From Candidatus Latescibacterota bacterium (lineage in GTDB: Bacteria > Latescibacterota > UBA2968 > UBA8231): a DNA stretch of 64,000 nucleotides. A program made the position numbers and the translations under genes. The stretch is taken from positions 1,024,001 through 1,088,000 of the forward strand of contig OZ242005.1 in NCBI GenBank assembly GCA_965204725.1, written 5' to 3'. The stretch's first letter is position 1. The number at the start of each line of letters is the position of its first letter. The notes under the pieces were generated by a model. The model searched no databases. It was given only the letters and a program-made list of their open reading frames with translations, and was not told where the DNA came from. Below are positions 1 to 64,000 of this stretch, piece after piece.

Positions 1-356
1 GACATCCGGTGGCCGGTTATAGCTGGGAGGGTTTTGCCGTGGAGCAGTTTGCCGCTGTGCTGCCGCTTGGATGGGAACTGGCCTTTTGGCGCACGGCGAC
101 CGGCGCAGAAATTGACCTGCTCCTGCTGCACGGCAGTCACCCGATCATCGCGGTCGAAATGAAGATGAATACCACCAATCCCCGCCCCGGTAGAGGGTTT
201 TACGAAGGGTGTAAGGAGCTGGCCCCGCGTGAAAAGTGGGTCATCTACCCCGGCGACGAGCCCTTGGCCCTGCCCAATGGGGTGTTGGCCCTGCCGTTGG
301 CTGAGGCTGTAGAGCGGTTTGTGTCTATCGCTCGGGGCGGTCGCCATCAGCCCTAG
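1..356 (+). CDS. 3' end of an AAA_14/DUF4143 ATP-binding protein (partial, starts before the window)
   Basis: Open from the window edge. HPVAGYSWEGF and FWRTATGAEIDLLL..VEMK are typical of the DUF4143 C-terminal PD-(D/E)XK-like region. Confidence 0.8.
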   Translation, partial: HPVAGYSWEGFAVEQFAAVLPLGWELAFWRTATGAEIDLLLLHGSHPIIAVEMKMNTTNPRPGRGFYEGCKELAPREKWVIYPGDEPLALPNGVLALPLAEAVERFVSIARGGRHQP

Positions 357-373
357 CGCGTCTGGCTCGACCA

Positions 374-3004
374 ATGACTGAACGCCCACGCCTCGCCGCG
401 CGCCTCGCGGGTGCCAGCCTGTTGCTCGGTGGCTTGGCCTTCAATCCGTTGGCCTTGGCGCATTTTTTTGCGGAGCCGCCGCTGGGCACTGAGGGGGTCA
501 TCGCCCTCCAGATTGCCTTAATCGTTAGCGGCGGTTGGCTCGTTTGGCGCGGCCCCCGGTTGCCGCTAATTCCCCTCGCGCTCATCGCGGTCGCCTTGGG
601 CGCACTGGCCCTGCTCGGGGGCTACGGCACGGCCCGCTCGCTGCAAAAGGTGCAGGACCGCAACCGGCTCTTGGCGACTATTGACCGCAGCGAACAGGTG
701 CAGCAGCACCTAAGCGGCGAGGTCCTGCCGCTGCTCGCCTTGGGGATCGCGGCCCCGGCGCGCTCGCTTTTTGCCGACACGGTTGTGGTCGCGGATGTGG
801 AGCAGATCGCCGAGGCGACCGAAGTCGTCCCGGCACTGGGCATTAAGCGCCAGCGCTGGGAAATTGCACCCGCCGAGCCGGTTTACGACGACGTCATCGC
901 GCTGTGGGGGCCGCTCTGGGCCGCACTGGATTGGCACGACTATGCGGCCTTCCATCTTGAGACCGGGCATTTCCTCGATGCGGAGGCCGCGATCTACCAA
1001 GCCCGCTTGCGCTTCGACGCCGCGGCGCAGACCAAAGGCGGGGAGCGTGCGCAAATTCGGGCTGGGCTGGTGCTGGAGTGGCAGCAGCAGGACGATGCCA
1101 CTTGGCGGATCCAGCGCTGGGAAACCGAATCGCTGGAGATGCTCACGCAGCCGCACACACTCTTTGCCGCAGCCCGCGACGAGGTGCTCCCCGCCCAAGC
1201 TCGGGTTTCGCGCCACGCGGCCTTGGTGCTCCAGTCGTTTCGCGACTCCGCGTTCATCGCCCCGCACCGCTATTTCACGCGCCAAGCCTTTGATCGCCAT
1301 CCCGGCGTCAGCGTCGTGGATATTGACGCCGACGGGTACGACGACCTGTACCTTGCCGTGCGCCAAGGTAGGAACATGCTGTTGCACAATGGCGGCGACG
1401 GCACGTTCACCGAGCGCGCGGCCCAATACGGCCTCGATGTGGAGCACCACACGGCCGCGGCGCTCTTCGCCGACTTTGACAACGATGGCGACCCGGATGT
1501 ATTCCTCGGCCGCACGCTCGCGCCCAGCCGCTACTTGGTCAACGAGAACGGGTGCTTTGCCCCCCGCGACTTGGGTGCTGACGTATTGCCGTTCCTCGTA
1601 GCCTCGATCTCGGCCGCCGATTACGACCGCGACGGGCTGCTCGATGTGTACTTCTCCACTTATGCGGCGCGGATGGTGCTCGACGCGGTCTCCACAGCCC
1701 CGCGCGGTGCGCCTTGGGGCGGTGCGCTGTTGGCCGACTTCCTGCCGGCGGACCGCGCTCGGGCACTCTACGATCTGAGCCGCGACCGCATCGGCCGGCT
1801 CATCCACGACGCGCCCGGACCGCCCAATGTCCTGCTACGCAACCTCGGCAACGGACGCTTCGCGCCCACGGTAGCCGGGTGGCGCAATACCTTACAGGCG
1901 ACTTGGGCCGATTACGACCGCGACGGCGACCCGGATCTCTACCTCGCCAACGACTTTGCCACCAACAACTTGCTTCGCAATGATGGCGGTGCTCTGGTTG
2001 ATGTCACCGCGGAGAGTGGGGCCGCGGACTTGGGCTTTGGCATGGGCGCGAGTTGGGCCGATTACGACGGGGATGGCCGCCAAGACCTGTACGTGACCAA
2101 CATGCACAGCAGTGCCGGTCGCCGCATCACGGCTGCGGCCGGGCCGGCCGGCGCGGCTTTTGCCCCGTTGGCCCGGGGTAGCTCGCTCTTGAGGAACAGC
2201 CGGGCGGGCTTCGTCCGGGTTGCGGATTCGCCGGTGGAGGACGGCGGCTGGGGTTGGGGCGGCCAGTTTTTGGACTTTGACAACGACGGCGACCTCGACA
2301 TCTACGCTCCGAGTGGGTACTACACCCCGCCGGCTGCCGTCGCTCTGCCCGAGGATACCTGAAGCCTGTTTTGGCGCACGGTCGTGCGCCATGGTCGGAC
2401 GGACGGGGCATACAACGTGGGAGCGCGGCTCGACGCGGGGGCCTCGCTCAGCGGCTACCAGCGCAACCGTCTATTCCTCAATGTAGAAGGCCGCGCCTTC
2501 CTCGATGTGTCGGGCTTGTCGGCGGCGGATTCGCCGGCCGATGGTCGCGCCTTCGCCACCTTGGACTTCGACCGCGATGGCCGCATTGACTTGGCGGTCG
2601 TCAATGCCAACGAGCCGCTCTGCGAATTGTTTGCCAACCGCAGCAAGGCGGGGCACTTCCTCGCGTTGCGCTTTGTCGGGGGCAATGACCGCGCCGCGCC
2701 CACGAGCACGTGGAGTGTGCGCGATGGCTATGGTGTGCAAGTGGAAGTGGATGTCGGCGGGAGGACGCTGCTGCGCGAGCACCGCGCCGGCGAGGGCTTC
2801 TCGGCCCAGAACAGCGCGACCCTAATTGTCGGCTTGGGCGCGCACCTACGAGCGGAGGCCGTGCGCGTACGCTGGCCTTCGGGGCGAATGCAGCGCACAA
2901 CCGACGTGGCGGCTGGGACGCTATTGACCGCGTACGAAGACCCCCGGCACTCGCCTACGGGTGCGGCGTTTGTGGTGGTGCCGTATCGCCCCGGCGAGCC
3001 GTAA
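374..3004 (+). CDS. Membrane-anchored FG-GAP repeat / ASPIC-UnbV (CRTAC1-like) protein with an in-frame TGA at 2360-2362; candidate selenoprotein (876 aa if read through)
   Basis: ORFs 374-2362 and 2384-3004 share a frame (offset 2010 nt). The 21 nt between them read SLFWRTV. The first part has N-terminal hydrophobic helices and DxDxDGxxD repeats. The second part has the last repeat and the ASPIC/UnbV domain (GEGFSAQNS, VRVRWPSG). Confidence 0.8.
2363..2391 (+). promoter_or_regulatory. Putative bacterial SECIS element
   Basis: Stem TGGCGCAC (2372-2379) pairs perfectly with GTGCGCCA (2384-2391). The loop GGTC (2380-2383) begins after a 17-nt gap from the TGA. Confidence 0.7.
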
Positions 3005-3116
3005 GGGCGAGAGAAGCATTGTGCATTGATCTCATCGGTCGGATATTGACCGGACGTGACGACGGGTTCCGTTGCTACGGTTTACTACGGCGTATCCGGC
3101 TGACTAGGAGGCAAAT

Positions 3117-3437
3117 ATGTTCAAGGAATTAGACGCTATTGTGCTCACATCCGCAATTCCGCTTGAGCGCATTTGGGATATTCCACCCGGTAGCCCACTA
3201 AGCGAGAACGGCAGTCGAGGAGAAGGGCTGAAAGCCGGAGACGTCGGCACGATTGTATATATACAGGGTGATGGAGAAGCCTTTGAGGTGGAGTTCTTAA
3301 CGCCAGATGGCTACACAGTCGCTATTGCCACGGTCCTGCCATCGCAGGCTCGTCTAGCCACCGAAAAGGATCACGCCAACTACCGCTTTGGGAAGAATTC
3401 GCCCGCATATATAGCAACCCTACATCCTTCAAGATAG
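3117..3437 (+). CDS. DUF4926-like small protein
   Basis: AGGAGG RBS upstream. GLKAGDVGTIV...AFEVEF motif. Confidence 0.75.
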   Translation: MFKELDAIVLTSAIPLERIWDIPPGSPLSENGSRGEGLKAGDVGTIVYIQGDGEAFEVEFLTPDGYTVAIATVLPSQARLATEKDHANYRFGKNSPAYIATLHPSR

Positions 3438-3490
3438 GATTCCCGCCTCGTGTCGGGAGACGAGGTGACGTTCTTTCGCGGGAATACCTA
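3435..3490. repeat. REP-like palindrome (ATTCCCGC...GCGGGAAT) with an internal second hairpin, between convergent genes
   Basis: Outer arms at 3439-3446 and 3478-3485, extended by TAGG/CCTA. Inner CCTCGT/ACGAGG stem. Confidence 0.65.
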
Positions 3491-3494
3491 GCGC

Positions 3495-6400
3495 TCAGCG
3501 AATCAACGCCAACTTAGCCGTTTGGACGGCATCGCCGGCTTGCAGCACGGCCCAATAGACCCCGGACGCGGCCTCTGCGCCCGCCGCCGTGCGGCCATCC
3601 CAGCGCACTTGGTGCCATCCGGCTTCCGCCCAGCCATCGGCCAACACGCGAATGGGCTGGCCCATCAGGTTATAGACGGCAAGCCGCACGGGACTGGCGG
3701 TAGCGACGGCAAAGGGAATGGTCACTTCGGCGTTGAACGGCGCGGGAAAGGGATCGCCTAAACCGGATACCAGTTCATCCGGTAGCTCAGACGGGAATCG
3801 CGTATCGGCGACCCGCTTGGCATTGGCCGGTCGCCGCGACGTCACAGACACATCTTTCAACTGCCATCTATCAAAAGATGAGGTGCGGTCTTGGTTGAAG
3901 AAATTGCGGAACTCGATGATGTTTGTGCCGGATCGTAGGTCTGTTCTCTCCAAGGGGAGATACCAATCCGTCCAATCCTCGCTCGCTGACGGCGTGGTGT
4001 ATAGCTCTTCGTTGAGAAAAATGTCCACTTCGCCATCACTTATTTCTTTTAATGAAAAGTAACAATAGAGCTCGCGACTAGTCCCTTCGTCAAAGCCAAA
4101 CTTGACGCTTTTGGGATTTTTGCTAACCGCTGGTGGACTGTAGCCGAAAAGCCCTCGGCTCGGAAGGGGCTCTACCGACTCGCCTTCGATTTCGAGACGC
4201 TTCGTCCCGGATGTCCCATTCGAGGTCCTAACCCACACATCGCCGCTCTGAGCCTCATCTGGAACCTCGACGACAATTCGGCGGTCCGACCAACTCACAT
4301 AGTCCGCACCAGAAGGCCGTACACTAGAGAAAAACAAAACGTATCCCGTGCCGCGGCTGGAGCCGAAATTACCACCCGTGAGCGTGAGACGATCTCCTGT
4401 TGCTACACTCGTCGGCGAGATGTTCGTCAGATACGGGCTTGTTATGTTCAAGCGGATGAAATTACTGGTGCCTTCTGCCGTTCTAACGGTCAGGTTGCCG
4501 GGCGGCGTATTGCGGGGTATGCGAAATCGGATCGTTCCATTCGTCCAAGAGGTGAACGAAGTGATCGCGGTCGAACCAATCCGCACGGAGCTGCTCCCCC
4601 GTGAGGAACCGAAGTTACCCCCGCTTACAGTAACAATGGTATTGGTCCTTGCGGTCTGCGGAGAGATGCTACTGATCCAAGGCGCGGTGCTTCCGATTTC
4701 GAGGTGCTTCGTCTCCGACGTCCCATTTGAGGTCGTAACCCGCACATCGTCGCTCGGAGCCTGATCTGGAACCTTGACGACGATTCGGCGGTCCGACCAA
4801 CTCACGTAGTCCGCAGCAGAGGCCCGCACAGACCCAAACAAAACGTACCCCGTGCCTCGTCTGGAGCCGAAGTTACCGCCCGTTAATGTGAGACGATCTC
4901 CCGGTTGTACGTGCGTCGGCGAGATCCTCGTCAGATACGGGCTCGTTATTGCTAAGCGGATGGAATTGCTGGTGCCTTCTGTCGTTCTGATCGTCAGGTT
5001 GCCGGGGGGCGTATTAAGGGGAACGCGAAATCGGATCGATCTACTCGACCAAGAGGTGAACGAAGTGATAGTTACCGAACCAATCCGTACAGAACTGCTC
5101 CCCCGAGAGGAACCGAAATTCTCTCCGCTTACGGTAACAACGTTATTGCTCCTTACGGTCCCCGGGGAGACGCCGCCGATCCAAGGCGAGGTAACTGTCA
5201 GCCGCGCCGTGTCGCTTCCGTTCGTCGTTACAACCTGTAGATCGCCGGTACGCGCTCCCGACGGCACTCGCACTCGGATCTGAGTATCGCTCCAGCTAAC
5301 ATAGTGGGAAGCACTAGGCATCTTACCCCCGAAGAAAACCACCCGGCTTGTGCCCCGATTCGCGCCGAAGGCCCGCCCACGGATAGTTACGACTTGACTG
5401 TACCGCACCCGGCTAGGCGATATGGAAGTAATTTGAGGAGAAGTAACTTGAGGAGCCTGCATAACCGGCAGTACGAGTTTGCCGTATCCAAAAGTATTGT
5501 CCCTTCCCCGAGGGCCTATGTCAACCGTTGCCTCGACCAGCGCGTCCCACAAATCGTCACGTGAATACGATGGATTAGCCGACTTGATTAGAGCCGCCGC
5601 GCCAGCGACGTGGGGCGCAGCAGCGGAAGTCCCAGTATAGCCATAAAAAACCTCCGACTCTCCATAAGAAGCTGTCGATACTCCACTAGGCGCGACGAGT
5701 TCGGGTTTGAAGCGGCCATCGGTGGTGGGACCGCGCGAGCTGTAGTCCGCAATTATGCCCAAGTCGTATTCGTCGAAATGGACCGCCCCGACGCTCATGG
5801 CCCCTCGGGCATCCGCCGGACTCCCGATACTGTTCTCCGCCACCGAATACTTTTCAAAATCGTGATTAAGCGACCATATTTTTAGCCTTCTAGGCCGGGC
5901 GTCGTTCTCGCTGCGAACAGAAATCTCGTACTTTCCCGATTGCTCTGCCTTGATTTCGATTCGTTCTACAGGGATATGGCTACTGAGATCTCTTTGAGGA
6001 TCGATACTGTAAGCCACAAATTCGAGATCGCCGGAGGGGTTCACAAAATCGAGGTACAAGTCGTAGTCCTCGCGGGAAGTGGGCCAATCATTCCACGTCA
6101 AGAAAATCCTTATCTCTTCCCCTTTCTCCGCTTCAATCCCTATCCCTTGGTCTTCTCCGCTAAAGTTCTGCCAACCGTCATCATCGGAATCAGACCAAAA
6201 CCCGTAGTAATGGCTCTTTGCGTCATTGCCCGCTGCATCTACCCAGAGAATGCCCTTATCTGCGGCGTCATTTACAATGTCGCAGGCTATTCCTCGCCCG
6301 TCGCCAATGCCGGTTCCAAACCAGCCCAGGGAGTGATTGATTATGTCAATCCCCTCTCGTATGCAGAAATCCTTGGCATTCTCCAAGTCAAGCAGATCGT

Positions 6401-7100
6401 CCACCTTCAGAAGCGTGAGTTCGGCTTCCGGTGCCACATCGTAGATAATCTCGGCACACGCCGTGCCGTGGACATCCTCGCCAGCGTATATCCCCTCGTC
6501 CGTATAGTCGAAATACCGCCAAGTCGCCGGCATGTCTGGCCCTAATTGGTCCGCCCCCTTAAATCCTCCGTCAATAACGGCCACCTTGACCCCTTGGCCT
6601 CTGACGCCTGCATTGTAATTATTTATAGAGTTGATGAGTCGCCGACCTTCGCTCCAAGTCTGTTGCGTGTGCGGCCGGAACGGTCGGCGGACAAAGCTCA
6701 CCCCCGGCAGTTCCGACACCGCCAACAACGACGACGCCGGAACCGAAACCCGCATCAAACTCTTGGACTGCGCCAACACCTCGACGCCCAGTGCCGCCAT
6801 AGACGACGTATCAATCGACGCCGACGCTTGCCCGCGCTGGGGAACCAAAATGACGACGACCGTATCCTCAACGCCTCCCGCACGAGTTAGCTTGCCCGCT
6901 GGCGGCACGGCCAACTCCCACAACGCACTCTGTATCTTGGCCGGGCCGTCGGGCTTGACCGGGGCAGAGTTTAGGTCCTGTCCCCAAAGGGGTACATAGC
7001 CGAGGACGCCCAAGAAAAGGGCGGTCATAACTTTACTGCGGAAAACGACTTTACGAGTACTCATATTGATGGCCTTCGCTGAAGTTAGGGGTTTTGACAT
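3495..7100 (-). CDS. Secreted S8 subtilase with about 5 IPT/TIG repeats and a C-terminal FlgD-like/T9SS-like domain
   Basis: Catalytic triad motifs VAVIDGGF, HGTACA and GTSAAAPHVAG. Repeated P.I..ISP...G.NFG...WSD units. C-terminus PAPFNAEVTIPF...AVYNLMGQ..WDG...ASGVY. Confidence 0.9.
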   Translation of the reverse strand: MSKPLTSAKAINMSTRKVVFRSKVMTALFLGVLGYVPLWGQDLNSAPVKPDGPAKIQSALWELAVPPAGKLTRAGGVEDTVVVILVPQRGQASASIDTSSMAALGVEVLAQSKSLMRVSVPASSLLAVSELPGVSFVRRPFRPHTQQTWSEGRRLINSINNYNAGVRGQGVKVAVIDGGFKGADQLGPDMPATWRYFDYTDEGIYAGEDVHGTACAEIIYDVAPEAELTLLKVDDLLDLENAKDFCIREGIDIINHSLGWFGTGIGDGRGIACDIVNDAADKGILWVDAAGNDAKSHYYGFWSDSDDDGWQNFSGEDQGIGIEAEKGEEIRIFLTWNDWPTSREDYDLYLDFVNPSGDLEFVAYSIDPQRDLSSHIPVERIEIKAEQSGKYEISVRSENDARPRRLKIWSLNHDFEKYSVAENSIGSPADARGAMSVGAVHFDEYDLGIIADYSSRGPTTDGRFKPELVAPSGVSTASYGESEVFYGYTGTSAAAPHVAGAAALIKSANPSYSRDDLWDALVEATVDIGPRGRDNTFGYGKLVLPVMQAPQVTSPQITSISPSRVRYSQVVTIRGRAFGANRGTSRVVFFGGKMPSASHYVSWSDTQIRVRVPSGARTGDLQVVTTNGSDTARLTVTSPWIGGVSPGTVRSNNVVTVSGENFGSSRGSSSVRIGSVTITSFTSWSSRSIRFRVPLNTPPGNLTIRTTEGTSNSIRLAITSPYLTRISPTHVQPGDRLTLTGGNFGSRRGTGYVLFGSVRASAADYVSWSDRRIVVKVPDQAPSDDVRVTTSNGTSETKHLEIGSTAPWISSISPQTARTNTIVTVSGGNFGSSRGSSSVRIGSTAITSFTSWTNGTIRFRIPRNTPPGNLTVRTAEGTSNFIRLNITSPYLTNISPTSVATGDRLTLTGGNFGSSRGTGYVLFFSSVRPSGADYVSWSDRRIVVEVPDEAQSGDVWVRTSNGTSGTKRLEIEGESVEPLPSRGLFGYSPPAVSKNPKSVKFGFDEGTSRELYCYFSLKEISDGEVDIFLNEELYTTPSASEDWTDWYLPLERTDLRSGTNIIEFRNFFNQDRTSSFDRWQLKDVSVTSRRPANAKRVADTRFPSELPDELVSGLGDPFPAPFNAEVTIPFAVATASPVRLAVYNLMGQPIRVLADGWAEAGWHQVRWDGRTAAGAEAASGVYWAVLQAGDAVQTAKLALIR

Positions 7101-7327
7101 TCCAATTCGTCCTCCAAGCGGCGCGTTCTATGGCGACGCCAGATTAAGAACTAATGGTGCGGTCTGGGTAGTTTCTACTCTGAGGGTATCCCACCTTTCA
7201 GCTACGGAGCGTTCCTATGACCCCAGCCGAGTTTATAGTAGCCCTGTTCTATTGTATTGACAATCAGATGCTTGCCGTGCCGAAACATCCTCAAGCATCC
7301 TTATATCCCAGTGAGGTGATTGATTCA

Positions 7328-9565
7328 CTATCGGCGTAGCGTTTGTGACCGCGCCATCCTACGCAGCAGCAGCAAGGCCCCCAGATAGCAACAGATAGCG
7401 GCCCCCAGCGCGGCGGCAAATCCCCAATGCAGGGCGATGAAAACCGCCAAGGCCGCGCCAAAGACCGAGGCTACGCCGTTGACGGCAAATCCCCAGTCAA
7501 TGCACTCGCCGACGGCGCGTGCGGCGCGGGGGAAGGGCATCCCCATAAAAAATCCCGGCGGGGCGATCAACGCGCAGCTTATAGCGACCCGCACTCCCCA
7601 ATCGAGCCTTCCACAGAGCGCGACCACGTGCGGAAAGAGGACTAGATGCGCCGCTGTCCACGCGGCGACAAAGACAAACGGCCACCACGGCTCGCCGCGC
7701 TGCGAGCAGAAACTCCCCGCGCCCGAACTCAGCAAGAGCGCCAACAAAACGATTGGAAACGTGTAGGCCGAATGGCCCAAGAGCAGGCTGTATTGCTGGA
7801 TCCACACTACCTCGATCAGCATGTAGCCCATGCCAATCGCGGCAAAGTACAGCCAAGCGGCCCCCGCTAGCCCGGTTTGCCCACGCCAGCGCGGCAAGAG
7901 CAACAGGGGCACTCCCACCGCGACGACGACGGTCAGCACGGCCGCTACCAGCAGTCGCGCCAGCGGAAATCCGGTAAACTCAAAGGCCCTGCTGCCCGCG
8001 TCCCAGCGGTCCCAGCGCCCCATCTGCGCCACAAAGGGCCGGTCGTCGGTCGTCGGGCTGATGTCGATGGGGGCTGTGGCCCAATGCGCTTCCCAGCCGT
8101 CGGCCACAATCCGGCTGATTAGGTGATCGGTTGCGAGGGTTGGATGGAGGATGCGGCTGGCCGGGTCAGCCGCGGCAAACAGGGCTGGCAAGGTCGCGTG
8201 GACCAAGGTGCTCGCCAGCGGCTGCCGCCCCAAAACCAACACCTGCCGTCGCTGCGTGGGCAGGTCGTACACCGCGAGGTGGCTTTCGGCCGCTAGGCCC
8301 AGTGCTCGCAAGGCCGCTAGGGCCGCGCTGGTCAGCCGCGGCACGTACACTTGGTGCTCGATGAGCAAAACCCCGTCTGCGGTCAGGGCGCGGTAGAAGT
8401 CGGCGAAGGCTTCGACCGTGAATAGGTAGTTTTCGGCGAGGGCAAACGCCCCGGACGAGAGCGCGGCGAATGTATTGGAACTGCGCGAGATAATCAGGTC
8501 AAACGCGGCCGGGTGCTGCCGGGCATAGACGCGGGCGTCTGCGCTGTGAACCTCAACGCCGGCACTCTCGTACAGGTGGCCAAAGAACGCAGCTTGCGCT
8601 CCATGGGTGAGCATTTTGTTGAGCCCGGCGTTGACTTCAACCGCATCGACGCGCTGCGCCCCGCCCCATTTAGCCTGCATGACTTCGCTGCCCCCACCGG
8701 CCCCGACCACCAGGACCCGCTCGGGCGCGAGGGCGCGAATTAGCGGCCGCAGGTCGAGCGCAAACTCGGGTGCGGTCGCCGGTAGCCCTTCGCGCCAATC
8801 GCCGCGCACCCGGTGGAGCAGCATGTTGGCCGCGCCGTCGATGTCGATGCCGCGCACGGCCGCGCTGTGGGCGAAGACCCGGATGCGACCCAGGGCGTCC
8901 CAGCGTTCAGCGATGACGGGTGCCTTGGTCGGCTCCTTGGGCACGAGCGCGGCATCGGCGGCAAAGGCCGCGCCCCCGAGTGCGGCGAGCAAGGCCAGCA
9001 CTCCTGTGCGCTGGTAGCGGCCCGGCCCCCATCCGGCTAGGGCGCCGGGAATGCAGCACAGCACGGCCGCGGCCGGCACCCCAAAAACGTTCATCGCAGC
9101 GATGGCGGCCGCGCCGCCGCCGGCCGCGCCCACTAAGTCGGCCGCGTAGAGTTGGGCGGCGTTTGCGCGGTGGCGGCGCAAGAGCGCGGCGCAGCAGGCC
9201 CCGCCGGCCAGATAGGGCAGCAACAACAGCCCCACGCCCGCAGCCAGCAAGGCGAGGTCGCCTCCAGAACGCCCCAGCGCGCCAAATTCGATGGGCAGGC
9301 GCGTTACTGCGGCCGGCCCTATTGCGGCCGTGCCACTGGCCAAGAGCGCGGCGATTTGCGGCGAGGCGGTCCACGCTGGCCAAAAGCGCAGCGACAGTGC
9401 CCCGAGGCCGAGGCCGAACACGGCGAGGGAAACCACGAGAAAGGCAAAGGAGTAGAAGAATTCAGCAGAGAATATCCGCGTCCAGACGATCTCTAGCGCG
9501 ACCAGCATGGCCGCGACCAAGCCGATGGCCACTTGGTCGCGGCGCAAGGGACTCATGGTGCTCAT
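7328..9565 (-). CDS. Polytopic membrane protein with a central spermidine-synthase-like SAM-binding domain
   Basis: Transmembrane clusters at both ends. VLVVGAGGG, VDAVEVN, ADAR, ENYLFTVEAF and TDDRPF motifs. Confidence 0.85.
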   Translation of the reverse strand: MSTMSPLRRDQVAIGLVAAMLVALEIVWTRIFSAEFFYSFAFLVVSLAVFGLGLGALSLRFWPAWTASPQIAALLASGTAAIGPAAVTRLPIEFGALGRSGGDLALLAAGVGLLLLPYLAGGACCAALLRRHRANAAQLYAADLVGAAGGGAAAIAAMNVFGVPAAAVLCCIPGALAGWGPGRYQRTGVLALLAALGGAAFAADAALVPKEPTKAPVIAERWDALGRIRVFAHSAAVRGIDIDGAANMLLHRVRGDWREGLPATAPEFALDLRPLIRALAPERVLVVGAGGGSEVMQAKWGGAQRVDAVEVNAGLNKMLTHGAQAAFFGHLYESAGVEVHSADARVYARQHPAAFDLIISRSSNTFAALSSGAFALAENYLFTVEAFADFYRALTADGVLLIEHQVYVPRLTSAALAALRALGLAAESHLAVYDLPTQRRQVLVLGRQPLASTLVHATLPALFAAADPASRILHPTLATDHLISRIVADGWEAHWATAPIDISPTTDDRPFVAQMGRWDRWDAGSRAFEFTGFPLARLLVAAVLTVVVAVGVPLLLLPRWRGQTGLAGAAWLYFAAIGMGYMLIEVVWIQQYSLLLGHSAYTFPIVLLALLLSSGAGSFCSQRGEPWWPFVFVAAWTAAHLVLFPHVVALCGRLDWGVRVAISCALIAPPGFFMGMPFPRAARAVGECIDWGFAVNGVASVFGAALAVFIALHWGFAAALGAAICCYLGALLLLRRMARSQTLRR

Positions 9566-9601
9566 TCCACAGGCTGTCCGACCGGGGACAAAATCGGGCG
9601 G

Positions 9602-10852
9602 CTAGCTCAAAAACCACGCAATCGGCACGGCCGTAATCCCCTCAGCTAACGCCTGAACTCGCCCATCGTTGGACAGTACGAGGGCATGCAATACGGGTTT
9701 GTCGAGAATATCTTCCAATCGCCGCAGGTGACGGGCATCGCCCGCGGCGACCTGTTCGGTCATTTTGATTTCGATGGGAATAAATCCGGCCTCGGTTTCC
9801 AACAACAGATCGACCTCCCGTCCGTCGGCGGTGCGCAGATGGTGCAAGGTCACCGGCAGGCGGCTGTTCTTAATTTGCTTGTAGATCTCGGCAATCACCG
9901 CGCTTTCAAACTCGCCTCCCGTAGGCAAACCGCGCCGACCGAGCAACGCACGTTGCACCCCCGGATCGACAAAGTGGACCTTGGGTGCTTTGGACAAGCG
10001 CTTCTGCATATTGCGAAACCAAGGCTGGAGCAAAATGATCTGATAGCTGATCTCCAAATAGGTTACAAAACGCTTGGCCGTCTTGGTTGCAATCCCGGCC
10101 TGATTGGCCAAATTGGCCAGATTTAAGAGGCCGCCGGTCATCCCGGACAGGGCTTTTTGCGCCCGCACAAAAGGTTCCAATTCTCGCAAGTTGGCCAAGT
10201 CGCGCACATCGCGCTGGATATAGGTCTGGATGTAATTGGCTAGCCACTCGTATTTCTCGGCGGCGTTTAGGGTTTCGTCTGCCAACGCCGGCATGGCCCC
10301 AAACTGCAAATAGTCGTCCAACAGTTGGCGCACCCGCGCATAGCGCGTCTCTTGCCTTGGCATCCCCCACAACATGTCAGCGGGCGTCCCGCTTCTGAGC
10401 CATTCAATCAGGCGCGATTCGGCCACGGGATCGCGCCACGATTCGGTCAGCATTTCCGCAAACGTCAGCGGATATAGTTCGACCAAAGAGACCCGTCCGG
10501 CCAAGCTCTCGCGGATTTTTTCTATCAACAGAATTTGGCTCGATCCCAAAAGGATGTAGCGCGCATCGTCATACAGATCATAGACCGCCTTGATTGACTC
10601 TACCAAGCGGGGGGCCTTTTGCACCTCGTCGAGAATCGCCACCGGATACCGTTGTCGCCATTGCGCGGCCGATAGGGCTAGAAAATCAGGTCGCACGACG
10701 GGATCCTCCAGCGAGAGATACGCATACTCGGCAAAGCCGGCTCGCACGAGCGTGGTTTTACCCGTTTGCCGCGCCCCGGTCAGCACGATGATTCGCCCGA
10801 ACTTGGACGCTGATTTTTGTTTTAGATCGGGAAGTAAGGCTCTGTTTTTCAC
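9602..10852 (-). CDS. AAA_14/DUF4143 ATP-binding protein
   Basis: Walker A GARQTGKT, Walker B ILDEVQ, ESLAGR and EVDLL..IEIK. Start placed at GTG 10852. Confidence 0.9.
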   Translation of the reverse strand: MKNRALLPDLKQKSASKFGRIIVLTGARQTGKTTLVRAGFAEYAYLSLEDPVVRPDFLALSAAQWRQRYPVAILDEVQKAPRLVESIKAVYDLYDDARYILLGSSQILLIEKIRESLAGRVSLVELYPLTFAEMLTESWRDPVAESRLIEWLRSGTPADMLWGMPRQETRYARVRQLLDDYLQFGAMPALADETLNAAEKYEWLANYIQTYIQRDVRDLANLRELEPFVRAQKALSGMTGGLLNLANLANQAGIATKTAKRFVTYLEISYQIILLQPWFRNMQKRLSKAPKVHFVDPGVQRALLGRRGLPTGGEFESAVIAEIYKQIKNSRLPVTLHHLRTADGREVDLLLETEAGFIPIEIKMTEQVAAGDARHLRRLEDILDKPVLHALVLSNDGRVQALAEGITAVPIAWFLS

Positions 10853-10928
10853 GGTAGGCCCCTTTTGGGCGTAAAATCGGGCATTAAGGCCATAATTTAC
10901 GCCGAATAGAGGCGCTAGCAAGGTGGGG

Positions 10929-11279
10929 TTAGTCGAGGTGGAAGACTTCTTCGAGCTCGATCAATACGTCAGCCGGGGTGCCGCCGGCCGGTATATCGAC
11001 CAAGTCGCCGCAAGCCTCGCCCCAGCGTTGCGTGGCCTCTTCCGCGAGAAAGCCGGCGAGGGCGGTGGCGAAATTCGTCTCGGTCTCAAAGTAGCCGAAG
11101 ACGAGCCCGTCGGCGTTCATAAAGAGCGAGTAGCGTTGCCAGCCGTGGCGGGTGAGGGCCGCGCAGACTTCGGGCCACACTTGGCGATGCACTTCCTTGT
11201 ACTCGGCGATCCGATCCTTTTTGACCTGCATCTGAAAACCAACTCGTCGCATTTGATTGAGCTCCTCGGGAAATTTCAT
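10929..11279 (-). CDS. rhaM: L-rhamnose mutarotase family protein
   Basis: EYKEVHRQVWPE, YSLF and C-terminal EEVFHLD. Confidence 0.85.
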   Translation of the reverse strand: MKFPEELNQMRRVGFQMQVKKDRIAEYKEVHRQVWPEVCAALTRHGWQRYSLFMNADGLVFGYFETETNFATALAGFLAEEATQRWGEACGDLVDIPAGGTPADVLIELEEVFHLD

Positions 11280-11312
11280 CGCCTAGGGCTGGAACTCGCC
11301 GCAAATTTATCG

Positions 11313-11343
11313 GCCACAAAAGGCACAAAGGGCACAAAAGGCA
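11313..11343. repeat. Intergenic 9-nt tandem repeat (GGCACAAAR, about 3.5 copies)
   Basis: GCCACAAAA GGCACAAAG GGCACAAAA GGCA. Confidence 0.7.
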
Positions 11344-11348
11344 TTGGG

Positions 11349-11891
11349 TCAAACTCCTTTGAAATTGTCTAGGTCTGGGACAATGGACTGGCCGCGGTCC
11401 AAATCGAAGTCGATCTCCACGGAGTGTGCTTGGTAGTCTTGGTCGCCGCGTGTGGTCTGATATACGTCGCGGCCCTCGACGCAGATGGGCATGGTGTGCC
11501 ACACCCCGAGGTGCAAGCAGACGCCCACATCGCCGGCCGAGTAAAAAGCGCGCAACTCCTCGGCCTTGATGTCGGCTTGGATCGCTCCGACGATGAACAC
11601 GGTCGGCGAGTGCAAGCTGGGGTAAAACGACTGGCCGGCGTCGGTGTGAAAGGCAAAATGGGCGCGCGCTAGCCCCTCGGAGATGGGGACGCGCTGCGGG
11701 TGAAGGGCGTACCAGCTCGGGGGGTCCTTGGGCTGGGGGCCGGGCGTGGCGAGGACGGGGTATGCGTTGGTGGCATAACCGCCTTTGACCTTGTCGGGCT
11801 TGCGTTCCTCAAAGGTGCTAATCACGTGGCCGAAGGGGGCAAACGCTTGAGGGGCGAGCGGCTCAACTGGGACTTTCACGAGGTTCCACAT
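11349..11891 (-). CDS. Ureidoglycolate lyase-like cupin
   Basis: EPLAPQAFAPFGHVI, H...Q.F.P and GVWH motifs. Confidence 0.7.
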   Translation of the reverse strand: MWNLVKVPVEPLAPQAFAPFGHVISTFEERKPDKVKGGYATNAYPVLATPGPQPKDPPSWYALHPQRVPISEGLARAHFAFHTDAGQSFYPSLHSPTVFIVGAIQADIKAEELRAFYSAGDVGVCLHLGVWHTMPICVEGRDVYQTTRGDQDYQAHSVEIDFDLDRGQSIVPDLDNFKGV

Positions 11892-11933
11892 GGCAATCTC
11901 CTTTTGCAGGGGTTGGGAATGAGTGACCAGACG

Positions 11934-13178
11934 CTATTCAATGCCGAGGGCGGCGTCTATTTCCGCTTGATAGGCGTACGCTTGGCAGGATTCGACCGCG
12001 CTGAGCGCGACCGGGCCGCCGGCGCGCCACGACTCAAACACCGCGTAGAGCGCGGCCACGTCCTTGAGGCCGCAGCGGGCATCTACTTCAACGGTGCGCT
12101 GGCCGCGAATGGCTGCCGCCATTTCGTGCAACTCGTAGGCGATTAGCTTGACATCGACGAGCGGGTCGCCGGCCGAGACGCCGCTCGGAAACAGATGGCG
12201 AGTCAGCGGGTCGAGCGCTAGGTCCGCGCCCTCGGCCGACGCGAGGATGGCCTCTTGGCTGAGGGGATCGGCATCGCGCCGGGCCAGCGTTACGCGCCCC
12301 CCGCGTATGCCAAAGCCGTCGATGCTGCCGTCAGTGCCCAGGATGAGCTCGCGGTGGGCGCGGGCGTGGCCGGCGATCCCGACGATCCAGTTTAGGGTCG
12401 CGCCGCTGACCATTTTGAAGATCGCTTGGGTCGTGTCCTCGGCCGCGGCCGGGATGCGCTCTGGCATGGCCGCGAAACGCTTTTTGTAAAACTCGTAGTC
12501 CATGGACATGGAAGCTGATTTTTGCCGCTCCGGCTCGACCATCCGCGCATCGGCATAGACTTCGGCAACATCCCCCAACTGGTAGCGGATTACATGGGTG
12601 AAGTGGACCGCCATATCGAGGATAAAGCCGCCCAACTCCCGGCGGTGCCGCCAAGGGGTGATAAAAATGGAATTGCCCGAGCCGAGCGAGTGGTACAACC
12701 CCATATAGGGTGTGCCGATGGTGCCGCGGTCGATTAGGTGGCGCACGATGCGGGCCGAAGGGTCACGGCGGAAGTTTTCGGCTACGGAGACTATGCGCTT
12801 GTTGCGGGCGGCCGCGTCGAGGATCTGTTGGCAGGCTCGCACGGTGATGGCCAGCGGCTTTTCCACCAGCACGTGCAATCCCAAGTCGAGGGCCTCGCAG
12901 ACGACGGTGTGATGCACCGAAGGATCGGTCACCACATCTACGGCCTCTAGGTCTGGCACCTGCTGGACCAGTTCTTCCAGATTGGTACAGACCTTGGGAC
13001 GCACCCCGAGAAGTTGGGCGGCTTCGGCCGCGGCCAGCTCGGCGTTTTCAACGCGGATGTCGCAGACCGCGCTTAGCTCGATGGAGTCAAAGGGGGAGTC
13101 GGCTAGCTGCTTGAGGCCGTGCAGATGGCGAGTGCCCATGCCGCCGCAGCCGACGAGGGCTAGGCGAACCTTGTCCAT
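11934..13178 (-). CDS. Gfo/Idh/MocA family oxidoreductase
   Basis: LVGCGGMG, HVLVEKP and GGFILDMAVH. Confidence 0.9.
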   Translation of the reverse strand: MDKVRLALVGCGGMGTRHLHGLKQLADSPFDSIELSAVCDIRVENAELAAAEAAQLLGVRPKVCTNLEELVQQVPDLEAVDVVTDPSVHHTVVCEALDLGLHVLVEKPLAITVRACQQILDAAARNKRIVSVAENFRRDPSARIVRHLIDRGTIGTPYMGLYHSLGSGNSIFITPWRHRRELGGFILDMAVHFTHVIRYQLGDVAEVYADARMVEPERQKSASMSMDYEFYKKRFAAMPERIPAAAEDTTQAIFKMVSGATLNWIVGIAGHARAHRELILGTDGSIDGFGIRGGRVTLARRDADPLSQEAILASAEGADLALDPLTRHLFPSGVSAGDPLVDVKLIAYELHEMAAAIRGQRTVEVDARCGLKDVAALYAVFESWRAGGPVALSAVESCQAYAYQAEIDAALGIE

Positions 13179-13256
13179 TGAGCTATTCCTGCCAGTGGGG
13201 GAAGCGGCAACTCTACGGCAACTTTGAGGATTTCTAGCACGGCAACGCTCCTGTTG

Positions 13257-14771
13257 TCAAAAGGCCAGTAGCATCGGCCCCATGCGCTCTAGCAAGAGGG
13301 CGCGATAGCGCTCGGCCTTGGCTACTTGCAGCCGCTCGAGCGGGTTGAAGTCGTCGGTGATGAGTTCGCCCTCGGAGGGCATGGGGTGTTCGTGGGCCGC
13401 GAGCCAGTCGGCGGCTGCCGCGAGGGCAATGGGCTGCCGCGAGGCCAAGAAGACAAAGTCGTTAAACGCTTCGCCCGGCAGCGAGACGAAGGCTAGGCGG
13501 TGCGGGTAAATCTCGCCCAGCGTCCGGTACACGGCCGCCGCAGCCTCGGCCTCTGGCCCCTCCGTAAAGCCAACGAAGTTCAGGGCCAAAAGCCCGTCGT
13601 CTTTGAGGAGCCGGTCGAGATCGCCGAGCATTTCGACGCTCAGCAGGTGGCTGGGTACAGACCCGCCAGTGAAACAGTCGTGGACAATGAAGTCGTATTG
13701 CTGGTCGAGGCGGCGAATCTCGTAGCGGGCGTCGCCAACTCGCAGTGCCCCCGATGGCTCGTAGAGAAAGTATTGCTGCGCGGCGTGGGCCACCGCTGGA
13801 TCTAGCTCTAGGGCGTCTGTGGCAATGCCTTGGGCCGCAAACGCCATCGCAATGTAGCCCCCGCCGAGGCCGATGAGCAGCGCGTCGCTCCCCGCCGGGT
13901 GCAAGGAGGGCAGGGCGGTGATGATCTTTTGGTAGCTGAGCACCGGCCCGCGGGTGTCGAGCCGCAGCGCGCTGATGACCGAAGCGTCCGACAGCATCCA
14001 CCGGACGCGGCGGGCGCGGTCGTCGATGACCCGCACCCAGCCGTAGTGGCTTTCGGTTTGGTGGACTAGGCGATAGTCGCCGTAGCTGGTCGGTGTTGGG
14101 GTGGCCTGTAGCCAAAGCCCCGCGCTGGTCGCAACGGCCGCCGCCGCGACCGGCCCCAGCGCGGCGTACCCCCACCGCCGCTCGTACCAAGCCACTATTA
14201 GGGCCAGCAGGATCAAGGCCGCGCTGACTCCGCCGAGAATCACCCGCGACCCCAAGGCCGGCAGGAGGAAAAAGCCCAACAGTAAGGTGCCGACCACGCT
14301 GCCGACCGTGCTAACCGCAAAGACCGAGCCAGCCGCCCGGCCCACGCCTGCCCGCCGCGCCGCCAGCTCGATCACCTGCGGCCCTACCATCCCGAGGCAG
14401 GTCAGCGGCAGGGCAAAAAGCAGTAGGGCGCTGGTAAAGGCCCCGGTGCGTAGCCCCAGATCATTGGTCCACAGCAAGACCGGGCGGCAGACAAACGGAA
14501 TCGCGGCCGTCGTCAGCCCGGCGAGTGCTATGGCGTAGGACAGTCGGAAGCGCGTCTTGCGGTCGGCGACCAAGCCCCCGAGGTAATAGCCCAGTGCCAA
14601 GGCGATCAGAGCAACCGATATGAGCGACGACCACACGTAGAGGCTGACCCCGTAAAAGGGGCCGATGATGCGCGTGCCCAGCAACTCTAGCATCATCACC
14701 GCGGCGCCAGAGATGGTTACGGTGCCGTATAGCAGCAGCCGATCGGGGGCCGTGGTGCGTTGGTTAGTCAT
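13257..14771 (-). CDS. Fused membrane / spermidine-synthase-like protein
   Basis: ELLGTR..GP.YG.S..VW transmembrane domain. LLIGLGGG, ELDP, GDAR, D.F and TDDFNP motifs. Confidence 0.88.
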   Translation of the reverse strand: MTNQRTTAPDRLLLYGTVTISGAAVMMLELLGTRIIGPFYGVSLYVWSSLISVALIALALGYYLGGLVADRKTRFRLSYAIALAGLTTAAIPFVCRPVLLWTNDLGLRTGAFTSALLLFALPLTCLGMVGPQVIELAARRAGVGRAAGSVFAVSTVGSVVGTLLLGFFLLPALGSRVILGGVSAALILLALIVAWYERRWGYAALGPVAAAAVATSAGLWLQATPTPTSYGDYRLVHQTESHYGWVRVIDDRARRVRWMLSDASVISALRLDTRGPVLSYQKIITALPSLHPAGSDALLIGLGGGYIAMAFAAQGIATDALELDPAVAHAAQQYFLYEPSGALRVGDARYEIRRLDQQYDFIVHDCFTGGSVPSHLLSVEMLGDLDRLLKDDGLLALNFVGFTEGPEAEAAAAVYRTLGEIYPHRLAFVSLPGEAFNDFVFLASRQPIALAAAADWLAAHEHPMPSEGELITDDFNPLERLQVAKAERYRALLLERMGPMLLAF

Positions 14772-16122
14772 GCTCGCTGGTTTCTTGGGCCGTCTGCGCG
14801 AGTTGTTGGTAGCGCTGCATGGCCGCGTCGGCCCGGGCGTCTAGCCCTTGGCTCTTGTAGAGACGCGCTAGGTGGAAGTGGGCGTCGGCATAGTCTGGAG
14901 CTAACCGGAGTGCCTTGGCGAGGGCTTGGCTGGCTCGCTGCACATCGCCGCCGAGCATGTACGCCGCGCCGAGGTTGGTGAAGCCCTTGGCGTAGCGCGG
15001 GTTGATCGACAAGGCGATCTCGTAGTGTTCGATGGCCTCGGCGATGCGGCCCTGCCGCAACAATACATTGGCGAGGTTGTTGCGCGCACTCAGGTCTTGG
15101 TCGTTGATGCGGAGCGCGGTCGCGTACTCGACGCCAGCCTCGGCATAGCGCCCTAAGCCGCCGTAGAGCACGCCGAGGTTGTAGTGCGCGTTGGCGTCGT
15201 CTGGATAGAGGCCGAGGATATAGCGGAACCGCTCGATGTCGTCATATACGGGTTGGATGCGCTGGAAGGCGGCCAATAGCTTCTCGCCCCGCTCGGTGTC
15301 GCCTTGGCGCGTCAAGAGGGTGCCGAGCCGGTGGTACGCCTCGGGATTAAACGGGTCGAGGGCCATGGCGCGGGCAAAGAGCCGCTCGGCCTCATCGGCG
15401 CGGCCCTGATAGGCGCGCACTTGGCCCAGCCCGATGAGCGGTGCGGCGTCGTCCGGGCGCAACTCAATGGCCCGGGCAAAGTTAGCACCCGCTGCGGCGT
15501 GCTGGCCCTGCTTGTGTTGGATTTGCCCCAGCCGGAGGTACGCGTCGCTATACGCGGTGTCGATCTCAGCGGCGCGGGAAAAGGCCGTGCCGGCCGCGCT
15601 GTATTGCGCTTGGCGCTCGTAGATCACGCCGAGGTTGTAGAAAATGGCTGCGTCGCCCGGGGCCAGTGCCTGCGCTTGCTGGAGGACCGCGACCGCCTCG
15701 GCGTAGCGGCCATCGTCTGCGTGGGCGATGGCTAGCTTGCGGTAGAGGTCAATGCGGTCGGGGGCCGTGTCGAGCCCCTCTTGGTAGGTGGTTGCCGCGT
15801 CGGCGTTGCGCCGCTGCCGGACGTAAATGTCGCCCAAGAGGACGTAGGCGTCGGTGTGGTTTGGGGCCAGCGCGACGGCCTGCTCGGCTAGTTGGGACGC
15901 CAGCCCTAGCCGCCCTTGGATCAAGTCGAGGCGGGCCAAGAGCAGGCGGGCTTCGAGGTGCTGGCTGTCTGCTGAGAGCACCTGCTTGCAGGCGGCGACG
16001 GCCGCAGTGTACTCGCCGGCTGCTGCGAGGCGTTGCGCTTCGCCAAAGCGGTCGTTGGGTTTGCTGGGGTTGCCGCAGGCGGCGAGTAGGGCGGCCGCCC
16101 AAACGCTAAACTTGAGAGTCAT
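14764..16122 (-). CDS. Tetratricopeptide repeat lipoprotein
   Basis: Lipobox LAAC and many TPRs (YNLG..Y, AL.L.P). Confidence 0.9.
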   Translation of the reverse strand: MTLKFSVWAAALLAACGNPSKPNDRFGEAQRLAAAGEYTAAVAACKQVLSADSQHLEARLLLARLDLIQGRLGLASQLAEQAVALAPNHTDAYVLLGDIYVRQRRNADAATTYQEGLDTAPDRIDLYRKLAIAHADDGRYAEAVAVLQQAQALAPGDAAIFYNLGVIYERQAQYSAAGTAFSRAAEIDTAYSDAYLRLGQIQHKQGQHAAAGANFARAIELRPDDAAPLIGLGQVRAYQGRADEAERLFARAMALDPFNPEAYHRLGTLLTRQGDTERGEKLLAAFQRIQPVYDDIERFRYILGLYPDDANAHYNLGVLYGGLGRYAEAGVEYATALRINDQDLSARNNLANVLLRQGRIAEAIEHYEIALSINPRYAKGFTNLGAAYMLGGDVQRASQALAKALRLAPDYADAHFHLARLYKSQGLDARADAAMQRYQQLAQTAQETSEHD

Positions 16123-17806
16123 ACATGGCCGCGAGGTGATCTCGGTAGATGGAGATGCGGGCGGCGTGTTTTTCGCGCAAGTGGCCGATTAGCTCGTTGT
16201 AGAGGCGGTCTTCTTCCCGTTTGGTCAGCCAGTAGCGCACTTGTTTTTTCACCTCGTCGTAGGGCTTTGGCGTCGCGGCGGTTTTGTCCAGCACCTCAAA
16301 CAGGGAGAAGCCGCCTTGGCGGTGCTCGGTTGCCGTGATTTCGATTGGGCCGGTCAGCACCCCTACTTCCGCTTTGAGGGCTGCGGTGAGCAACTCGCCG
16401 AAAGCTACCCGCTCGAAGGAGTGGAGGTGGAAGGAGCCGGCGGTGTGTCCTTGGCGAATGCTGTGCTCAGCCGCCAACTCGCCTAGGTCGGCTCCGGCCC
16501 GGACTTGGGCCGCGAGGGCCTCGGCTGCGGAGCGAGTGTCCACGAGGATTTCTCGGACGCTCAGGGTTTGGTCGGCCATAAAGCGGTGCAGATTGGCCTC
16601 GTAGTAGTGCCGGAGTGCTTCCTCGCTCAGGTCGGGTTTTACGCGCCGGGCGCGCAGCTCATCGACGAGCATGGCGCGTTTTTTGCGCTTTAGCCAATCG
16701 ACAATTTGCGGCTCTTGTGCCAGCCCGCGCCGCTCAATTTCCAAGGGAAAGAGCACTTCCGGGACGAGGTAGAGCCGGACGAATTCGTCGAGGCCGCTGC
16801 TATCGGCGCGGACGCGAGCGACTCGGCTCACCTTGGGATAGAGGCGTTGAAAATCGGCGTGGGCGATTTGGCCGCCGTTGTAGTGGCCGAGGACGCCAGC
16901 CGGGTCCAGAGCGACCACAGTGCCAGCCGCGACGGTGGCCGCGAGATCGACCAGGGCGCGGGCGTTTAGCTCGACCTCGTAGGCCCGGCTCAATTCGGCG
17001 ATCAGGGCGCGTCGGCGCTCGCTGTGGGCGGCTAGCATCGCGCCTTGGGAAAAGACGAGATAATAGCTCGCCGGCGCCGGCCGCTCGTCCAAGACCTTGT
17101 ATAGGTCGTAGTGCTCGCCGACTGCGAGCGGAGCGCTGACCTCGCCTGCGGCCAAGTCGAAGATGGCCTCGGCCACCTCTAGGGGAACGCCTAAGGCGTC
17201 GATATTCCCGCGCCCGAAGTAGGATTCCAACACTCCTTGGTGCCGCCCTTCTTGGCGGTGGGTCAGGTGCGGGCCGGACAATTCTGTAAAGGGGGTGCCG
17301 TTTGCTAGCTGGCGCGACACCTGCGCGGCTTGGTCGGCCGTGGCCGAGCGGATGCGCGCTAATTTGAGGAGCCGACTCCACTTACTCTCGCTCCACTGCC
17401 GCTTTATTTCTTCGGGCGACAGGTCGATTTTGCCTTGGATTTCTAGCTTGACGAATTCTTCAAAGAGCTTTTTCTCGCGCACCTCGGCCCACTGGGCGAC
17501 AAAGCTCGAATCGGCGGCGAGCGGCTGGGCTTCCAGCAGCAGGAGCTCTAGGTCGATCATGGCTTGGAGGTATTCGTCGAGCGCATCGACGCCCTCCTTT
17601 TCGGAGAGCAAGAGGGCGGGCATGGTGTCCTTAAAGCGCAGTACGTCCGCAAAGGTTATCGACTTCTCGCCGACGCGGGCGACGACGCTTTGGTCAACGG
17701 GAGGGGCGCTGCAAGCGGCGATGAGCAACAAGCAGCCGATTGCGCGTAGAGCGGGATCCGTCATTCCCGCGCAAGCGGGAATCCAGCCGGTATCGTTTAG
17801 ACGCAA
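16106..17806 (-). CDS. Parvulin/PpiC-type peptidyl-prolyl isomerase (SurA/PrsA-like) lipoprotein; alternative start ATG 17764
   Basis: Lipobox IAAC, VVARVG, and two rotamase-like domains (VREILV...LAAEHS; GEVSAP). Confidence 0.75.
   Translation of the reverse strand: MRLNDTGWIPACAGMTDPALRAIGCLLLIAACSAPPVDQSVVARVGEKSITFADVLRFKDTMPALLLSEKEGVDALDEYLQAMIDLELLLLEAQPLAADSSFVAQWAEVREKKLFEEFVKLEIQGKIDLSPEEIKRQWSESKWSRLLKLARIRSATADQAAQVSRQLANGTPFTELSGPHLTHRQEGRHQGVLESYFGRGNIDALGVPLEVAEAIFDLAAGEVSAPLAVGEHYDLYKVLDERPAPASYYLVFSQGAMLAAHSERRRALIAELSRAYEVELNARALVDLAATVAAGTVVALDPAGVLGHYNGGQIAHADFQRLYPKVSRVARVRADSSGLDEFVRLYLVPEVLFPLEIERRGLAQEPQIVDWLKRKKRAMLVDELRARRVKPDLSEEALRHYYEANLHRFMADQTLSVREILVDTRSAAEALAAQVRAGADLGELAAEHSIRQGHTAGSFHLHSFERVAFGELLTAALKAEVGVLTGPIEITATEHRQGGFSLFEVLDKTAATPKPYDEVKKQVRYWLTKREEDRLYNELIGHLREKHAARISIYRDHLAAMYDSQV
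17758..17786. repeat. REP/dRS3-like palindrome CCGTCATTCCCGCGCAAGCGGGAATCCAG
   Basis: ATTCCCGC-GCAA-GCGGGAAT hairpin, matching ATTCCC-N8-GGGAAT. Confidence 0.8.
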
Positions 17807-17836
17807 GAGACAACCACCAGAGTTTCAGACCGCTTC

Positions 17837-18592
17837 TTAGCTTTTGTCTGCACGCCGAGTCCGGGCGTAGTACACTTCGCGCTGGAAGTCATAGGGTATA
17901 TCCACAGTCTCGACCGGCGCGTCGCGGAAGTCGAACCGCAGCACCATGTCGCGGACCCACAGCGTGAATTCTTTGACGTCGCGGTCGAGCGGGGGAAAGA
18001 CCAAGTACCCCTCTTGCTCTTGGCCGCTGAAGATCATGTCGTCGGCAAACAGGGTGCGCTGCAAGAGGTCGCGCCGCTCCTTAAAGCCCTTGCGCGCGTT
18101 GCCGCCATAGGCTTGGGCGTAGGGCCAATAGTACTCGGTGAGGGCGAGGAGGCTGAGTGCCTCGTAGCGACGCCCGTTGGGGGCGATCAATTCGATGTTG
18201 GCGGGATTTAGGCGCACCTTGGGATAGGCGTAATTTTTGATTTTGACTAAAAATACAGTAAACCGCGTCGGGGCCTCTTCTTCGCCGGGCGGCGTCCAGT
18301 CGCCATAGGTGTAGGGATTGGTTGCCACCGCGTAGGGGTTGGGCAGGGTAAAGCCCTCTGGGGCCTCGGAGACGCCGGCGAATTGCCGATTCAGGGCCTC
18401 GGGCGACATGGGAAACACGGCGACTTCTAGCCGGTCTTTGACGAAGGTGATGCTGTGGTCGTCGCCGACTCGGTAGTTGGCGTCTGCGATTTCTGCGGGC
18501 ACTACCGGGCCGGTAAAGTGCCGATACCCCAACTTCAAGCCGCATCCGACGAGCGCGATTAGCACTAGGAGTACGCTACCCAATTTTCTCAT
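17837..18592 (-). CDS. Hypothetical lipoprotein
   Basis: Lipobox LVGC, GAGGA RBS and host-like codon usage. Confidence 0.8.
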   Translation of the reverse strand: MRKLGSVLLVLIALVGCGLKLGYRHFTGPVVPAEIADANYRVGDDHSITFVKDRLEVAVFPMSPEALNRQFAGVSEAPEGFTLPNPYAVATNPYTYGDWTPPGEEEAPTRFTVFLVKIKNYAYPKVRLNPANIELIAPNGRRYEALSLLALTEYYWPYAQAYGGNARKGFKERRDLLQRTLFADDMIFSGQEQEGYLVFPPLDRDVKEFTLWVRDMVLRFDFRDAPVETVDIPYDFQREVYYARTRRADKS

Positions 18593-18630
18593 GGCTATCC
18601 TCGCTTCTTTGAAACCTCCTGATACAAGAT

Positions 18631-18654
18631 GAGGAGGGGCGGCTGCCCCTCCTC
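18631..18654 (-). terminator. GC-rich hairpin downstream of 18689-19612 (terminator or transcript-stabilising stem)
   Basis: GAGGAGGGGC-GGCT-GCCCCTCCTC is a perfect 10-bp stem. The U-tail is weak. Confidence 0.55.
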
Positions 18655-18688
18655 TCTTTGCTACGGCTGATGCAATGCGGCCGTTGCT

Positions 18689-19612
18689 TTAGTCGAGCTG
18701 GCTGTTCAGATGGGTCTTGACTCGGCCCCAACTCGTGGATTCGACCGACGTGTCGTCGTCCTCGATCTCGTCGGCTTCGAGCAAGATGTAGTCGAGCATC
18801 TGGTCGCCCTTTTGGTCCTGACCCGTGGAGCCGCCCAGCGGATAGAGCTGGTGCTTGGCCCCGGTCTCGCCGCCGTCGCCGTCGAGCGGGCGGACGCCGA
18901 TGTGGGTTACTTGGTCCGCTTCGAATATGTGCCGAATCGCCTCGTCCTGAGTCACGCCGTGGATGTCCCAAAAGGCGTTGCGGAACTCAAAGGTGTACGA
19001 GACGTTGGTCGAGAAATGCTCGGCATCCGGCGGATTGACCGTCCAAGCGATCTCGAAGATGTCGCCCGTAGGCTGGCCCTCAAACATATCCGAGCTCCAG
19101 CCGATCGGCGGCAAGTCGATGTATTCGAGCAGGCTGTTGTACGCCACGGGCTGGCCCGGCAGCGGCTTGATGCGCAGGTGATACCGCTGGGCGTTGAGGA
19201 CCTGATCGACGTTTTCGCCGAGGAAGTCGCCGCCCGAATGGTCTGGGTCGAAGGTGATCTGGATGCAGTCGTCGTTCCACCAGCGCTTCTGGTCTTCTTC
19301 AATCAGACGCAGGGTGTCGTCTTGAACGCGAATGAAGAAGTAGAAGCGATTGTCCGGCGGCTCGCTCCACGCCATCAGAATGCTGACGTCGTAGTCTTCC
19401 TTGGCGATGGTTTCGCCGCCGGCGGTGAACATGCCCTCGGTCGTGAGGATGAATTCCTCGTCCAGCCAGCCCCAATCGTCTTCGAGGCCGTCGATGGTCA
19501 TGGCGCTGGGATTGGGCACGCCCGGAATGAAATACTCCGCGCCGACATGGGCGTTGGCCGCGCTCGCTAAGGCGAATGCTGCGGCGCAAACAAAGAAAAG
19601 GCTCTTTTTCAT
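18689..19612 (-). CDS. Secreted acidic protein, CBM9/DOMON-like, with a C-terminal SVESTSWGRVK motif
   Basis: Signal peptide. IDGLEDDW, FIRVQDD and D.IQITFDPDHSGG resemble CBM9-like domains. Confidence 0.7.
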   Translation of the reverse strand: MKKSLFFVCAAAFALASAANAHVGAEYFIPGVPNPSAMTIDGLEDDWGWLDEEFILTTEGMFTAGGETIAKEDYDVSILMAWSEPPDNRFYFFIRVQDDTLRLIEEDQKRWWNDDCIQITFDPDHSGGDFLGENVDQVLNAQRYHLRIKPLPGQPVAYNSLLEYIDLPPIGWSSDMFEGQPTGDIFEIAWTVNPPDAEHFSTNVSYTFEFRNAFWDIHGVTQDEAIRHIFEADQVTHIGVRPLDGDGGETGAKHQLYPLGGSTGQDQKGDQMLDYILLEADEIEDDDTSVESTSWGRVKTHLNSQLD

Positions 19613-19672
19613 GCGTTCCCTCCGTGGGATGGGTGGTATAGCTATATAGCTAGGACGATTTATCGCGGCCCT

Positions 19673-19701
19673 ATATTACGTTTTTCAAGGGGGCTTAGCA
19701 A
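19673..19701 (-). promoter_or_regulatory. Possible internal sigma70-type promoter (TTGCTA-17-TAATAT) for 18689-19612
   Basis: Minus-strand hexamers with a 17-nt spacer. A perfect palindrome TAGCTATATAGCTA lies downstream at 19639-19652. Confidence 0.4.
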
Positions 19702-19721
19702 GTTCAAATTTCGCCGTTTTG

Positions 19722-22358
19722 CTACTCTTGTCCGGTGCTGGCGAAAATGCGAATGAACCCCAGCGAGGTGTTGCGATCCTCGGCCTCGAAGTTTTGCGAT
19801 TCTAGCTGAAGGCCGGCGTTTAAGGTGAGTTGGTAGCCCAAATAGGCCGAGGTATTGGAGAACAGAATCGAATAGACGCGGCTGGTAAAGTCCTCGGTAA
19901 AGCCGACTTGGAGCTCGGCGGGCCGGTCGCGCAAGTTCTCAAACCAACTGAATTCTAGGCCGAGGGCGATCCAAGTTTGTTCGAGGATCGCATAGCGCGA
20001 AATCAAGAACAAGGTCTCTTCGAGCTCGCGGATGTGGGCCTGCGACGGGTCGGTGGGGACCTCGCGCTTGAAGGTGCTCTTCCACTTGGGCCAAACGGTC
20101 AGGTTGGCCCCGATGGGAATGGTGTAATCGGCTTTGGTGATCAGCCCGAAAAACGAGCGGTCGCGCCGGTCGGCGGCCTGCTCGCCCCGCTGGTTAAAAA
20201 GCTCGTGTTTGACCTTGGCGGTCGCCCTGAAGTTGCGGATGCGATTGTAGTGCGCCTGCAAGTAGATGCTGTTGACGAACGTGTCTTGGTTGTCGAGCGG
20301 ATCGGTAAAATCCGTCCGGCCCGTTGGGTCAACCCACCGCAAGCGGTCTTCCCGGATGTTGTCCTTGACCAGCTTGGCGTGCTCAAAGAGCGCGACCTGT
20401 AGGCCCGGGAAATTCCAGCGCACAGTGAACAAACCGTAGTTGGCCTTGCTCTTGCGCGCCGAGCTTAGCTGGCGCTCGCTCAAGCGGCCGAGGGTTAGCT
20501 GCGCGTCCTCGCTGAGCATCAGGCCGCCGTACGCGTTGTAGCCGCGGTGGTCGCGGTCGTAGGGATAGTCGGGCTGGCGGTCGTCTTCAAAGCGGTCAAT
20601 TAGGGTGTTGTTGTTCATGTCCATGCCGAAGAGAAAGTCCGGCGGGTCCACCTCGTAGCGCAGGAAAGGCTCGTCGTAGTCGGGCCGCGAGTTGCGGTTT
20701 TGGTTGAAGTCGGAGACGAAGTCGTTGTTTTCGTCTAGCCCGGGGAACACCGCTAAGTCGGCGCCCACCGAGCCGCCCGAAGCGCCCACCCCGGTGCCGA
20801 ATTGGCCGGCCCGCTGCCAGTCGGCAAAGCGGTCTTGGTCGTCGTTGTCATCGACGAACTCGAAGTAGTGGAAAATTTCGCTGCTGTAATCAATGCCGCC
20901 CAGCGAGTTGGCCATGAACGCGGTCGTGCTGTAATCCGGGTCCATGGTGAACATCTCGCCGTAGGCAAACCACGGATACGAGGTATAAGACGCGGTGATA
21001 TAACCGGCCTCTCCCTTGTCTTCGGCGAGGGTGTGTTGGGCTAGGTTTTGGTTGGGGAAGCGCCGGAAGCGCCGATTGCGCACAAACTCGGCGCGCAGGT
21101 CCAACCCGCCGAGGCTCAGAACCTCAAAATCCACCCCGATGACATCGCTGCCGGTGGGCAGCCCGTACTCAAAGCGCAAAAACTGCTGGTTCGACCCGTC
21201 GGATATTTCGCCTTCGGCTTGCGCTACGGGCAAAAAGACGGGGTCGCCCAAGCGGTCGGTCTGCACATTGGACGTGACATCCACTCGGTAGTCGTTGGCC
21301 AAGATCAACTCGAACTCGATTTTGCTCGCCTCCTGATAGGTCGGCACCTTTTCAGTGGGTCGGAAGCTGTTGCGGATGTCGTAGATCAGTTCGATGTTGT
21401 CCACCCCCCTAGCCTCCAAGCTGCCGCCGGTGCGAATTCCGCCGCGGACGATTGGGGTGATCTCCGGGTGAATCTCGCCATCGATCAGCACTCGGTCGAA
21501 AAACAGCAGGGCGCCGTCGTCGCTCGATTCGGGCGAATCGTCCGAGATCAAGATCGTCACGGTCTCGACGCTGCCGGTATTTTGCGGCGTGGTCAAGACG
21601 CCCTTGAGTGAGTTGTCGCCCATGTCGAGGGTGCTGCGGGCGTTGTGGGCACTGACCCACGTGGCCCCCACTTTGGCGAAATCGCCCACTTGGGCCACGC
21701 CCCGGCCGCCGAGCAGGCGGGTGGAGTTTTCCACGAGGGCTGCGGCCTCGGATTGGGTTCCGGCTGGATTGGCCGGCGAGCTGATGCGCGAGCCGAGGAA
21801 CGTGAAGGCGTACTTGTCGGCGAGGAAGTCCCACTGGATGCCGTTGAAGGTCGGCTTGGAGAAGGTCAGGGGAGTCAGGGTGGTGCGGATGGCGTCGCCC
21901 ACGGTCAGCGCGGTGTGAAACTGGCCCTTGTGGGCCGACGAGATCACCACGCGGTCGAACCAACTGCTGTAGCGCGGGCTTTTGAAGATGCCGCTGCCTT
22001 GGCGCAGGGGGTTGTTCTCGGTCCAGTCGTAAATCGTCCAGCCGCGGGCGATGTAGTTGCCGAAGGCATCGTAGTGGCGGTTGCCCTCTAGCTGGATATC
22101 GACGTAGCGCTCGTACTCGTCGCGGGCGTAGTTGCTGTACTCCCAGCCCCGCCAGCCGTATTCGTAGAAGAGGTTTTGCGGCAGGTAGAATTTGCGGCGA
22201 TTGGGTGCTAGGGCACCGGGGTGGATTCGCACCCCGTAGATACCCGGCTCGGCGATGGGCCGATAGCCAGTAGTCAACTGGGCAGCAGCACCACTCCAGT
22301 CGAGCGCGAGCAACGCCAGTGCTGCACACAATGCCGGTCGGACGAGAAACAAAAACAT
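19722..22358 (-). CDS. Large secreted or outer-membrane hypothetical protein with Asp-rich putative Ca-binding loops
   Basis: Start ATG 22358 after GAGGGAGGGG. Signal peptide. VDDNDDQD, DENNDFVSD and DMNNNTLID motifs. Amphipathic beta-strand-like C-terminal region. Confidence 0.75.
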   Translation of the reverse strand: MFLFLVRPALCAALALLALDWSGAAAQLTTGYRPIAEPGIYGVRIHPGALAPNRRKFYLPQNLFYEYGWRGWEYSNYARDEYERYVDIQLEGNRHYDAFGNYIARGWTIYDWTENNPLRQGSGIFKSPRYSSWFDRVVISSAHKGQFHTALTVGDAIRTTLTPLTFSKPTFNGIQWDFLADKYAFTFLGSRISSPANPAGTQSEAAALVENSTRLLGGRGVAQVGDFAKVGATWVSAHNARSTLDMGDNSLKGVLTTPQNTGSVETVTILISDDSPESSDDGALLFFDRVLIDGEIHPEITPIVRGGIRTGGSLEARGVDNIELIYDIRNSFRPTEKVPTYQEASKIEFELILANDYRVDVTSNVQTDRLGDPVFLPVAQAEGEISDGSNQQFLRFEYGLPTGSDVIGVDFEVLSLGGLDLRAEFVRNRRFRRFPNQNLAQHTLAEDKGEAGYITASYTSYPWFAYGEMFTMDPDYSTTAFMANSLGGIDYSSEIFHYFEFVDDNDDQDRFADWQRAGQFGTGVGASGGSVGADLAVFPGLDENNDFVSDFNQNRNSRPDYDEPFLRYEVDPPDFLFGMDMNNNTLIDRFEDDRQPDYPYDRDHRGYNAYGGLMLSEDAQLTLGRLSERQLSSARKSKANYGLFTVRWNFPGLQVALFEHAKLVKDNIREDRLRWVDPTGRTDFTDPLDNQDTFVNSIYLQAHYNRIRNFRATAKVKHELFNQRGEQAADRRDRSFFGLITKADYTIPIGANLTVWPKWKSTFKREVPTDPSQAHIRELEETLFLISRYAILEQTWIALGLEFSWFENLRDRPAELQVGFTEDFTSRVYSILFSNTSAYLGYQLTLNAGLQLESQNFEAEDRNTSLGFIRIFASTGQE

Positions 22359-22396
22359 GAGATACCCCTCCCTCAAGAGGCTTGGCCGAATTTTAG

Positions 22397-24691
22397 CTAG
22401 TACGCCACGTGGATGATCTGCGCCAAGTTTTGCACCTCGGCTTGGGCGTCGATTTGGATGCGACACAGGTAAATGCCCGGGGGCACGCGCCGGCCCTCGG
22501 CGTCTTCGCCATTCCATTCATAGACGAGGAAGCCATCGCTGTTGCGGCCCCCAGCCAACGAGCCGACCTGCCGCCCGTCGAGCGCGTAAATATCGACCGC
22601 TACCGGAGCGTCGGCCTTCAATACCGCAAAGCGAATAGAGGCGCGGTCGCCGACCCCGTCGCCGTTGGGCGTGAGGACCTTGGGCGAAATGGCGACTTTG
22701 TCGAGCAATGCCTCAGACGCGGGCACGGCCGGCAAAAACACCGTGGTGGCCGCTCGCCCGGCCGGATCGACCTGCTGCCAGAACTCCATTTCGTCGGTGT
22801 GGCCGACAAAGGCCGAAAAGAGATAGGGATTGGCGAATACGTTGGCCCGCAGGTCGATTTCGACCGTTTGTCGGCGAACCACTCGGGGCAGTTCCACGAC
22901 CAGCGAGTCGGGCAGCAGGGCTAGAGAAACCGGCTCAACCTCGACGCCGGCGACGCGGATGACCACGCTCTCGGCCGCAGCCTGCGACGGCGTGTCGAGC
23001 CGCAGCCGGTTAAAGCCCTTGTCGCCCGAGCGGAAGTCCGGCTGCAGGGTGTAGGTAAAGTGTTCCGGCTGGCCCACTTGGGCCTCGTTGGGGGACACTT
23101 GGCCCAAGGCCCCATTGAGAAACGAGTCCGTGTAGTTGAGCCGCAGCCCGTTTAGAGTGGGGGCCACGTCTGGGCTATCCGACTTGAGCACCACCTTGAA
23201 CTGCACGTAGCGCCGCGGGCTAGGCGAGAGAAACTCTTGGCCGGAAAACAGGTAGGTATTGCTCCAGCCGCTCCAATCCTCGCTCGGCCGAATGTAGGGG
23301 ACGATTTCCCCTTTCCACCGCTTCTTGAGGGCGTTGTATTCGTCCTCGGTTACTTCGTGGCCCTTGCGATGGTAGTACGTATTGCCTTCGTCCAGCCCAC
23401 TGCCCGAGCGCGTCTGCGCCAAAATTTGCGTTCCCGGGGGCAGCTCGGCGTCCCATTCGAGGGTGCGGAACACCTTGGGGCGGTCGTCTATCTTGAGGAA
23501 GTCCGAGCGCAGCTCCACTTCGGCGACATAGCCGGTGGGGATGACCACGGCTTCGGCCATCGCGCCGCTGCTGCTGCCCCCGAAGACCATTTCGAGATGG
23601 CGCAGGGGCCGATACGGGTGCATGAGGTACGTGATCGGCTCGGGGTTGTTCCAATCGCCCGGCTCGGGGAAGTCGAAGAGGACGTCGAAGTTGATGTCGC
23701 CCGAGGGCTTGAGCTCGCCAGCCGACCCCAAAAGCCGATGGCGCAAGATGCGGGGCCGCCCCCAAGTGGTGGTTTCCTGAAACGCGACGAAGATGACGCG
23801 GTTGATCCAAAAGACCGCGCCCAGATCCCAGCGCCATTGGGCGATGAACTGGCCGGTCTCGCTCCAGTTGAGCTCCTCCCAGAAGGTATTGACATTGCCG
23901 TCGATCATGGCCGGAGCGCGCTCCTTGCCCTGATCGTCGATGATGCCGCCCCGCCCCGCGGTTCCTTGGGCGATGTTCTGCCCAAACGAGATGACCTCGA
24001 CCTCGGCGAGGGCCGCGCCCTCGCTCTTGACGTCGGCGATGATGCGGATGTATTGGGTGGGAGCGAAAGACGCAGAGACGTCCGCGGCCGCGGCGGGTTG
24101 GCCAAAGCTCAGCACCCGTTTGGTCGCCTCGCCAAAGGCCACGGGATACGACAAGAGGGTCTCTTCGTTGCGCTTGGTCGTGCCGCCGATGAGGTTGAAG
24201 AGGAAGACGTCGTCGGTGATGGATTGGAATTTGCCGTCGGAGCCAAAGACCCGCAGTGCCCGCAGCGGGCGCGCCCCTTCCTCGTCGGGGAAGTGCAGGC
24301 GGATTTCTTTGACGGCCACCATCCGGCCCAAGTTGATCTCGATCCACCACGCGTTGAGCGGGTCGTCTGGGTTGGGTTGCCAGTAGGTGGTCGGGTCGTC
24401 GTCGATGATCAGGGGGGCGTCGGCCGCGTTGGACCCGGCCTTCCACACCCCGCCGCGCTGCTCGCCGGCCTTTTTGAGCTCGTGCGTGAACAGCGGCGCG
24501 CTCGGCGCGGCGTTGAAGGGCTGCTCAAACCGAATCGGCTTGATCGACCCATCGGTGCGCAGGTCGAGGGTGCCGACCGGGAAGACCCAAGTCTCCCACT
24601 GCCGCTTGGTATTGACCTCAAAGACTTCTTGAGAATGGGCAACACTCGCTGGCAAAACCAGCGTCAGCAAACTAAGCCATAGTCGGTTCAC
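22397..24691 (-). CDS. Secreted protein with a C-terminal FlgD-like Ig domain (paralog 3)
   Basis: GTG start at 24691 and signal peptide. Discoidin-like WWIEINLG, WSGWS and SPSPRRYVQF. C-terminus TPNGDGVGD...WNGED..G..VPPGIY. Confidence 0.8.
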   Translation of the reverse strand: MNRLWLSLLTLVLPASVAHSQEVFEVNTKRQWETWVFPVGTLDLRTDGSIKPIRFEQPFNAAPSAPLFTHELKKAGEQRGGVWKAGSNAADAPLIIDDDPTTYWQPNPDDPLNAWWIEINLGRMVAVKEIRLHFPDEEGARPLRALRVFGSDGKFQSITDDVFLFNLIGGTTKRNEETLLSYPVAFGEATKRVLSFGQPAAAADVSASFAPTQYIRIIADVKSEGAALAEVEVISFGQNIAQGTAGRGGIIDDQGKERAPAMIDGNVNTFWEELNWSETGQFIAQWRWDLGAVFWINRVIFVAFQETTTWGRPRILRHRLLGSAGELKPSGDINFDVLFDFPEPGDWNNPEPITYLMHPYRPLRHLEMVFGGSSSGAMAEAVVIPTGYVAEVELRSDFLKIDDRPKVFRTLEWDAELPPGTQILAQTRSGSGLDEGNTYYHRKGHEVTEDEYNALKKRWKGEIVPYIRPSEDWSGWSNTYLFSGQEFLSPSPRRYVQFKVVLKSDSPDVAPTLNGLRLNYTDSFLNGALGQVSPNEAQVGQPEHFTYTLQPDFRSGDKGFNRLRLDTPSQAAAESVVIRVAGVEVEPVSLALLPDSLVVELPRVVRRQTVEIDLRANVFANPYLFSAFVGHTDEMEFWQQVDPAGRAATTVFLPAVPASEALLDKVAISPKVLTPNGDGVGDRASIRFAVLKADAPVAVDIYALDGRQVGSLAGGRNSDGFLVYEWNGEDAEGRRVPPGIYLCRIQIDAQAEVQNLAQIIHVAY

Positions 24692-24707
24692 GGCTACCGT
24701 TCCTTTC

Positions 24708-26657
24708 TCAGTACGCCACACCCATGCTGCTAGAACGCACGAGGGTCTCGCGTTCCGTGTGGACTTGGACCACAGCGAGGTACAGCCCCGGCGGCACTAC
24801 CCGCCCTTGCGCGTCGCGCCCGTCCCAAGCTATGGCATACGCACCGCTGGTGCTCTCGGCGTCGAGGACGGTATGCACGGGGCGACCGGCCAAATCGAAA
24901 ATTTCAACGGCCACGGCGACCGGCTTGACCAACTGCAAGAGGCTGTAGATCAGCTCTACGTGGTCGTTGACGCCGTCGCCATTGGGGGTGAAAACCGGGG
25001 TGCTTACCGCCAAGGGGGACACCAACTCGCTGGCCGAAGCGGCCGTCGTCAGCACCCGCAGGGCATTGGTCAGCACGTCTGGGTTGGCGTCGCCCGGCTG
25101 CACCCGCTGCGGTACGCCGCCGTCCTCGGCCTGCGAGTCGAAGACCTCGGCCTCGACCGAGGTGCCTTGGATGAAAATCTGTGCGTCAAACACGGCGCGC
25201 ATGCGGTGAATGCCGGTTTCCGGTCGCTGCGAGGGAAAGAAGATGGTCAGACTGCCCAACTCGGCCCGCAGGCTGTCGGGGGTGATCTCGGTCGCGTCTT
25301 CGCCGGTGAAGAACTGCCGAAATACCGGCGTTGATTGGGGGGTGAGGATGCGCAGGGCGTCAAAGCCCGTGTCGGCCTCGCCGATTTGGGCCACGACATC
25401 GTAGGCAAACGTCGTAAAGTCCCCGGCCGTCACAATGGGCACGTCGCCGGGGGGCCGGGGCACGTCCAACTGGGAAATCTCGGCCACCAAGCTCTGGGCG
25501 ACGGGCGGGATGGTGTGTTCGACACTGAGCGAGGTCAGCCGCAGGCCATCGAGAATCGCGCCGCTTTCGATCCGCACCTCAAACTGGAAGTAGCGCCTTG
25601 GGCTGGGGAGCTGGATGGGCTGGCCGGATTCCGTAAAGGGGGCCGACCACAGGCTCCAGTTGACTTGATCGTCGTCAACCGGGCCGCGCACGCCCTCGTC
25701 GAGGGCCTGATACTCGGCTTCGGTGACGACCTGCCGCTCGCGGGTAAAGAGGTCTGTGTACTCGTAATAGACCCGAGGGTTGTCGTCGAGGCCGGTGCGC
25801 ATGACCACCGTTAGCTCGGCGGCTGCGGCCGGTTCGACCACGAACTCGTCGCCGCTTTGGCGCAGCTTTTCCACCGTCCATTCTATGCGGCTGAAATTGG
25901 CTGACTCCCCGAGGTCGATGACTTGGGATAGATAGGAGCCGGCCGGCGCGAACCCCGTGCCGAAAAGCTGGAATTCGGCCAGTTCAAACGGGCTGGCCGA
26001 GGTGACTTCGAGCTCGATGTAGCGGACAAATTGCAGGGGAAAGTCGATCTGCGCCGTGTTCTCGCGGGTAAAATCGACGCGCCTGATGGGGGTGTAGATC
26101 GGCTCGTCCCGCTCGTTGAAGCTGGCCCCGTCGTTGACTTTGAGCACGTAGCCGCGGATGTAGTCTTCGCTGAACGGCCGCCCCTCTGAACTGACGCCGT
26201 CCAAGCGCGGAAAAAACGCAATCCGATTGGCGGGAAAACGGGTCCCCAAATCAAAGAAAAACTTGGTGCCGTCTTGGGCGATGCCAAAGCGCTTAAACGC
26301 GAGGTGGGTGGAAGTCGTGTCGATGCCATCGACGATTTCCAAGAGGGGACGCACGACCGCGATGTTGTCCCAGATCAGGGCTTGGGCGCGCTCCTCCACG
26401 TAGCCCGCGGGAAACGCGTCGGCCCAACTCAGGCTCGGAATGACGTTGTCCTCAGAGGTAAAGGCCACGAGTTGGACGGTGCCCGGCACGTCGAAACTCA
26501 TCGCGGTGGAACGCTGCTCGTGGTCCCGCCAAGCGACCCCTTCGTCGCCGCCCACCGTCCACTGGCGGACTTCGGCTACCGCTGGTTGCACGGCGAGGAC
26601 CGTAGCGGCTGTAGCGAGAGCCGCAAGGCGAGAAATGGTCGGGTGTTGGAATTCCAT
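24708..26657 (-). CDS. Secreted protein with a C-terminal FlgD-like Ig domain (paralog 2)
   Basis: Signal peptide. YLSQVIDLG, WSLWS and PSPRRYFQF. C-terminus FTPNGDGVND...WDGRD...PPGLY..VAY. Confidence 0.8.
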   Translation of the reverse strand: MEFQHPTISRLAALATAATVLAVQPAVAEVRQWTVGGDEGVAWRDHEQRSTAMSFDVPGTVQLVAFTSEDNVIPSLSWADAFPAGYVEERAQALIWDNIAVVRPLLEIVDGIDTTSTHLAFKRFGIAQDGTKFFFDLGTRFPANRIAFFPRLDGVSSEGRPFSEDYIRGYVLKVNDGASFNERDEPIYTPIRRVDFTRENTAQIDFPLQFVRYIELEVTSASPFELAEFQLFGTGFAPAGSYLSQVIDLGESANFSRIEWTVEKLRQSGDEFVVEPAAAAELTVVMRTGLDDNPRVYYEYTDLFTRERQVVTEAEYQALDEGVRGPVDDDQVNWSLWSAPFTESGQPIQLPSPRRYFQFEVRIESGAILDGLRLTSLSVEHTIPPVAQSLVAEISQLDVPRPPGDVPIVTAGDFTTFAYDVVAQIGEADTGFDALRILTPQSTPVFRQFFTGEDATEITPDSLRAELGSLTIFFPSQRPETGIHRMRAVFDAQIFIQGTSVEAEVFDSQAEDGGVPQRVQPGDANPDVLTNALRVLTTAASASELVSPLAVSTPVFTPNGDGVNDHVELIYSLLQLVKPVAVAVEIFDLAGRPVHTVLDAESTSGAYAIAWDGRDAQGRVVPPGLYLAVVQVHTERETLVRSSSMGVAY

Positions 26658-26658
26658 G

Positions 26659-28716
26659 CTAGTAGGCTACGGCCACCGCTCCGAAGCGCACCTGTTGGCC
26701 ACGGTCGGTGTCGGCCCTAATGCGGACCAGATAGACGCCCGGGGCTACGAGCTCATTGGCCTCGTCGCGGCCGTCCCATTGCAGCGCGTGATACCCCGCG
26801 CCCTGCACCCCACCCGATAGACGCCGCACCCGTTGCCCGGCCAAGGTCAGCAACTCGATTTCTACTTCGACCGCATTTAGGACGCTGAACAAGGTGTATT
26901 CAATGGCTACTTGGTCGTTGATGGCGTCGCCTTGGGGCGTGAAAATCGCGGGCGCGATGGCGACTTGGGACAACACGGATTCTAGCGAGCCGGAGCGGAC
27001 CAATACCCGCAACTGATCGGTGCCCAATTCGGCGCTGGCGTCGCCGCCTTCAACGCTTTGGGGCAGCGTGTTGCCCTGCCGCGCAAACACTTCGGCGCTG
27101 AGCTGGTCCGACGCTCCGTACACGGTCGTCTCCAGCCGCACCCTGAGCGCGTCGCTGGTGGCCGGCCCGATCGGCTGCGGCAAATAGATCGCCAAGTCGT
27201 TCCCTTCGTGGACGATGCTGTCGGGCGTCACGGTCGCCAGCGGCTCGCCCATTTCCAACCCCAGCACCCGGCCCGTAGAGGGCAAGCCCAAGCGCACCGC
27301 GTCGAACCCCGGCTGGCCGGCGTCGGAAAACTCCGCGCGCAAGCCGAGGACGAACTCGGTCGGCTCGCCCGCAGGCACTTGGGGCACTTTGCCGTTGGGA
27401 TGCAACTGGTCAACTGCCGCGACTTCGCCCAGAATTTGGTCGGCCAAAAGCGGGGAGGTTTCAATGGAGACCCAATCGAGGCGGGCAAACTCCCACAAGG
27501 CTTGGGTCTCTAGCTGGATTTGTAGCTGAATATAGCGCCCCTTGGGGATGCGGGGCCGCTGGCCCGAAACCCGAATCGGCGGCGACCAGAAGCTCCAGTT
27601 GTTGGCATCGTCGGCGATGACGCCCTGCCAACCCACCGCCGGTGGATCCCACGGCCACACGCGCGGCTTGAGCCTAGAGTAGATGTCCTTTTCCACTTCC
27701 ACCGGCTGGGCCAAGTCGTTGTACGAGTGATAGGCGATGGGGCCGTCGTCCAGCCCGGTCTTGATTTCGATGTTGACGCCGGCTTGGGCGTCGGGTGCTT
27801 CGACCCATTGCTCGCCATCGCGCCGCCAAGTGCTCAAGCCGAAGTTCACCGCGCCGATGTTGATGAGCGCGCCCATGTCGATCACCTGCGATAGCCAGTG
27901 CGCCCGGGGGACAAACCCTCGGCCGTACACCTCTAGCTCGGCCAGCGCGTAGCGCGTGAACTTGGGTGGGGCGTCTGGCAGCACTCGCATGCGGAAGAAG
28001 CGCAGATACTGGAGCGGAAAATCGATCTCGATCACGGCGTCGAAGTTTTGGTCCACCTTGGCCAAGGTTTGATCCAGCGGCAGGTAGTAGTCCGTCTCCT
28101 GCGTACCGGCGACGCCCGAGCGGAATTGCGGGGGTTGTTGGGTTTCGACCGCGACTTTGTCGTTGGTGGCGGTTAGCTCGTAGGCTTCAAATTTGTAGTT
28201 GGGTCGGTACGGCTCTTGGAAGAAGGGGTCGTTGCCCTCGGGCGGCACCAACCGGAAGCGGTCGGCGGGAATGGGCATCCCCATATCGAGCGTGTAGAAC
28301 TCGCCCCAGATCCCCCCGAGGCCGCCGCTGCCCTGAAAGTCGCGCCCCTCGTAAAACGTGTTGAGGTCGCCGTCGATAAATTCCATCGGGTTGGAGACGT
28401 GCCCGGGCCGGGAGACATCGCCGATGGCCCGCCAGATGCGGGGCATCCCCTCTTGGTAGTTGATGTCAATCGGCTGCCGATAGCGCGTCCAGTGGCGCAG
28501 TTGGGTCACCACATTGACGTCGGGCTTGAGTTGCAGCGGTTGGATTGAGCCGGGGGTGGTGGCGTTATCGACCATCAGGTTGACCAGCGTCTGCTCCTCC
28601 CAATCGAGGCCATCGACGCCCCCGAGACGGAATTGCGACACCTGCGCTCCGGCCGCGCCGACTTGGGCTACGGCCATGCACGCCGCGATCAACCAGAGCT
28701 TGGACTTGGATTTCAT
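26659..28716 (-). CDS. Secreted protein with a C-terminal FlgD-like Ig domain (paralog 1)
   Basis: ATG 28716 after GGGAG. WLSQVIDMG, WSFWS and RYIQLQ. C-terminus FTPQGDAIND...WDGRD...APGVY..VAY. Confidence 0.8.
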   Translation of the reverse strand: MKSKSKLWLIAACMAVAQVGAAGAQVSQFRLGGVDGLDWEEQTLVNLMVDNATTPGSIQPLQLKPDVNVVTQLRHWTRYRQPIDINYQEGMPRIWRAIGDVSRPGHVSNPMEFIDGDLNTFYEGRDFQGSGGLGGIWGEFYTLDMGMPIPADRFRLVPPEGNDPFFQEPYRPNYKFEAYELTATNDKVAVETQQPPQFRSGVAGTQETDYYLPLDQTLAKVDQNFDAVIEIDFPLQYLRFFRMRVLPDAPPKFTRYALAELEVYGRGFVPRAHWLSQVIDMGALINIGAVNFGLSTWRRDGEQWVEAPDAQAGVNIEIKTGLDDGPIAYHSYNDLAQPVEVEKDIYSRLKPRVWPWDPPAVGWQGVIADDANNWSFWSPPIRVSGQRPRIPKGRYIQLQIQLETQALWEFARLDWVSIETSPLLADQILGEVAAVDQLHPNGKVPQVPAGEPTEFVLGLRAEFSDAGQPGFDAVRLGLPSTGRVLGLEMGEPLATVTPDSIVHEGNDLAIYLPQPIGPATSDALRVRLETTVYGASDQLSAEVFARQGNTLPQSVEGGDASAELGTDQLRVLVRSGSLESVLSQVAIAPAIFTPQGDAINDQVAIEYTLFSVLNAVEVEIELLTLAGQRVRRLSGGVQGAGYHALQWDGRDEANELVAPGVYLVRIRADTDRGQQVRFGAVAVAY

Positions 28717-28810
28717 AAGGCGTCTCCCAAAAAAGAAGCGCGAACACAGGAAGATAACGCAAAACAGCAGGGGCCTGTCAATCAAAATTTAACGCCGGGG
28801 CGAAAGGTCT

Positions 28811-30763
28811 TCAGCCCCAGAATATCACGTTCCAAGTCATGCCGGTGAAGTGATCGACGATCAGGTAGAAACCCCCGGGCGTGAAGTAGCCGAGGATCAT
28901 CCCCATGAAAAAGGGCCGCGTCTTTAGGTAGAGCCGCACGCCCCCGTATTTGAGCACGAGGACCTTGACGCCCCAAGCGATGAACATATTGAACCACAAG
29001 TGGTCCATGATCCAAATCGGCCCGATCACGTAGCCGAGCGGGTGCAGGGGCCACCAGACGTAGAGCCAGCGTGCGACCATCAACCCGGTCATAATCGCCG
29101 CGCCAATCCCCATGTTGATCCAGCCCCAGCCGTAGAAGTCGGTCGGCGTGCGGAGGACCTTTTCTATGTAGCTGTAGTTGCCGCCGCTCCAGATCCACAG
29201 GTTGATCGCCCCGTACTTGTGGCTGAGCAGCATGACCATCCACACGGCCGCGCCCATGGCCACGACCAGCGCCAAGACGATGATCCAAAACAGGGGCCGG
29301 CGGTTGCGCCCCAATTCCTCGCCCAGCCGCAGGCTGTTGGCGCAGGAGACCATGACGAAATTGCGCCCGGTGGTCCACAAGAAGGTCGTTGCCAAGACGA
29401 CGAGACCTTGGGCGCCAATGACCGACGAACCCACCGCAGACACCAAAATCCCCGCGGGAACCACCGGCGGGGAGCCATCGGAAAGCCCGCCCTCGGCCAC
29501 CACCCGCGAATAGCCGAAGATGATGACGACCCCCAAGAAGAGAATGGCCAGCCCAAAGACCAGCGGCAGCCCGGCCAGCCACAACCAACCCACGATGGTC
29601 AGCGAAGACCCCGCCAGCACGATCAGGGCGGCGCGGTAGGAGAGGATCTCGTCGCTGTCGTCAATGCGCTCATCGCCTTTGAACGCCTTGCGCCACACGC
29701 CCTTGAGGTGCTTGCGCGCCGTCCAGATGCCGCCCAAAAAGAGCACGAGGATCGCGCCCATCGACTGGTAGGCCAAAAAGGGATCGCGCACCGCGTGGCC
29801 GGCCCCGCCCGTCTCCGAGCTGACCACGCCGAGCAGGCCGAAAATGCCGCGCACCGCAAAGGAGAGCAGGTTGAAAAACCACAGGCTGAAGGCGATGTCG
29901 GTCTTGAGAAAGTAGAAGAAGCCGATGATGTTGAAGCGCAGCGCGATATACAAGTCGGCCGTGCGGCGAAAAACCTGCACATCCATGCGCACGGGATCGA
30001 CGTTTTGGGCGATGGGGATGGTCTCGGGGAAGTAGTTGTACAACCCGTGCAAGGTGCCCCACAGCGCGGGGATGGCAAAACCGGCCCACATGACGGGGTT
30101 TTTGAAAAAGGGGCTTAGCTTTTGGCCCTCTTCGCCCTCTGCGGTCATGGCCAGCGGCACCTGCATCAGCGGATAGATCAGCCGCTCGTGCTCAATCCAC
30201 TGTTTGCGCAAGATCGCCATGAAGGAAATCATCATCAGGAAGAGGGCGCAGATAAAGGGCGTCCACATCCCGATGACTCCGCGCCACACTTCCCAAGGAA
30301 TCGGTTCGTCCCGCCCACTGCCCTCGTAAAATTTGCGGACGGTCTCCAAGTCATGGACCATCAGCCAGTCGGGGATGTAGGGATGGATCAGCGCCCGCCA
30401 CTCGTTTTCAGCGGTGGCGTAGTAGAAGGGGTAGCTCAAGGCGCTGAGGAATTTGCCGACGAAGAGGGTTGGGATCGGCGAGGCCATGACCATCATAACA
30501 TAGACCACGAGCAGCTCGCGCCGATTGAGTCCCAAGTGGGGGTGGACGAGCTTGAGCAGGGGATTGATAAAAAGGGTCAATAGGAAGAGGATGAACACCG
30601 CCCCCGGCATACTCGTGCCCAGCGCCATAAAGGAGCCGTGCAGGTAGAGGGTGCCGTAGGCGGCCCCGGCCGACACGCTGAAGGCCCCCGCGCATCCGAC
30701 CAGCACGGACTTGAGGGTAAAAGCCGGTCCGCCGGGGGCGGTCCGCTCGGGTTTGATAGGCAT
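28811..30763 (-). CDS. Polytopic membrane protein, DUF6785/DUF6784-like (putative transporter)
   Basis: About 16 hydrophobic segments. LRKQW...ERLIYPL, WWPLHPLGY and KYGG..LY...RPFF.G motifs. Confidence 0.75.
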   Translation of the reverse strand: MPIKPERTAPGGPAFTLKSVLVGCAGAFSVSAGAAYGTLYLHGSFMALGTSMPGAVFILFLLTLFINPLLKLVHPHLGLNRRELLVVYVMMVMASPIPTLFVGKFLSALSYPFYYATAENEWRALIHPYIPDWLMVHDLETVRKFYEGSGRDEPIPWEVWRGVIGMWTPFICALFLMMISFMAILRKQWIEHERLIYPLMQVPLAMTAEGEEGQKLSPFFKNPVMWAGFAIPALWGTLHGLYNYFPETIPIAQNVDPVRMDVQVFRRTADLYIALRFNIIGFFYFLKTDIAFSLWFFNLLSFAVRGIFGLLGVVSSETGGAGHAVRDPFLAYQSMGAILVLFLGGIWTARKHLKGVWRKAFKGDERIDDSDEILSYRAALIVLAGSSLTIVGWLWLAGLPLVFGLAILFLGVVIIFGYSRVVAEGGLSDGSPPVVPAGILVSAVGSSVIGAQGLVVLATTFLWTTGRNFVMVSCANSLRLGEELGRNRRPLFWIIVLALVVAMGAAVWMVMLLSHKYGAINLWIWSGGNYSYIEKVLRTPTDFYGWGWINMGIGAAIMTGLMVARWLYVWWPLHPLGYVIGPIWIMDHLWFNMFIAWGVKVLVLKYGGVRLYLKTRPFFMGMILGYFTPGGFYLIVDHFTGMTWNVIFWG

Positions 30764-30784
30764 TAGCTAGCGAGCGCCGGCGAA

Positions 30785-31600
30785 TCAGCCGTAAAATTTG
30801 GCAACCAACTCGGCTGGTTTGCCCTGTACCGTCGCCGGATCCAGCGCCTGTGCGCCGAAGATCACGGGAAAGGGTTGGCCGGTGTCCTGGGTGCGGGTCT
30901 CGGCGTCCATATAGGTCACACTGAAAGCGCGGCGGGCCGACTCCGTGGCGTTGGTGCCCGAGCGATGCAGCAGGAAATTGTGCAGCAAAATGGCCTCCCC
31001 GGCCTCGGCTTCCAAATTGATCACCGCCTCGGGGGGCGTGTATTGGGCCTCTTGCTCGGCGGGGAGAAAGTGCCGCTCGTTGATGATGCCGTGCTGGTTG
31101 CTCCCCGGCACAATTTGCATACAGCCCGTGGCGGTGGTCGCGTCGTCGAGGGCCGTCCACACGGTGACGATGGGGTTGGTGTCAATGCCCCAGCCGATTC
31201 CCACGTCTTGATGCCAAGGCAGTTCGCGGCGGAGTTCGGGCGGTTTGTTCATAAACATCGAGCGGAACACCGAGACCTCCGCGCCGATGTAGCGGCGGGC
31301 GATTTGGCGGAAGAGGGGGTGCTGGATATAGGCGAGAAAGAGCGGGTCTTGCTCTAGGTCGTCGATGCGCCGGTACGCGAGCGTCGGCACCTCGTTGCCC
31401 ATCGTGCGGCGCACCTCGCCGCCTTCTTCAACGACCTGCAAGCGCATATTCTCGTAGCGGACGCGGCCCAGCATGATGTCGTCGATGCGCTGCTGCAAGG
31501 CGGCCAACTCGTCTGCGGACAGGACTTGGCCCAGCCGCACATAGCCTTGGGCTACAAACTGCTCGTGGTGTGCATCGTCAAAAGTGGAAAGGGCTTGCAT
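30785..31600 (-). CDS. Phytanoyl-CoA dioxygenase (PhyH) family Fe/2OG enzyme
   Basis: PWHQD, WTALDDAT...GC...PGS and LLHRSG.N....RR. Confidence 0.9.
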   Translation of the reverse strand: MQALSTFDDAHHEQFVAQGYVRLGQVLSADELAALQQRIDDIMLGRVRYENMRLQVVEEGGEVRRTMGNEVPTLAYRRIDDLEQDPLFLAYIQHPLFRQIARRYIGAEVSVFRSMFMNKPPELRRELPWHQDVGIGWGIDTNPIVTVWTALDDATTATGCMQIVPGSNQHGIINERHFLPAEQEAQYTPPEAVINLEAEAGEAILLHNFLLHRSGTNATESARRAFSVTYMDAETRTQDTGQPFPVIFGAQALDPATVQGKPAELVAKFYG

Positions 31601-31709
31601 AATGCGGTCTCCTTTTTTTAGGACGGGGTATAATGATAGTAGGGGTTTATGCGCGTGTAGTGCTGCAAGCCGTCATTGACATCGCGTCCATCCGGCTTCA
31701 AGGGACGGG

Positions 31710-31856
31710 CTACGTTTTTCGGCTACCTCTTTTTTTAGATGGCGATTTTTTCGGTGGTGGCGGTGGCGGCGGGGGTGGCTTCGGCTTCGGCTGCCTCCCG
31801 CTTTGGGGTTGGCGTCCTTCTCGCAGCGGTACATTTCTACCTTCGTTCTTAGCCAT
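31710..31856 (-). CDS. 48-aa basic proline-rich micropeptide
   Basis: ATG 31856 preceded by AAAGGAG. Sequence MAKNEGRNVPLREGRQPQSGRQPKPK-P9-KKSPSKKRGSRKT, with mixed Pro codons. Confidence 0.55.
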   Translation of the reverse strand: MAKNEGRNVPLREGRQPQSGRQPKPKPPPPPPPPPKKSPSKKRGSRKT

Positions 31857-31905
31857 AACCGCGATTTCTCCTTTCATTACGGCAACTATTTTGTTCGATC
31901 TCGTC

Positions 31906-32508
31906 CTAGTGAAAATCAATTCTATCGATACTGTCCGCCTTTAGCAGCAAGCCTTTTATCCGTTCATCTGGAACAGGCTCCTCTTGCCCTTCTACATACT
32001 CGCATACATTGCTGAGGTATAGGTCTCGCTCGGACGGGTCCGTAGAGGTAAAGCAATCGGAATCGTATAAAGCCACGATCTCCTTGCCGTCCTTCAAGTG
32101 AACCGTGATCCATTGAGACTGGGCACGCATGAACTTCCAATCCCACGCCGACGGAATGCCGTGAACAGGTTCTAGCCCGACTTTTCGCAAAAGCCAGTAC
32201 AGCCACTCTTTTTGAATCCCGTGTCCAACGAAAATCCCGATGGCGACGGGGACCAAAACGACCACTACGGCCGCCAACCAACCGACGTCCATGTCGCGAA
32301 TGCGATGGGCTACGTCAATGGCCGAACCCCAACCACACAAGGACCATACCACCACGTAATACGCGCTCGACACGGCCAAGCCGGCAGCGAAGGCCGGACG
32401 CCCGGTGGTGAAGCGAGAGATGATAAATAGAATGACATAGCCGGGCGTTAATAATGCCGCTGTCACTAGCGGCACTATGGAAATGCTGATCGCAAAATCG
32501 GTATTCAT
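31906..32508 (-). CDS. DUF6338-like membrane protein
   Basis: Three N-terminal TM helices (..PGY..). PSAWDW.F, V.LKDG and S.DP.ERDLYL motifs. GAGGA RBS. Confidence 0.75.
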   Translation of the reverse strand: MNTDFAISISIVPLVTAALLTPGYVILFIISRFTTGRPAFAAGLAVSSAYYVVVWSLCGWGSAIDVAHRIRDMDVGWLAAVVVVLVPVAIGIFVGHGIQKEWLYWLLRKVGLEPVHGIPSAWDWKFMRAQSQWITVHLKDGKEIVALYDSDCFTSTDPSERDLYLSNVCEYVEGQEEPVPDERIKGLLLKADSIDRIDFH

Positions 32509-32643
32509 TTTGTTTTCCTCAATGGATAGTGCCGCGAGCGGCTATCGACATTGCATAGACGACTCAAGGGGCGGATCGGCGGGCTATCTCGGTTCTCTAT
32601 AAAATAGAATACACCTTTTGGGTGTATTCGGGCAACGCCGCGC

Positions 32644-34245
32644 TCAAGGCTCGCGGACGGTCAGGAGCTGATCGGCTGCGACGTCGTACAAGCGTTGGAC
32701 GCGGCCGCTGGGCCAGCGGATTTCTACCTCGTCGGCGCGGGTGCGGTCGCCCAACCCGAAAAACGGGCGCGGCGCGCTTTGGCATAGGTAGCTCGACCCA
32801 GCGCGCACCACGTCCCACCACACGTGGTCGCCCGCAGCGACGCGGACCTCGGCCCCGATGGAGTCCCCGACCAACCGCAAGCTCAAATAGTGCTGGGCAT
32901 TGCCGCCGTCGTTGCGCAAGAGCGCGGCGGCTTGGTTGTTGTTGGCGACGATAATGTCGAGGTCGCCGTCGTGGTCGTAATCGCCCATGGCCGCGCCGCG
33001 GCTGACTTGCTGCAACCGCAGGCCCGGCCCCACCTGATTGCTCACGTCGGCGAAGCGCCCTTGCCCCTGATTGCGGAAGAGTTGGTTTTGCTGCGCGTAT
33101 GTCACCGCGTCGAACAAGTGGATGTTGTCGTCGAGGTGCCCGTTGGCTACAAACAAGTCGCGGTTGCCGTCGTTGTCGTAGTCAATGAAGAGGGCGCCCC
33201 ACGCGAGGAATTGCAAGCTCGGAACCCCCAATCCAGCCTGAAAGGTCACGTCGGCGAAAAACCCATTGCCGAGGTTGCGGTAGAGGCTGTTGGTTTCCCA
33301 CTGGTAGTTGGTGACAAAAAAGTCAAATCGGCCGTCGCCATCGTAGTCGCCCACGTCAACCCCCATGCCCGCCAGCGGCTTGCCCGCGTCGTTATAGGCG
33401 ACCCCGGCCAACGCGCCGACCTCGGCAAATCGGCCCCCGTCGTTGCGGTAGAGCAAGTTGGGGGTGCGGTCGCCGGCCGCGTACAAGTCGAGATCACCGT
33501 CGCCATCGTAGTCGATAAAAAAGGCCCCTAGTTCCTTGGCGGCCTCTGGGAGCAACCCAACCTCTGAGGTGACATCGGCAAAGGTGGCGTTGCCTTCGTT
33601 GCGATAAAAGACATCGCGCTGCGGTTCAAAAGCCTCCGGCCCGCAGTACACCGCGATCCCGCCGGCGCGGATGCAGGGCTGATGTATTTCGGGACGAAAC
33701 TGGGCGTAATTGGCCACGAAGAGATCTACGTCGCCGTCGCTGTCGTAGTCGGCAAAGGCCGCGCCCGTACTCATCGCGGGGTTGACTAAGACCGGCCCGG
33801 CCACGCCGGCTGCGTCGGTCGCATCCGCGAATTGGCCGGTGCCGGCATTGCGGTAGAGGATATTGGGGCCGTACGCGGTGACGTACAAGTCCAAGGTGCC
33901 GTCGCCATCGTAGTCGGCCGCGGCACAGCCCAGCCCGTAGCCCGAATGGGCCACGCCGGCTGCGTCGGTCGCGTCCGCAAACCGACCCGTGCCCTCGTTG
34001 CGATAGAGTGCGGCCGGGCCGGCGCTGTTGACGAAGTACAAGTCGAGCCACCCATCGGCATCAAAGTCGGCAAAGGCCGCGCCCGAGCCCATGGTCTCCA
34101 TGGGGTACTTTTGCCCTTGCGCCCCGTTTTGATGGCGAAAGGCGATCCCAGCCTCGGCCGTCACCTCGACGAATTGCACCTCGGCGCGGCCCAACGCGGC
34201 CTGTAGGCAGGCGAAAGCGGCTCCTAAGAGGGCGCGTCGCGTCAC
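32644..34245 (-). CDS. CRTAC1-like FG-GAP / ASPIC-UnbV protein
   Basis: GTG start overlaps the upstream stop (GTGA). FVEVTAEAGIAF.H, ETMGSG, DxDxDG repeats, GSSYLCQS and IRWPSG. Confidence 0.9.
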   Translation of the reverse strand: MTRRALLGAAFACLQAALGRAEVQFVEVTAEAGIAFRHQNGAQGQKYPMETMGSGAAFADFDADGWLDLYFVNSAGPAALYRNEGTGRFADATDAAGVAHSGYGLGCAAADYDGDGTLDLYVTAYGPNILYRNAGTGQFADATDAAGVAGPVLVNPAMSTGAAFADYDSDGDVDLFVANYAQFRPEIHQPCIRAGGIAVYCGPEAFEPQRDVFYRNEGNATFADVTSEVGLLPEAAKELGAFFIDYDGDGDLDLYAAGDRTPNLLYRNDGGRFAEVGALAGVAYNDAGKPLAGMGVDVGDYDGDGRFDFFVTNYQWETNSLYRNLGNGFFADVTFQAGLGVPSLQFLAWGALFIDYDNDGNRDLFVANGHLDDNIHLFDAVTYAQQNQLFRNQGQGRFADVSNQVGPGLRLQQVSRGAAMGDYDHDGDLDIIVANNNQAAALLRNDGGNAQHYLSLRLVGDSIGAEVRVAAGDHVWWDVVRAGSSYLCQSAPRPFFGLGDRTRADEVEIRWPSGRVQRLYDVAADQLLTVREP

Positions 34246-34493
34246 GCGCGCTCGGAGTCGCCGGCGGCTTCGCTGGCCCCGCGACCGGCGACCATGTTGC
34301 GGATCATCTGGGCCACGTCGCCAAAGCCCTTGTACGCGACAGCGATGACGATGCCGTAAAAGAGGACGCTGGCGACGATAAAAACCACCTGCCAGACCTC
34401 GCGCCAAGGCATCAGCCTAAGTTCGATGTAGGCCGCCACACCCACGAACAGCAGGGCGAAGCGGGCAATGTCTTTCCAGCGTTGGGCTTCCAT
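34242..34493 (-). CDS. Small 2-TM membrane protein, probable SSS transporter partner
   Basis: Two hydrophobic helices. Tightly coupled to both neighbours. Confidence 0.7.
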   Translation of the reverse strand: MEAQRWKDIARFALLFVGVAAYIELRLMPWREVWQVVFIVASVLFYGIVIAVAYKGFGDVAQMIRNMVAGRGASEAAGDSERA

Positions 34494-34496
34494 GGG

Positions 34497-36038
34497 TCAC
34501 TCCATGTTGCTAAAGTCTAAAGGACGCGGTGGATGGGAGCGTTGCGTGAGCGCGGCCACGACCAGCATGGCGAGGCCGCCCAAGGCGAGGCTGGTCACCC
34601 CGACGAGGTTGGAGTTTTCGACCAACGGCAACAAAAACTTGGGCACCAAGTCTTGGTTTTCGTTCATAATTAGGAAGTTGATCGGCACGAGGGCACCCAG
34701 TATCAGGGCGCAGTACGCCCCCGGGGTATTGGCCTTTTTCCAGTACAACCCCAAGGCCACGGTGCCGACGCAGCCGGAGAAGTAGATGCTGCCGGTGACG
34801 TACATAAAGCGGAAGGCCGTCTCGGGAAGCTGGTAGAATGCGCCGAAAATGGCCAAGAAGGCGGCGAGGATGACGACGATGGCCCGGGTCCAGTAGATCT
34901 CGCGCTCGCTCGACAGCCCCCCCCACGTGCCATCGGCTTCGCGCCCGCCGCTCGACTGGGCGAGCATGGCCTTAATCGGCGAGACCACGTCGCGGACGAT
35001 GACGCCGCTCCAAGCCAATAGGTAGCTGTCGTGGGTGGACATGAAGGCGGCGAACATCCCGGCCATGAGCAGGCCGGCAATGCCGATGGGCAGGATTTTG
35101 CCGAGCATTTCGGGCATGGCGTAGTGGGGGTCGAGCGCGGGGTCGCCAAAATAGGCCAGCGTCGCGATGCCCCAAAACATCGGCACCATGGCCCGCCCCA
35201 TGACCGTGCCCGCGGCGATCCAAAACACGCGGCGGGCCACTTTGGGGCTTTCGGCACTGAGCGGCCGCATCATTTCGGGTTGCCAGACCACGCCGACTAG
35301 GCCGACGCAGAACAAAAACGAGATCACGGGGAGGCCGTAGTGGGGATTGGCTATCGGGTCGAAGCCGAGGTCGCCTTTGTGCGTCTCAACGGCTTGGACG
35401 ATGGTATCCCAGCCGAGTTGCGGGTGATTGAGAATGATGTAGGTGCCAAAGAAAAACCCCAGTGCCAACAACACGAACTGAGCGAAGTCCGTCAGCACCA
35501 CGGAGACCATGCCGCCCATCAGCGTGTAGAAGACGACGATGATCAACATGCCGATCATGACGTAGTTGACGTATTCCTTGTCGAGGCCGGTGAAGCCGAC
35601 GATGAATTTGCTGCCGAGGATGGGGAACAGCCCCATGTTGAGGGTGCCGGCGAGGGTGAGGATGATGCCGCCGAGCAGGCGCACGCCGCGAGTGTACTTG
35701 AGCTCGTAGAACTCGGGCACGGTCATCACCTGCAAATGGCGCAGGCGGCTGACGATAAAGCCCGTGCGGCCAATGATTAGCGTGGTGATCAGCGCCATGA
35801 GGCCAAAGACAAAGGGCGCGAAGCCGTATTTGAAGCCTTCCTCGGCCATGTACATGACCGTGACGAGCCCGAGCCCGGTCGAGACCATGGTGGCGACGGC
35901 CATGTGGGTTTTGAGGCCGCGACCCGCGACGAGAAAGTCGGAGATGCCCTTGATGGCACTGCGCGCCAACGTACCGGCGACGATGGTGCCGCCGACATAA
36001 ACGAGGACGATGGCGTAGTCGATCCAACTCAGGTGCAT
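34497..36038 (-). CDS. Sodium:solute symporter (SSS) family transporter
   Basis: DFLVAGR, MTVPEF, YT.MGG..SV..TD and AAFMST.DS. AGGAG RBS before ATG 36038. Confidence 0.92.
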   Translation of the reverse strand: MHLSWIDYAIVLVYVGGTIVAGTLARSAIKGISDFLVAGRGLKTHMAVATMVSTGLGLVTVMYMAEEGFKYGFAPFVFGLMALITTLIIGRTGFIVSRLRHLQVMTVPEFYELKYTRGVRLLGGIILTLAGTLNMGLFPILGSKFIVGFTGLDKEYVNYVMIGMLIIVVFYTLMGGMVSVVLTDFAQFVLLALGFFFGTYIILNHPQLGWDTIVQAVETHKGDLGFDPIANPHYGLPVISFLFCVGLVGVVWQPEMMRPLSAESPKVARRVFWIAAGTVMGRAMVPMFWGIATLAYFGDPALDPHYAMPEMLGKILPIGIAGLLMAGMFAAFMSTHDSYLLAWSGVIVRDVVSPIKAMLAQSSGGREADGTWGGLSSEREIYWTRAIVVILAAFLAIFGAFYQLPETAFRFMYVTGSIYFSGCVGTVALGLYWKKANTPGAYCALILGALVPINFLIMNENQDLVPKFLLPLVENSNLVGVTSLALGGLAMLVVAALTQRSHPPRPLDFSNME

Positions 36039-36179
36039 ACGCACTCCTGATGGTCTGATAAATGGGAGGATAAGTAAGTGCGCTAATATAACTCTGGTGC
36101 TGCGGTTGTTAAACCCTGCCCGGCGTTTTGACAGCCGCCGTGGAGGGCGTTAATTAGGCATAGCCCATCAGCGAGGAGA

Positions 36180-37196
36180 ATGGTAATGGCTGAGACAAAC
36201 GTCGTCGATGCAGTGTTGAATGCGGAAGAGGGGGTCGCGCCGGTACTCTACCTGCCCAACGGCCAGCGGCTGGTGTTCCCCGGTTGCCACGCCAAACACG
36301 TGTCGGCGACCGAGATCGAGACGTACGAAGGGCGCTTTGAGTATTGGCACGGGCCGACCGAGACCTTGATCGTGTCCGATGCCGACGCCCGCATCGTCAG
36401 CGGCGACCACGAGTTGCCCGGGCAGTATCTGGCGCAGCTCGCCCAACAGCTCGCCGATGAGTGCGGAGCGCACTTTATCGCGTTTGGCACGACGAGTATC
36501 TGGCGGCTGGACGCCCAAGGGCACTACGAGGGGATCATGCGGCCCGATCAATGCGTCTATCTGCGTCCGCAGGAGGCCATATTGCCGGATCGCCAAGGAC
36601 TAAAACTCGGCGTTCACACCCTGCCGGATGTGGTTTTAGAAGTCGATCACACCACGGACATTCGGCGGGGGAAGCTGGGGCTGTACGAGTCGTGGGGGTT
36701 CCCAGAGTTGTGGGTGGAGGTGCCGGACGCGTACACGCCGAATCGGCTGGCGGGTTCGCCGGGGCTGACGATTCGCGTGTTGGAGGAGGGGTGCTATCGG
36801 GAAGTGGATGAGAGCCGGGCGTTTGCGGGCTGGACGGCGGCAGAGATTCACGCAGCCCTAAACGAGCGGACGGGCTGGTCGGCGGCGACGACCGCGGCTT
36901 TGGTGCGGGTGGGGCAAGCCCTGACGGCGCAGTTGGGCACGGCCGGCCCGAAGGGAACCCCGCGGCTGTGGCGACACCGCGCCGAGGGGCGGCGTGAAGG
37001 TCGGCAGCAGGGGTACACCGAAGGCGAGCGAGCGATGTTGTGCCGTCTAGCCGCTCGGCGGTTCGGCGGCGAGGTGGCTGCGAGCTTGGAGATGCTGTTG
37101 GCAGGCTTGGCGAGCGAGGACTTAGGAGACGTGGGCGATTGGATATTCGAATGCGCGAGCGACGAGTTGCTGCGGCGGGTGCGCGCGAGGCGCTAG
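36180..37196 (+). CDS. Uma2-like endonuclease-fold protein with a DUF4351/Rpn-like C-terminal tail
   Basis: PDQCVY, PDVVLEVD, KL.LY..WG.PELW. Tail EGRREGRQQG...EGERAML.RL..RRFG. Confidence 0.8.
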   Translation: MVMAETNVVDAVLNAEEGVAPVLYLPNGQRLVFPGCHAKHVSATEIETYEGRFEYWHGPTETLIVSDADARIVSGDHELPGQYLAQLAQQLADECGAHFIAFGTTSIWRLDAQGHYEGIMRPDQCVYLRPQEAILPDRQGLKLGVHTLPDVVLEVDHTTDIRRGKLGLYESWGFPELWVEVPDAYTPNRLAGSPGLTIRVLEEGCYREVDESRAFAGWTAAEIHAALNERTGWSAATTAALVRVGQALTAQLGTAGPKGTPRLWRHRAEGRREGRQQGYTEGERAMLCRLAARRFGGEVAASLEMLLAGLASEDLGDVGDWIFECASDELLRRVRARR

Positions 37197-37216
37197 GCTT
37201 TAGGAGGAAGGCGAGC

Positions 37217-37633
37217 TTGATACCATGGATGCTGTTGGTCGCGGCCCTGTCGTGGGCTGGTTGCGCGGGCGATGACTCGACGCTGGGGCCGGACGAGTCG
37301 GACGGCGCAGGAGCGCGTACCGAGGCGACCCGAGCGCAAGTCGGCGAAGTCTTTGCGGTGGGGTGCGCCATTTCGGGTTGTCACCGCGGCGGGCAGCCCG
37401 CGGCCGATTTGTCGCTGGCGGGCGATTTTGCCGCTCGCATCGTCGGCGTCGCCAGCAACCAGCGGCCGGATCTCTACCTCGTCGATCCGGGGAATCCCGA
37501 TGACTCGTACCTGCTGCTCAAGATGCGCGGCGACGACGAGATCGTCCTCCAGCAAATGCCGCCGGGCGGTGCTCTGCCCGCCGAGCAGGTGGCGATAATC
37601 CGCGCGTGGATCGCCGCCGGGGTGCAAGAGTAA
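37217..37633 (+). CDS. Lipoprotein with a putative monoheme cytochrome c domain
   Basis: AGGAGG RBS, TTG start and lipobox WAGC. CAISGCH, V.PG.PDDSYL, MPP and I..WI..G motifs. Confidence 0.7.
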   Translation: MIPWMLLVAALSWAGCAGDDSTLGPDESDGAGARTEATRAQVGEVFAVGCAISGCHRGGQPAADLSLAGDFAARIVGVASNQRPDLYLVDPGNPDDSYLLLKMRGDDEIVLQQMPPGGALPAEQVAIIRAWIAAGVQE

Positions 37634-37728
37634 CGCCCGTCTTTTCCGCTGCATCCCTGGTGAAATTTTCGTAGAGGAAGAGACGTGGGCGCAGATTGTG
37701 GCGAGTGCGGCCAAGGTGGGGGTTGGGG

Positions 37729-39108
37729 TTAGCCCTCCTGCCTGAGCCGGTCCAGCAGGCGGCCGAGTTGCCCCACCAAGTAAAGGGGCAGTGAGAGCAA
37801 GGTCATTTCCACAGTCTGCTGCGTTCCGCTTACTCGGTGCCGGATGGACTGGACGGTGGGCGGATTGAGATCGAAGCGCACTGCGAGGCGCGTCCCTTTG
37901 GCCGCGGCGAACTGATGCAGCGAGCGCAGGGTGCCGCTGGTGCCCGCTTTGACTTCGACCGGCACGATCCAAGTTCCCCGAGCCAGCGCGTAGTCCACTT
38001 CGGCGTTGGTGCTTTTCCCTTCCCGCAACCAGTAGTTCAGACGGGGCGTCTCCCGCCCCTCTTCCAAGTAGAGCAGGTGTTGCCCGACGAACTGTTCGGC
38101 CAAGGCTCCTTCATTGACCAGCCGGCGATCGTCCAAGTCTTTCAGAGCCAGCCAGTCTAGGCCGCACAGCCGGTTCATTAGGCCGATGTCCAAAAAGAGG
38201 AGTTTGTAGGTTTTCCAATGGACTTCGGCGTGGAGGGGCACCCCGGAACAGGCACTGTGGAAGACGGGTGCAATGACCCGGGCCTTGGTTAGCAAGTCAA
38301 TGGCGACGCGCAGTTCGCGGGCGGTCTCCTCGCGGTGGATCTCGGTGTATTTGACTTTGCGACCCACGGCTCGGGGGACGTAGTTGAAGACTCGCTGCAA
38401 GCGCAACCGGACTCGGGCGGAGGCGTACTTGGCAAAATCGTCTTGGTAGGTATCGACGATGGACTGATGCACGGGCCGCACATCGGCAAAGCAGCGGGTG
38501 GAGCTATACGCGGCCACGGCTTCGGGCATCCCCCCCACCAACAGGTACTCCCGCTGATAGGCCAACAGGCGGGTGTGGACGGCATGGGGCAAGGGCTGCT
38601 CAAGGGCGTAGCCTTGCAGATAGGCCAACAGGGGCGGGTCCAGTGCGGCGAGGAATTCCTCAAAGCTCATCGGGCCTAGATGGAAGTATTGAATGCGCCC
38701 TACCGGCATGGTAAAGGCGTGTTGCGAGAGGACGAATTCGAGTAAGGATCCAGCGGCGATGACCGGCAGCTCGGGGTGGTCTTCCCAGAAGTAGCGCAGG
38801 GCGGGCAGGGCGTGGGGGGTTGCTTGGATTTCATCGAGGAAGAGTATGCTGCCCGATGCCAACAGCGGTTGGCCCAGCAGCCCTTCGAGTTCTTGGCGGA
38901 TGTGCGTCAGGTCCAAGGTTTGGAAGACGGATTCCAAGTATGGGTGGCGCTCGAGGTTGACTTCGTTGAGGCGCAAGCGCTGGGACTGGGCGAATTGACG
39001 CACTAGGGTGGATTTGCCCACTTGGCGGGCGCCGCGGATGACCAGCGGTTTTCGCTGTGGGGCGGCAAACCATTGGGCCAGCGCACGTTCAGCCGTTCTA
39101 TTTATCAT
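37729..39108 (-). CDS. AAA_14/DUF4143 ATP-binding protein
   Basis: RKPLVIRGARQVGKS, LFLDEIQ, AAGSLL, PVGR, GGMPE and AEVDY..VEVKAG. Confidence 0.92.
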   Translation of the reverse strand: MINRTAERALAQWFAAPQRKPLVIRGARQVGKSTLVRQFAQSQRLRLNEVNLERHPYLESVFQTLDLTHIRQELEGLLGQPLLASGSILFLDEIQATPHALPALRYFWEDHPELPVIAAGSLLEFVLSQHAFTMPVGRIQYFHLGPMSFEEFLAALDPPLLAYLQGYALEQPLPHAVHTRLLAYQREYLLVGGMPEAVAAYSSTRCFADVRPVHQSIVDTYQDDFAKYASARVRLRLQRVFNYVPRAVGRKVKYTEIHREETARELRVAIDLLTKARVIAPVFHSACSGVPLHAEVHWKTYKLLFLDIGLMNRLCGLDWLALKDLDDRRLVNEGALAEQFVGQHLLYLEEGRETPRLNYWLREGKSTNAEVDYALARGTWIVPVEVKAGTSGTLRSLHQFAAAKGTRLAVRFDLNPPTVQSIRHRVSGTQQTVEMTLLSLPLYLVGQLGRLLDRLRQEG

Positions 39109-39116
39109 AATGAATA

Positions 39117-39165
39117 AAAATGCCCCCTTTTTCGTACGTATAATGTACAAAAAAGGGGGCATTTT
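39117..39165. promoter_or_regulatory. 16-bp perfect inverted repeat (putative operator) upstream of the ATPase gene
   Basis: AAAATGCCCCCTTTTT (39117-39132) and AAAAAGGGGGCATTTT (39150-39165). The spacer contains TATAAT. Confidence 0.65.
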
Positions 39166-39257
39166 ACAATCTTTTTGGCCACAAGGCCTAGATTGATCTC
39201 AGGGTACGAACTGGTTAGCTTCCTAGTCAGGACAATTTTGAATTCGGAGAGGTTACT

Positions 39258-39518
39258 ATGAATAGATCGTGGCAGGTACAAGAGGCTAAGGCGCGGTTTA
39301 GCGAACTCCTTGAGGCGAGCCTTGCCGAAGGGCCGCAAATCGTGACCAAACGGGGCGTAGAAACGGCGGTGCTGGTGCCCATTGACCAATGGCGGCGATT
39401 GGAGCAAATGAGCCAACCTACGCTGAAGCAGTTGCTACTCGCGCCCGAACCGCAGGCCGATATCCCGATACCACCTCGCCGCAGGCACCGTCATCGTCCA
39501 GCGTCGAGTTTTGAATGA
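39258..39518 (+). CDS. Phd/YefM family antitoxin
   Basis: WQVQEAKARFSELL...GPQIVTKRG...AVLV. Confidence 0.9.
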   Translation: MNRSWQVQEAKARFSELLEASLAEGPQIVTKRGVETAVLVPIDQWRRLEQMSQPTLKQLLLAPEPQADIPIPPRRRHRHRPASSFE

Positions 39519-39522
39519 ACAG

Positions 39523-39924
39523 ATGTATCTTCTCGATACCAATGTCGTCTCGGAGACGCGCCGCCCCAAGCCCAATAGGGGGGTGCTAGACTGGCTGACC
39601 AGTGTGCCCGACGAGGAACTCTACATCTCCGCAGTGACGATTGGAGAACTTCAGGCGGGCATCGAGATCACGCGCGAACAGGATGCTGCCAAGGCAGCAG
39701 AATTAGAATCTTGGCTCGACGAGGTACTCGCTTCGTATAGCGTATTGGTGCTGGATGCGGCAACCTTTCGAGCGTGGGCGCGGCTCAAGCATCGGCAGTC
39801 AGATACCCTAATGGAAGACGCCTTGATCGCGGCCACTGCCGGAACTCATAGGCTGACCGTCGTAACCCGTAACGTTGGCGACTTTGCCCAACTCGGCGTA
39901 CAGGTACTGAACCCGTTCCAGTAA
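39523..39924 (+). CDS. vapC: VapC/PIN-domain toxin
   Basis: MYLLDTNVVSE, IGEL..GI, DALIAATA and VTRN..DF. Confidence 0.92.
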   Translation: MYLLDTNVVSETRRPKPNRGVLDWLTSVPDEELYISAVTIGELQAGIEITREQDAAKAAELESWLDEVLASYSVLVLDAATFRAWARLKHRQSDTLMEDALIAATAGTHRLTVVTRNVGDFAQLGVQVLNPFQ

Positions 39925-40123
39925 ATGATCGGTTGTTCGCGCTAATTCAAAACACAATGCTCGACACCGCTTTGGAAATCAGTGCCAGCGCGATGGAAGA
40001 CATGCCGACCAATCCCATCCCGCACGAATAACCTGCCAAGAGAATCGACGCGTAAGCCCGCCAGTGCGCCACGTCAAGCGTAGCCCATTAAAAAATTCTT
40101 GCAGAAACGTTTTAGAAAAATTT

Positions 40124-40169
40124 TTGACAAAATAAATTATTATCAGTATCTTTGCTGAAACATTTATTT
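40124..40169 (+). promoter_or_regulatory. Sigma70 promoter TTGACA-17-TATCTT overlapped by an interrupted palindrome
   Basis: -35 at 40124-40129 and -10 at 40147-40152. Arms AAATAAAT (40130-40137) / ATTTATTT (40162-40169) and TCAG/CTGA. Confidence 0.6.
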
Positions 40170-40193
40170 ATCTTACAACTAAGGAGGTATAGC

Positions 40194-42335
40194 ATGACCG
40201 CTGAAATGGGTAAGTACTTGGCCCACCTCAGGGACAAAGCCGGTCTCAAGCAGAATGAACTGGCCCAGAAAGTGACGTGGAGCCCGGCAGTTCTCTCCCG
40301 CGTAGAATCGGGAGGACGGGATGTGTCCACCGAAGAGTTGAACTCTATCTTGGAGGCAATCGGCACCGAGGAAGCCCTGCGATTTCGAGAGACCGTCGGG
40401 CGCGTTTGGCAGAAGTTGCAGAAGCCACCGTTCGGACACCCCGACGAGTCGTTTCTTTGGGAAGCAGAGCAGGCACTCCAGAGCGTAGAAGAGCTTTCGG
40501 CAAGGCCGGACATCAAGAACGTATTTGTGAAGCGCTTGGAAGAATTTCATGATGAACTCGACAAAGCTGCCGAGCTCGTCTTGGGAACAGAGCACAGCGT
40601 CGCGTTCGTCGGAGACATTGGCGTAGGGAAATCCACAGCTATATGCCGCGTAGCTGACCTTGAGGTGCAAAAAGAGAATAAGGTTGATCCCGTGCTTGAA
40701 GCAGGTGGGGGTGGAGTAACCGTATGCGAAGTCCATCTCGTGCAGGGACCTCACTACGGGCTCGTCGTCGAACCTATGGACGAAAGCGAGCTCCGCAGAG
40801 AAGTCCTTGAGTTCGCGTCTTTCCTCAGGCATTCCCCAGAGGAACATCAAGAAGAGGAAACAGGGGATCTAGATGCTCACGGGACCTCAAAAGAGATAGA
40901 GCGTGCAATCCGAAACATGAGCAGGCTTACTAAGAAAGTCAGCAGAAAGACGGGACCTGATGGTAAGAAGGTACGGGTGTCCGTGGATCCCGCCGAGGAT
41001 CTGGCTGAGAAATTCTCAGCCTCGAATGCGCTTGCCGTAGAAATCTTGGAGCGAATGAGGCTCCAAAAGAGGACAAGGCGAGAGCTATGGCTCTCCGAAG
41101 CCTCCAGCGAGGACCCGCTGCTGTGGTTGAAGAAAAATTTTGAGCAGGTGAACAACGGGAGGCATCCCGAGTTTTCTATACCAAAGCGCATCGAGATCTC
41201 TGTGCCCCAACGAATTCTTGAGGAGGAAGCACTGTCCATCCGCATGGTGGACACTAAGGGCATTGATCGGACAGCCGAACGCCGGGACTTGGAAGAACAT
41301 TTCAATGCCCCTAATACGATTGTGGTCCTTTGCTCCTCCTTTAACGATGCGCCTTCAAACTCGGTGCAACAGCTATTGGAAAGGGCGGAAAAAGGACGGG
41401 TTGCTAACTTACAGGACAAGGCCGCAGTGCTGGCGTTGCCACGACCCGACGAGGCCCTTGCTGTGAAGGATGATGAAGGGTTTAGAGCCGAAACCGTGGA
41501 CGAGGGGTATGAACTCAAAGGGGACCAAGTTGAAATGCGCTTAGAAGCACTGAATGTCTCCGATGTGCGCGTCGAATTCTTCAATGCGCGTGAAGATGCA
41601 CCTAAACGCCTCAGTGACTTTTTGTTGAAATTGGTCCATGGTCTAAGGAAAAGGCACCGTGAAAATCTTGAGGAGGCGATAGACGGTGCCAATCATCTGG
41701 TGCAAAATTTTGAAGAGAAACAGGTCCAAGAGATACAGCAACAGGCAGCCAGACGCCTGAGCGTATGGCTAGAACACAATCAGCAGATCGGCCACTTCTC
41801 CAAGGGCTTACAGGATAGCTTGCTCGCGGCCATCGCAAGAGCACATGCGAGTTCTTTACGGGCAAGCGTTCGTCGTCAAGGAGAATGGTACAACCTTGAT
41901 TATTCTCACCAACTCGACAACGGTGCCCGAGTGGTGGCCGCAGGTGCTGTGGGAGCCAAACAAGATAAACTCGAGGCGGTTACTGATAATCTCCTCCAAA
42001 ATAGTGATTTCAAGGAGGCTTTCGACCTAGTGCGTCAGGCCCGCCGGATTCTCAAGTCTGGAATCGACGATCTTCTTTGGAAGAGCCAACTGTTGGGAAG
42101 GACAATCCATACTAGGGATATGATGCCCGATGGACAACTCTGGAATAAGTGCAACGAGGAATGGGGCGGAGGTTCAGGGTATCGTGATCGGGTATTGAAG
42201 CACCACCGAGATTGGTTTGCTGATGGCAGCCACGCCATCAATGCACAGGCACTTGTTGAACTTGTCGAAAAGGAATGGCGGGAAATCCTGAATCGTCTAG
42301 CGGCTATTCTCGACTTCAAGGAGGACGAGGAATGA
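40194..42335 (+). CDS. XRE-type HTH fused to a dynamin-like P-loop GTPase with a helical C-terminus
   Basis: AAGGAGG RBS. HTH LRDKAGLKQNELA...LSRVESG. G1 GDIGVGKST, G2-like GVTVCE and G3 DTKG separated by a long insert. Confidence 0.7.
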   Translation: MTAEMGKYLAHLRDKAGLKQNELAQKVTWSPAVLSRVESGGRDVSTEELNSILEAIGTEEALRFRETVGRVWQKLQKPPFGHPDESFLWEAEQALQSVEELSARPDIKNVFVKRLEEFHDELDKAAELVLGTEHSVAFVGDIGVGKSTAICRVADLEVQKENKVDPVLEAGGGGVTVCEVHLVQGPHYGLVVEPMDESELRREVLEFASFLRHSPEEHQEEETGDLDAHGTSKEIERAIRNMSRLTKKVSRKTGPDGKKVRVSVDPAEDLAEKFSASNALAVEILERMRLQKRTRRELWLSEASSEDPLLWLKKNFEQVNNGRHPEFSIPKRIEISVPQRILEEEALSIRMVDTKGIDRTAERRDLEEHFNAPNTIVVLCSSFNDAPSNSVQQLLERAEKGRVANLQDKAAVLALPRPDEALAVKDDEGFRAETVDEGYELKGDQVEMRLEALNVSDVRVEFFNAREDAPKRLSDFLLKLVHGLRKRHRENLEEAIDGANHLVQNFEEKQVQEIQQQAARRLSVWLEHNQQIGHFSKGLQDSLLAAIARAHASSLRASVRRQGEWYNLDYSHQLDNGARVVAAGAVGAKQDKLEAVTDNLLQNSDFKEAFDLVRQARRILKSGIDDLLWKSQLLGRTIHTRDMMPDGQLWNKCNEEWGGGSGYRDRVLKHHRDWFADGSHAINAQALVELVEKEWREILNRLAAILDFKEDEE

Positions 42336-42371
42336 ACGCAACTCTCCGTAGTCGGCGTTGTTCTTAGCCTA

Positions 42372-42646
42372 GAAGCTATCTCATAAATAGTCTGGCCGTG
42401 CTACGTTAGTGGTATTCCCTTTCGGAGGTATCTCTTATGGATCGTACCGATGACCAGTGGTCGATCGTGTCCCCGCTGCGGCCGGCGTGTCCCAAACGCC
42501 GCGATGGCCGGGGTCGTCCTTGGCGTTGTAACCGGGCGGTGCTCAATGGTATTCTGTGGATTCTCCGCACCGGGGCGCCTTGGCATGACCTGCCTGATCG
42601 CTATCCGTCCTACCAGACCTGCCATCGTCGATTCCAACGGTGGTCG
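42372..42646 (+). mobile_element. IS5-family fragment (left end plus transposase N-terminus from 42437), truncated
   Basis: TDDQW..V.P, GRP...[33 protein letters not shown]. Begins next to a CTAG at 42369-42372. Confidence 0.85.
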
Positions 42647-43328
42647 CTAAGTACACGACAGTAACATGTGTTCATATTGTCGTGCGTATTTAGGTTGTTC
42701 TTGTGCTTGATGTATGATTTGGGTGAGTTGGTCGAGTCCTCGTCGCCACAGGCTGATGGCTCTTCGTCCGTGTTTTTTTATGGGGCTGGGTTTTGTCTGC
42801 TGGAGTTGTAGTCCTACCAGCAGCGTCCACAGGAGCGTCCACGCGAGCAGCCCCAGCAGCAAGGGCAAGCGTTGGGGGTGGGTCCGATGAGTATCTTGGC
42901 GGTTAAATCCTCTCGATTTCAAACACGCAAAGGTGGTCTCAATCGTCCAGCGTTGTCCATAGAGGGTTCGCACCTGCTTTAGGTCGGTTCGGTTGGTGAT
43001 CAGCAGGATGGGTTCGCCGTGGGCGGGACGATGACAGACCAAGTTCACGGTCACGCCGCCGTAGAGGGTGGTCTGAGGGTAATATCGGGTGGTGTTTTGG
43101 GGCATTCGCGCATTAAACGTCGCGCCATAGCACTGCCGCCCATCTTGGAGGGTCCGCCGGGTGTTGCCGTGCAGACGGATAACAAAATCGACCGCTTGCT
43201 CCTGTAGAAAGGTCCACCACGCTCGCCCCATACACTCGCGGTCAGCGCCCAGACAGCACATCCTTCGGTCGAAGTAGGACAACACTTGGGTTAGCAGGTG
43301 CTTCCGTTCGGCGGTGTTGGAGTTGCCC
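42647..43328 (-). mobile_element. IS4-family DDE transposase 3' fragment with its terminal end
   Basis: GNSNTAER, ADRE..G..W, Y..RW.IET.F..LKSRGFN..DT, KKHGR...S and C-terminal LSCT. The 5' half is absent. Confidence 0.85.
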
Positions 43329-44765
43329 TATCTGAACGGCGAGTTGCCGTAACTCGCTATCAGTCAGGCTCGGAATCGGCACCTTAACGGCCCCCGCCAC
43401 CTCAAGAGGCTCCAAGTGTTTACCGGGCTGACTCAAAACGATCAGTGTGCTGCCAAGCGGTAGATCTAGGGCCGCAAGTGCCTCGGCCAGTGTGAAGGAC
43501 GGATCAATGGTTGGCGATCTACCGCTGACATGAGAAACGCGAGTAACGTGGTCTATCCCATCGACCACGAGGGCGACACGGTGATCGGGCTGCTTCCTGA
43601 GTGCTGCAACGACAGTTTCCTCAAGTGCCTCCTCATCGACCGCAAACCTTGGCCGCTGCTTGGAAACCAGTTCTGGGTCAGATTCGGCGATTCGTCCAAG
43701 GAGACTCCCGAATACTGACTCTGTAAGAACGCGAGGGAGCCGTTCCCCATCCGCGTCGCCGAGGTAACAGTAATGCTCTGCAACGAGCCATTCCTTGTTT
43801 GAAAGACTGTTGATCATTTGCTGGCAAATCCAAGACTTCCCTTGTCCTGGTGGACCCACGAGCAAGATGACTTTCCCCGCGGCGGTCGCTGTAGCCGCCT
43901 GTTGAACTAGTTTGGCCACGGTCCTAGAGCGCGATACCTCAATGGTTTGATCAACTGGATGGGCACGGACGACCGCGCCGAAGTCGCTACGGAGTTGAGC
44001 CCGACGCAGTAGTTCCGATGTGGTGACAGTCATGGAACCCTGCCGTGCGATGCGGGCAGACCTGATGAGAGCCTCAGCAACATCGACAGCCGATCTGTCT
44101 GCATTTGGGTACATCCCCGCGCCGACTTCGGTCTGGACGCGTTTGAGCAACAATTGCTCTGCCGCACCCGGTTCGGTCAGATCCAAGCTCGCAGCTGGCG
44201 CATCAAGCTCAACGACGAGGCGTTCACAAACCCAATCTAGATCTGGACGTTCAACGGCTCCTTGGATAAAAACAAAAGGCTTAGCTGCCAAGTCGCTGAG
44301 TTCTTCCCAGAGAGCATCGGCACGGAAGCGCATACGTACGCTGTCCATTCTAGGCAAAATTGGGCCAGGGTCAGGATTCGCCGGTTCAAGAACCGCGAGT
44401 AGCCGTGCGTCGGTCGGCGGTGCGTCGCGCAATACGATTCGGAAAGAAAATCCCTTGGCTTGAATTCCCGGTCCATCTCGATCTGCAAGCACGGTCGAAA
44501 TTACACGATCCAATCGAAGACTACGTGCATCACTGGTGAATGTCGCCAGCGTCAGGGCTTGATCGGCATTATCCGTATGCTTGATTTGTATGCGCTCCCG
44601 ACAGCCTGTTTCATCCACAGTGGTCAGGTCATCAAATCTGTCGTCCGGTACCAGTTTCTCGTCAACACGGATATTCACGATTGATCCAAGCATGACATCT
44701 ACTAGCCGTGTAGCTACCAGCAGATCCTGATACTCGTACCCTCGATAAGCAGATGTTAGTGCCAC
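43329..44765 (-). pseudogene. Truncated nuclease-ATPase (STAND/NACHT-like) putative defence gene
   Basis: N-terminal A.RGYEYQD...DDL...QIK nuclease-like motif, Walker A GPPGQGKS and Walker B LVVDGID. Runs directly into IS4 sequence at about 43328. Confidence 0.7.
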
Positions 44766-44896
44766 GGTTTTAAATAGACGTTGGTTAGAAGTGAAGTGAA
44801 ACCCTTTGGATAGCAGGATAACACCGCGTCCAAGGTGCGTCGGTACAGAGCCGCATGCGGCTGCGGTACTGTTCCTCCTAATACCTTACACCTAAC

Positions 44897-45973
44897 TCAG
44901 TACACCCCCACCACCACGGACTCCTGCAACTCCGTCAGCAGGCGCAGGTCTTTGACGCCGTCCCAAGGATAGGCATCGATGGGCGCGGCGCGTTCGGCCT
45001 CGTCGCGCTCGAGAAAGCGGGGCATGAAAAATTCCTTGGTCAGGGTGGTGAGCATGACTTGGCCGGTCTCGCCGTAGCCGACTTTGCGCGCGGGATCGCT
45101 GGGATCGACCAGCTCGATGACGGCGCGGGGCTGCGGCGGGTAGTAAGTGATGGCGTACTCGTCGGCCGGGTCAAAGGGCTTGGGGCAGGCGAGGCCCATC
45201 AGGGTGTTGCCGTAGGTGGGCACAAAGGCGAGGCCGGGCACCAGCTCCTCGCGGGCGAAGCGATGGAACTGGGCGTTCATCTCCGTGCCGCCGCAGAAGA
45301 CGCCCTTGATGCCCAGCTTGGGCAGGGAGACTTTTTCGCAGAGGGCTTCGAGGAGCCGGGGGGTGGTGAACACGCACTGCACGTTGTCGTGAGTCTTGAG
45401 GATTTTGAGGGCCTGATCGACGATGTGGGCCTTGTAGGCTTCTAGCTCTCGCATCTGGCCGGCGCGGATGAGTTCGTTGACCCAGCGCGGGTCGAGATCG
45501 ACCATGAAGCACAAGCCGCCGCGGTGCTGGGCCAAGTACTCAATGGCGAGGCGCAGGCGGCGCGGCCCCGAAGGCCCCAGCATCAGCCAGTCGGCCCCCT
45601 GAGGAAAATCCGCCGCGGACAGGCTCTCGCTGTAGAGCGCGTAGTCGGTTTGGAAGTCGCGGATGTTGATGCGGTATTTGGGCAGGCCGGTCGAGCCGCC
45701 GGTCTCAAAGACGTAGATCGGCTCGTCGGCATACGCTTGGGGAACCCACTGGCGCACCGGGCCGCCGCGCAGCCACTCGTCCTCAAAGTGGCCGAGCCGG
45801 GCCAAGTCGGCGTAGGAGCGAATGTGCTCGCGGGGGTCGAAGCCGAGCCGCTGGGCGTAGGAAAGCCAAAATGGGCAGCCGGTCTCCGGGCTGAAGTGCC
45901 ACTCGACGATGGCGCGGACGTGGGCGTCAAGGGCGGCGCGGGCGGCCGCGATCGCAGCGGGCGAAACGCTCAT
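44897..45973 (-). CDS. EhpF/GriC-like adenylate-forming protein (phenylacetate-CoA ligase-related)
   Basis: WHFSPETGCPFW, FETGGSTG.PK, DLDPRWV, YGNTLMG and ERD.A.R. ATG 45973 overlaps the upstream stop. Confidence 0.75.
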   Translation of the reverse strand: MSVSPAAIAAARAALDAHVRAIVEWHFSPETGCPFWLSYAQRLGFDPREHIRSYADLARLGHFEDEWLRGGPVRQWVPQAYADEPIYVFETGGSTGLPKYRINIRDFQTDYALYSESLSAADFPQGADWLMLGPSGPRRLRLAIEYLAQHRGGLCFMVDLDPRWVNELIRAGQMRELEAYKAHIVDQALKILKTHDNVQCVFTTPRLLEALCEKVSLPKLGIKGVFCGGTEMNAQFHRFAREELVPGLAFVPTYGNTLMGLACPKPFDPADEYAITYYPPQPRAVIELVDPSDPARKVGYGETGQVMLTTLTKEFFMPRFLERDEAERAAPIDAYPWDGVKDLRLLTELQESVVVGVY

Positions 45974-47397
45974 TGGTCCTCTGCTGCGATCGCGAAGAGG
46001 GTGTTGCGCGAGGCGATGTAGAGCACGCCGTCGCGGGCGACCGGAGTGGTGTACACGGCACTGCCCAGATTGGTCTCGTGGAGTACGGCGAGGGTTTTGC
46101 CGGCCTTGAGCACCGCGACATCGCCGTCCTCGTCGCCGATATAGACCTTGCCGTCGGCGACAAAGGGCGAGCCCCATACCGCAGCAAACGTGTCGTGCGT
46201 CCAGTGGTGGGTGCCGGTCTTGGCGTCGAGGCAATAGACGAAGCCGCTTAGGTCGGCGGCGTAGAGCAGGCCGTCGGCAATGGCGACGGTGGAGATGGTG
46301 CGGTGGTAGGCTTTGCCGCCTACGTGCCAGACCGCGCCCGTCGCGGTGATGTCGCCGGTGCCGGTGGGGTCAATGGCCCACAGGTGTCCTTCGCCTTCGC
46401 CGTGCTCGGGATCTTGGCCGACGCCGATATAGACCAAGCCGTCGTGAAAGACGGGCGTTGAGACGAGGTTGTTGCGGGTGCCGCGCCCGCCCAATGCCCA
46501 CACCGATTCCTTGGGGTTGCAGTCGAATTTCCAGATCAGTTCGCCGGTGTCGGGGGCGAGGGCATAGACCCAGCCGTCGCCGCCGGGGAAAATGACCTGC
46601 TTGCGGCCCCCGGCCTCGCCGTAAGCGGGATTGGACCACTGGCCGTGCAGAATCCGGTCGCCGGGCAAGTCGCTGTCCCAGAGGAGGCGACCGGTCTGCA
46701 TGTCGAGGGCGATAAAGCTGGGGGCAAAGGGAGCCGGGATGTGGATGTGGCTCTCATCGACGCCGTTGCTGGTCAAGGCAAAGAGTCGGCCATCCACGCC
46801 GAGGGGCGAGCTGGTTGCGAGGTTGTGGGGGAAGACGTCCAACTCGGCGATCATGTCGAATCTCCAGATAAGATCCGCGTTGGTGGGCGCGGTGGCGGGT
46901 TCGTCGGTGATCGGGCCGTCGTTCTCGCCGTCGCGGAAGCCTTCGGTGTCGAGGCACAGGACTTCGGCGCGATTGGAGACATAGTAAAGGCGGTCGCCGG
47001 CGATGTATGGGGTGGAGCAGACGCCCTGCTGCGGCCAGTCGTTGACGCGGCCGGCCGGCAGCTTGGGATGGGCGATTTGCCAGAGGAACGAGCCGTCCGC
47101 TAAGGAAAAGGCCATGACCACCCCCCGGTCGCCTTGGTGGCTGGGATCGCGCTCGGCTTGGTTGTTGGTGCCGACGAAAATTTTGTCGCCGGCGATCAAA
47201 GGCCCGCCGTAGGTCTGCGAGCCGAGCGCGGCACGCCACTTGACGTTTGCCCCGGTCTCGACGTCCCAAACGGTGGGCAGGTTTTGCTCGCCCGAGGCTT
47301 GGTTGCGCCCCGGCGAGCCGCCCCACATCGCGGTTTGGGCGCTAGCGGAAGCGGTTAGGGCGAGGAGGAGGAGGAAGTGCTGAGCCATCGTTTTCAT
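45970..47397 (-). CDS. Secreted PQQ-like/BamB beta-propeller protein
   Basis: Signal peptide, WGG...RN, NVKW.A.LG and repeated SP...DG.VY / G...W motifs. Confidence 0.85.
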   Translation of the reverse strand: MKTMAQHFLLLLALTASASAQTAMWGGSPGRNQASGEQNLPTVWDVETGANVKWRAALGSQTYGGPLIAGDKIFVGTNNQAERDPSHQGDRGVVMAFSLADGSFLWQIAHPKLPAGRVNDWPQQGVCSTPYIAGDRLYYVSNRAEVLCLDTEGFRDGENDGPITDEPATAPTNADLIWRFDMIAELDVFPHNLATSSPLGVDGRLFALTSNGVDESHIHIPAPFAPSFIALDMQTGRLLWDSDLPGDRILHGQWSNPAYGEAGGRKQVIFPGGDGWVYALAPDTGELIWKFDCNPKESVWALGGRGTRNNLVSTPVFHDGLVYIGVGQDPEHGEGEGHLWAIDPTGTGDITATGAVWHVGGKAYHRTISTVAIADGLLYAADLSGFVYCLDAKTGTHHWTHDTFAAVWGSPFVADGKVYIGDEDGDVAVLKAGKTLAVLHETNLGSAVYTTPVARDGVLYIASRNTLFAIAAEDQ

Positions 47398-49559
47398 TGC
47401 CAAACTTTCAGGTTGTCGTAGTAGATTGCAGCGGGAGAATAGCCGTAGAGCCCGGGGCTGCCGCTGCGGTTGGGCAGCGGGTCGATCGCTTGGATGGTCC
47501 ACCTAGCTGGCTCCGGCTCGTCGCGGGGCCAGACCTTGCCGCGGATATGGGCTGCATCGCCTTCGATTTCCACCTGCATCTTCATGGTGTACCAGACGCC
47601 GGGCGCAAAGGCGAAGGGAACGGTTTTGGCCATGCGCAGTTCGGCGGCCCAAGTGCGGACCTGCAACTGCTGGTGATAGCCCATCAGGTCGAGGGTGTAG
47701 CGCTGGGCAATCAGCCCCATGTCGGGGACGGCGCGGCCCTTCTTATTGCCGAGCAGGTCGGCTTGGATGGTGTAACCGGCCATGTCGGGCGGGCCGAAAT
47801 ACGTGTTGGCGCGGTGCAAGCCGCGCGCGGCCGGCGGCTTGACCAACACCTTGTTGCCCGCTATTGCGCGCACCTTGAATTTGCTGCCCACGCCGACCCA
47901 AGCCGGCGCGGCCTCAGCGGCGAACCCCTCAAAGTCTTCGCGGTAGGTCGGCGGCGGCAGCACGGCGATGCGCGCTTGGGCGGTCAATGCGCCGGTGCGG
48001 GCGGTGATGGTGCCGCCGCTCGGTGCATCTGCGAGCGTGAGCACGTCGTCGTCGAGTTGGCCGACCGGGCCGGCGAGCGACCACTCGGCGGCGACCGGCC
48101 CGATCCGGCGGCCCTGCGCGTCGAAGGCCCGAGCGCGCAACGACACGCGGGCCTTCGGCGGGGCTGCTACTTCGGCGGGAATGAGTTGCAGGAGCGCCGG
48201 TTGCGCGCTGGGGGGCGCTTGTTCGCGCGGGTAGTTGGCCTCGGTTGCTGCGACCTCGAACTGCGCGGCTGGGTCGCCGAGGCAGTACAGGCCCGCTTCT
48301 GTGGAAAGGTAGAGGCGGCCGTAGGCGATGGCGGGCGATCCGAACAGCTCGGCCGGTCGACCGTCGGGCATTGCAATTTCGGCGCGGTCGAGCGTCTCGG
48401 CGTCGTCGGGGCCAAGGGCGACGATGGCGAAGCGGCCGTTGACCTCGGGCGCGTAGAGCCGGCCGTCGGCCAACACGGGCGACCCCTTGCCGACGGTGCC
48501 GATGTTGTGGATCCAGTGCAGTTGGCCGGTCTCGGCCGCGAACGCGTGGATGTTGGCCGAGTTGTCGATGATGTACAAGCGGCCGTCGTGGACTACCGGG
48601 CTGCTATAGCCGGCGAAAATGCCGTCGTAACGCCAGACTTCGTGAGTGTTGGTGACGTCGCCTCGTCCGGTGGCGTCGATGCACACGACGCGGCCGAGGG
48701 CGGTATTGTCGAGGTTTTCCTCGCTGTGGGCCGCGTACACCTTGTCGCCGGCGACGACGACCGAGGAGTTGATGCCGCGCCGACTGAGCTTAAAGCCCCA
48801 CGCTGTCTCGCCAGTGCGGATTTGCAGCGCGTAGATGGCACCGTCGGCATTGCCGCCGATGAGCAGGCGGACGCCGTTGATGACGGCGACGACGGGCACG
48901 GAGTACGTGGTGTCGAGCGGCCGGCCCCCTGGGGTGGCGATCCAGACGACTTGGCCGCTGCGCTTGTCAAAGGCGAAGTAGCGGTGGCGGCCCGGGGTGT
49001 GGTCGCCCCAATTGGAGCTGAGATAGCTGATGATGACGAGGTCTTCATCGACTACGGGAGTGTGGACGCGGCCACCGTACCCGGAGATGCGCCCAAATTC
49101 CTCGGTCAGCGACCGCGACCAGACGACTTGGCCGTCGCGATCAAAGCAAAAGAACAGCCCGCTGACCGTGTGGGCATAGACATAGCCGGTCTCTGGGTCG
49201 CCGGCGAGGCTGGCCCAGCCGACGCGGTTGAAGGGGATAGTGGTGTGGAAGATGTTGTAGGGGTGTTCCCACAGCAGGCCCCCGTCTCGGGCGTCAAAGG
49301 CGGCCACGACGCCTTCTCGGGCGATACCCTCGCCGCGCCGGCCAATGACAAAGACCCGGCCATTGAGGACGATGGGGGTCGAGCGGCCGGTGAATTCGGC
49401 GCGCCAGACCGGCGACCAAGATGAGACGAGGCCGGTTTCTTCGGAGACGCCGGTTTGCGCCGGGCCGCGCCAAGAAGGCCAGTCGGCTGAAAAAGCACTC
49501 GCAGCGACGAGCAGGAGGCCAAAAAGGACGAAGAGAAGGTTCAGGCGGAGGTTGGGCAC
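47394..49559 (-). CDS. Secreted PQQ-like/BamB beta-propeller protein with C-terminal beta-sandwich domains
   Basis: ADWPSWRGP...G.S.E, GRSTP and YSSPV..DG repeats. GTG start at 49559. Confidence 0.85.
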   Translation of the reverse strand: MPNLRLNLLFVLFGLLLVAASAFSADWPSWRGPAQTGVSEETGLVSSWSPVWRAEFTGRSTPIVLNGRVFVIGRRGEGIAREGVVAAFDARDGGLLWEHPYNIFHTTIPFNRVGWASLAGDPETGYVYAHTVSGLFFCFDRDGQVVWSRSLTEEFGRISGYGGRVHTPVVDEDLVIISYLSSNWGDHTPGRHRYFAFDKRSGQVVWIATPGGRPLDTTYSVPVVAVINGVRLLIGGNADGAIYALQIRTGETAWGFKLSRRGINSSVVVAGDKVYAAHSEENLDNTALGRVVCIDATGRGDVTNTHEVWRYDGIFAGYSSPVVHDGRLYIIDNSANIHAFAAETGQLHWIHNIGTVGKGSPVLADGRLYAPEVNGRFAIVALGPDDAETLDRAEIAMPDGRPAELFGSPAIAYGRLYLSTEAGLYCLGDPAAQFEVAATEANYPREQAPPSAQPALLQLIPAEVAAPPKARVSLRARAFDAQGRRIGPVAAEWSLAGPVGQLDDDVLTLADAPSGGTITARTGALTAQARIAVLPPPTYREDFEGFAAEAAPAWVGVGSKFKVRAIAGNKVLVKPPAARGLHRANTYFGPPDMAGYTIQADLLGNKKGRAVPDMGLIAQRYTLDLMGYHQQLQVRTWAAELRMAKTVPFAFAPGVWYTMKMQVEIEGDAAHIRGKVWPRDEPEPARWTIQAIDPLPNRSGSPGLYGYSPAAIYYDNLKVWQ

Positions 49560-49678
49560 GGCGCGTCTGCCTCGATCGGGGTGGCGGTTCAACATGCGTT
49601 GGCTACAGGGTACATAATGGACGCCGCCAATCCTTGTCAATTTAGCGATGCGGCGAGCCACGGGGCCGAGTTCATTCT

Positions 49679-50668
49679 TTACGGGCGTCGCGCCTCGCGC
49701 TCCACTAACGCGCTGATGGCTTCGAGGTCGAGGTCGCGGCCGTCTTGGGGATAGGGGTAAGGCAAAAGCCACCAATCCTCAGTAAAGGAGGCTTCGCCGC
49801 CGGGCGGAATATCCTCGCGCGGCCCAATCGGCTCCAACTCGCACATCAGGTCTTGGTAATACCAGATCGAAATAGTCAGCCCGGCCAGTTCGCCGTAGGG
49901 GCGGTCGGGGTACACGGGATAGCGCTTGACCCACAGCAGGTCGTTGCGGTCGAGGTACGCGAACCACCCGGCTTGCGAGTCCATGCCGAGCTTGGGGTTG
50001 AGCGGCGTGGAAAGGATTTCGAGGAAGTTGTCGCGGATGCGGATATTGGGGTCTTCGGGCCGGTAGTTGATGACCGGGCCGGGGCCGTACATGACATAGG
50101 AGGCCGGGAAGCGGCTCGCCGGCGTCAGGGGGATGAGCACGATGCCGCCGCCCGTGCCAAAGGTGCGGCTCCAGTGCCCCCAGTGTTTTTCGCGGTCGGA
50201 GACGTTTTTGATGGTTTGGGTGACGCGCAAGTGCGTGGAATGCTCGGCGAGTGCGAAGTCGCGGATGAGTTGGACGCCGGTGGGCGCGTCCTTTTTGCTG
50301 ATTAGGCGCGCCGAGCGCGGGCCGGTAATCTGGCTTTCCCACGGCCCGAGCCAGAGGTCGGGATGAGCCGGGATGACCATTTCCGGGCCGATGTCGAGGC
50401 GGCCGCCCGTAGGACCAAAGGGCGGGGCACCGTCGGCAAAGGTCGCGCCTGCTTGCGCGGGGTCGAGGTAGATGGCGTTGGGGCCTTTGCGCGAGTATTC
50501 GAGGATGCGGCCAGCCGATCCGGTGAGGACGACGCGGGTGTGGGCGTTTTCGAGCAAGATGCAGTCCTCGTAGCCGAAGTACGGGATGCGGTCCGTTCCG
50601 GGCATGTTGGGCTCGGCTCCTGTTTGGATGGCGGTTAGGGTGACAAGTAGAAGCGTTAGTCGGCGCAT
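49679..50668 (-). CDS. Secreted hypothetical protein, possibly galactose-mutarotase-like fold (DUF4380-like)
   Basis: Signal peptide. GRILEY, GGR..IGPE and ELE..GP motifs. Confidence 0.6.
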   Translation of the reverse strand: MRRLTLLLVTLTAIQTGAEPNMPGTDRIPYFGYEDCILLENAHTRVVLTGSAGRILEYSRKGPNAIYLDPAQAGATFADGAPPFGPTGGRLDIGPEMVIPAHPDLWLGPWESQITGPRSARLISKKDAPTGVQLIRDFALAEHSTHLRVTQTIKNVSDREKHWGHWSRTFGTGGGIVLIPLTPASRFPASYVMYGPGPVINYRPEDPNIRIRDNFLEILSTPLNPKLGMDSQAGWFAYLDRNDLLWVKRYPVYPDRPYGELAGLTISIWYYQDLMCELEPIGPREDIPPGGEASFTEDWWLLPYPYPQDGRDLDLEAISALVEREARRP

Positions 50669-50744
50669 AGTGCGGTTCCTCTCGTTATATAGCAGTCCTA
50701 AGTGACCAGCATGACACCGAGACGCAGCTTCGTGCCCCAGCCCT

Positions 50745-50772
50745 TGTCATACTGAGCGAAGCGAAGTATCTC
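50745..50772. repeat. REP-like element TGTCATACTGAGCGAAGCGAAGTATCTC
   Basis: Intergenic. ATACT/AGTAT arms around GAGCGAAGCGA. It shares the GTCAT start with the repeat at 17758. Confidence 0.6.
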
Positions 50773-50812
50773 ATACCCAAAAATCCATCTAAGCGATGGC
50801 CCGCAACGTCCG

Positions 50813-51787
50813 TTAGTGATTGGGATTGACGATGACGCGGCCCTGTACTTTGCCGGCTAAGATGTCCTTGCCGAGGCGGGGGACCTCGGCTAAACCAACC
50901 TCCGTGCAGATGCGGTCTAATTTTTCCAAGGGCAGTTCGGCCGCCAAGCGCACCCAAGCACCCGTGCGGCGATCAATGGGGTAGAAGACCGAGTCGATGC
51001 CGAGGATGTTGACCCCGCGCAGCAAGAAGGGGAGGACGGTGGTTGCGAGTTGAGCACCGCCGGCTAAGCCCACGGCGGCGACCGAACCCCCGTAGGCCAT
51101 CTGGGCCAAGACGCGGGCCAAGGTGGTGCCTCCGACCGAGTCGATGCAGGCGGCCCAGCGCGCACTTTCCAAGGGTTTGTCGGATGGCTCGGCGAGGGCT
51201 GGGCGCGGAATGATGGTCTGGGCGCCGAGGTCTTTTAGATAGGGTTCGAGTTCGGGGCGGCCAGTAGATGCGGCGACTGAATAGCCCAGCGCGGCGAGCA
51301 GCAAAACCGATAAGGAGCCGACGCCGCCGGCCGCGCCCGTGACGAGAACTTCGCCTTGGTCCGGCGCGAGCCCGTGCGCTTCGAGTCTTTCTAAGGAGAT
51401 CGCCGCGGTCAGGCCGGCCGCGCCCAAGCCCATGGCGGTCCTCAGCGTGAGGCCAGCAGGGAGGGGCACGAGCCAGTCGGCCTTGAGCCGCGCCTTTTGC
51501 GCGTAGCCGCCCCAGTGGATTTCGCCGACGCGCCAGCCGGTGCATATAACTTGGTCGCCGGGTTGGAACGAGTCGCTTTGGCTGTGGACGACGGTGCCGG
51601 CGAGGTCAATGCCCGGGACGTGGGGATAGGTTTTGACCAAGCCGCCTAGGCCGTTGAGGATCATCCCGTCCTTGTAGTTGAGCGAGGAGTACGCAACGGC
51701 GATTTCTACATCGCCGCGAGGGAGGCGGCTTTCGTCGAGTTCTTCAACGAGGGCGGAGTGCTGATGTAAGACGAGTGCTTTGAACAT
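50813..51787 (-). CDS. acuI: YhdH/AcuI family MDR oxidoreductase (acryloyl-CoA reductase-like)
   Basis: YSSLNYKD, PGIDLAG, VLVTGAAGG, TTVLPFLLRGV..LGIDSV and G...GR. Confidence 0.85.
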   Translation of the reverse strand: MFKALVLHQHSALVEELDESRLPRGDVEIAVAYSSLNYKDGMILNGLGGLVKTYPHVPGIDLAGTVVHSQSDSFQPGDQVICTGWRVGEIHWGGYAQKARLKADWLVPLPAGLTLRTAMGLGAAGLTAAISLERLEAHGLAPDQGEVLVTGAAGGVGSLSVLLLAALGYSVAASTGRPELEPYLKDLGAQTIIPRPALAEPSDKPLESARWAACIDSVGGTTLARVLAQMAYGGSVAAVGLAGGAQLATTVLPFLLRGVNILGIDSVFYPIDRRTGAWVRLAAELPLEKLDRICTEVGLAEVPRLGKDILAGKVQGRVIVNPNH

Positions 51788-51884
51788 GGTTTATGTGATT
51801 GAATAGGGGATTCGGCCGACAGACGATCTGCCGGGGGATTATGGTATTGCCTCCGCTCGAAATCCGCAACTAACCGCGTTGGCC

Positions 51885-52355
51885 TCAAAATCCCCTGATA
51901 AGCCTCGGGTCGAAGTCGAACTCAGTGGAGCGACCAATGCGTATTTGCGCGAAATCGGGATGCTGTGGATTTAGGAGGAAATTGTGTTCCTGCGGAACGA
52001 CGGCACTGGGCACGACGAGCACGGCGGATTCGCAAGCGGTGGCCCACCTAGTGCCCATCTCTTGGACATTTGGCGGCACTGGATCGGATGCCCAATTATC
52101 GGGTAAGGCGTCTAATGCCAGTACCTTGCACAGGCTGTCGTCAAATTCGACCGGAATGCTCAGATACCGGTCGAGGGTTGCGGCCGAGTCGAGGTTGACG
52201 AGGATTTCGAGTGTGGCCAACGACAGGGATTCCGCCGTGTAGATGATAGGGGTGCCGCGGCGATTCCAGCGTCCCCCGAAAAGACGCGCTCCTGTTCCTT
52301 CAAAGGCCCGGTCCGCAAAGCGCGTCTGGACGATGCGCCAAGCTCGGATGATCAC
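51885..52355 (-). CDS. RES-domain toxin
   Basis: G.GA...GGRWN..G, Y....SLA.LE and VPSAVVP.E.N.LLNP.HPDF. Confidence 0.92.
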   Translation of the reverse strand: MIIRAWRIVQTRFADRAFEGTGARLFGGRWNRRGTPIIYTAESLSLATLEILVNLDSAATLDRYLSIPVEFDDSLCKVLALDALPDNWASDPVPPNVQEMGTRWATACESAVLVVPSAVVPQEHNFLLNPQHPDFAQIRIGRSTEFDFDPRLIRGF

Positions 52356-52882
52356 GAGAATACGCCGTATTCGAGGCGACCGAGGAGGTTTTCGACCTCG
52401 CGGGCACCCGGCTCGGTGTCGGCGTATTGCAGGGGCGTCTTCATGCCGAGGGCCTTCTTAGGCTCTTTGAACCACGCCCTCGCTCGCTCTGGGTCGCCCA
52501 AGACCTCAATCGCCCGGTCGTATAGAGCGGCAATGCGGAATAGGCGCTCGGATTCATCGGTTTGGAGGCGGCCTTCTTTGCGGCGGCGATTAAGCGTCCG
52601 TACCGCGATATTAGCCGCGCTGGCCAAGGTCTTGGCCGGTACAGCCATGGCGACTTGAAGGCGGTCAAAGGCGTTGATCGGCAACCCGCGCTTGAGCTGG
52701 CGGATCAGGGTTCCGGTATCTTTGCACGACAGTCCTGCAGAGGCCCCGTAAGAGGGGCTGGAGTGGGCATCCGCGCTGATGGTCGAGGCGTCCAAAGGCT
52801 TTGTGCCCTCGGAAGCCCAAACGTAAGTGCCCATGGGTTTATTTGGTTTTTTAGACGATGGAGACATGGCGGCTTCAGGCAT
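52352..52882 (-). CDS. Xre/MbcA/ParS-type antitoxin (start uncertain)
   Basis: GLP, RTL.RR...G.L...ESER, A..W...P..ALG..PL and V..LLGRLEYGVFS. ATGA overlap with the toxin. Confidence 0.9.
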   Translation of the reverse strand: MPEAAMSPSSKKPNKPMGTYVWASEGTKPLDASTISADAHSSPSYGASAGLSCKDTGTLIRQLKRGLPINAFDRLQVAMAVPAKTLASAANIAVRTLNRRRKEGRLQTDESERLFRIAALYDRAIEVLGDPERARAWFKEPKKALGMKTPLQYADTEPGAREVENLLGRLEYGVFS

Positions 52883-53636
52883 TGCAGACCGAGAAGGCGT
52901 GGGTCAGGGAGTCAATAGGGTCGTCCTTGGGCCGGTACTCGTGGCCGACGTAGCCTGCGTAGGAAGTGGCGGCGATGGCTCGCATGATCGGCGGGTAGTA
53001 AATCTCCTGCTGATCGTCGAGGTCTTGGCGGCCGGGGTTGCCGGCCGTGTGGAAGTGGCCAATGCAGTCGATGTGCGCGGTGATGTTGCGGATGAGATCG
53101 CCTTCCATGATCTGCATGTGGTAGATGTCGTAGAGGAGCTTGAACCGGGGCGAGTCCACGGCCCGGCACAGGGCCGCGCCCCAAGCGGTGCGGTCGCACT
53201 GGTAGTCGGGATGGTTGACGCGCGAGTTGAGCAATTCCATGCACAGGGTAATGCCTTTTTCCTCGGCGGTCCCGGTGACGCGGCGCAAACCGGCGACGCA
53301 GTTGGCAAGCCCCTCTTCTGAGGACCGGCCCTCGCAGTTGCCGGAAAAGCAAATCAGCGAGGGGATGCCGTATTCAACGGCGAGGTCGCAGTGGGCGAGG
53401 AGCTCGTCTTCGATGCGGTCGTGGTTTTCGGGCTTGTTGAGGCCGTCGGGCAGGGAGGCATGGCCGGCGACAATGGCGATGGCAAGCCCGTGGTCTTGGA
53501 TGAGCGGCCAGTGCTCTTGGGGGGCCATCTCCACGGACTGGTAGCCAATGCGGGCGGCGGCCGCGACCAGCGCTTGCGGGCTGAGGCCGCTACCGGTGAA
53601 GGGATTGAAGCAGACGGATTGTTTGATGGCCGGCAT
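52875..53636 (-). CDS. Hydroxypyruvate isomerase-like TIM barrel protein
   Basis: ELLNSRVNHPDY, LLYDIYHMQIMEGD, HTAGNPGR and GHEY.P. Confidence 0.88.
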   Translation of the reverse strand: MPAIKQSVCFNPFTGSGLSPQALVAAAARIGYQSVEMAPQEHWPLIQDHGLAIAIVAGHASLPDGLNKPENHDRIEDELLAHCDLAVEYGIPSLICFSGNCEGRSSEEGLANCVAGLRRVTGTAEEKGITLCMELLNSRVNHPDYQCDRTAWGAALCRAVDSPRFKLLYDIYHMQIMEGDLIRNITAHIDCIGHFHTAGNPGRQDLDDQQEIYYPPIMRAIAATSYAGYVGHEYRPKDDPIDSLTHAFSVCNA

Positions 53637-53639
53637 ACG

Positions 53640-55127
53640 CTAGGCTCCTGTGCCGAACATTTCGGCAACCGGGGTAAAAGGGGCATCGGGTTCGAGCGGG
53701 TACATGGGCCGCTGGCAAACGCGGTGCCCGAGCGTGGGCAGGTTCGCGCTGGTCGAGCCGAGGGCGTCGATGTTGAAGTTTACCTCGGCCCACTCGTCGA
53801 AAAAGTGCCACTGACAGTGCGGCGACTTGATGACGATGAGGTCGTAGTCCTTGGGATTGATGTCGTGGGCCATAAAGACCGAGCGATCGATAAAGGGCAC
53901 GGAGCGGCTGACGCAGACGATGGTGAATGCGTCGCTTGCTAGCACGGCCGTAGGCCCGGCGTGCTGGGGCGTGTTCCAAGATTCGCAGACATATTCGCCG
54001 TCGCCGAGTTGGGTGACTTCGACTGCGAGGTCGAGCGGGGCAAAGCGCGAGTCGAGCGAGCCGCCCAAAACCACGTGGATGCGGGCGCCGAGCCCGGCGT
54101 CGTGGGCCATGTACGCGGCGGGCGCATCCACCAGCGGCGCGAGCACTCGGCCCGAGTACCCGCTGGCGTGCAGGGCGTGGAGGAGGACATTGCTGTCGCC
54201 GGTCGCGCCCGAGGAGGGGGCGTCGGCCGCGTCGGTAAAGAGCACCGGACCGCTGTATTGCGCGGCTTGGGCTACGGCGTCTTCGACCGACACGAGGTCG
54301 GGCTGCATGAGGGCGCGATGTTCCCAGAAGTTGGCGGCGAGGTGGAGGGCCTCGCTGCGGGCGAGGTCCGGGTCGGCATCGGCCACGACGATGGCTTGCG
54401 AGCACAGCTCGGGCACATCGGTGAACGGATTGCCGATCATCACGCCGGCCGCGAGGATGTCGGGTTGCTCCTCTAGGGCTTGGCAGTAGCGGATGGACTC
54501 GCCGTACACGCCCGAGGCGGTGATGAGCTCGTTGCCGCGCACGAGCGCGGGTATCCGCACCCGGGCCACCACCGGCTGAGCACCGGCGAGGACTTGGAGG
54601 AGCAAGTACGCGGCGCGGCGACCCGTGTCGGCCAAATCCACGTGCGGATAGGTGTGATAGATCGCGAGGCCGTTGGAGTGCTCCAGCATGCGATGGGTGA
54701 GGATGCCGTGGAGGTCTTGCGAGATCACGATGGGGAAATCGGGACCGGCGCTGAGGCGGAGCTGTTGCAGCAAGTAGCCCTCCGGGTCGAGCTCCTCGGT
54801 GCAGCCCATAGCCCCGTGCAAGCAGCAGTACAGGCCGTCGGCTTCGGCTAGGTGCGGCGCGACCGCGTCGAGCAACTCGGCGGCAAGGCGCTCGAAGTCC
54901 CGTTGGTCTAAAGGCCCGGCCGAGGGGGCGCAGGCCCCGTAGGTGGGGATGACCTCGACGTGGCTGTCGGCAAACACCTGCAAGGCACCGCTCAGCTCGG
55001 TCTCGCGGCCTTGGTGATAGGCGAGCAACTCGGGGCCGCGGCGGATGGAGAAATTGTCGTACGTGCCGATGATCGGGTTGAAGGAAGAGATTTCTTGCTT
55101 GCACTCGGCGACGAGGATGCGGAACAT
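53640..55127 (-). CDS. M81 family metallopeptidase (MlrC-like)
   Basis: QEISSF, LHGAM, D.EG, DLH, TYPHVD, D.AD....G..GD and IKS..RP.YP. Confidence 0.9.
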   Translation of the reverse strand: MFRILVAECKQEISSFNPIIGTYDNFSIRRGPELLAYHQGRETELSGALQVFADSHVEVIPTYGACAPSAGPLDQRDFERLAAELLDAVAPHLAEADGLYCCLHGAMGCTEELDPEGYLLQQLRLSAGPDFPIVISQDLHGILTHRMLEHSNGLAIYHTYPHVDLADTGRRAAYLLLQVLAGAQPVVARVRIPALVRGNELITASGVYGESIRYCQALEEQPDILAAGVMIGNPFTDVPELCSQAIVVADADPDLARSEALHLAANFWEHRALMQPDLVSVEDAVAQAAQYSGPVLFTDAADAPSSGATGDSNVLLHALHASGYSGRVLAPLVDAPAAYMAHDAGLGARIHVVLGGSLDSRFAPLDLAVEVTQLGDGEYVCESWNTPQHAGPTAVLASDAFTIVCVSRSVPFIDRSVFMAHDINPKDYDLIVIKSPHCQWHFFDEWAEVNFNIDALGSTSANLPTLGHRVCQRPMYPLEPDAPFTPVAEMFGTGA

Positions 55128-55149
55128 GGGCGTCCGTTCGGTTAGTCGG

Positions 55150-56532
55150 TTAGGCTGGGGAGCGCGGGCGAATGTGAGGGCCTTGCGGGGTGTCTTCGAT
55201 TTCGTAGCCGGCCGCGGCGATTTCGTCGCGCAGGGCGTCGGCCGTAGCCCAGTCCTTGGCGGCGCGGGCCTGTTGCCGCTGGGCGGCGAGCGCGCCAATG
55301 GCGTCGGGGATGGCCGCCTCTTGCGGCGTCCACTCGGCCAGCCCCAAGCCCATGACTTGGTCGAAGTGCAAAATCGTGGCCTTCTTGGTTGCGGCGGGGA
55401 GATCGTCGGCCGCCAGCTCCCAGCACAGGGCGAGGACGCGCGGCAGGTTGAGGTCGTCTTCGACGCGCTCTTTGAACGCGGTCACATAGCGGTCCTCGGG
55501 TTCGGACGGCGCTCCCCAAGCGTGGGTCGCGGCGCGCAGCCGGTCAAGGGCTGTGGCCGCGCCGGCGAGGCTCTCGTAGGTAAAGGAGAGCTTGGCTCGG
55601 TAGCGCGCCCCGAGGCAAAAGAAGCGGTAGGCGAGCGGATCGTAGCCCGCTTCGACGAGGGATTCGAGGCGCAGGAAGTCGCCGCTCGACTTGGACATTT
55701 TCTCCCCGTCGAGCTGCAAAAACGCGCCGTGGAGCCAGAACTCGGCCAGCCGCGTGTCGTAGCAGGCTTGGGCTTGGGCAATTTCGTTGGTGTGGTGGAC
55801 CGGGATGTGGTCCTCGCCGCCGCAGTGGATGTCGAAGTACGGCCCCAAGTATTTGGCGGCCATGGCCGTGCATTCGATGTGCCAGCCGGGGAAGCCGCGG
55901 CCCCACGGGCTGTCCCACTCCATCTGCCGCTGCGTCTGGGCCGGGCTGAACTTCCACAGGGCAAAGTCCGTGACGCGGCGCTTTTGCCCGAGCTCGACGC
56001 GCTGGCCGCCTTGCAGGCCCTCGATGTCGAGGCGGGCGAGGTGGCCGTAGTCGTTCAGGCGCGCGGTGTCGAAGTACAGGCCGTCGTCCGTGCGGTACGC
56101 ATAGCCTTTTTCCTCAATCGCGGCGATGGCCGCAATCTGCTCGCGGATGTGGTCGGTGGCCCGGCACCAGACGTGGGGCGGGCGCACGTTGAGCCATTCG
56201 AGCTTTTCGCGAAAATCTGCGGTGTAGTGCTCGGCGATTTCCCAGGCCGACCGACCGGTGCGCCGCGCGCCGGCCTCCATTTTGTCCTCGCCGGTGTCCG
56301 CGTCTGAGGTCAGGTGCCCTACGTCGGTGATGTTGACGACGTGGTGAACCGCATAGCCGCTGTATTCGAGGGCGCGCCGCAGGATGTCCTCGAAGATGTA
56401 AGTGCGCAAGTTGCCGATGTGCTGGTAGTTGTACACGGTCGGGCCGCAGGCGTACAAGCGGACTTGGGGCGGCGCGAGCGGTTGGAAAGGGCGCGCTTGG
56501 CGGCTGTACGTGTCAAAGAGGCGGAGCGTCAT
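55150..56532 (-). CDS. cysS: Cysteine--tRNA ligase
   Basis: CGPTVY, HIGN, DFALWK, G.PGWHIEC, DIH.GG.D and KMSKS. Confidence 0.97.
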   Translation of the reverse strand: MTLRLFDTYSRQARPFQPLAPPQVRLYACGPTVYNYQHIGNLRTYIFEDILRRALEYSGYAVHHVVNITDVGHLTSDADTGEDKMEAGARRTGRSAWEIAEHYTADFREKLEWLNVRPPHVWCRATDHIREQIAAIAAIEEKGYAYRTDDGLYFDTARLNDYGHLARLDIEGLQGGQRVELGQKRRVTDFALWKFSPAQTQRQMEWDSPWGRGFPGWHIECTAMAAKYLGPYFDIHCGGEDHIPVHHTNEIAQAQACYDTRLAEFWLHGAFLQLDGEKMSKSSGDFLRLESLVEAGYDPLAYRFFCLGARYRAKLSFTYESLAGAATALDRLRAATHAWGAPSEPEDRYVTAFKERVEDDLNLPRVLALCWELAADDLPAATKKATILHFDQVMGLGLAEWTPQEAAIPDAIGALAAQRQQARAAKDWATADALRDEIAAAGYEIEDTPQGPHIRPRSPA

Positions 56533-56543
56533 AGCGCGAGGTC

Positions 56544-56765
56544 TCAGGCGTCGAGCTCGGCCAGCGATACAGGCCGGCTTTCCACCGCGCTTTTGACGGC
56601 CGCAAAAACCATGGCCAGCTCGGGGAAGTCGCATTCTGCGGCGGCGCGGGCGCGGTTTTGTGCGCTCGGCTCGACGCCAGCGACCACGTCAACCCCCGGC
56701 TGCTTTTGGCACTGGCCGAGCCAATAGCGGCCCCGGCCACCCAACCCTACGAGTATGGCTTTCAT
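56544..56765 (-). pseudogene. Internally deleted Gfo/Idh/MocA oxidoreductase remnant (73 aa)
   Basis: Rossmann start MKAILVGLGGRG is joined directly to the family's terminal helix LAMVFAAVKSA....V.L. Confidence 0.65.
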
Positions 56766-56836
56766 CTGCGTCCTTTCTCTTTCATTTATTATAAAATAAA
56801 GGGTTTGGCCTGCGGCGGGGCCAGTCGCTGAAAAAA

Positions 56837-56865
56837 TTGACAGGGTTGCAGCGCAGGGCTACCTT
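56837..56865 (+). promoter_or_regulatory. Sigma70 promoter TTGACA-17-TACCTT
   Basis: Consensus -35, a 17-nt spacer and an upstream A-tract, ahead of the rightward gene run starting at 56911. Confidence 0.6.
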
Positions 56866-56910
56866 TGGGCGGTTTTAACGCCGTCCCCTTGCCACTGAGG
56901 TACGCTTCTT

Positions 56911-58077
56911 TTGCCTATATCGCACGGCGCGTCCACGCGCCTCGTCCTCTCGATTCTCGCGTGGTGCTTGGTTTGGAGTTGCGCCCGGCAAAGCACCGAG
57001 GAGCTCGCGCCCGGGGTAGTGTACCGCGAGATTCACTTGCCCGAAGGACCGTGGCAGGTCCATATAGTGGAAGTGGACCTGCTGCGCTCTTGGGCGGCGG
57101 GCGTCCGCGTGCGCACGGCCAAGCAAGCCGAGGCGCAAAAGACCAGCCACTTGGCCGTCGGCGCCCTAGCCGCCATAAACGGGGACTTTCTGTTTCCCGG
57201 GGAGGCCGGCCGGCCGGCCGGATTGTACATTGAGTCCGGCCACCTCATCCGCATCCCCCAGCGGCGCTCGGCCTTTGCCATGACCGAGACCGGCCAGCCC
57301 CTAATCGCCGTGTACAAGATGGAACTGGGCTTGTTGACCGCCCAAGGCGAGCACCTGCCCATCGCGGGCTTTAACCGCGAGCCCGCGCTCGGGGAATTGG
57401 TCTTGATCAACGATCGGGCACAGGTGCCGGGCGATTCCCTGCATGCCCCCACCGGCTTCCTGTTGCAGGGGTTGGGTGCCACCTCCATCGCCAACGACAC
57501 GATCGCGGTTCGGGTCCAACAAGTCCGGCGGCAGGCTTGGCCGCTCGCCCTCCAGCGCGACCAGTGGCTGTTGGCCGCTGGCCCCGAATACGAGGCGACC
57601 GAACAGGTGGCCTTGGGCGACACGGTGCAACTGTATTGCCGGCTGTTGCCAGCCCGCGCCAAATTGATGGAGGCCATCAGCGGGGGGCCGCGCATCCTGC
57701 GCGATGGCCAAGTCTCTATCGAAGTAGAAAAGGAGCGGCTCAGCCGCAGCTTTGCCGACAAGCGGCACCCGCGCACGGCCATTGGGTATTCCCAAGACGA
57801 GCAGGTGCTGTTTCTGATTGTGGTCGATGGGCGGCAACCCGGGTACAGCGTTGGCATGAGCTTACAGGAGTTGGCCGAATTTATGCGCACCCGCTTGGCC
57901 GATTTTTCCCACGCCAAGACCAATGCCTATCAGGGGCTAAACCTCGATGGCGGCGGCTCGACGACGATGGTCGTAGCGGAGCAGGTGGTCAACAGGCCCT
58001 CCGATCCCACGGGCGAGCGGCCGGTGGTCAACGCCCTGTTGGTCGTTTCGCCCGCTTGGGACGAGGAGCGGCCCTAG
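56911..58077 (+). CDS. Phosphodiester glycosidase (NAGPA-like) lipoprotein
   Basis: AAINGDF, GGP..L..G, HPRTAIG, VDGRQ...S.G and NLDGGGS. Start uncertain. Confidence 0.88.
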   Translation: MPISHGASTRLVLSILAWCLVWSCARQSTEELAPGVVYREIHLPEGPWQVHIVEVDLLRSWAAGVRVRTAKQAEAQKTSHLAVGALAAINGDFLFPGEAGRPAGLYIESGHLIRIPQRRSAFAMTETGQPLIAVYKMELGLLTAQGEHLPIAGFNREPALGELVLINDRAQVPGDSLHAPTGFLLQGLGATSIANDTIAVRVQQVRRQAWPLALQRDQWLLAAGPEYEATEQVALGDTVQLYCRLLPARAKLMEAISGGPRILRDGQVSIEVEKERLSRSFADKRHPRTAIGYSQDEQVLFLIVVDGRQPGYSVGMSLQELAEFMRTRLADFSHAKTNAYQGLNLDGGGSTTMVVAEQVVNRPSDPTGERPVVNALLVVSPAWDEERP

Positions 58078-59141
58078 TGCCCACCTTGCGCGCCGAAGCC
58101 CTCGATGCGCTAGCGCGGGCTTGCTTGCAACAGGTCGGCGTCCCCGTGGCCGACGCCGCGCTCGTGGCCGAGCACTTGGTTGAAGCCGGGCTGATGGGGC
58201 ACGATACCCACAGCGTGTTGCGGCTGCCCCAATACGTACAGATGGTGCGCGACGGCCAAGTTGAGCCGGGCGCGGAGTTGGTGGTGCTGGAAGAAAGCGC
58301 GTGTGGGGGGCGGCTGAGTGGCCAGTGGAATTACGGCCCGGTGACCGCCACCGAGGCCGTGCGCTGGGCGTTGGACAAACTCGGCGATGGGGCGGTCGCA
58401 GTCGTCGGGGTGCGCGACTGCAACTACGTGGCGCGGCTGGGTCGTTTTGTCGAGATCGCTACCCGCGCCGGCTGCATCGGCCTCATCGCGGCCAATGGAC
58501 ACGGCGGCGATGGGGCGGTCGCGCCCTTTGGCGGCCGCAGCCGACGCCTGCCGACCAATCCGATCTGCTGCGGCATTCCCACCAGCGGCGCGTGGCCCGT
58601 GATCCTAGACATGACGACGAGCATGATTTCCGGCGGCGACATGCGTCTTTTGCGCAACCGGGGCGAGGACGCCCCCCCCGGGATGCTGATCGACGCCGAG
58701 GGCCAGCCGACGACGAGTGTAGAAGCGTACTATGGCCCGCCGGCCGGGGCCATTTTGCCGCTTGGTTTCCCGCAGAGCGGGCACAAGGGCTACGGGCTTT
58801 CCGTGCTGGTCGATATTTTGGCCGGGTCGCTTTCCGGGGCTGGGATGACGTGCGAAGCGCCCGAGCGCCCGGGCAACGCCCTGTTCATCGCCGTGCTCAA
58901 GGTCGCGGCCTTCCTGCCGTTGGACGAATTTTACGCCGAGGTCGCGAGTTTTGTCGAGTGGGTCAAATCGTGTCCGCCGGCGCCCGGAGTGGCCGAGGTG
59001 TTGCTGCCCGGCGAGCGGGCGCACCAGCGCTTGCAGGCGCGGCGGCGCACGGGTCTATACGTGGATGAAACGGCTTGGGCCGATATAGGTGCTTTGGCAG
59101 CCGAGTTGGGAGTGGAACTGCCCAGGCCGGTGGCTACTTAA
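58077..59141 (+). CDS. Ldh_2 (malate/L-lactate/ureidoglycolate dehydrogenase-type) oxidoreductase
   Basis: GH.TH...RL..Y, VAPFGG, TNPI, LDM.TS, GHKGYGL and PGE. GTG start overlaps the upstream stop. Confidence 0.9.
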   Translation: MPTLRAEALDALARACLQQVGVPVADAALVAEHLVEAGLMGHDTHSVLRLPQYVQMVRDGQVEPGAELVVLEESACGGRLSGQWNYGPVTATEAVRWALDKLGDGAVAVVGVRDCNYVARLGRFVEIATRAGCIGLIAANGHGGDGAVAPFGGRSRRLPTNPICCGIPTSGAWPVILDMTTSMISGGDMRLLRNRGEDAPPGMLIDAEGQPTTSVEAYYGPPAGAILPLGFPQSGHKGYGLSVLVDILAGSLSGAGMTCEAPERPGNALFIAVLKVAAFLPLDEFYAEVASFVEWVKSCPPAPGVAEVLLPGERAHQRLQARRRTGLYVDETAWADIGALAAELGVELPRPVAT

Positions 59142-59160
59142 AATCAAAAAGGAGGGTGCA

Positions 59161-60156
59161 ATGCTTCACATTGGGATTGTCGGCATGGGCGGAATTGGCA
59201 ACAACCACGCCCGTTGCTACACAGAGAACGAGAACGCGCAGGTCGTCGCCGTGTGCGACATGGTCGCCAAGCAGGCGGACGCAGCGGCCGAGCGCTATGG
59301 GGCGCGGGCCTTTTACTCGGTTGAGGAGATGATCGCCCGCGGCCCGCGGCTCGACGCCTGTTCGGTGACCACGGCGGGGGTGGAAAACGGCGGCGATCAC
59401 TACGAGCCGACGATGGCGCTGTTGCGCGCCGGCATCCCGGTGCTGGGCGAGAAGCCGATTTCCAATGAAATTCCCAAGGCGCGCGAAATGGTGGCCTTGG
59501 CCGCAGAACAGCGGTTGCCCTACGGGATCAACCTGAACCACCGCTTCACCCCGGCCGCCGTTCAGGCCAAGGAATGGCTGGCCGCCGGGCGGCTCGGCGA
59601 ATTACAACTGGTCAACATGACGATGTGGATCAACAATCCCAACGAGTCGAGCCCGTGGTTCCACATCCGCGCGCTGCACCCGCACTCGCTCGACGTGATG
59701 AGCTATTTCGCCGGCGGAGTGGAGCGGGTCCACGCCTTTTTTAAGAAGGGAAAAGGGCGGCAGATCTGGTCTAACGTGCAGGCGAACTTGTTGTACGAAA
59801 ACGGCGTCATCGGGCACTTGACCGGGTCGTACGACGCCGGGGGCAGCTACGGCTTGGAGACCTTGGAGTTGGTTGGCTCGGAGGGGCGGGTCATCATCAA
59901 CGAAGCCTGCGAGAAGCTGACGTTTTACCCGCGCTTTTCGCGCGAGGTGGAAAGCTACGATCACCTCGGGGGCATGGGCGGCTTTGCCGACACCTTTCCG
60001 GCCCGCATCAACGCTTGGATCGACGATTTGCTCAACCAAGTGCCGCCGGAGCAGGTGGATGCCAAAGGGGCGGACGCCTTGCGGGTGCAGTTGGTCATTG
60101 AGGCGCTCATCGAAAGCTGGGAAACCGGGCAGGTGGTGGAGGTGCCCAAACGATAG
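59161..60156 (+). CDS. Gfo/Idh/MocA family oxidoreductase
   Basis: GIVGMGGIG, EKP, NHRF.P and H..D. AGGAGG RBS. Confidence 0.9.
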   Translation: MLHIGIVGMGGIGNNHARCYTENENAQVVAVCDMVAKQADAAAERYGARAFYSVEEMIARGPRLDACSVTTAGVENGGDHYEPTMALLRAGIPVLGEKPISNEIPKAREMVALAAEQRLPYGINLNHRFTPAAVQAKEWLAAGRLGELQLVNMTMWINNPNESSPWFHIRALHPHSLDVMSYFAGGVERVHAFFKKGKGRQIWSNVQANLLYENGVIGHLTGSYDAGGSYGLETLELVGSEGRVIINEACEKLTFYPRFSREVESYDHLGGMGGFADTFPARINAWIDDLLNQVPPEQVDAKGADALRVQLVIEALIESWETGQVVEVPKR

Positions 60157-60214
60157 GCGCAAATGGCGGCTAGGAGGGCAGTTTGTTATACTCAGGTCTG
60201 AGGAGATGCTGCGA

Positions 60215-60919
60215 ATGGAGCAGGCCAAGCAAAAGTCCGAACTCGGCCAATACCTGTATTCTATACTAACCGTCGTAGGGTTGTTTCTGGTCATTCGCAC
60301 CGGGGTGGTGCAAGCCTTTTACATCCCTTCGAGTTCGATGGAAGACACGCTCTTGGTGGGCGATTATCTGCTGGCGAACAAGTTTATCTACGGCGTTCCG
60401 GTCGATGTGCCCCTGACCAGCATTTCCCTGTTTCGCCTGCCCGCGCTCAGGACGCCGCAACCGGGCGACATCGTCATCTTCCGCTCCCCGCAGGACGAGG
60501 AGCGCGACCTAATCAAGCGCTGCGTGGCCGTCGGGGGGCAGAAAGTGGAGATTGTCAACAAAGTGCTCTACGTCGATGGCCTGCGCCAGCCAGACCCGCC
60601 GCAGGCCAAGTACACGGAACGCAGAGTGCTCTCGGCGGAGCGCGGTTCCCGCGACAACTTCGGCCCTTACATCGTGCCCGATGAGCATTTCTTTATGATG
60701 GGCGACAACCGCGACAACAGCGCCGACAGCCGCATCTTCTTGGCCGTGCCCGAGCGGCTGATCAAGGGCAAGGCCATGAACCTCTACTGGTCGTGGGAGC
60801 CCGACACGCGCGGGCCGTACTACAGCGGCTTGAGCTCGCTGCCCGCAGTGGTGGCCAGCTTTGTCTGGCGTCTGCCCAGCCGAGTGCGCTACGGCCGCCT
60901 CGGCGACGTGATCCACTAA
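60215..60919 (+). CDS. lepB: Signal peptidase I
   Basis: IPSSSM..TL..GD, IKR and MGDNRDNS.DSR. Confidence 0.95.
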   Translation: MEQAKQKSELGQYLYSILTVVGLFLVIRTGVVQAFYIPSSSMEDTLLVGDYLLANKFIYGVPVDVPLTSISLFRLPALRTPQPGDIVIFRSPQDEERDLIKRCVAVGGQKVEIVNKVLYVDGLRQPDPPQAKYTERRVLSAERGSRDNFGPYIVPDEHFFMMGDNRDNSADSRIFLAVPERLIKGKAMNLYWSWEPDTRGPYYSGLSSLPAVVASFVWRLPSRVRYGRLGDVIH

Positions 60920-60930
60920 CGAGAAACAAT

Positions 60931-62625
60931 ATGAATCGCAGGGAATCGCACGAATACAACGAAGACCAAGAGCGCGAGGAGCGGGCCACCGAGCCGTTGC
61001 GCTTGGTCGATCAACTGCTGGCGTTGGCACCCGACCGCGACCCGGCCCGGCCCCTATTGTACCGCCTCCGGCGTCAGCTCATGGAGCGGGAGATTTCCTT
61101 TCAGGAGGCGCGCCGAGCGCTGGTGGAGATGGAAGCCGCCCTAGAAAAGGTAACGGCGCCGGCCAATCGCGTCGGCATCTTCCTCGGCATGCCGAGCGAG
61201 GGGATTGCCACGGTCTTCGTCGGCAGTGCCGAGTACTATGCCAACATCGACCCGCGCGTCGATGGGTCGCAACTCAAGGTCGGCTGTCGGGTGCTGGTCA
61301 ACGAAGCCTACGCGGTCGTTGGCAACTTGGGGCCTAGTCCCGCGGGGCCGGTGGCCAAGGTCGGCGACCTGCTGCCGGAGGGCCGGTTGCGGATTGCCCA
61401 AGCGCACGGGACCCAAGAGGTGGTCGTGGAGCGGGCCGCAGAATTGGCGGACGCGAATTTGCAAATCGGCGACGAGGTGCGGCTGGACCCGGCCTACAAG
61501 GTGGCACTCGAAGTGTTGCAGTCCGCCGAGAGCAAGGAGTACTTCATCGAGGAGGTCCCCCCAACCCCGTGGGAGAGCATCGGCGGCCAAGCCGAAGCGA
61601 TTGAGGCCATCCGCGACACCATTGAACTGCCGGCGTTGCACCCCCAGCTCTTCGAGCGCTTTGAGTACTCCACGCCCAAGGGCTTTTTGCTCTACGGCCC
61701 CCCGGGCTGCGGCAAAACCCTCATTGGCAAGGCCACAGCTTACAACTTGGTGCAGCACATGCGCGAGGTCGAGGGACTGGAGTTGGAGGAGTACTTCATG
61801 CACATCAAGGGGCCGGAGATCCTCAACATGTGGCTCGGGGAGACCGAACGCATGGTGCGCGAAGTCTTTGCCCAAGCGCGCCAAAAGCGCAAGGAGGGCT
61901 ACTTGCCCTTTGTCTTTATCGACGAAGCCGAGTCTATTTTGGGCACTCGGCGCTCGATGCGGAGCCACAACATCTCCAACACGGTGGTGCCGATGTTTTG
62001 CACCGAGATGGACGGCATTGAGTCCCTACACGACGTGGTGCTGATTTTGGCCTCCAACCGCCACGACCTGATTGACCCGGCCGTGCTCCGGCCCGGCCGC
62101 ATCGACCGCAAGATCAAGGTCGCCCGCCCCAACTACGAGGCCGCGGGCGACATTTTGGGCATTTACCTCAAGCCCGAGCTGCCGATTGACCGCGCCGAAG
62201 TGGAGCAGCACAACGGCGAGGCCGCGGCGCGCCAAGCCCTGATACAGGAGGGCCTCGACGAGTTGTTTGCCAAAGGCGAAGAGGCTCGCTTCTTGGAGGT
62301 GTCGCTACGCAGCGGTCGCCAAGAAGTGCTCTACTGGGGCGACCTGATTTCCGGGGCCATCATCGCCTCGGTCGTATCGCGGGCCAAGGAAATGGCCATC
62401 AAGCGCGCCATCGCCGAGGGCGATCCCGAAGGCGGGATCCGCGGCGAGGATCTGCGGCAGGCGACGCGGGCCGAATACCGCGAAAACGAGGTGTTCCCCC
62501 CCTCGGACAGCGTCGAGGACTGGCTCAAGCTGCTCGACTACGAGCCGGAGAACGTGGTAAAGGTGACGCCCGTCAGACCCCAGCCGGAAAAGGCACCGGA
62601 AAAGCGCGTCGGCCAGGTGATCTGA
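60931..62625 (+). CDS. arc: Proteasome-associated AAA ATPase (ARC/Mpa)
   Basis: N-terminal coiled coil and OB-like region. GFLLYGPPGCGKTL, IKGPEILN.W.GE.ER, FIDEAE, IDPA.LRPGRID.KI and SGA.I. Confidence 0.92.
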   Translation: MNRRESHEYNEDQEREERATEPLRLVDQLLALAPDRDPARPLLYRLRRQLMEREISFQEARRALVEMEAALEKVTAPANRVGIFLGMPSEGIATVFVGSAEYYANIDPRVDGSQLKVGCRVLVNEAYAVVGNLGPSPAGPVAKVGDLLPEGRLRIAQAHGTQEVVVERAAELADANLQIGDEVRLDPAYKVALEVLQSAESKEYFIEEVPPTPWESIGGQAEAIEAIRDTIELPALHPQLFERFEYSTPKGFLLYGPPGCGKTLIGKATAYNLVQHMREVEGLELEEYFMHIKGPEILNMWLGETERMVREVFAQARQKRKEGYLPFVFIDEAESILGTRRSMRSHNISNTVVPMFCTEMDGIESLHDVVLILASNRHDLIDPAVLRPGRIDRKIKVARPNYEAAGDILGIYLKPELPIDRAEVEQHNGEAAARQALIQEGLDELFAKGEEARFLEVSLRSGRQEVLYWGDLISGAIIASVVSRAKEMAIKRAIAEGDPEGGIRGEDLRQATRAEYRENEVFPPSDSVEDWLKLLDYEPENVVKVTPVRPQPEKAPEKRVGQVI

Positions 62626-62633
62626 CTCAGCTC

Positions 62634-64000
62634 ATGCAGCGGCTCTGCGGGCTAGAAACCGAATACGGCATCCAGATTGAGCAAGACGAGTCCATGGACG
62701 TGGTGGTTGAGTCCATGGAGCTGATCCGCTGCTATGTGCGCCAAGATTTTGTCGCGCTGTGGAATTACGCGCTCGAAAACCCGCGGCTCGACATGCGCGG
62801 CTTTGAGGTCGCCCAGCTCCGCAACGACAAGGACGAGACCGTCCACTTGCAGAAGGATCGCCAGCGCCCCATCCCGCTGGCAGACCTGAAAAGCGACCTG
62901 ATCGTGTTCAACGGGGCGCGCCTGTACAACGACCACACCCACCCGGAATTTTCCACCCCAGAATGCTACAGCCTCCGCGACTTGGTCGCGGTCGATCGCG
63001 CCGGGGAGCAAATTCTCCTCCAGTGTGCGCGGCAGCGCACCGCGGACCGCGGCCGCGGCGTGGTGCGTTTGTACAAAAACAACACGGATTTTGAGGGGCA
63101 CAGCTACGGCTGCCACGAAAACTTCCTGCTCAGCCGCGACATTCCCTTTGAGCAGGTGATCAACGGGCTGCTGCCCTTTGTGGTGACGCGCCAAATTTTT
63201 GCCGGCGCCGGCAAGGTCGGGGTCGAGCAGGACGCTCGGGCGCAAGCTGCCACCTATCAGCTAACCCAGCGCGCGGACTTTTTTGAGGTCATCGCCAGCG
63301 TCGATACCATGCACCGCCGCCCGCTGATCAACACCCGCGACGAGCCGCACGCCGACCCAGCCCGCTACCGCCGCCTGCACCTGATCATCGGCGACGCCAA
63401 CATGTGCGAATACGCCACCGCGCTCAAGGTCGGCACGGCTTCCTTGGCACTGGACCTGCTAGAGGCCGGCGCGTTGCCGGCGTTTGCCTTGGCCGATCCC
63501 ATTGGCGCGCTCAAGGCCATTTCCCGCGACGAATCTCGGCGTTGGCCGGTGGCCTTGGCCGGGGGCGAGGTCCGTTCGGCGCTGGAGATCCAGACGGCCA
63601 TTATGGCCGCGGCCACCCGGCTTTTTCAGGGCCGCGACGAGGAGACCGATTGGGTCCTCGCGGCTTGGCGCGACGTGTTGGATGCCCTCGCCCGCGACCC
63701 CCAAGCGCTGATTGGACGCCTCGATTGGGTGACCAAAAAGTGGCTGTTGGATGCGTTTGCCGAGTCCGAGGGCCTCGATTGGGAACGGCCGGAGGACCGC
63801 GCTTGGCTGCAAAGCCAAGACCTCGAATACCACAACATCGATCCGGCTGAGGGGCTGTACCCGGCGCTCGAAGCGGCCGGCCAAGTCGAGCGCGTCGTCT
63901 CCGCGGAGGCGGTGGCCCGGGCGTTGGTCAATCCGCCCGGGGACACGCGCGCCTATTTCCGCGGCAAGATATTGCAGAAATTCGCCGCGGCAGTGCGCTC
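62634..64000 (+). CDS. dop: Dop/PafA2-type depupylase/deamidase (partial, runs off the window; absent from the ORF track)
   Basis: My translation from ATG 62634: MQRLCGLETEYGI, Dop-loop WNYALENPRLDMRGF, NGARLYNDHTHPEFSTPEC, KNNTD..GHSYGCHEN, QRADFF, RPLINTRDEPHAD and RRLHLIIGD. Confidence 0.9.
   Translation, partial: MQRLCGLETEYGIQIEQDESMDVVVESMELIRCYVRQDFVALWNYALENPRLDMRGFEVAQLRNDKDETVHLQKDRQRPIPLADLKSDLIVFNGARLYNDHTHPEFSTPECYSLRDLVAVDRAGEQILLQCARQRTADRGRGVVRLYKNNTDFEGHSYGCHENFLLSRDIPFEQVINGLLPFVVTRQIFAGAGKVGVEQDARAQAATYQLTQRADFFEVIASVDTMHRRPLINTRDEPHADPARYRRLHLIIGDANMCEYATALKVGTASLALDLLEAGALPAFALADPIGALKAISRDESRRWPVALAGGEVRSALEIQTAIMAAATRLFQGRDEETDWVLAAWRDVLDALARDPQALIGRLDWVTKKWLLDAFAESEGLDWERPEDRAWLQSQDLEYHNIDPAEGLYPALEAAGQVERVVSAEAVARALVNPPGDTRAYFRGKILQKFAAAVR

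What the first reader, a model, noticed from the sequence alone, without database searches (positions are those of the whole stretch)
374..3004. Candidate new selenoprotein: FG-GAP/ASPIC-UnbV protein with in-frame UGA followed by a SECIS-like hairpin
Seen: the two annotated ORFs are one frame, ...ALPEDT-TGA-SLFWRTVVRHG..., with no other stop. After a 9-nt gap from the TGA comes a perfect 8-bp stem (TGGCGCAC/GTGCGCCA) with a GGUC loop. The downstream ORF has no clear RBS and holds only the last repeat plus the ASPIC/UnbV domain, which the intact paralog at 32644-34245 carries in one polypeptide. In that paralog the matching position is the variable loop between DLFVANG and NQLFRN, so the recoded residue would sit in an inserted loop. 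Established: bacterial SECIS elements are hairpins directly 3' of the UGA with G early in the apical loop, and the E. coli fdhF SECIS loop contains GGUC. Inference: selenocysteine is inserted into an extracytoplasmic Ca-binding beta-propeller. That would give a redox or catalytic role to a family with no established biochemistry. I do not know whether this selenoprotein family has been reported.
Basis: partly seen in the sequence, partly recalled or inferred. Interest (0 to 1): 0.92.

Follow-up and report, generated by a model that had tools for sequence, protein, structure and literature searches.

The report
Selenocysteine in a CRTAC1-like propeller protein
What looks like a gene broken by a stop codon is most likely one whole gene whose UGA is read as selenocysteine, and it marks a widespread family of exported bacterial selenoproteins that is missing from the latest published catalogue.

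Summary
ORFs 374-2362 and 2384-3004 share one frame, interrupted only by TGA 2360-2362. A perfect 8-bp hairpin with a GGUC loop follows at 2372-2391.

The TGA sits at the same alignment column in about 22 same-genus orthologs, and in 37-43%-identical relatives. It is also there in 19 of 80 related loci from Gemmatimonadota, Verrucomicrobiota, Planctomycetota, Acidobacteriota and a 'Proteobacteria' MAG.

The hairpin is kept with different sequences and shows compensatory changes. It meets the published bacterial SECIS constraints in 42 of 48 TGA forms, against 1 of 13 non-TGA forms.

The genome has tRNA-Sec, selA, selB and a TGA-containing selD. A few homologs carry Cys at the site, but most carry Glu, Ser or Asp.

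Most TGA forms elsewhere have a C-terminal thioredoxin-fold CxxC domain. A CxxC is present in 20 of 20 Sec/Cys forms with a long tail, against 17 of 105 others. This points to a Sec-thiol redox relay.

Public databases truncate the protein at the TGA. The 2026 catalogue of 119 prokaryotic selenoprotein families lists nothing like it.

Verdict: a genuine, apparently undescribed selenoprotein family. Its chemistry is inferred, not shown.

The parts
374..3004 (+). Single coding sequence of 876 residues plus a TAA stop, read through the TGA at codon 663
   Evidence: Orthologs of 66-86% identity span both halves with exactly one TGA. The part after the TGA is at least as conserved as the rest: 87-91% identity over the last 406 residues.
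383..625 (+). N-terminal hydrophobic helices (residues about 4-84), a presumed membrane anchor that places the rest outside the cytoplasm
   Evidence: AlphaFold2 model: helices 4-23, 25-30, 38-59 and 65-123 at low pLDDT. Relatives have signal peptides or lipobox-like N-termini instead. The topology is inferred.
1304..2653 (+). FG-GAP beta-propeller (residues about 311-760) with DxDxDG calcium-loop motifs
   Evidence: Pfam FG-GAP_3 and FG-GAP. The model has pLDDT 88.9 and pTM 0.87. The best solved match is murine CRTAC1, 9etn_A, E 1.9e-26, TM 0.71 on the target.
2360..2362 (+). UGA codon 663, proposed selenocysteine codon, in the motif D-x-U-x-x-x-W-R
   Evidence: Same column in 23 genus-level sequences, 6 distant relatives and 19 of 80 loci from other phyla. 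D661 is invariant, and W667 is conserved in at least 90% of rows. In the model U663 is the first residue of helix 663-671, pLDDT about 91.
2372..2391 (+). SECIS-like hairpin: arms 2372-2379 and 2384-2391, loop GGUC 2380-2383. The loop starts 17 nt after the UGA.
   Evidence: Codons 666-673 have the lowest synonymous diversity of 868 eight-codon windows in 22 orthologs. Covariation in relatives. It meets all four constraints of the published bSECIS model.
2621..2623 (+). Cys750 (EPLCELF), candidate resolving thiol of this subgroup
   Evidence: Cys in 22 of 22 group-A orthologs. All 32 other rows of alignment A4 have F, S, L, H, V or I. It is the only conserved Cys besides U663. Its closeness to U663 was not measured, so this role is inference.
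2726..2929 (+). UnbV_ASPIC domain (residues 785-852), encoded wholly downstream of the UGA
   Evidence: Pfam PF07593, E 4.7e-15.

Best explanation
Positions 374-3004 are one gene. It encodes an 876-residue, membrane-anchored, outward-facing CRTAC1-like protein. The order of parts is an N-terminal beta domain, an FG-GAP calcium propeller and an UnbV/ASPIC domain.

Codon 663 (UGA) is read as selenocysteine by the organism's SelA/SelB/SelD/tRNA-Sec system. The hairpin at 2372-2391 acts as the bacterial SECIS that recruits SelB.

The protein belongs to a family that spans several phyla and carries the motif D-x-U-S-x-[FLY]-W-R-x-V-V. The Sec sits at the N-terminal end of a short helix, in a loop inserted into the last full propeller blade.

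Most likely chemistry (inferred): Sec is a redox-active nucleophile that cycles through a selenenylsulfide with a thiol. In most members that thiol comes from a fused C-terminal TlpA/redoxin-like thioredoxin-fold domain with CxxC and an invariant Pro that I take from recall to be the thioredoxin-fold cis-Pro. In some members it is a Cys two residues after Sec (U-x-C). In the window's subgroup, which has lost the thioredoxin domain, it is probably Cys750 or a partner acting in trans. The substrate is unknown.

My odds: UGA = Sec, about 0.9. Redox relay with a thiol partner, about 0.5.
For: SHOWN.

1. Conserved TGA. The 19 best same-genus matches (81-86% identity) and G024 (66%) carry exactly one TGA across the full-length match. 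G015 (70%) carries 1 TGA plus 1 TAA. G017's ortholog came as two matches, with 1 TGA plus 1 TAG in the second. G016 and G018 gave no full-length ortholog. In total, 24 same-genus genomes were searched. The TGA is at one alignment column in all 23 aligned sequences. It is also there in 6 relatives of 37-39% identity over the C-terminal 406 residues, two of them from another family.

2. Other phyla. 19 of 80 loci from named MAGs have TGA at that column. They come from Gemmatimonadetes, Akkermansiaceae/Verrucomicrobiales/Roseibacillus, Mariniblastus/Pirellulaceae/Planctomycetota, Ca. Multivorans, Acidobacteria/Vicinamibacteria/Pyrinomonadaceae, and one 'Proteobacteria' MAG.

3. Hairpin conservation.
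- Among 22 orthologs, codons 666-673 have the lowest synonymous codon diversity of 868 windows (0.097 against a gene mean of 0.28). The only variable codon switches G-C to G-U.
- In 15 distant TGA forms the stem is 91.4% paired (shuffles 82.4 +/- 1.7; 0 of 500 reach it). Slid controls give 25-72%.
- One pair takes four forms, CG 5, GU 5, UA 3 and GC 2, and none is unpaired. It links the wobble base of the Arg codon to the first base of a variable P/S/T/A codon.
- A second set of 12 is 90.6% paired, with two compensatory pairs (17 of 500 shuffles).

4. The published bSECIS constraints are a loop of 3-9 nt, a stem of 4-16 bp, G in the first two loop positions, 16-37 nt spacing and an energy of at most -7.5 kcal/mol (PMC13188914, Fig. 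2 legend). They are met by 42 of 48 TGA forms, 1 of 13 non-TGA forms and 90 of 852 background positions.

5. Sec machinery in this genome: tRNA-Sec at 70 bits, which ARAGORN calls SeC with anticodon tca; selA 563 bits; selB 351 bits; selD 374 bits, itself with one in-frame TGA. selA is over its cut-off in 18 of 19 genomes that hold the TGA form.

6. Cys at the column in L051 and L052 and in P0019, P0119, P0124 and P0165.

7. Redox link. Among family members with at least 330 residues after the site, a CxxC lies 200-340 residues downstream in 17 of 17 Sec forms and 3 of 3 Cys forms, but in only 17 of 105 forms with another residue (Fisher p = 2e-13, not corrected for relatedness). Pfam calls that domain AhpC-TSA/Redoxin. 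C835, C838 and P905 are invariant in 20 Sec/Cys forms. The Asn and Ala forms L063 and L064 keep the domain but have SxxC and LxxC. The TGA forms that lack the domain are L048, L049, L060 and L062, which have U-x-C, and group A, which has its own conserved Cys750.

8. Databases cut the protein at the TGA. 70 of 74 entries of 570-730 aa end in ..ED[TS].
Against: - No direct evidence of selenium insertion, of a full-length product or of transcription. No RNA run was listed.
- Cys is rare at the site: 5 forms in the combined table, against about 120 with E, S, D, A, N and others. Sec therefore does not replace a widely conserved catalytic Cys. This weakens the classical Sec/Cys argument and leaves the chemistry open.
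- The hairpin is not unusually stable against local shuffles (z = -0.41).
- The SECIS model is loose: 10.6% of in-frame positions pass.
- The 5' arm is the conserved Trp-Arg codons, so part of the pairing follows from coding. One Asn form (L070) still has a 9-bp hairpin.
- Six TGA forms miss the model in my perfect-stem scan.
- selA is also present in 7 of 8 genomes with close non-Sec forms, so co-occurrence does not discriminate. One TGA-form genome (G043) showed no selA.
- The window's own protein has no thioredoxin domain, and the genome holds no clear stand-alone copy of it (best 27.8 bits).
- The U663-C750 distance could not be measured, because no coordinates are returned.
- The genus-level orthologs are not independent.
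Confidence: 0.85

Rival explanations
1. Sec is inserted, but it serves as a ligand for a metal or for a substrate rather than as a redox-cycling nucleophile. It would replace the Glu/Asp/Ser/Asn found in most homologs two residues after an invariant Asp. The CxxC domain would act like a Sco/TlpA-type metallochaperone or metal reductase.
For: Most uninterrupted homologs have possible ligand residues at the site: E 61, S 17, D 15, N 7, T 4, Q 3 in the combined table. All follow the invariant D661. The propeller is a calcium-binding fold. The C-terminal domain of L061 also scores for SCO1-SenC.
Against: Ala, Gly, Met and Leu also occur at the site. The all-or-none link of Sec/Cys with CxxC, and the loss of the first Cys of CxxC in the Asn and Ala forms, fits a thiol-selenol couple at least as well. 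No metal site was modelled or tested.
Confidence: 0.2
2. The UGA is a true stop that has been conserved. The cell would make a 662-residue propeller fragment and, separately or by re-initiation at GTG 2384, a 206-residue UnbV/ASPIC protein. The hairpin would control termination or re-initiation.
For: Gene callers predict exactly this: 70 of 74 database entries end at ..ED[TS]. A GTG lies 21 nt downstream, inside the hairpin.
Against: The break falls inside a propeller blade, and the model folds both halves as one domain at pLDDT about 91 around the site. The stop is TGA in all 48 interrupted forms listed, and always in frame with the downstream part. Homologs with a sense codon are single polypeptides. 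All but one of the genomes checked encode selA. The hairpin has the spacing and loop of a SECIS.
Confidence: 0.04
3. UGA is read through without selenium, by near-cognate insertion of Trp, Cys or Arg stimulated by the downstream hairpin.
For: Sequence alone cannot tell which residue is inserted at a recoded UGA.
Against: A full Sec system is present. The hairpin matches the SelB-type model, with G[G/U] at the start of a small loop 17-21 nt after the UGA. Sense-codon homologs never show Trp at the site (Arg once) in the sets tabulated, and Cys forms share the CxxC partner.
Confidence: 0.04
4. It is a pseudogene or an assembly error: a recent nonsense mutation or a miscalled base.
For: A single in-frame stop in an otherwise intact gene is what a fresh nonsense mutation looks like.
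Against: The same TGA occurs in about 22 species of the genus, in several phyla, and in contigs of four runs from four studies. The downstream part remains 87-91% identical in protein.
Confidence: 0.01

Closest known systems
CRTAC1 / ASPIC-UnbV family (FG-GAP propeller plus UnbV_ASPIC domain; solved example: murine CRTAC1, PDB 9etn)
   Same: The same Pfam domains, in the same order. It is the best structural match, at E 1.9e-26 and TM 0.71 on the target. NCBI names some relatives 'CRTAC1 family protein' or 'VCBS repeat-containing protein'.
   Different: No selenocysteine or enzymatic chemistry is known to me for that family (recalled). Here a helix-bearing loop with Sec is inserted in a blade. 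An N-terminal beta domain precedes the propeller, and most relatives add a thioredoxin-fold CxxC domain, sometimes with TPR repeats.
Bacterial Sec-UGA/bSECIS recoding as in E. coli formate dehydrogenase genes
   Same: An in-frame UGA followed within the coding region by a stem-loop. The small apical loop begins with G[G/U], 17 nt after the UGA. All four constraints of the consensus model are met. The SelA, SelB, SelD and tRNA-Sec genes are present.
   Different: The protein family is unrelated. Rfam has no model that matches.
[quoted passage not shown]
   Same: Relatives of the window protein contain a TlpA/redoxin-like domain and are probably periplasmic thiol-redox proteins.
   Different: In the catalogued families the Sec lies inside the thioredoxin-fold motif (UxxC, UGC). 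Here that domain keeps an ordinary CxxC, and the Sec lies about 270 residues upstream, in the propeller. NCBIfam models give no hit to the read-through protein.

Membership tests
Bacterial selenoprotein gene (Sec-UGA with bSECIS) | In-frame UGA conserved at one position among orthologs and more distant homologs | tested here: met
   23 genus-level sequences, 6 distant relatives, and 19 of 80 loci from other phyla.
Bacterial selenoprotein gene (Sec-UGA with bSECIS) | Stem-loop just downstream: loop 3-9 nt, stem 4-16 bp, G in the first two loop positions, 16-37 nt from the UGA, energy at most -7.5 kcal/mol (PMC13188914, Fig. 2 legend) | tested here: met
   Window hairpin: loop GGUC, 8 bp, spacing 17, -14.3 kcal/mol. 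42 of 48 TGA forms pass, against 1 of 13 non-TGA forms. Covariation.
Bacterial selenoprotein gene (Sec-UGA with bSECIS) | Genome encodes tRNA-Sec, SelA, SelB and SelD | tested here: met
   all four are over the curated cut-offs. selA is found in 18 of 19 other genomes with the TGA form.
Bacterial selenoprotein gene (Sec-UGA with bSECIS) | Homologs with Cys in place of Sec | tested here: met
   L051, L052, P0019, P0119, P0124 and P0165. Cys is a small minority, however. Glu, Ser and Asp dominate.
Bacterial selenoprotein gene (Sec-UGA with bSECIS) | Selenium shown in the protein (75Se labelling or mass spectrometry) | not testable with these tools
   No proteomic or labelling data are at hand, and no RNA run was listed.
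CRTAC1 / ASPIC-UnbV FG-GAP proteins | FG-GAP repeats followed by the UnbV_ASPIC domain, with a CRTAC1-like fold | tested here: met
   Pfam. Foldseek top hit 9etn_A.
Any of the 119 catalogued prokaryotic selenoprotein families | Match to a listed family, domain identifier or NCBIfam selenoprotein model | tested here: not met
   NCBIfam gives 0 hits. I read Table 1 of PMC13188914 in full. It has no FG-GAP, ASPIC, UnbV, CRTAC, propeller or VCBS entry, and no PF13517, PF07593 or PF01839. Supplements of BSepDB and deep-Sep could not be seen.
TlpA/redoxin-like thioredoxin-fold oxidoreductase domain | Thioredoxin-fold domain with CxxC and the conserved Pro | tested here: not met
   The domain is absent from the window protein, which ends after UnbV_ASPIC. 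It is present, with invariant C835, C838 and P905, in 20 Sec/Cys relatives.

The most novel reading that the evidence does not exclude
These proteins are a new class of extracytoplasmic selenoenzyme. A calcium beta-propeller of the CRTAC1 type would have gained a Sec active site at a position that is Glu, Asp or Ser in its relatives. That site would be serviced by its own fused TlpA-like CxxC domain, and so wired to the periplasmic reducing pathway. This would be the first catalytic chemistry for the ASPIC/UnbV superfamily, and a rare selenoprotein family that arose by gaining Sec rather than by Cys-to-Sec exchange.
Probability: 0.45. Interest if true: 0.8.

Novelty: new member of a known kind. 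Interest (0 to 1): 0.7.

Why it matters
- **Annotation.** Every database entry I saw for this protein stops at the UGA. 70 of 74 end in ..ED[TS] and are named only 'VCBS repeat-containing protein'. The same will hold for relatives in several phyla.

- **Selenium biology.** The review states that most characterised selenoproteins have a thioredoxin-like fold, and I found no propeller in its Table 1. A Sec in a beta-propeller loop, paired with a separate CxxC domain, widens the known contexts of Sec. It also adds a family to lineages that the review's main text does not mention (Planctomycetota, Verrucomicrobiota; Gemmatimonadota was not searched for).

- **Function.** The ASPIC/UnbV-CRTAC1 superfamily has no established biochemistry (recalled). 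A Sec site coupled to a thiol-disulfide domain gives a concrete, testable handle. The residue to mutate, the partner cysteines and the natural 'off' variants (Asn/Ala forms with SxxC/LxxC) are all identified here.

Tried and rejected
Rfam scan of 2250-2500 at E up to 10 gave only a chance TarB match (15.3 bits) and no SECIS family. No Rfam model matched; I did not check whether Rfam holds a bacterial SECIS model, so I draw nothing from it.

Fold energy against shuffles was not significant (z = -0.41), so I did not use energy as evidence.

The sequencing-run search listed no RNA holder, so nothing can be said about expression. All four runs laid were contigs.

I searched the own genome for a stand-alone copy of the thioredoxin domain of L055. 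The only match was weak: 27.8 bits, 25% identity. No trans partner was identified.

The small ORF 3117-3437 downstream is conserved in some orthologous loci, but it has no CxxC and gives no clue.

I wanted the distance from U663 to C750, and from Sec to CxxC in a fused form. The structure tool returns no coordinates, so I did not run a second fold.

Its 80 loci are a sample, not a census.

I considered a phylum-wide count with the genome search and dropped it as adding little.

I considered a pseudogene, a sequencing error and a conserved split gene. I rejected them for the reasons given under the rival explanations.

Supplements are closed. The family lists of BSepDB (PMC13326102) and deep-Sep (PMC12013277) in supplementary tables could hold this family without my seeing it.

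Script one search failed on a coding slip. It was rerun correctly.
Full report
**The observation**

ORF 374-2362 (662 aa) ends in TGA at 2360-2362. ORF 2384-3004 lies in the same frame. Reading TGA as U gives one uninterrupted frame of 876 residues with U at 663..ALPEDT-U-SLFWRTVVRHG...

Nine bases after the TGA comes a perfect 8-bp hairpin. Its arms are 2372-2379 and 2384-2391, and its loop GGUC is at 2380-2383.

Pfam finds FG-GAP_3, FG-GAP and, after the TGA, UnbV_ASPIC. NCBIfam finds nothing.

In a BLASTP alignment the Sec segment faces a shorter, gapped loop in it.

On its own the hairpin is weak evidence. Its energy is ordinary against local shuffles (z = -0.41). About one in-frame position in ten of this GC-rich gene satisfies the loose SECIS model (90 of 852).

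**Is the organism able to insert Sec?**

Yes. The genome in which the window lies has:
- a tRNA-Sec (70 bits; ARAGORN calls it SeC, anticodon tca);
- selA (563 bits);
- selB (351 bits);
- selD (374 bits).

All four are over the curated cut-offs. selD itself carries one in-frame TGA.

**Conservation of the TGA**

I searched 24 other genomes of the genus, reading through stops. The 19 best matches (81-86% identity) and G024 (66%) contain exactly one TGA across the full-length match. G015 (70%) has 1 TGA plus 1 TAA. G017's ortholog came in two pieces, the second with 1 TGA plus 1 TAG. G016 and G018 gave no full-length ortholog.

After alignment, the TGA is at the same column in all 23 sequences. 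It is also there in six relatives of only 37-39% identity over the C-terminal 406 residues. Four are from the same genus ('group B': KDT-U-SLFWRHV). Two are from another family ('group C': PDG-U-SCVWQAV). Two paralogs, L051 and L052, carry Cys there: QDY-C-TTFW.

The part after the TGA is at least as conserved as the rest, at 87-91% identity.

Contigs of four public runs from four studies cover the site. None differs at the TGA or in the hairpin, although two of them differ at 7 and 9 other places nearby.

A scan of one genome per species with a family alignment returned 80 loci from named MAGs. Of these, 19 have TGA at the column, within the motif D-[LT]-U-S-x-[FLY]-W-R-x-V-V. They come from:
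- Gemmatimonadetes;
- Akkermansiaceae, Verrucomicrobiales and Roseibacillus;
- Mariniblastus, Pirellulaceae and Planctomycetota;
- Ca. Multivorans;
- Acidobacteria, Vicinamibacteria and Pyrinomonadaceae;
- one 'Proteobacteria' MAG.

selA is over its cut-off in 18 of these 19 genomes. It is also present in 7 of 8 genomes with close non-Sec forms, so this test is permissive rather than discriminating.

**The hairpin**

Within the genus, the eight codons that form the hairpin (666-673) have the lowest synonymous codon diversity of all 868 windows of the gene: 0.097 against a mean of 0.28. The single variable codon, CGC/CGT, turns a G-C pair into G-U.

In distant TGA forms the hairpin persists with other sequences and in two registers one base apart.

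*First set: 15 sequences from group B and four phyla.*
- The stem is 91.4% paired. No shuffle of 500 reaches that value, and slid partners give 25-72%.
- The covariation score is 0.318 against 0.130.
- One pair takes all four forms (CG 5, GU 5, UA 3, GC 2) and is never unpaired.
- That pair joins the wobble base of the conserved Arg codon to the first base of a codon that varies among Pro, Ser, Thr and Ala. Protein coding alone would not produce this pattern.

*Second set: 12 sequences.* It is weaker, at 90.6% paired, with two pairs that each show one compensatory change (17 of 500 shuffles).

I then applied the published model (PMC13188914; section 5 and the Fig. 2 legend read). Of 48 TGA forms, 42 pass all four constraints in a perfect-stem scan. 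One of 13 non-TGA forms passes. The window's hairpin is the most stable candidate in its gene.

Two facts count against over-reading this:
- the 5' arm is the Trp-Arg codons;
- one Asn form (L070) still has a 9-bp stem.

**What the protein is**

The AlphaFold2 model, built on a 38-sequence alignment, has pLDDT 88.9 and pTM 0.87. It shows, in order:
- N-terminal hydrophobic helices;
- a long helix;
- a beta domain (133-266);
- the propeller;
- the UnbV/ASPIC domain.

U663 is the first residue of helix 663-671, at pLDDT about 91. The best solved match is murine CRTAC1 (9etn_A, E 1.9e-26). The rest are generic propellers.

Relatives begin with signal peptides or lipoprotein-like N-termini. The whole family therefore looks exported. 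This is inference.

**A clue to function**

Outside the window's subgroup, nearly all TGA forms continue past UnbV_ASPIC into an AhpC-TSA/Redoxin-type thioredoxin-fold domain with CxxC. Some add TPR repeats. In 20 Sec or Cys forms, C835, C838 and P905 of that domain are invariant. From recall, P905 looks like the cis-Pro of the thioredoxin fold.

A profile search of 1.84 billion representatives gave 329,497 hits at E up to 0.001, and I examined the best 150. A word-index search added more. Uninterrupted homologs with the D-x-X-x-x-x-W motif mostly carry Glu, Ser, Asp or Ala at the Sec column. Only four carry Cys.

I combined all sources and kept only proteins with at least 330 residues after the site. 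A CxxC lies 200-340 residues downstream in:
- 17 of 17 Sec forms;
- 3 of 3 Cys forms;
- 17 of 105 other forms.

Fisher's p is 2e-13, not corrected for relatedness.

Further details fit the same picture:
- The Asn and Ala forms L063 and L064 keep the domain but read SxxC and LxxC.
- The TGA forms without the domain have a possible substitute thiol. L048, L049, L060 and L062 have U-x-C. The window's group A has Cys750, conserved in 22 of 22 orthologs and found in no other row of the alignment.
- The Cys form L051 has that Cys as its only cysteine.

I read this as a Sec (or Cys) nucleophile recycled by a neighbouring thiol. That is a redox relay of the kind known from thiol peroxidases and reductases.

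The substrate is unknown. The relay itself is inferred. A ligand role for Sec is a serious rival, because the site is usually Glu, Asp or Ser two residues after an invariant Asp.

**Comparison with what is known**

The recoding apparatus is the ordinary bacterial one. The protein family is not among known selenoproteins as far as I could check:
- Two full-text searches joining selenoprotein terms with FG-GAP, ASPIC or UnbV found nothing relevant.
- The 2026 review that tabulates 119 families has no such entry. I read Table 1 in full and searched the main text for words and Pfam identifiers.
- The main texts of deep-Sep and BSepDB have none either (passages only). Their supplements were closed.

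Public databases hold the group-A protein only as a truncated product. 70 of 74 entries of 570-730 aa end in ..ED[TS]. NCBI names the near relatives 'VCBS repeat-containing protein' from Gemmatimonadetes or Gemmatimonadota MAGs.

**Verdict**

This is very probably a genuine selenoprotein gene (about 0.9) and a member of a widespread, apparently undescribed family. It is a new member of a known kind of system.

The proposed Sec-thiol relay is plausible (about 0.5) but untested.

I set interest at 0.7. New selenoprotein families are still being found, but three things make this one stand out:
- it sits in a beta-propeller;
- it has a built-in CxxC partner;
- its non-Sec relatives carry Glu, Asp or Ser rather than Cys.

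It also gives a superfamily of unknown function a testable active site.

Noticed in passing
outside the window: G000:C1:3670414-3671337 (+), locus L019: The genome's selD matches TIGR00476 at 374 bits with one in-frame TGA. The selenophosphate synthetase is therefore itself a selenoprotein here.
   Followed up: no
outside the window: G000:C1:3573138-3573223 (-), locus L002: A second match to the tRNA-Sec model lies just over the gathering score (47.2 bits against 47), beside another at 41 bits 25 bases away. These are probably long-arm tRNAs such as Ser or Leu, but I did not check.
   Followed up: no
L070 (Ca. Sulfotelmatobacter MAG), codon AAT at the Sec column: This Asn form keeps a 9-bp hairpin at the SECIS position (-12.2 kcal/mol) and passes the SECIS model. 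That may mark a recent loss of Sec. selA was not found in that MAG.
   Followed up: partly
L068 (Pirellulaceae MAG), Sec column: This form has Cys directly before the Sec (D-C-U-S-F-F-W), a CU dipeptide like those listed for several catalogued selenoprotein families.
   Followed up: no
relatives' genomes, e.g. G002:C1:1256197-1256649, G013:C1:58943-59395, G003:C69:67495-67980, G015:C197:20817-21314, G023:C1:1366061-1366531: Several other matches to the UnbV/ASPIC part of the query are flagged '1 TGA' within open frames of 535-633 aa. They could be stops at frame ends or further recoded sites in paralogs.
   Followed up: no
window 32644-34407 (-): An ordinary paralog of 587 aa with seven FG-GAP_3 stretches and UnbV_ASPIC, no TGA and a short loop at the Sec position. 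One search found dozens of matches per genome to FG-GAP proteins in this genus.
   Followed up: partly
window 3495-7100 (-): A 1201-aa protein convergent with the selenoprotein gene. It has a subtilase S8 domain, five IPT/TIG stretches and an FlgD Ig-like domain.
   Followed up: no
window 3-356 (+) and 9602-10921 (-): A DUF4143 fragment at the window's start, and a complete AAA_14 plus DUF4143 ATPase 9 kb away. In L025 the frame upstream of the ortholog begins with a similar-looking sequence.
   Followed up: no
window 3117-3437 (+): A 106-aa ORF just downstream, conserved at 75-84% identity in five of the orthologous loci and more weakly in others. It has no cysteine motif.
   Followed up: partly
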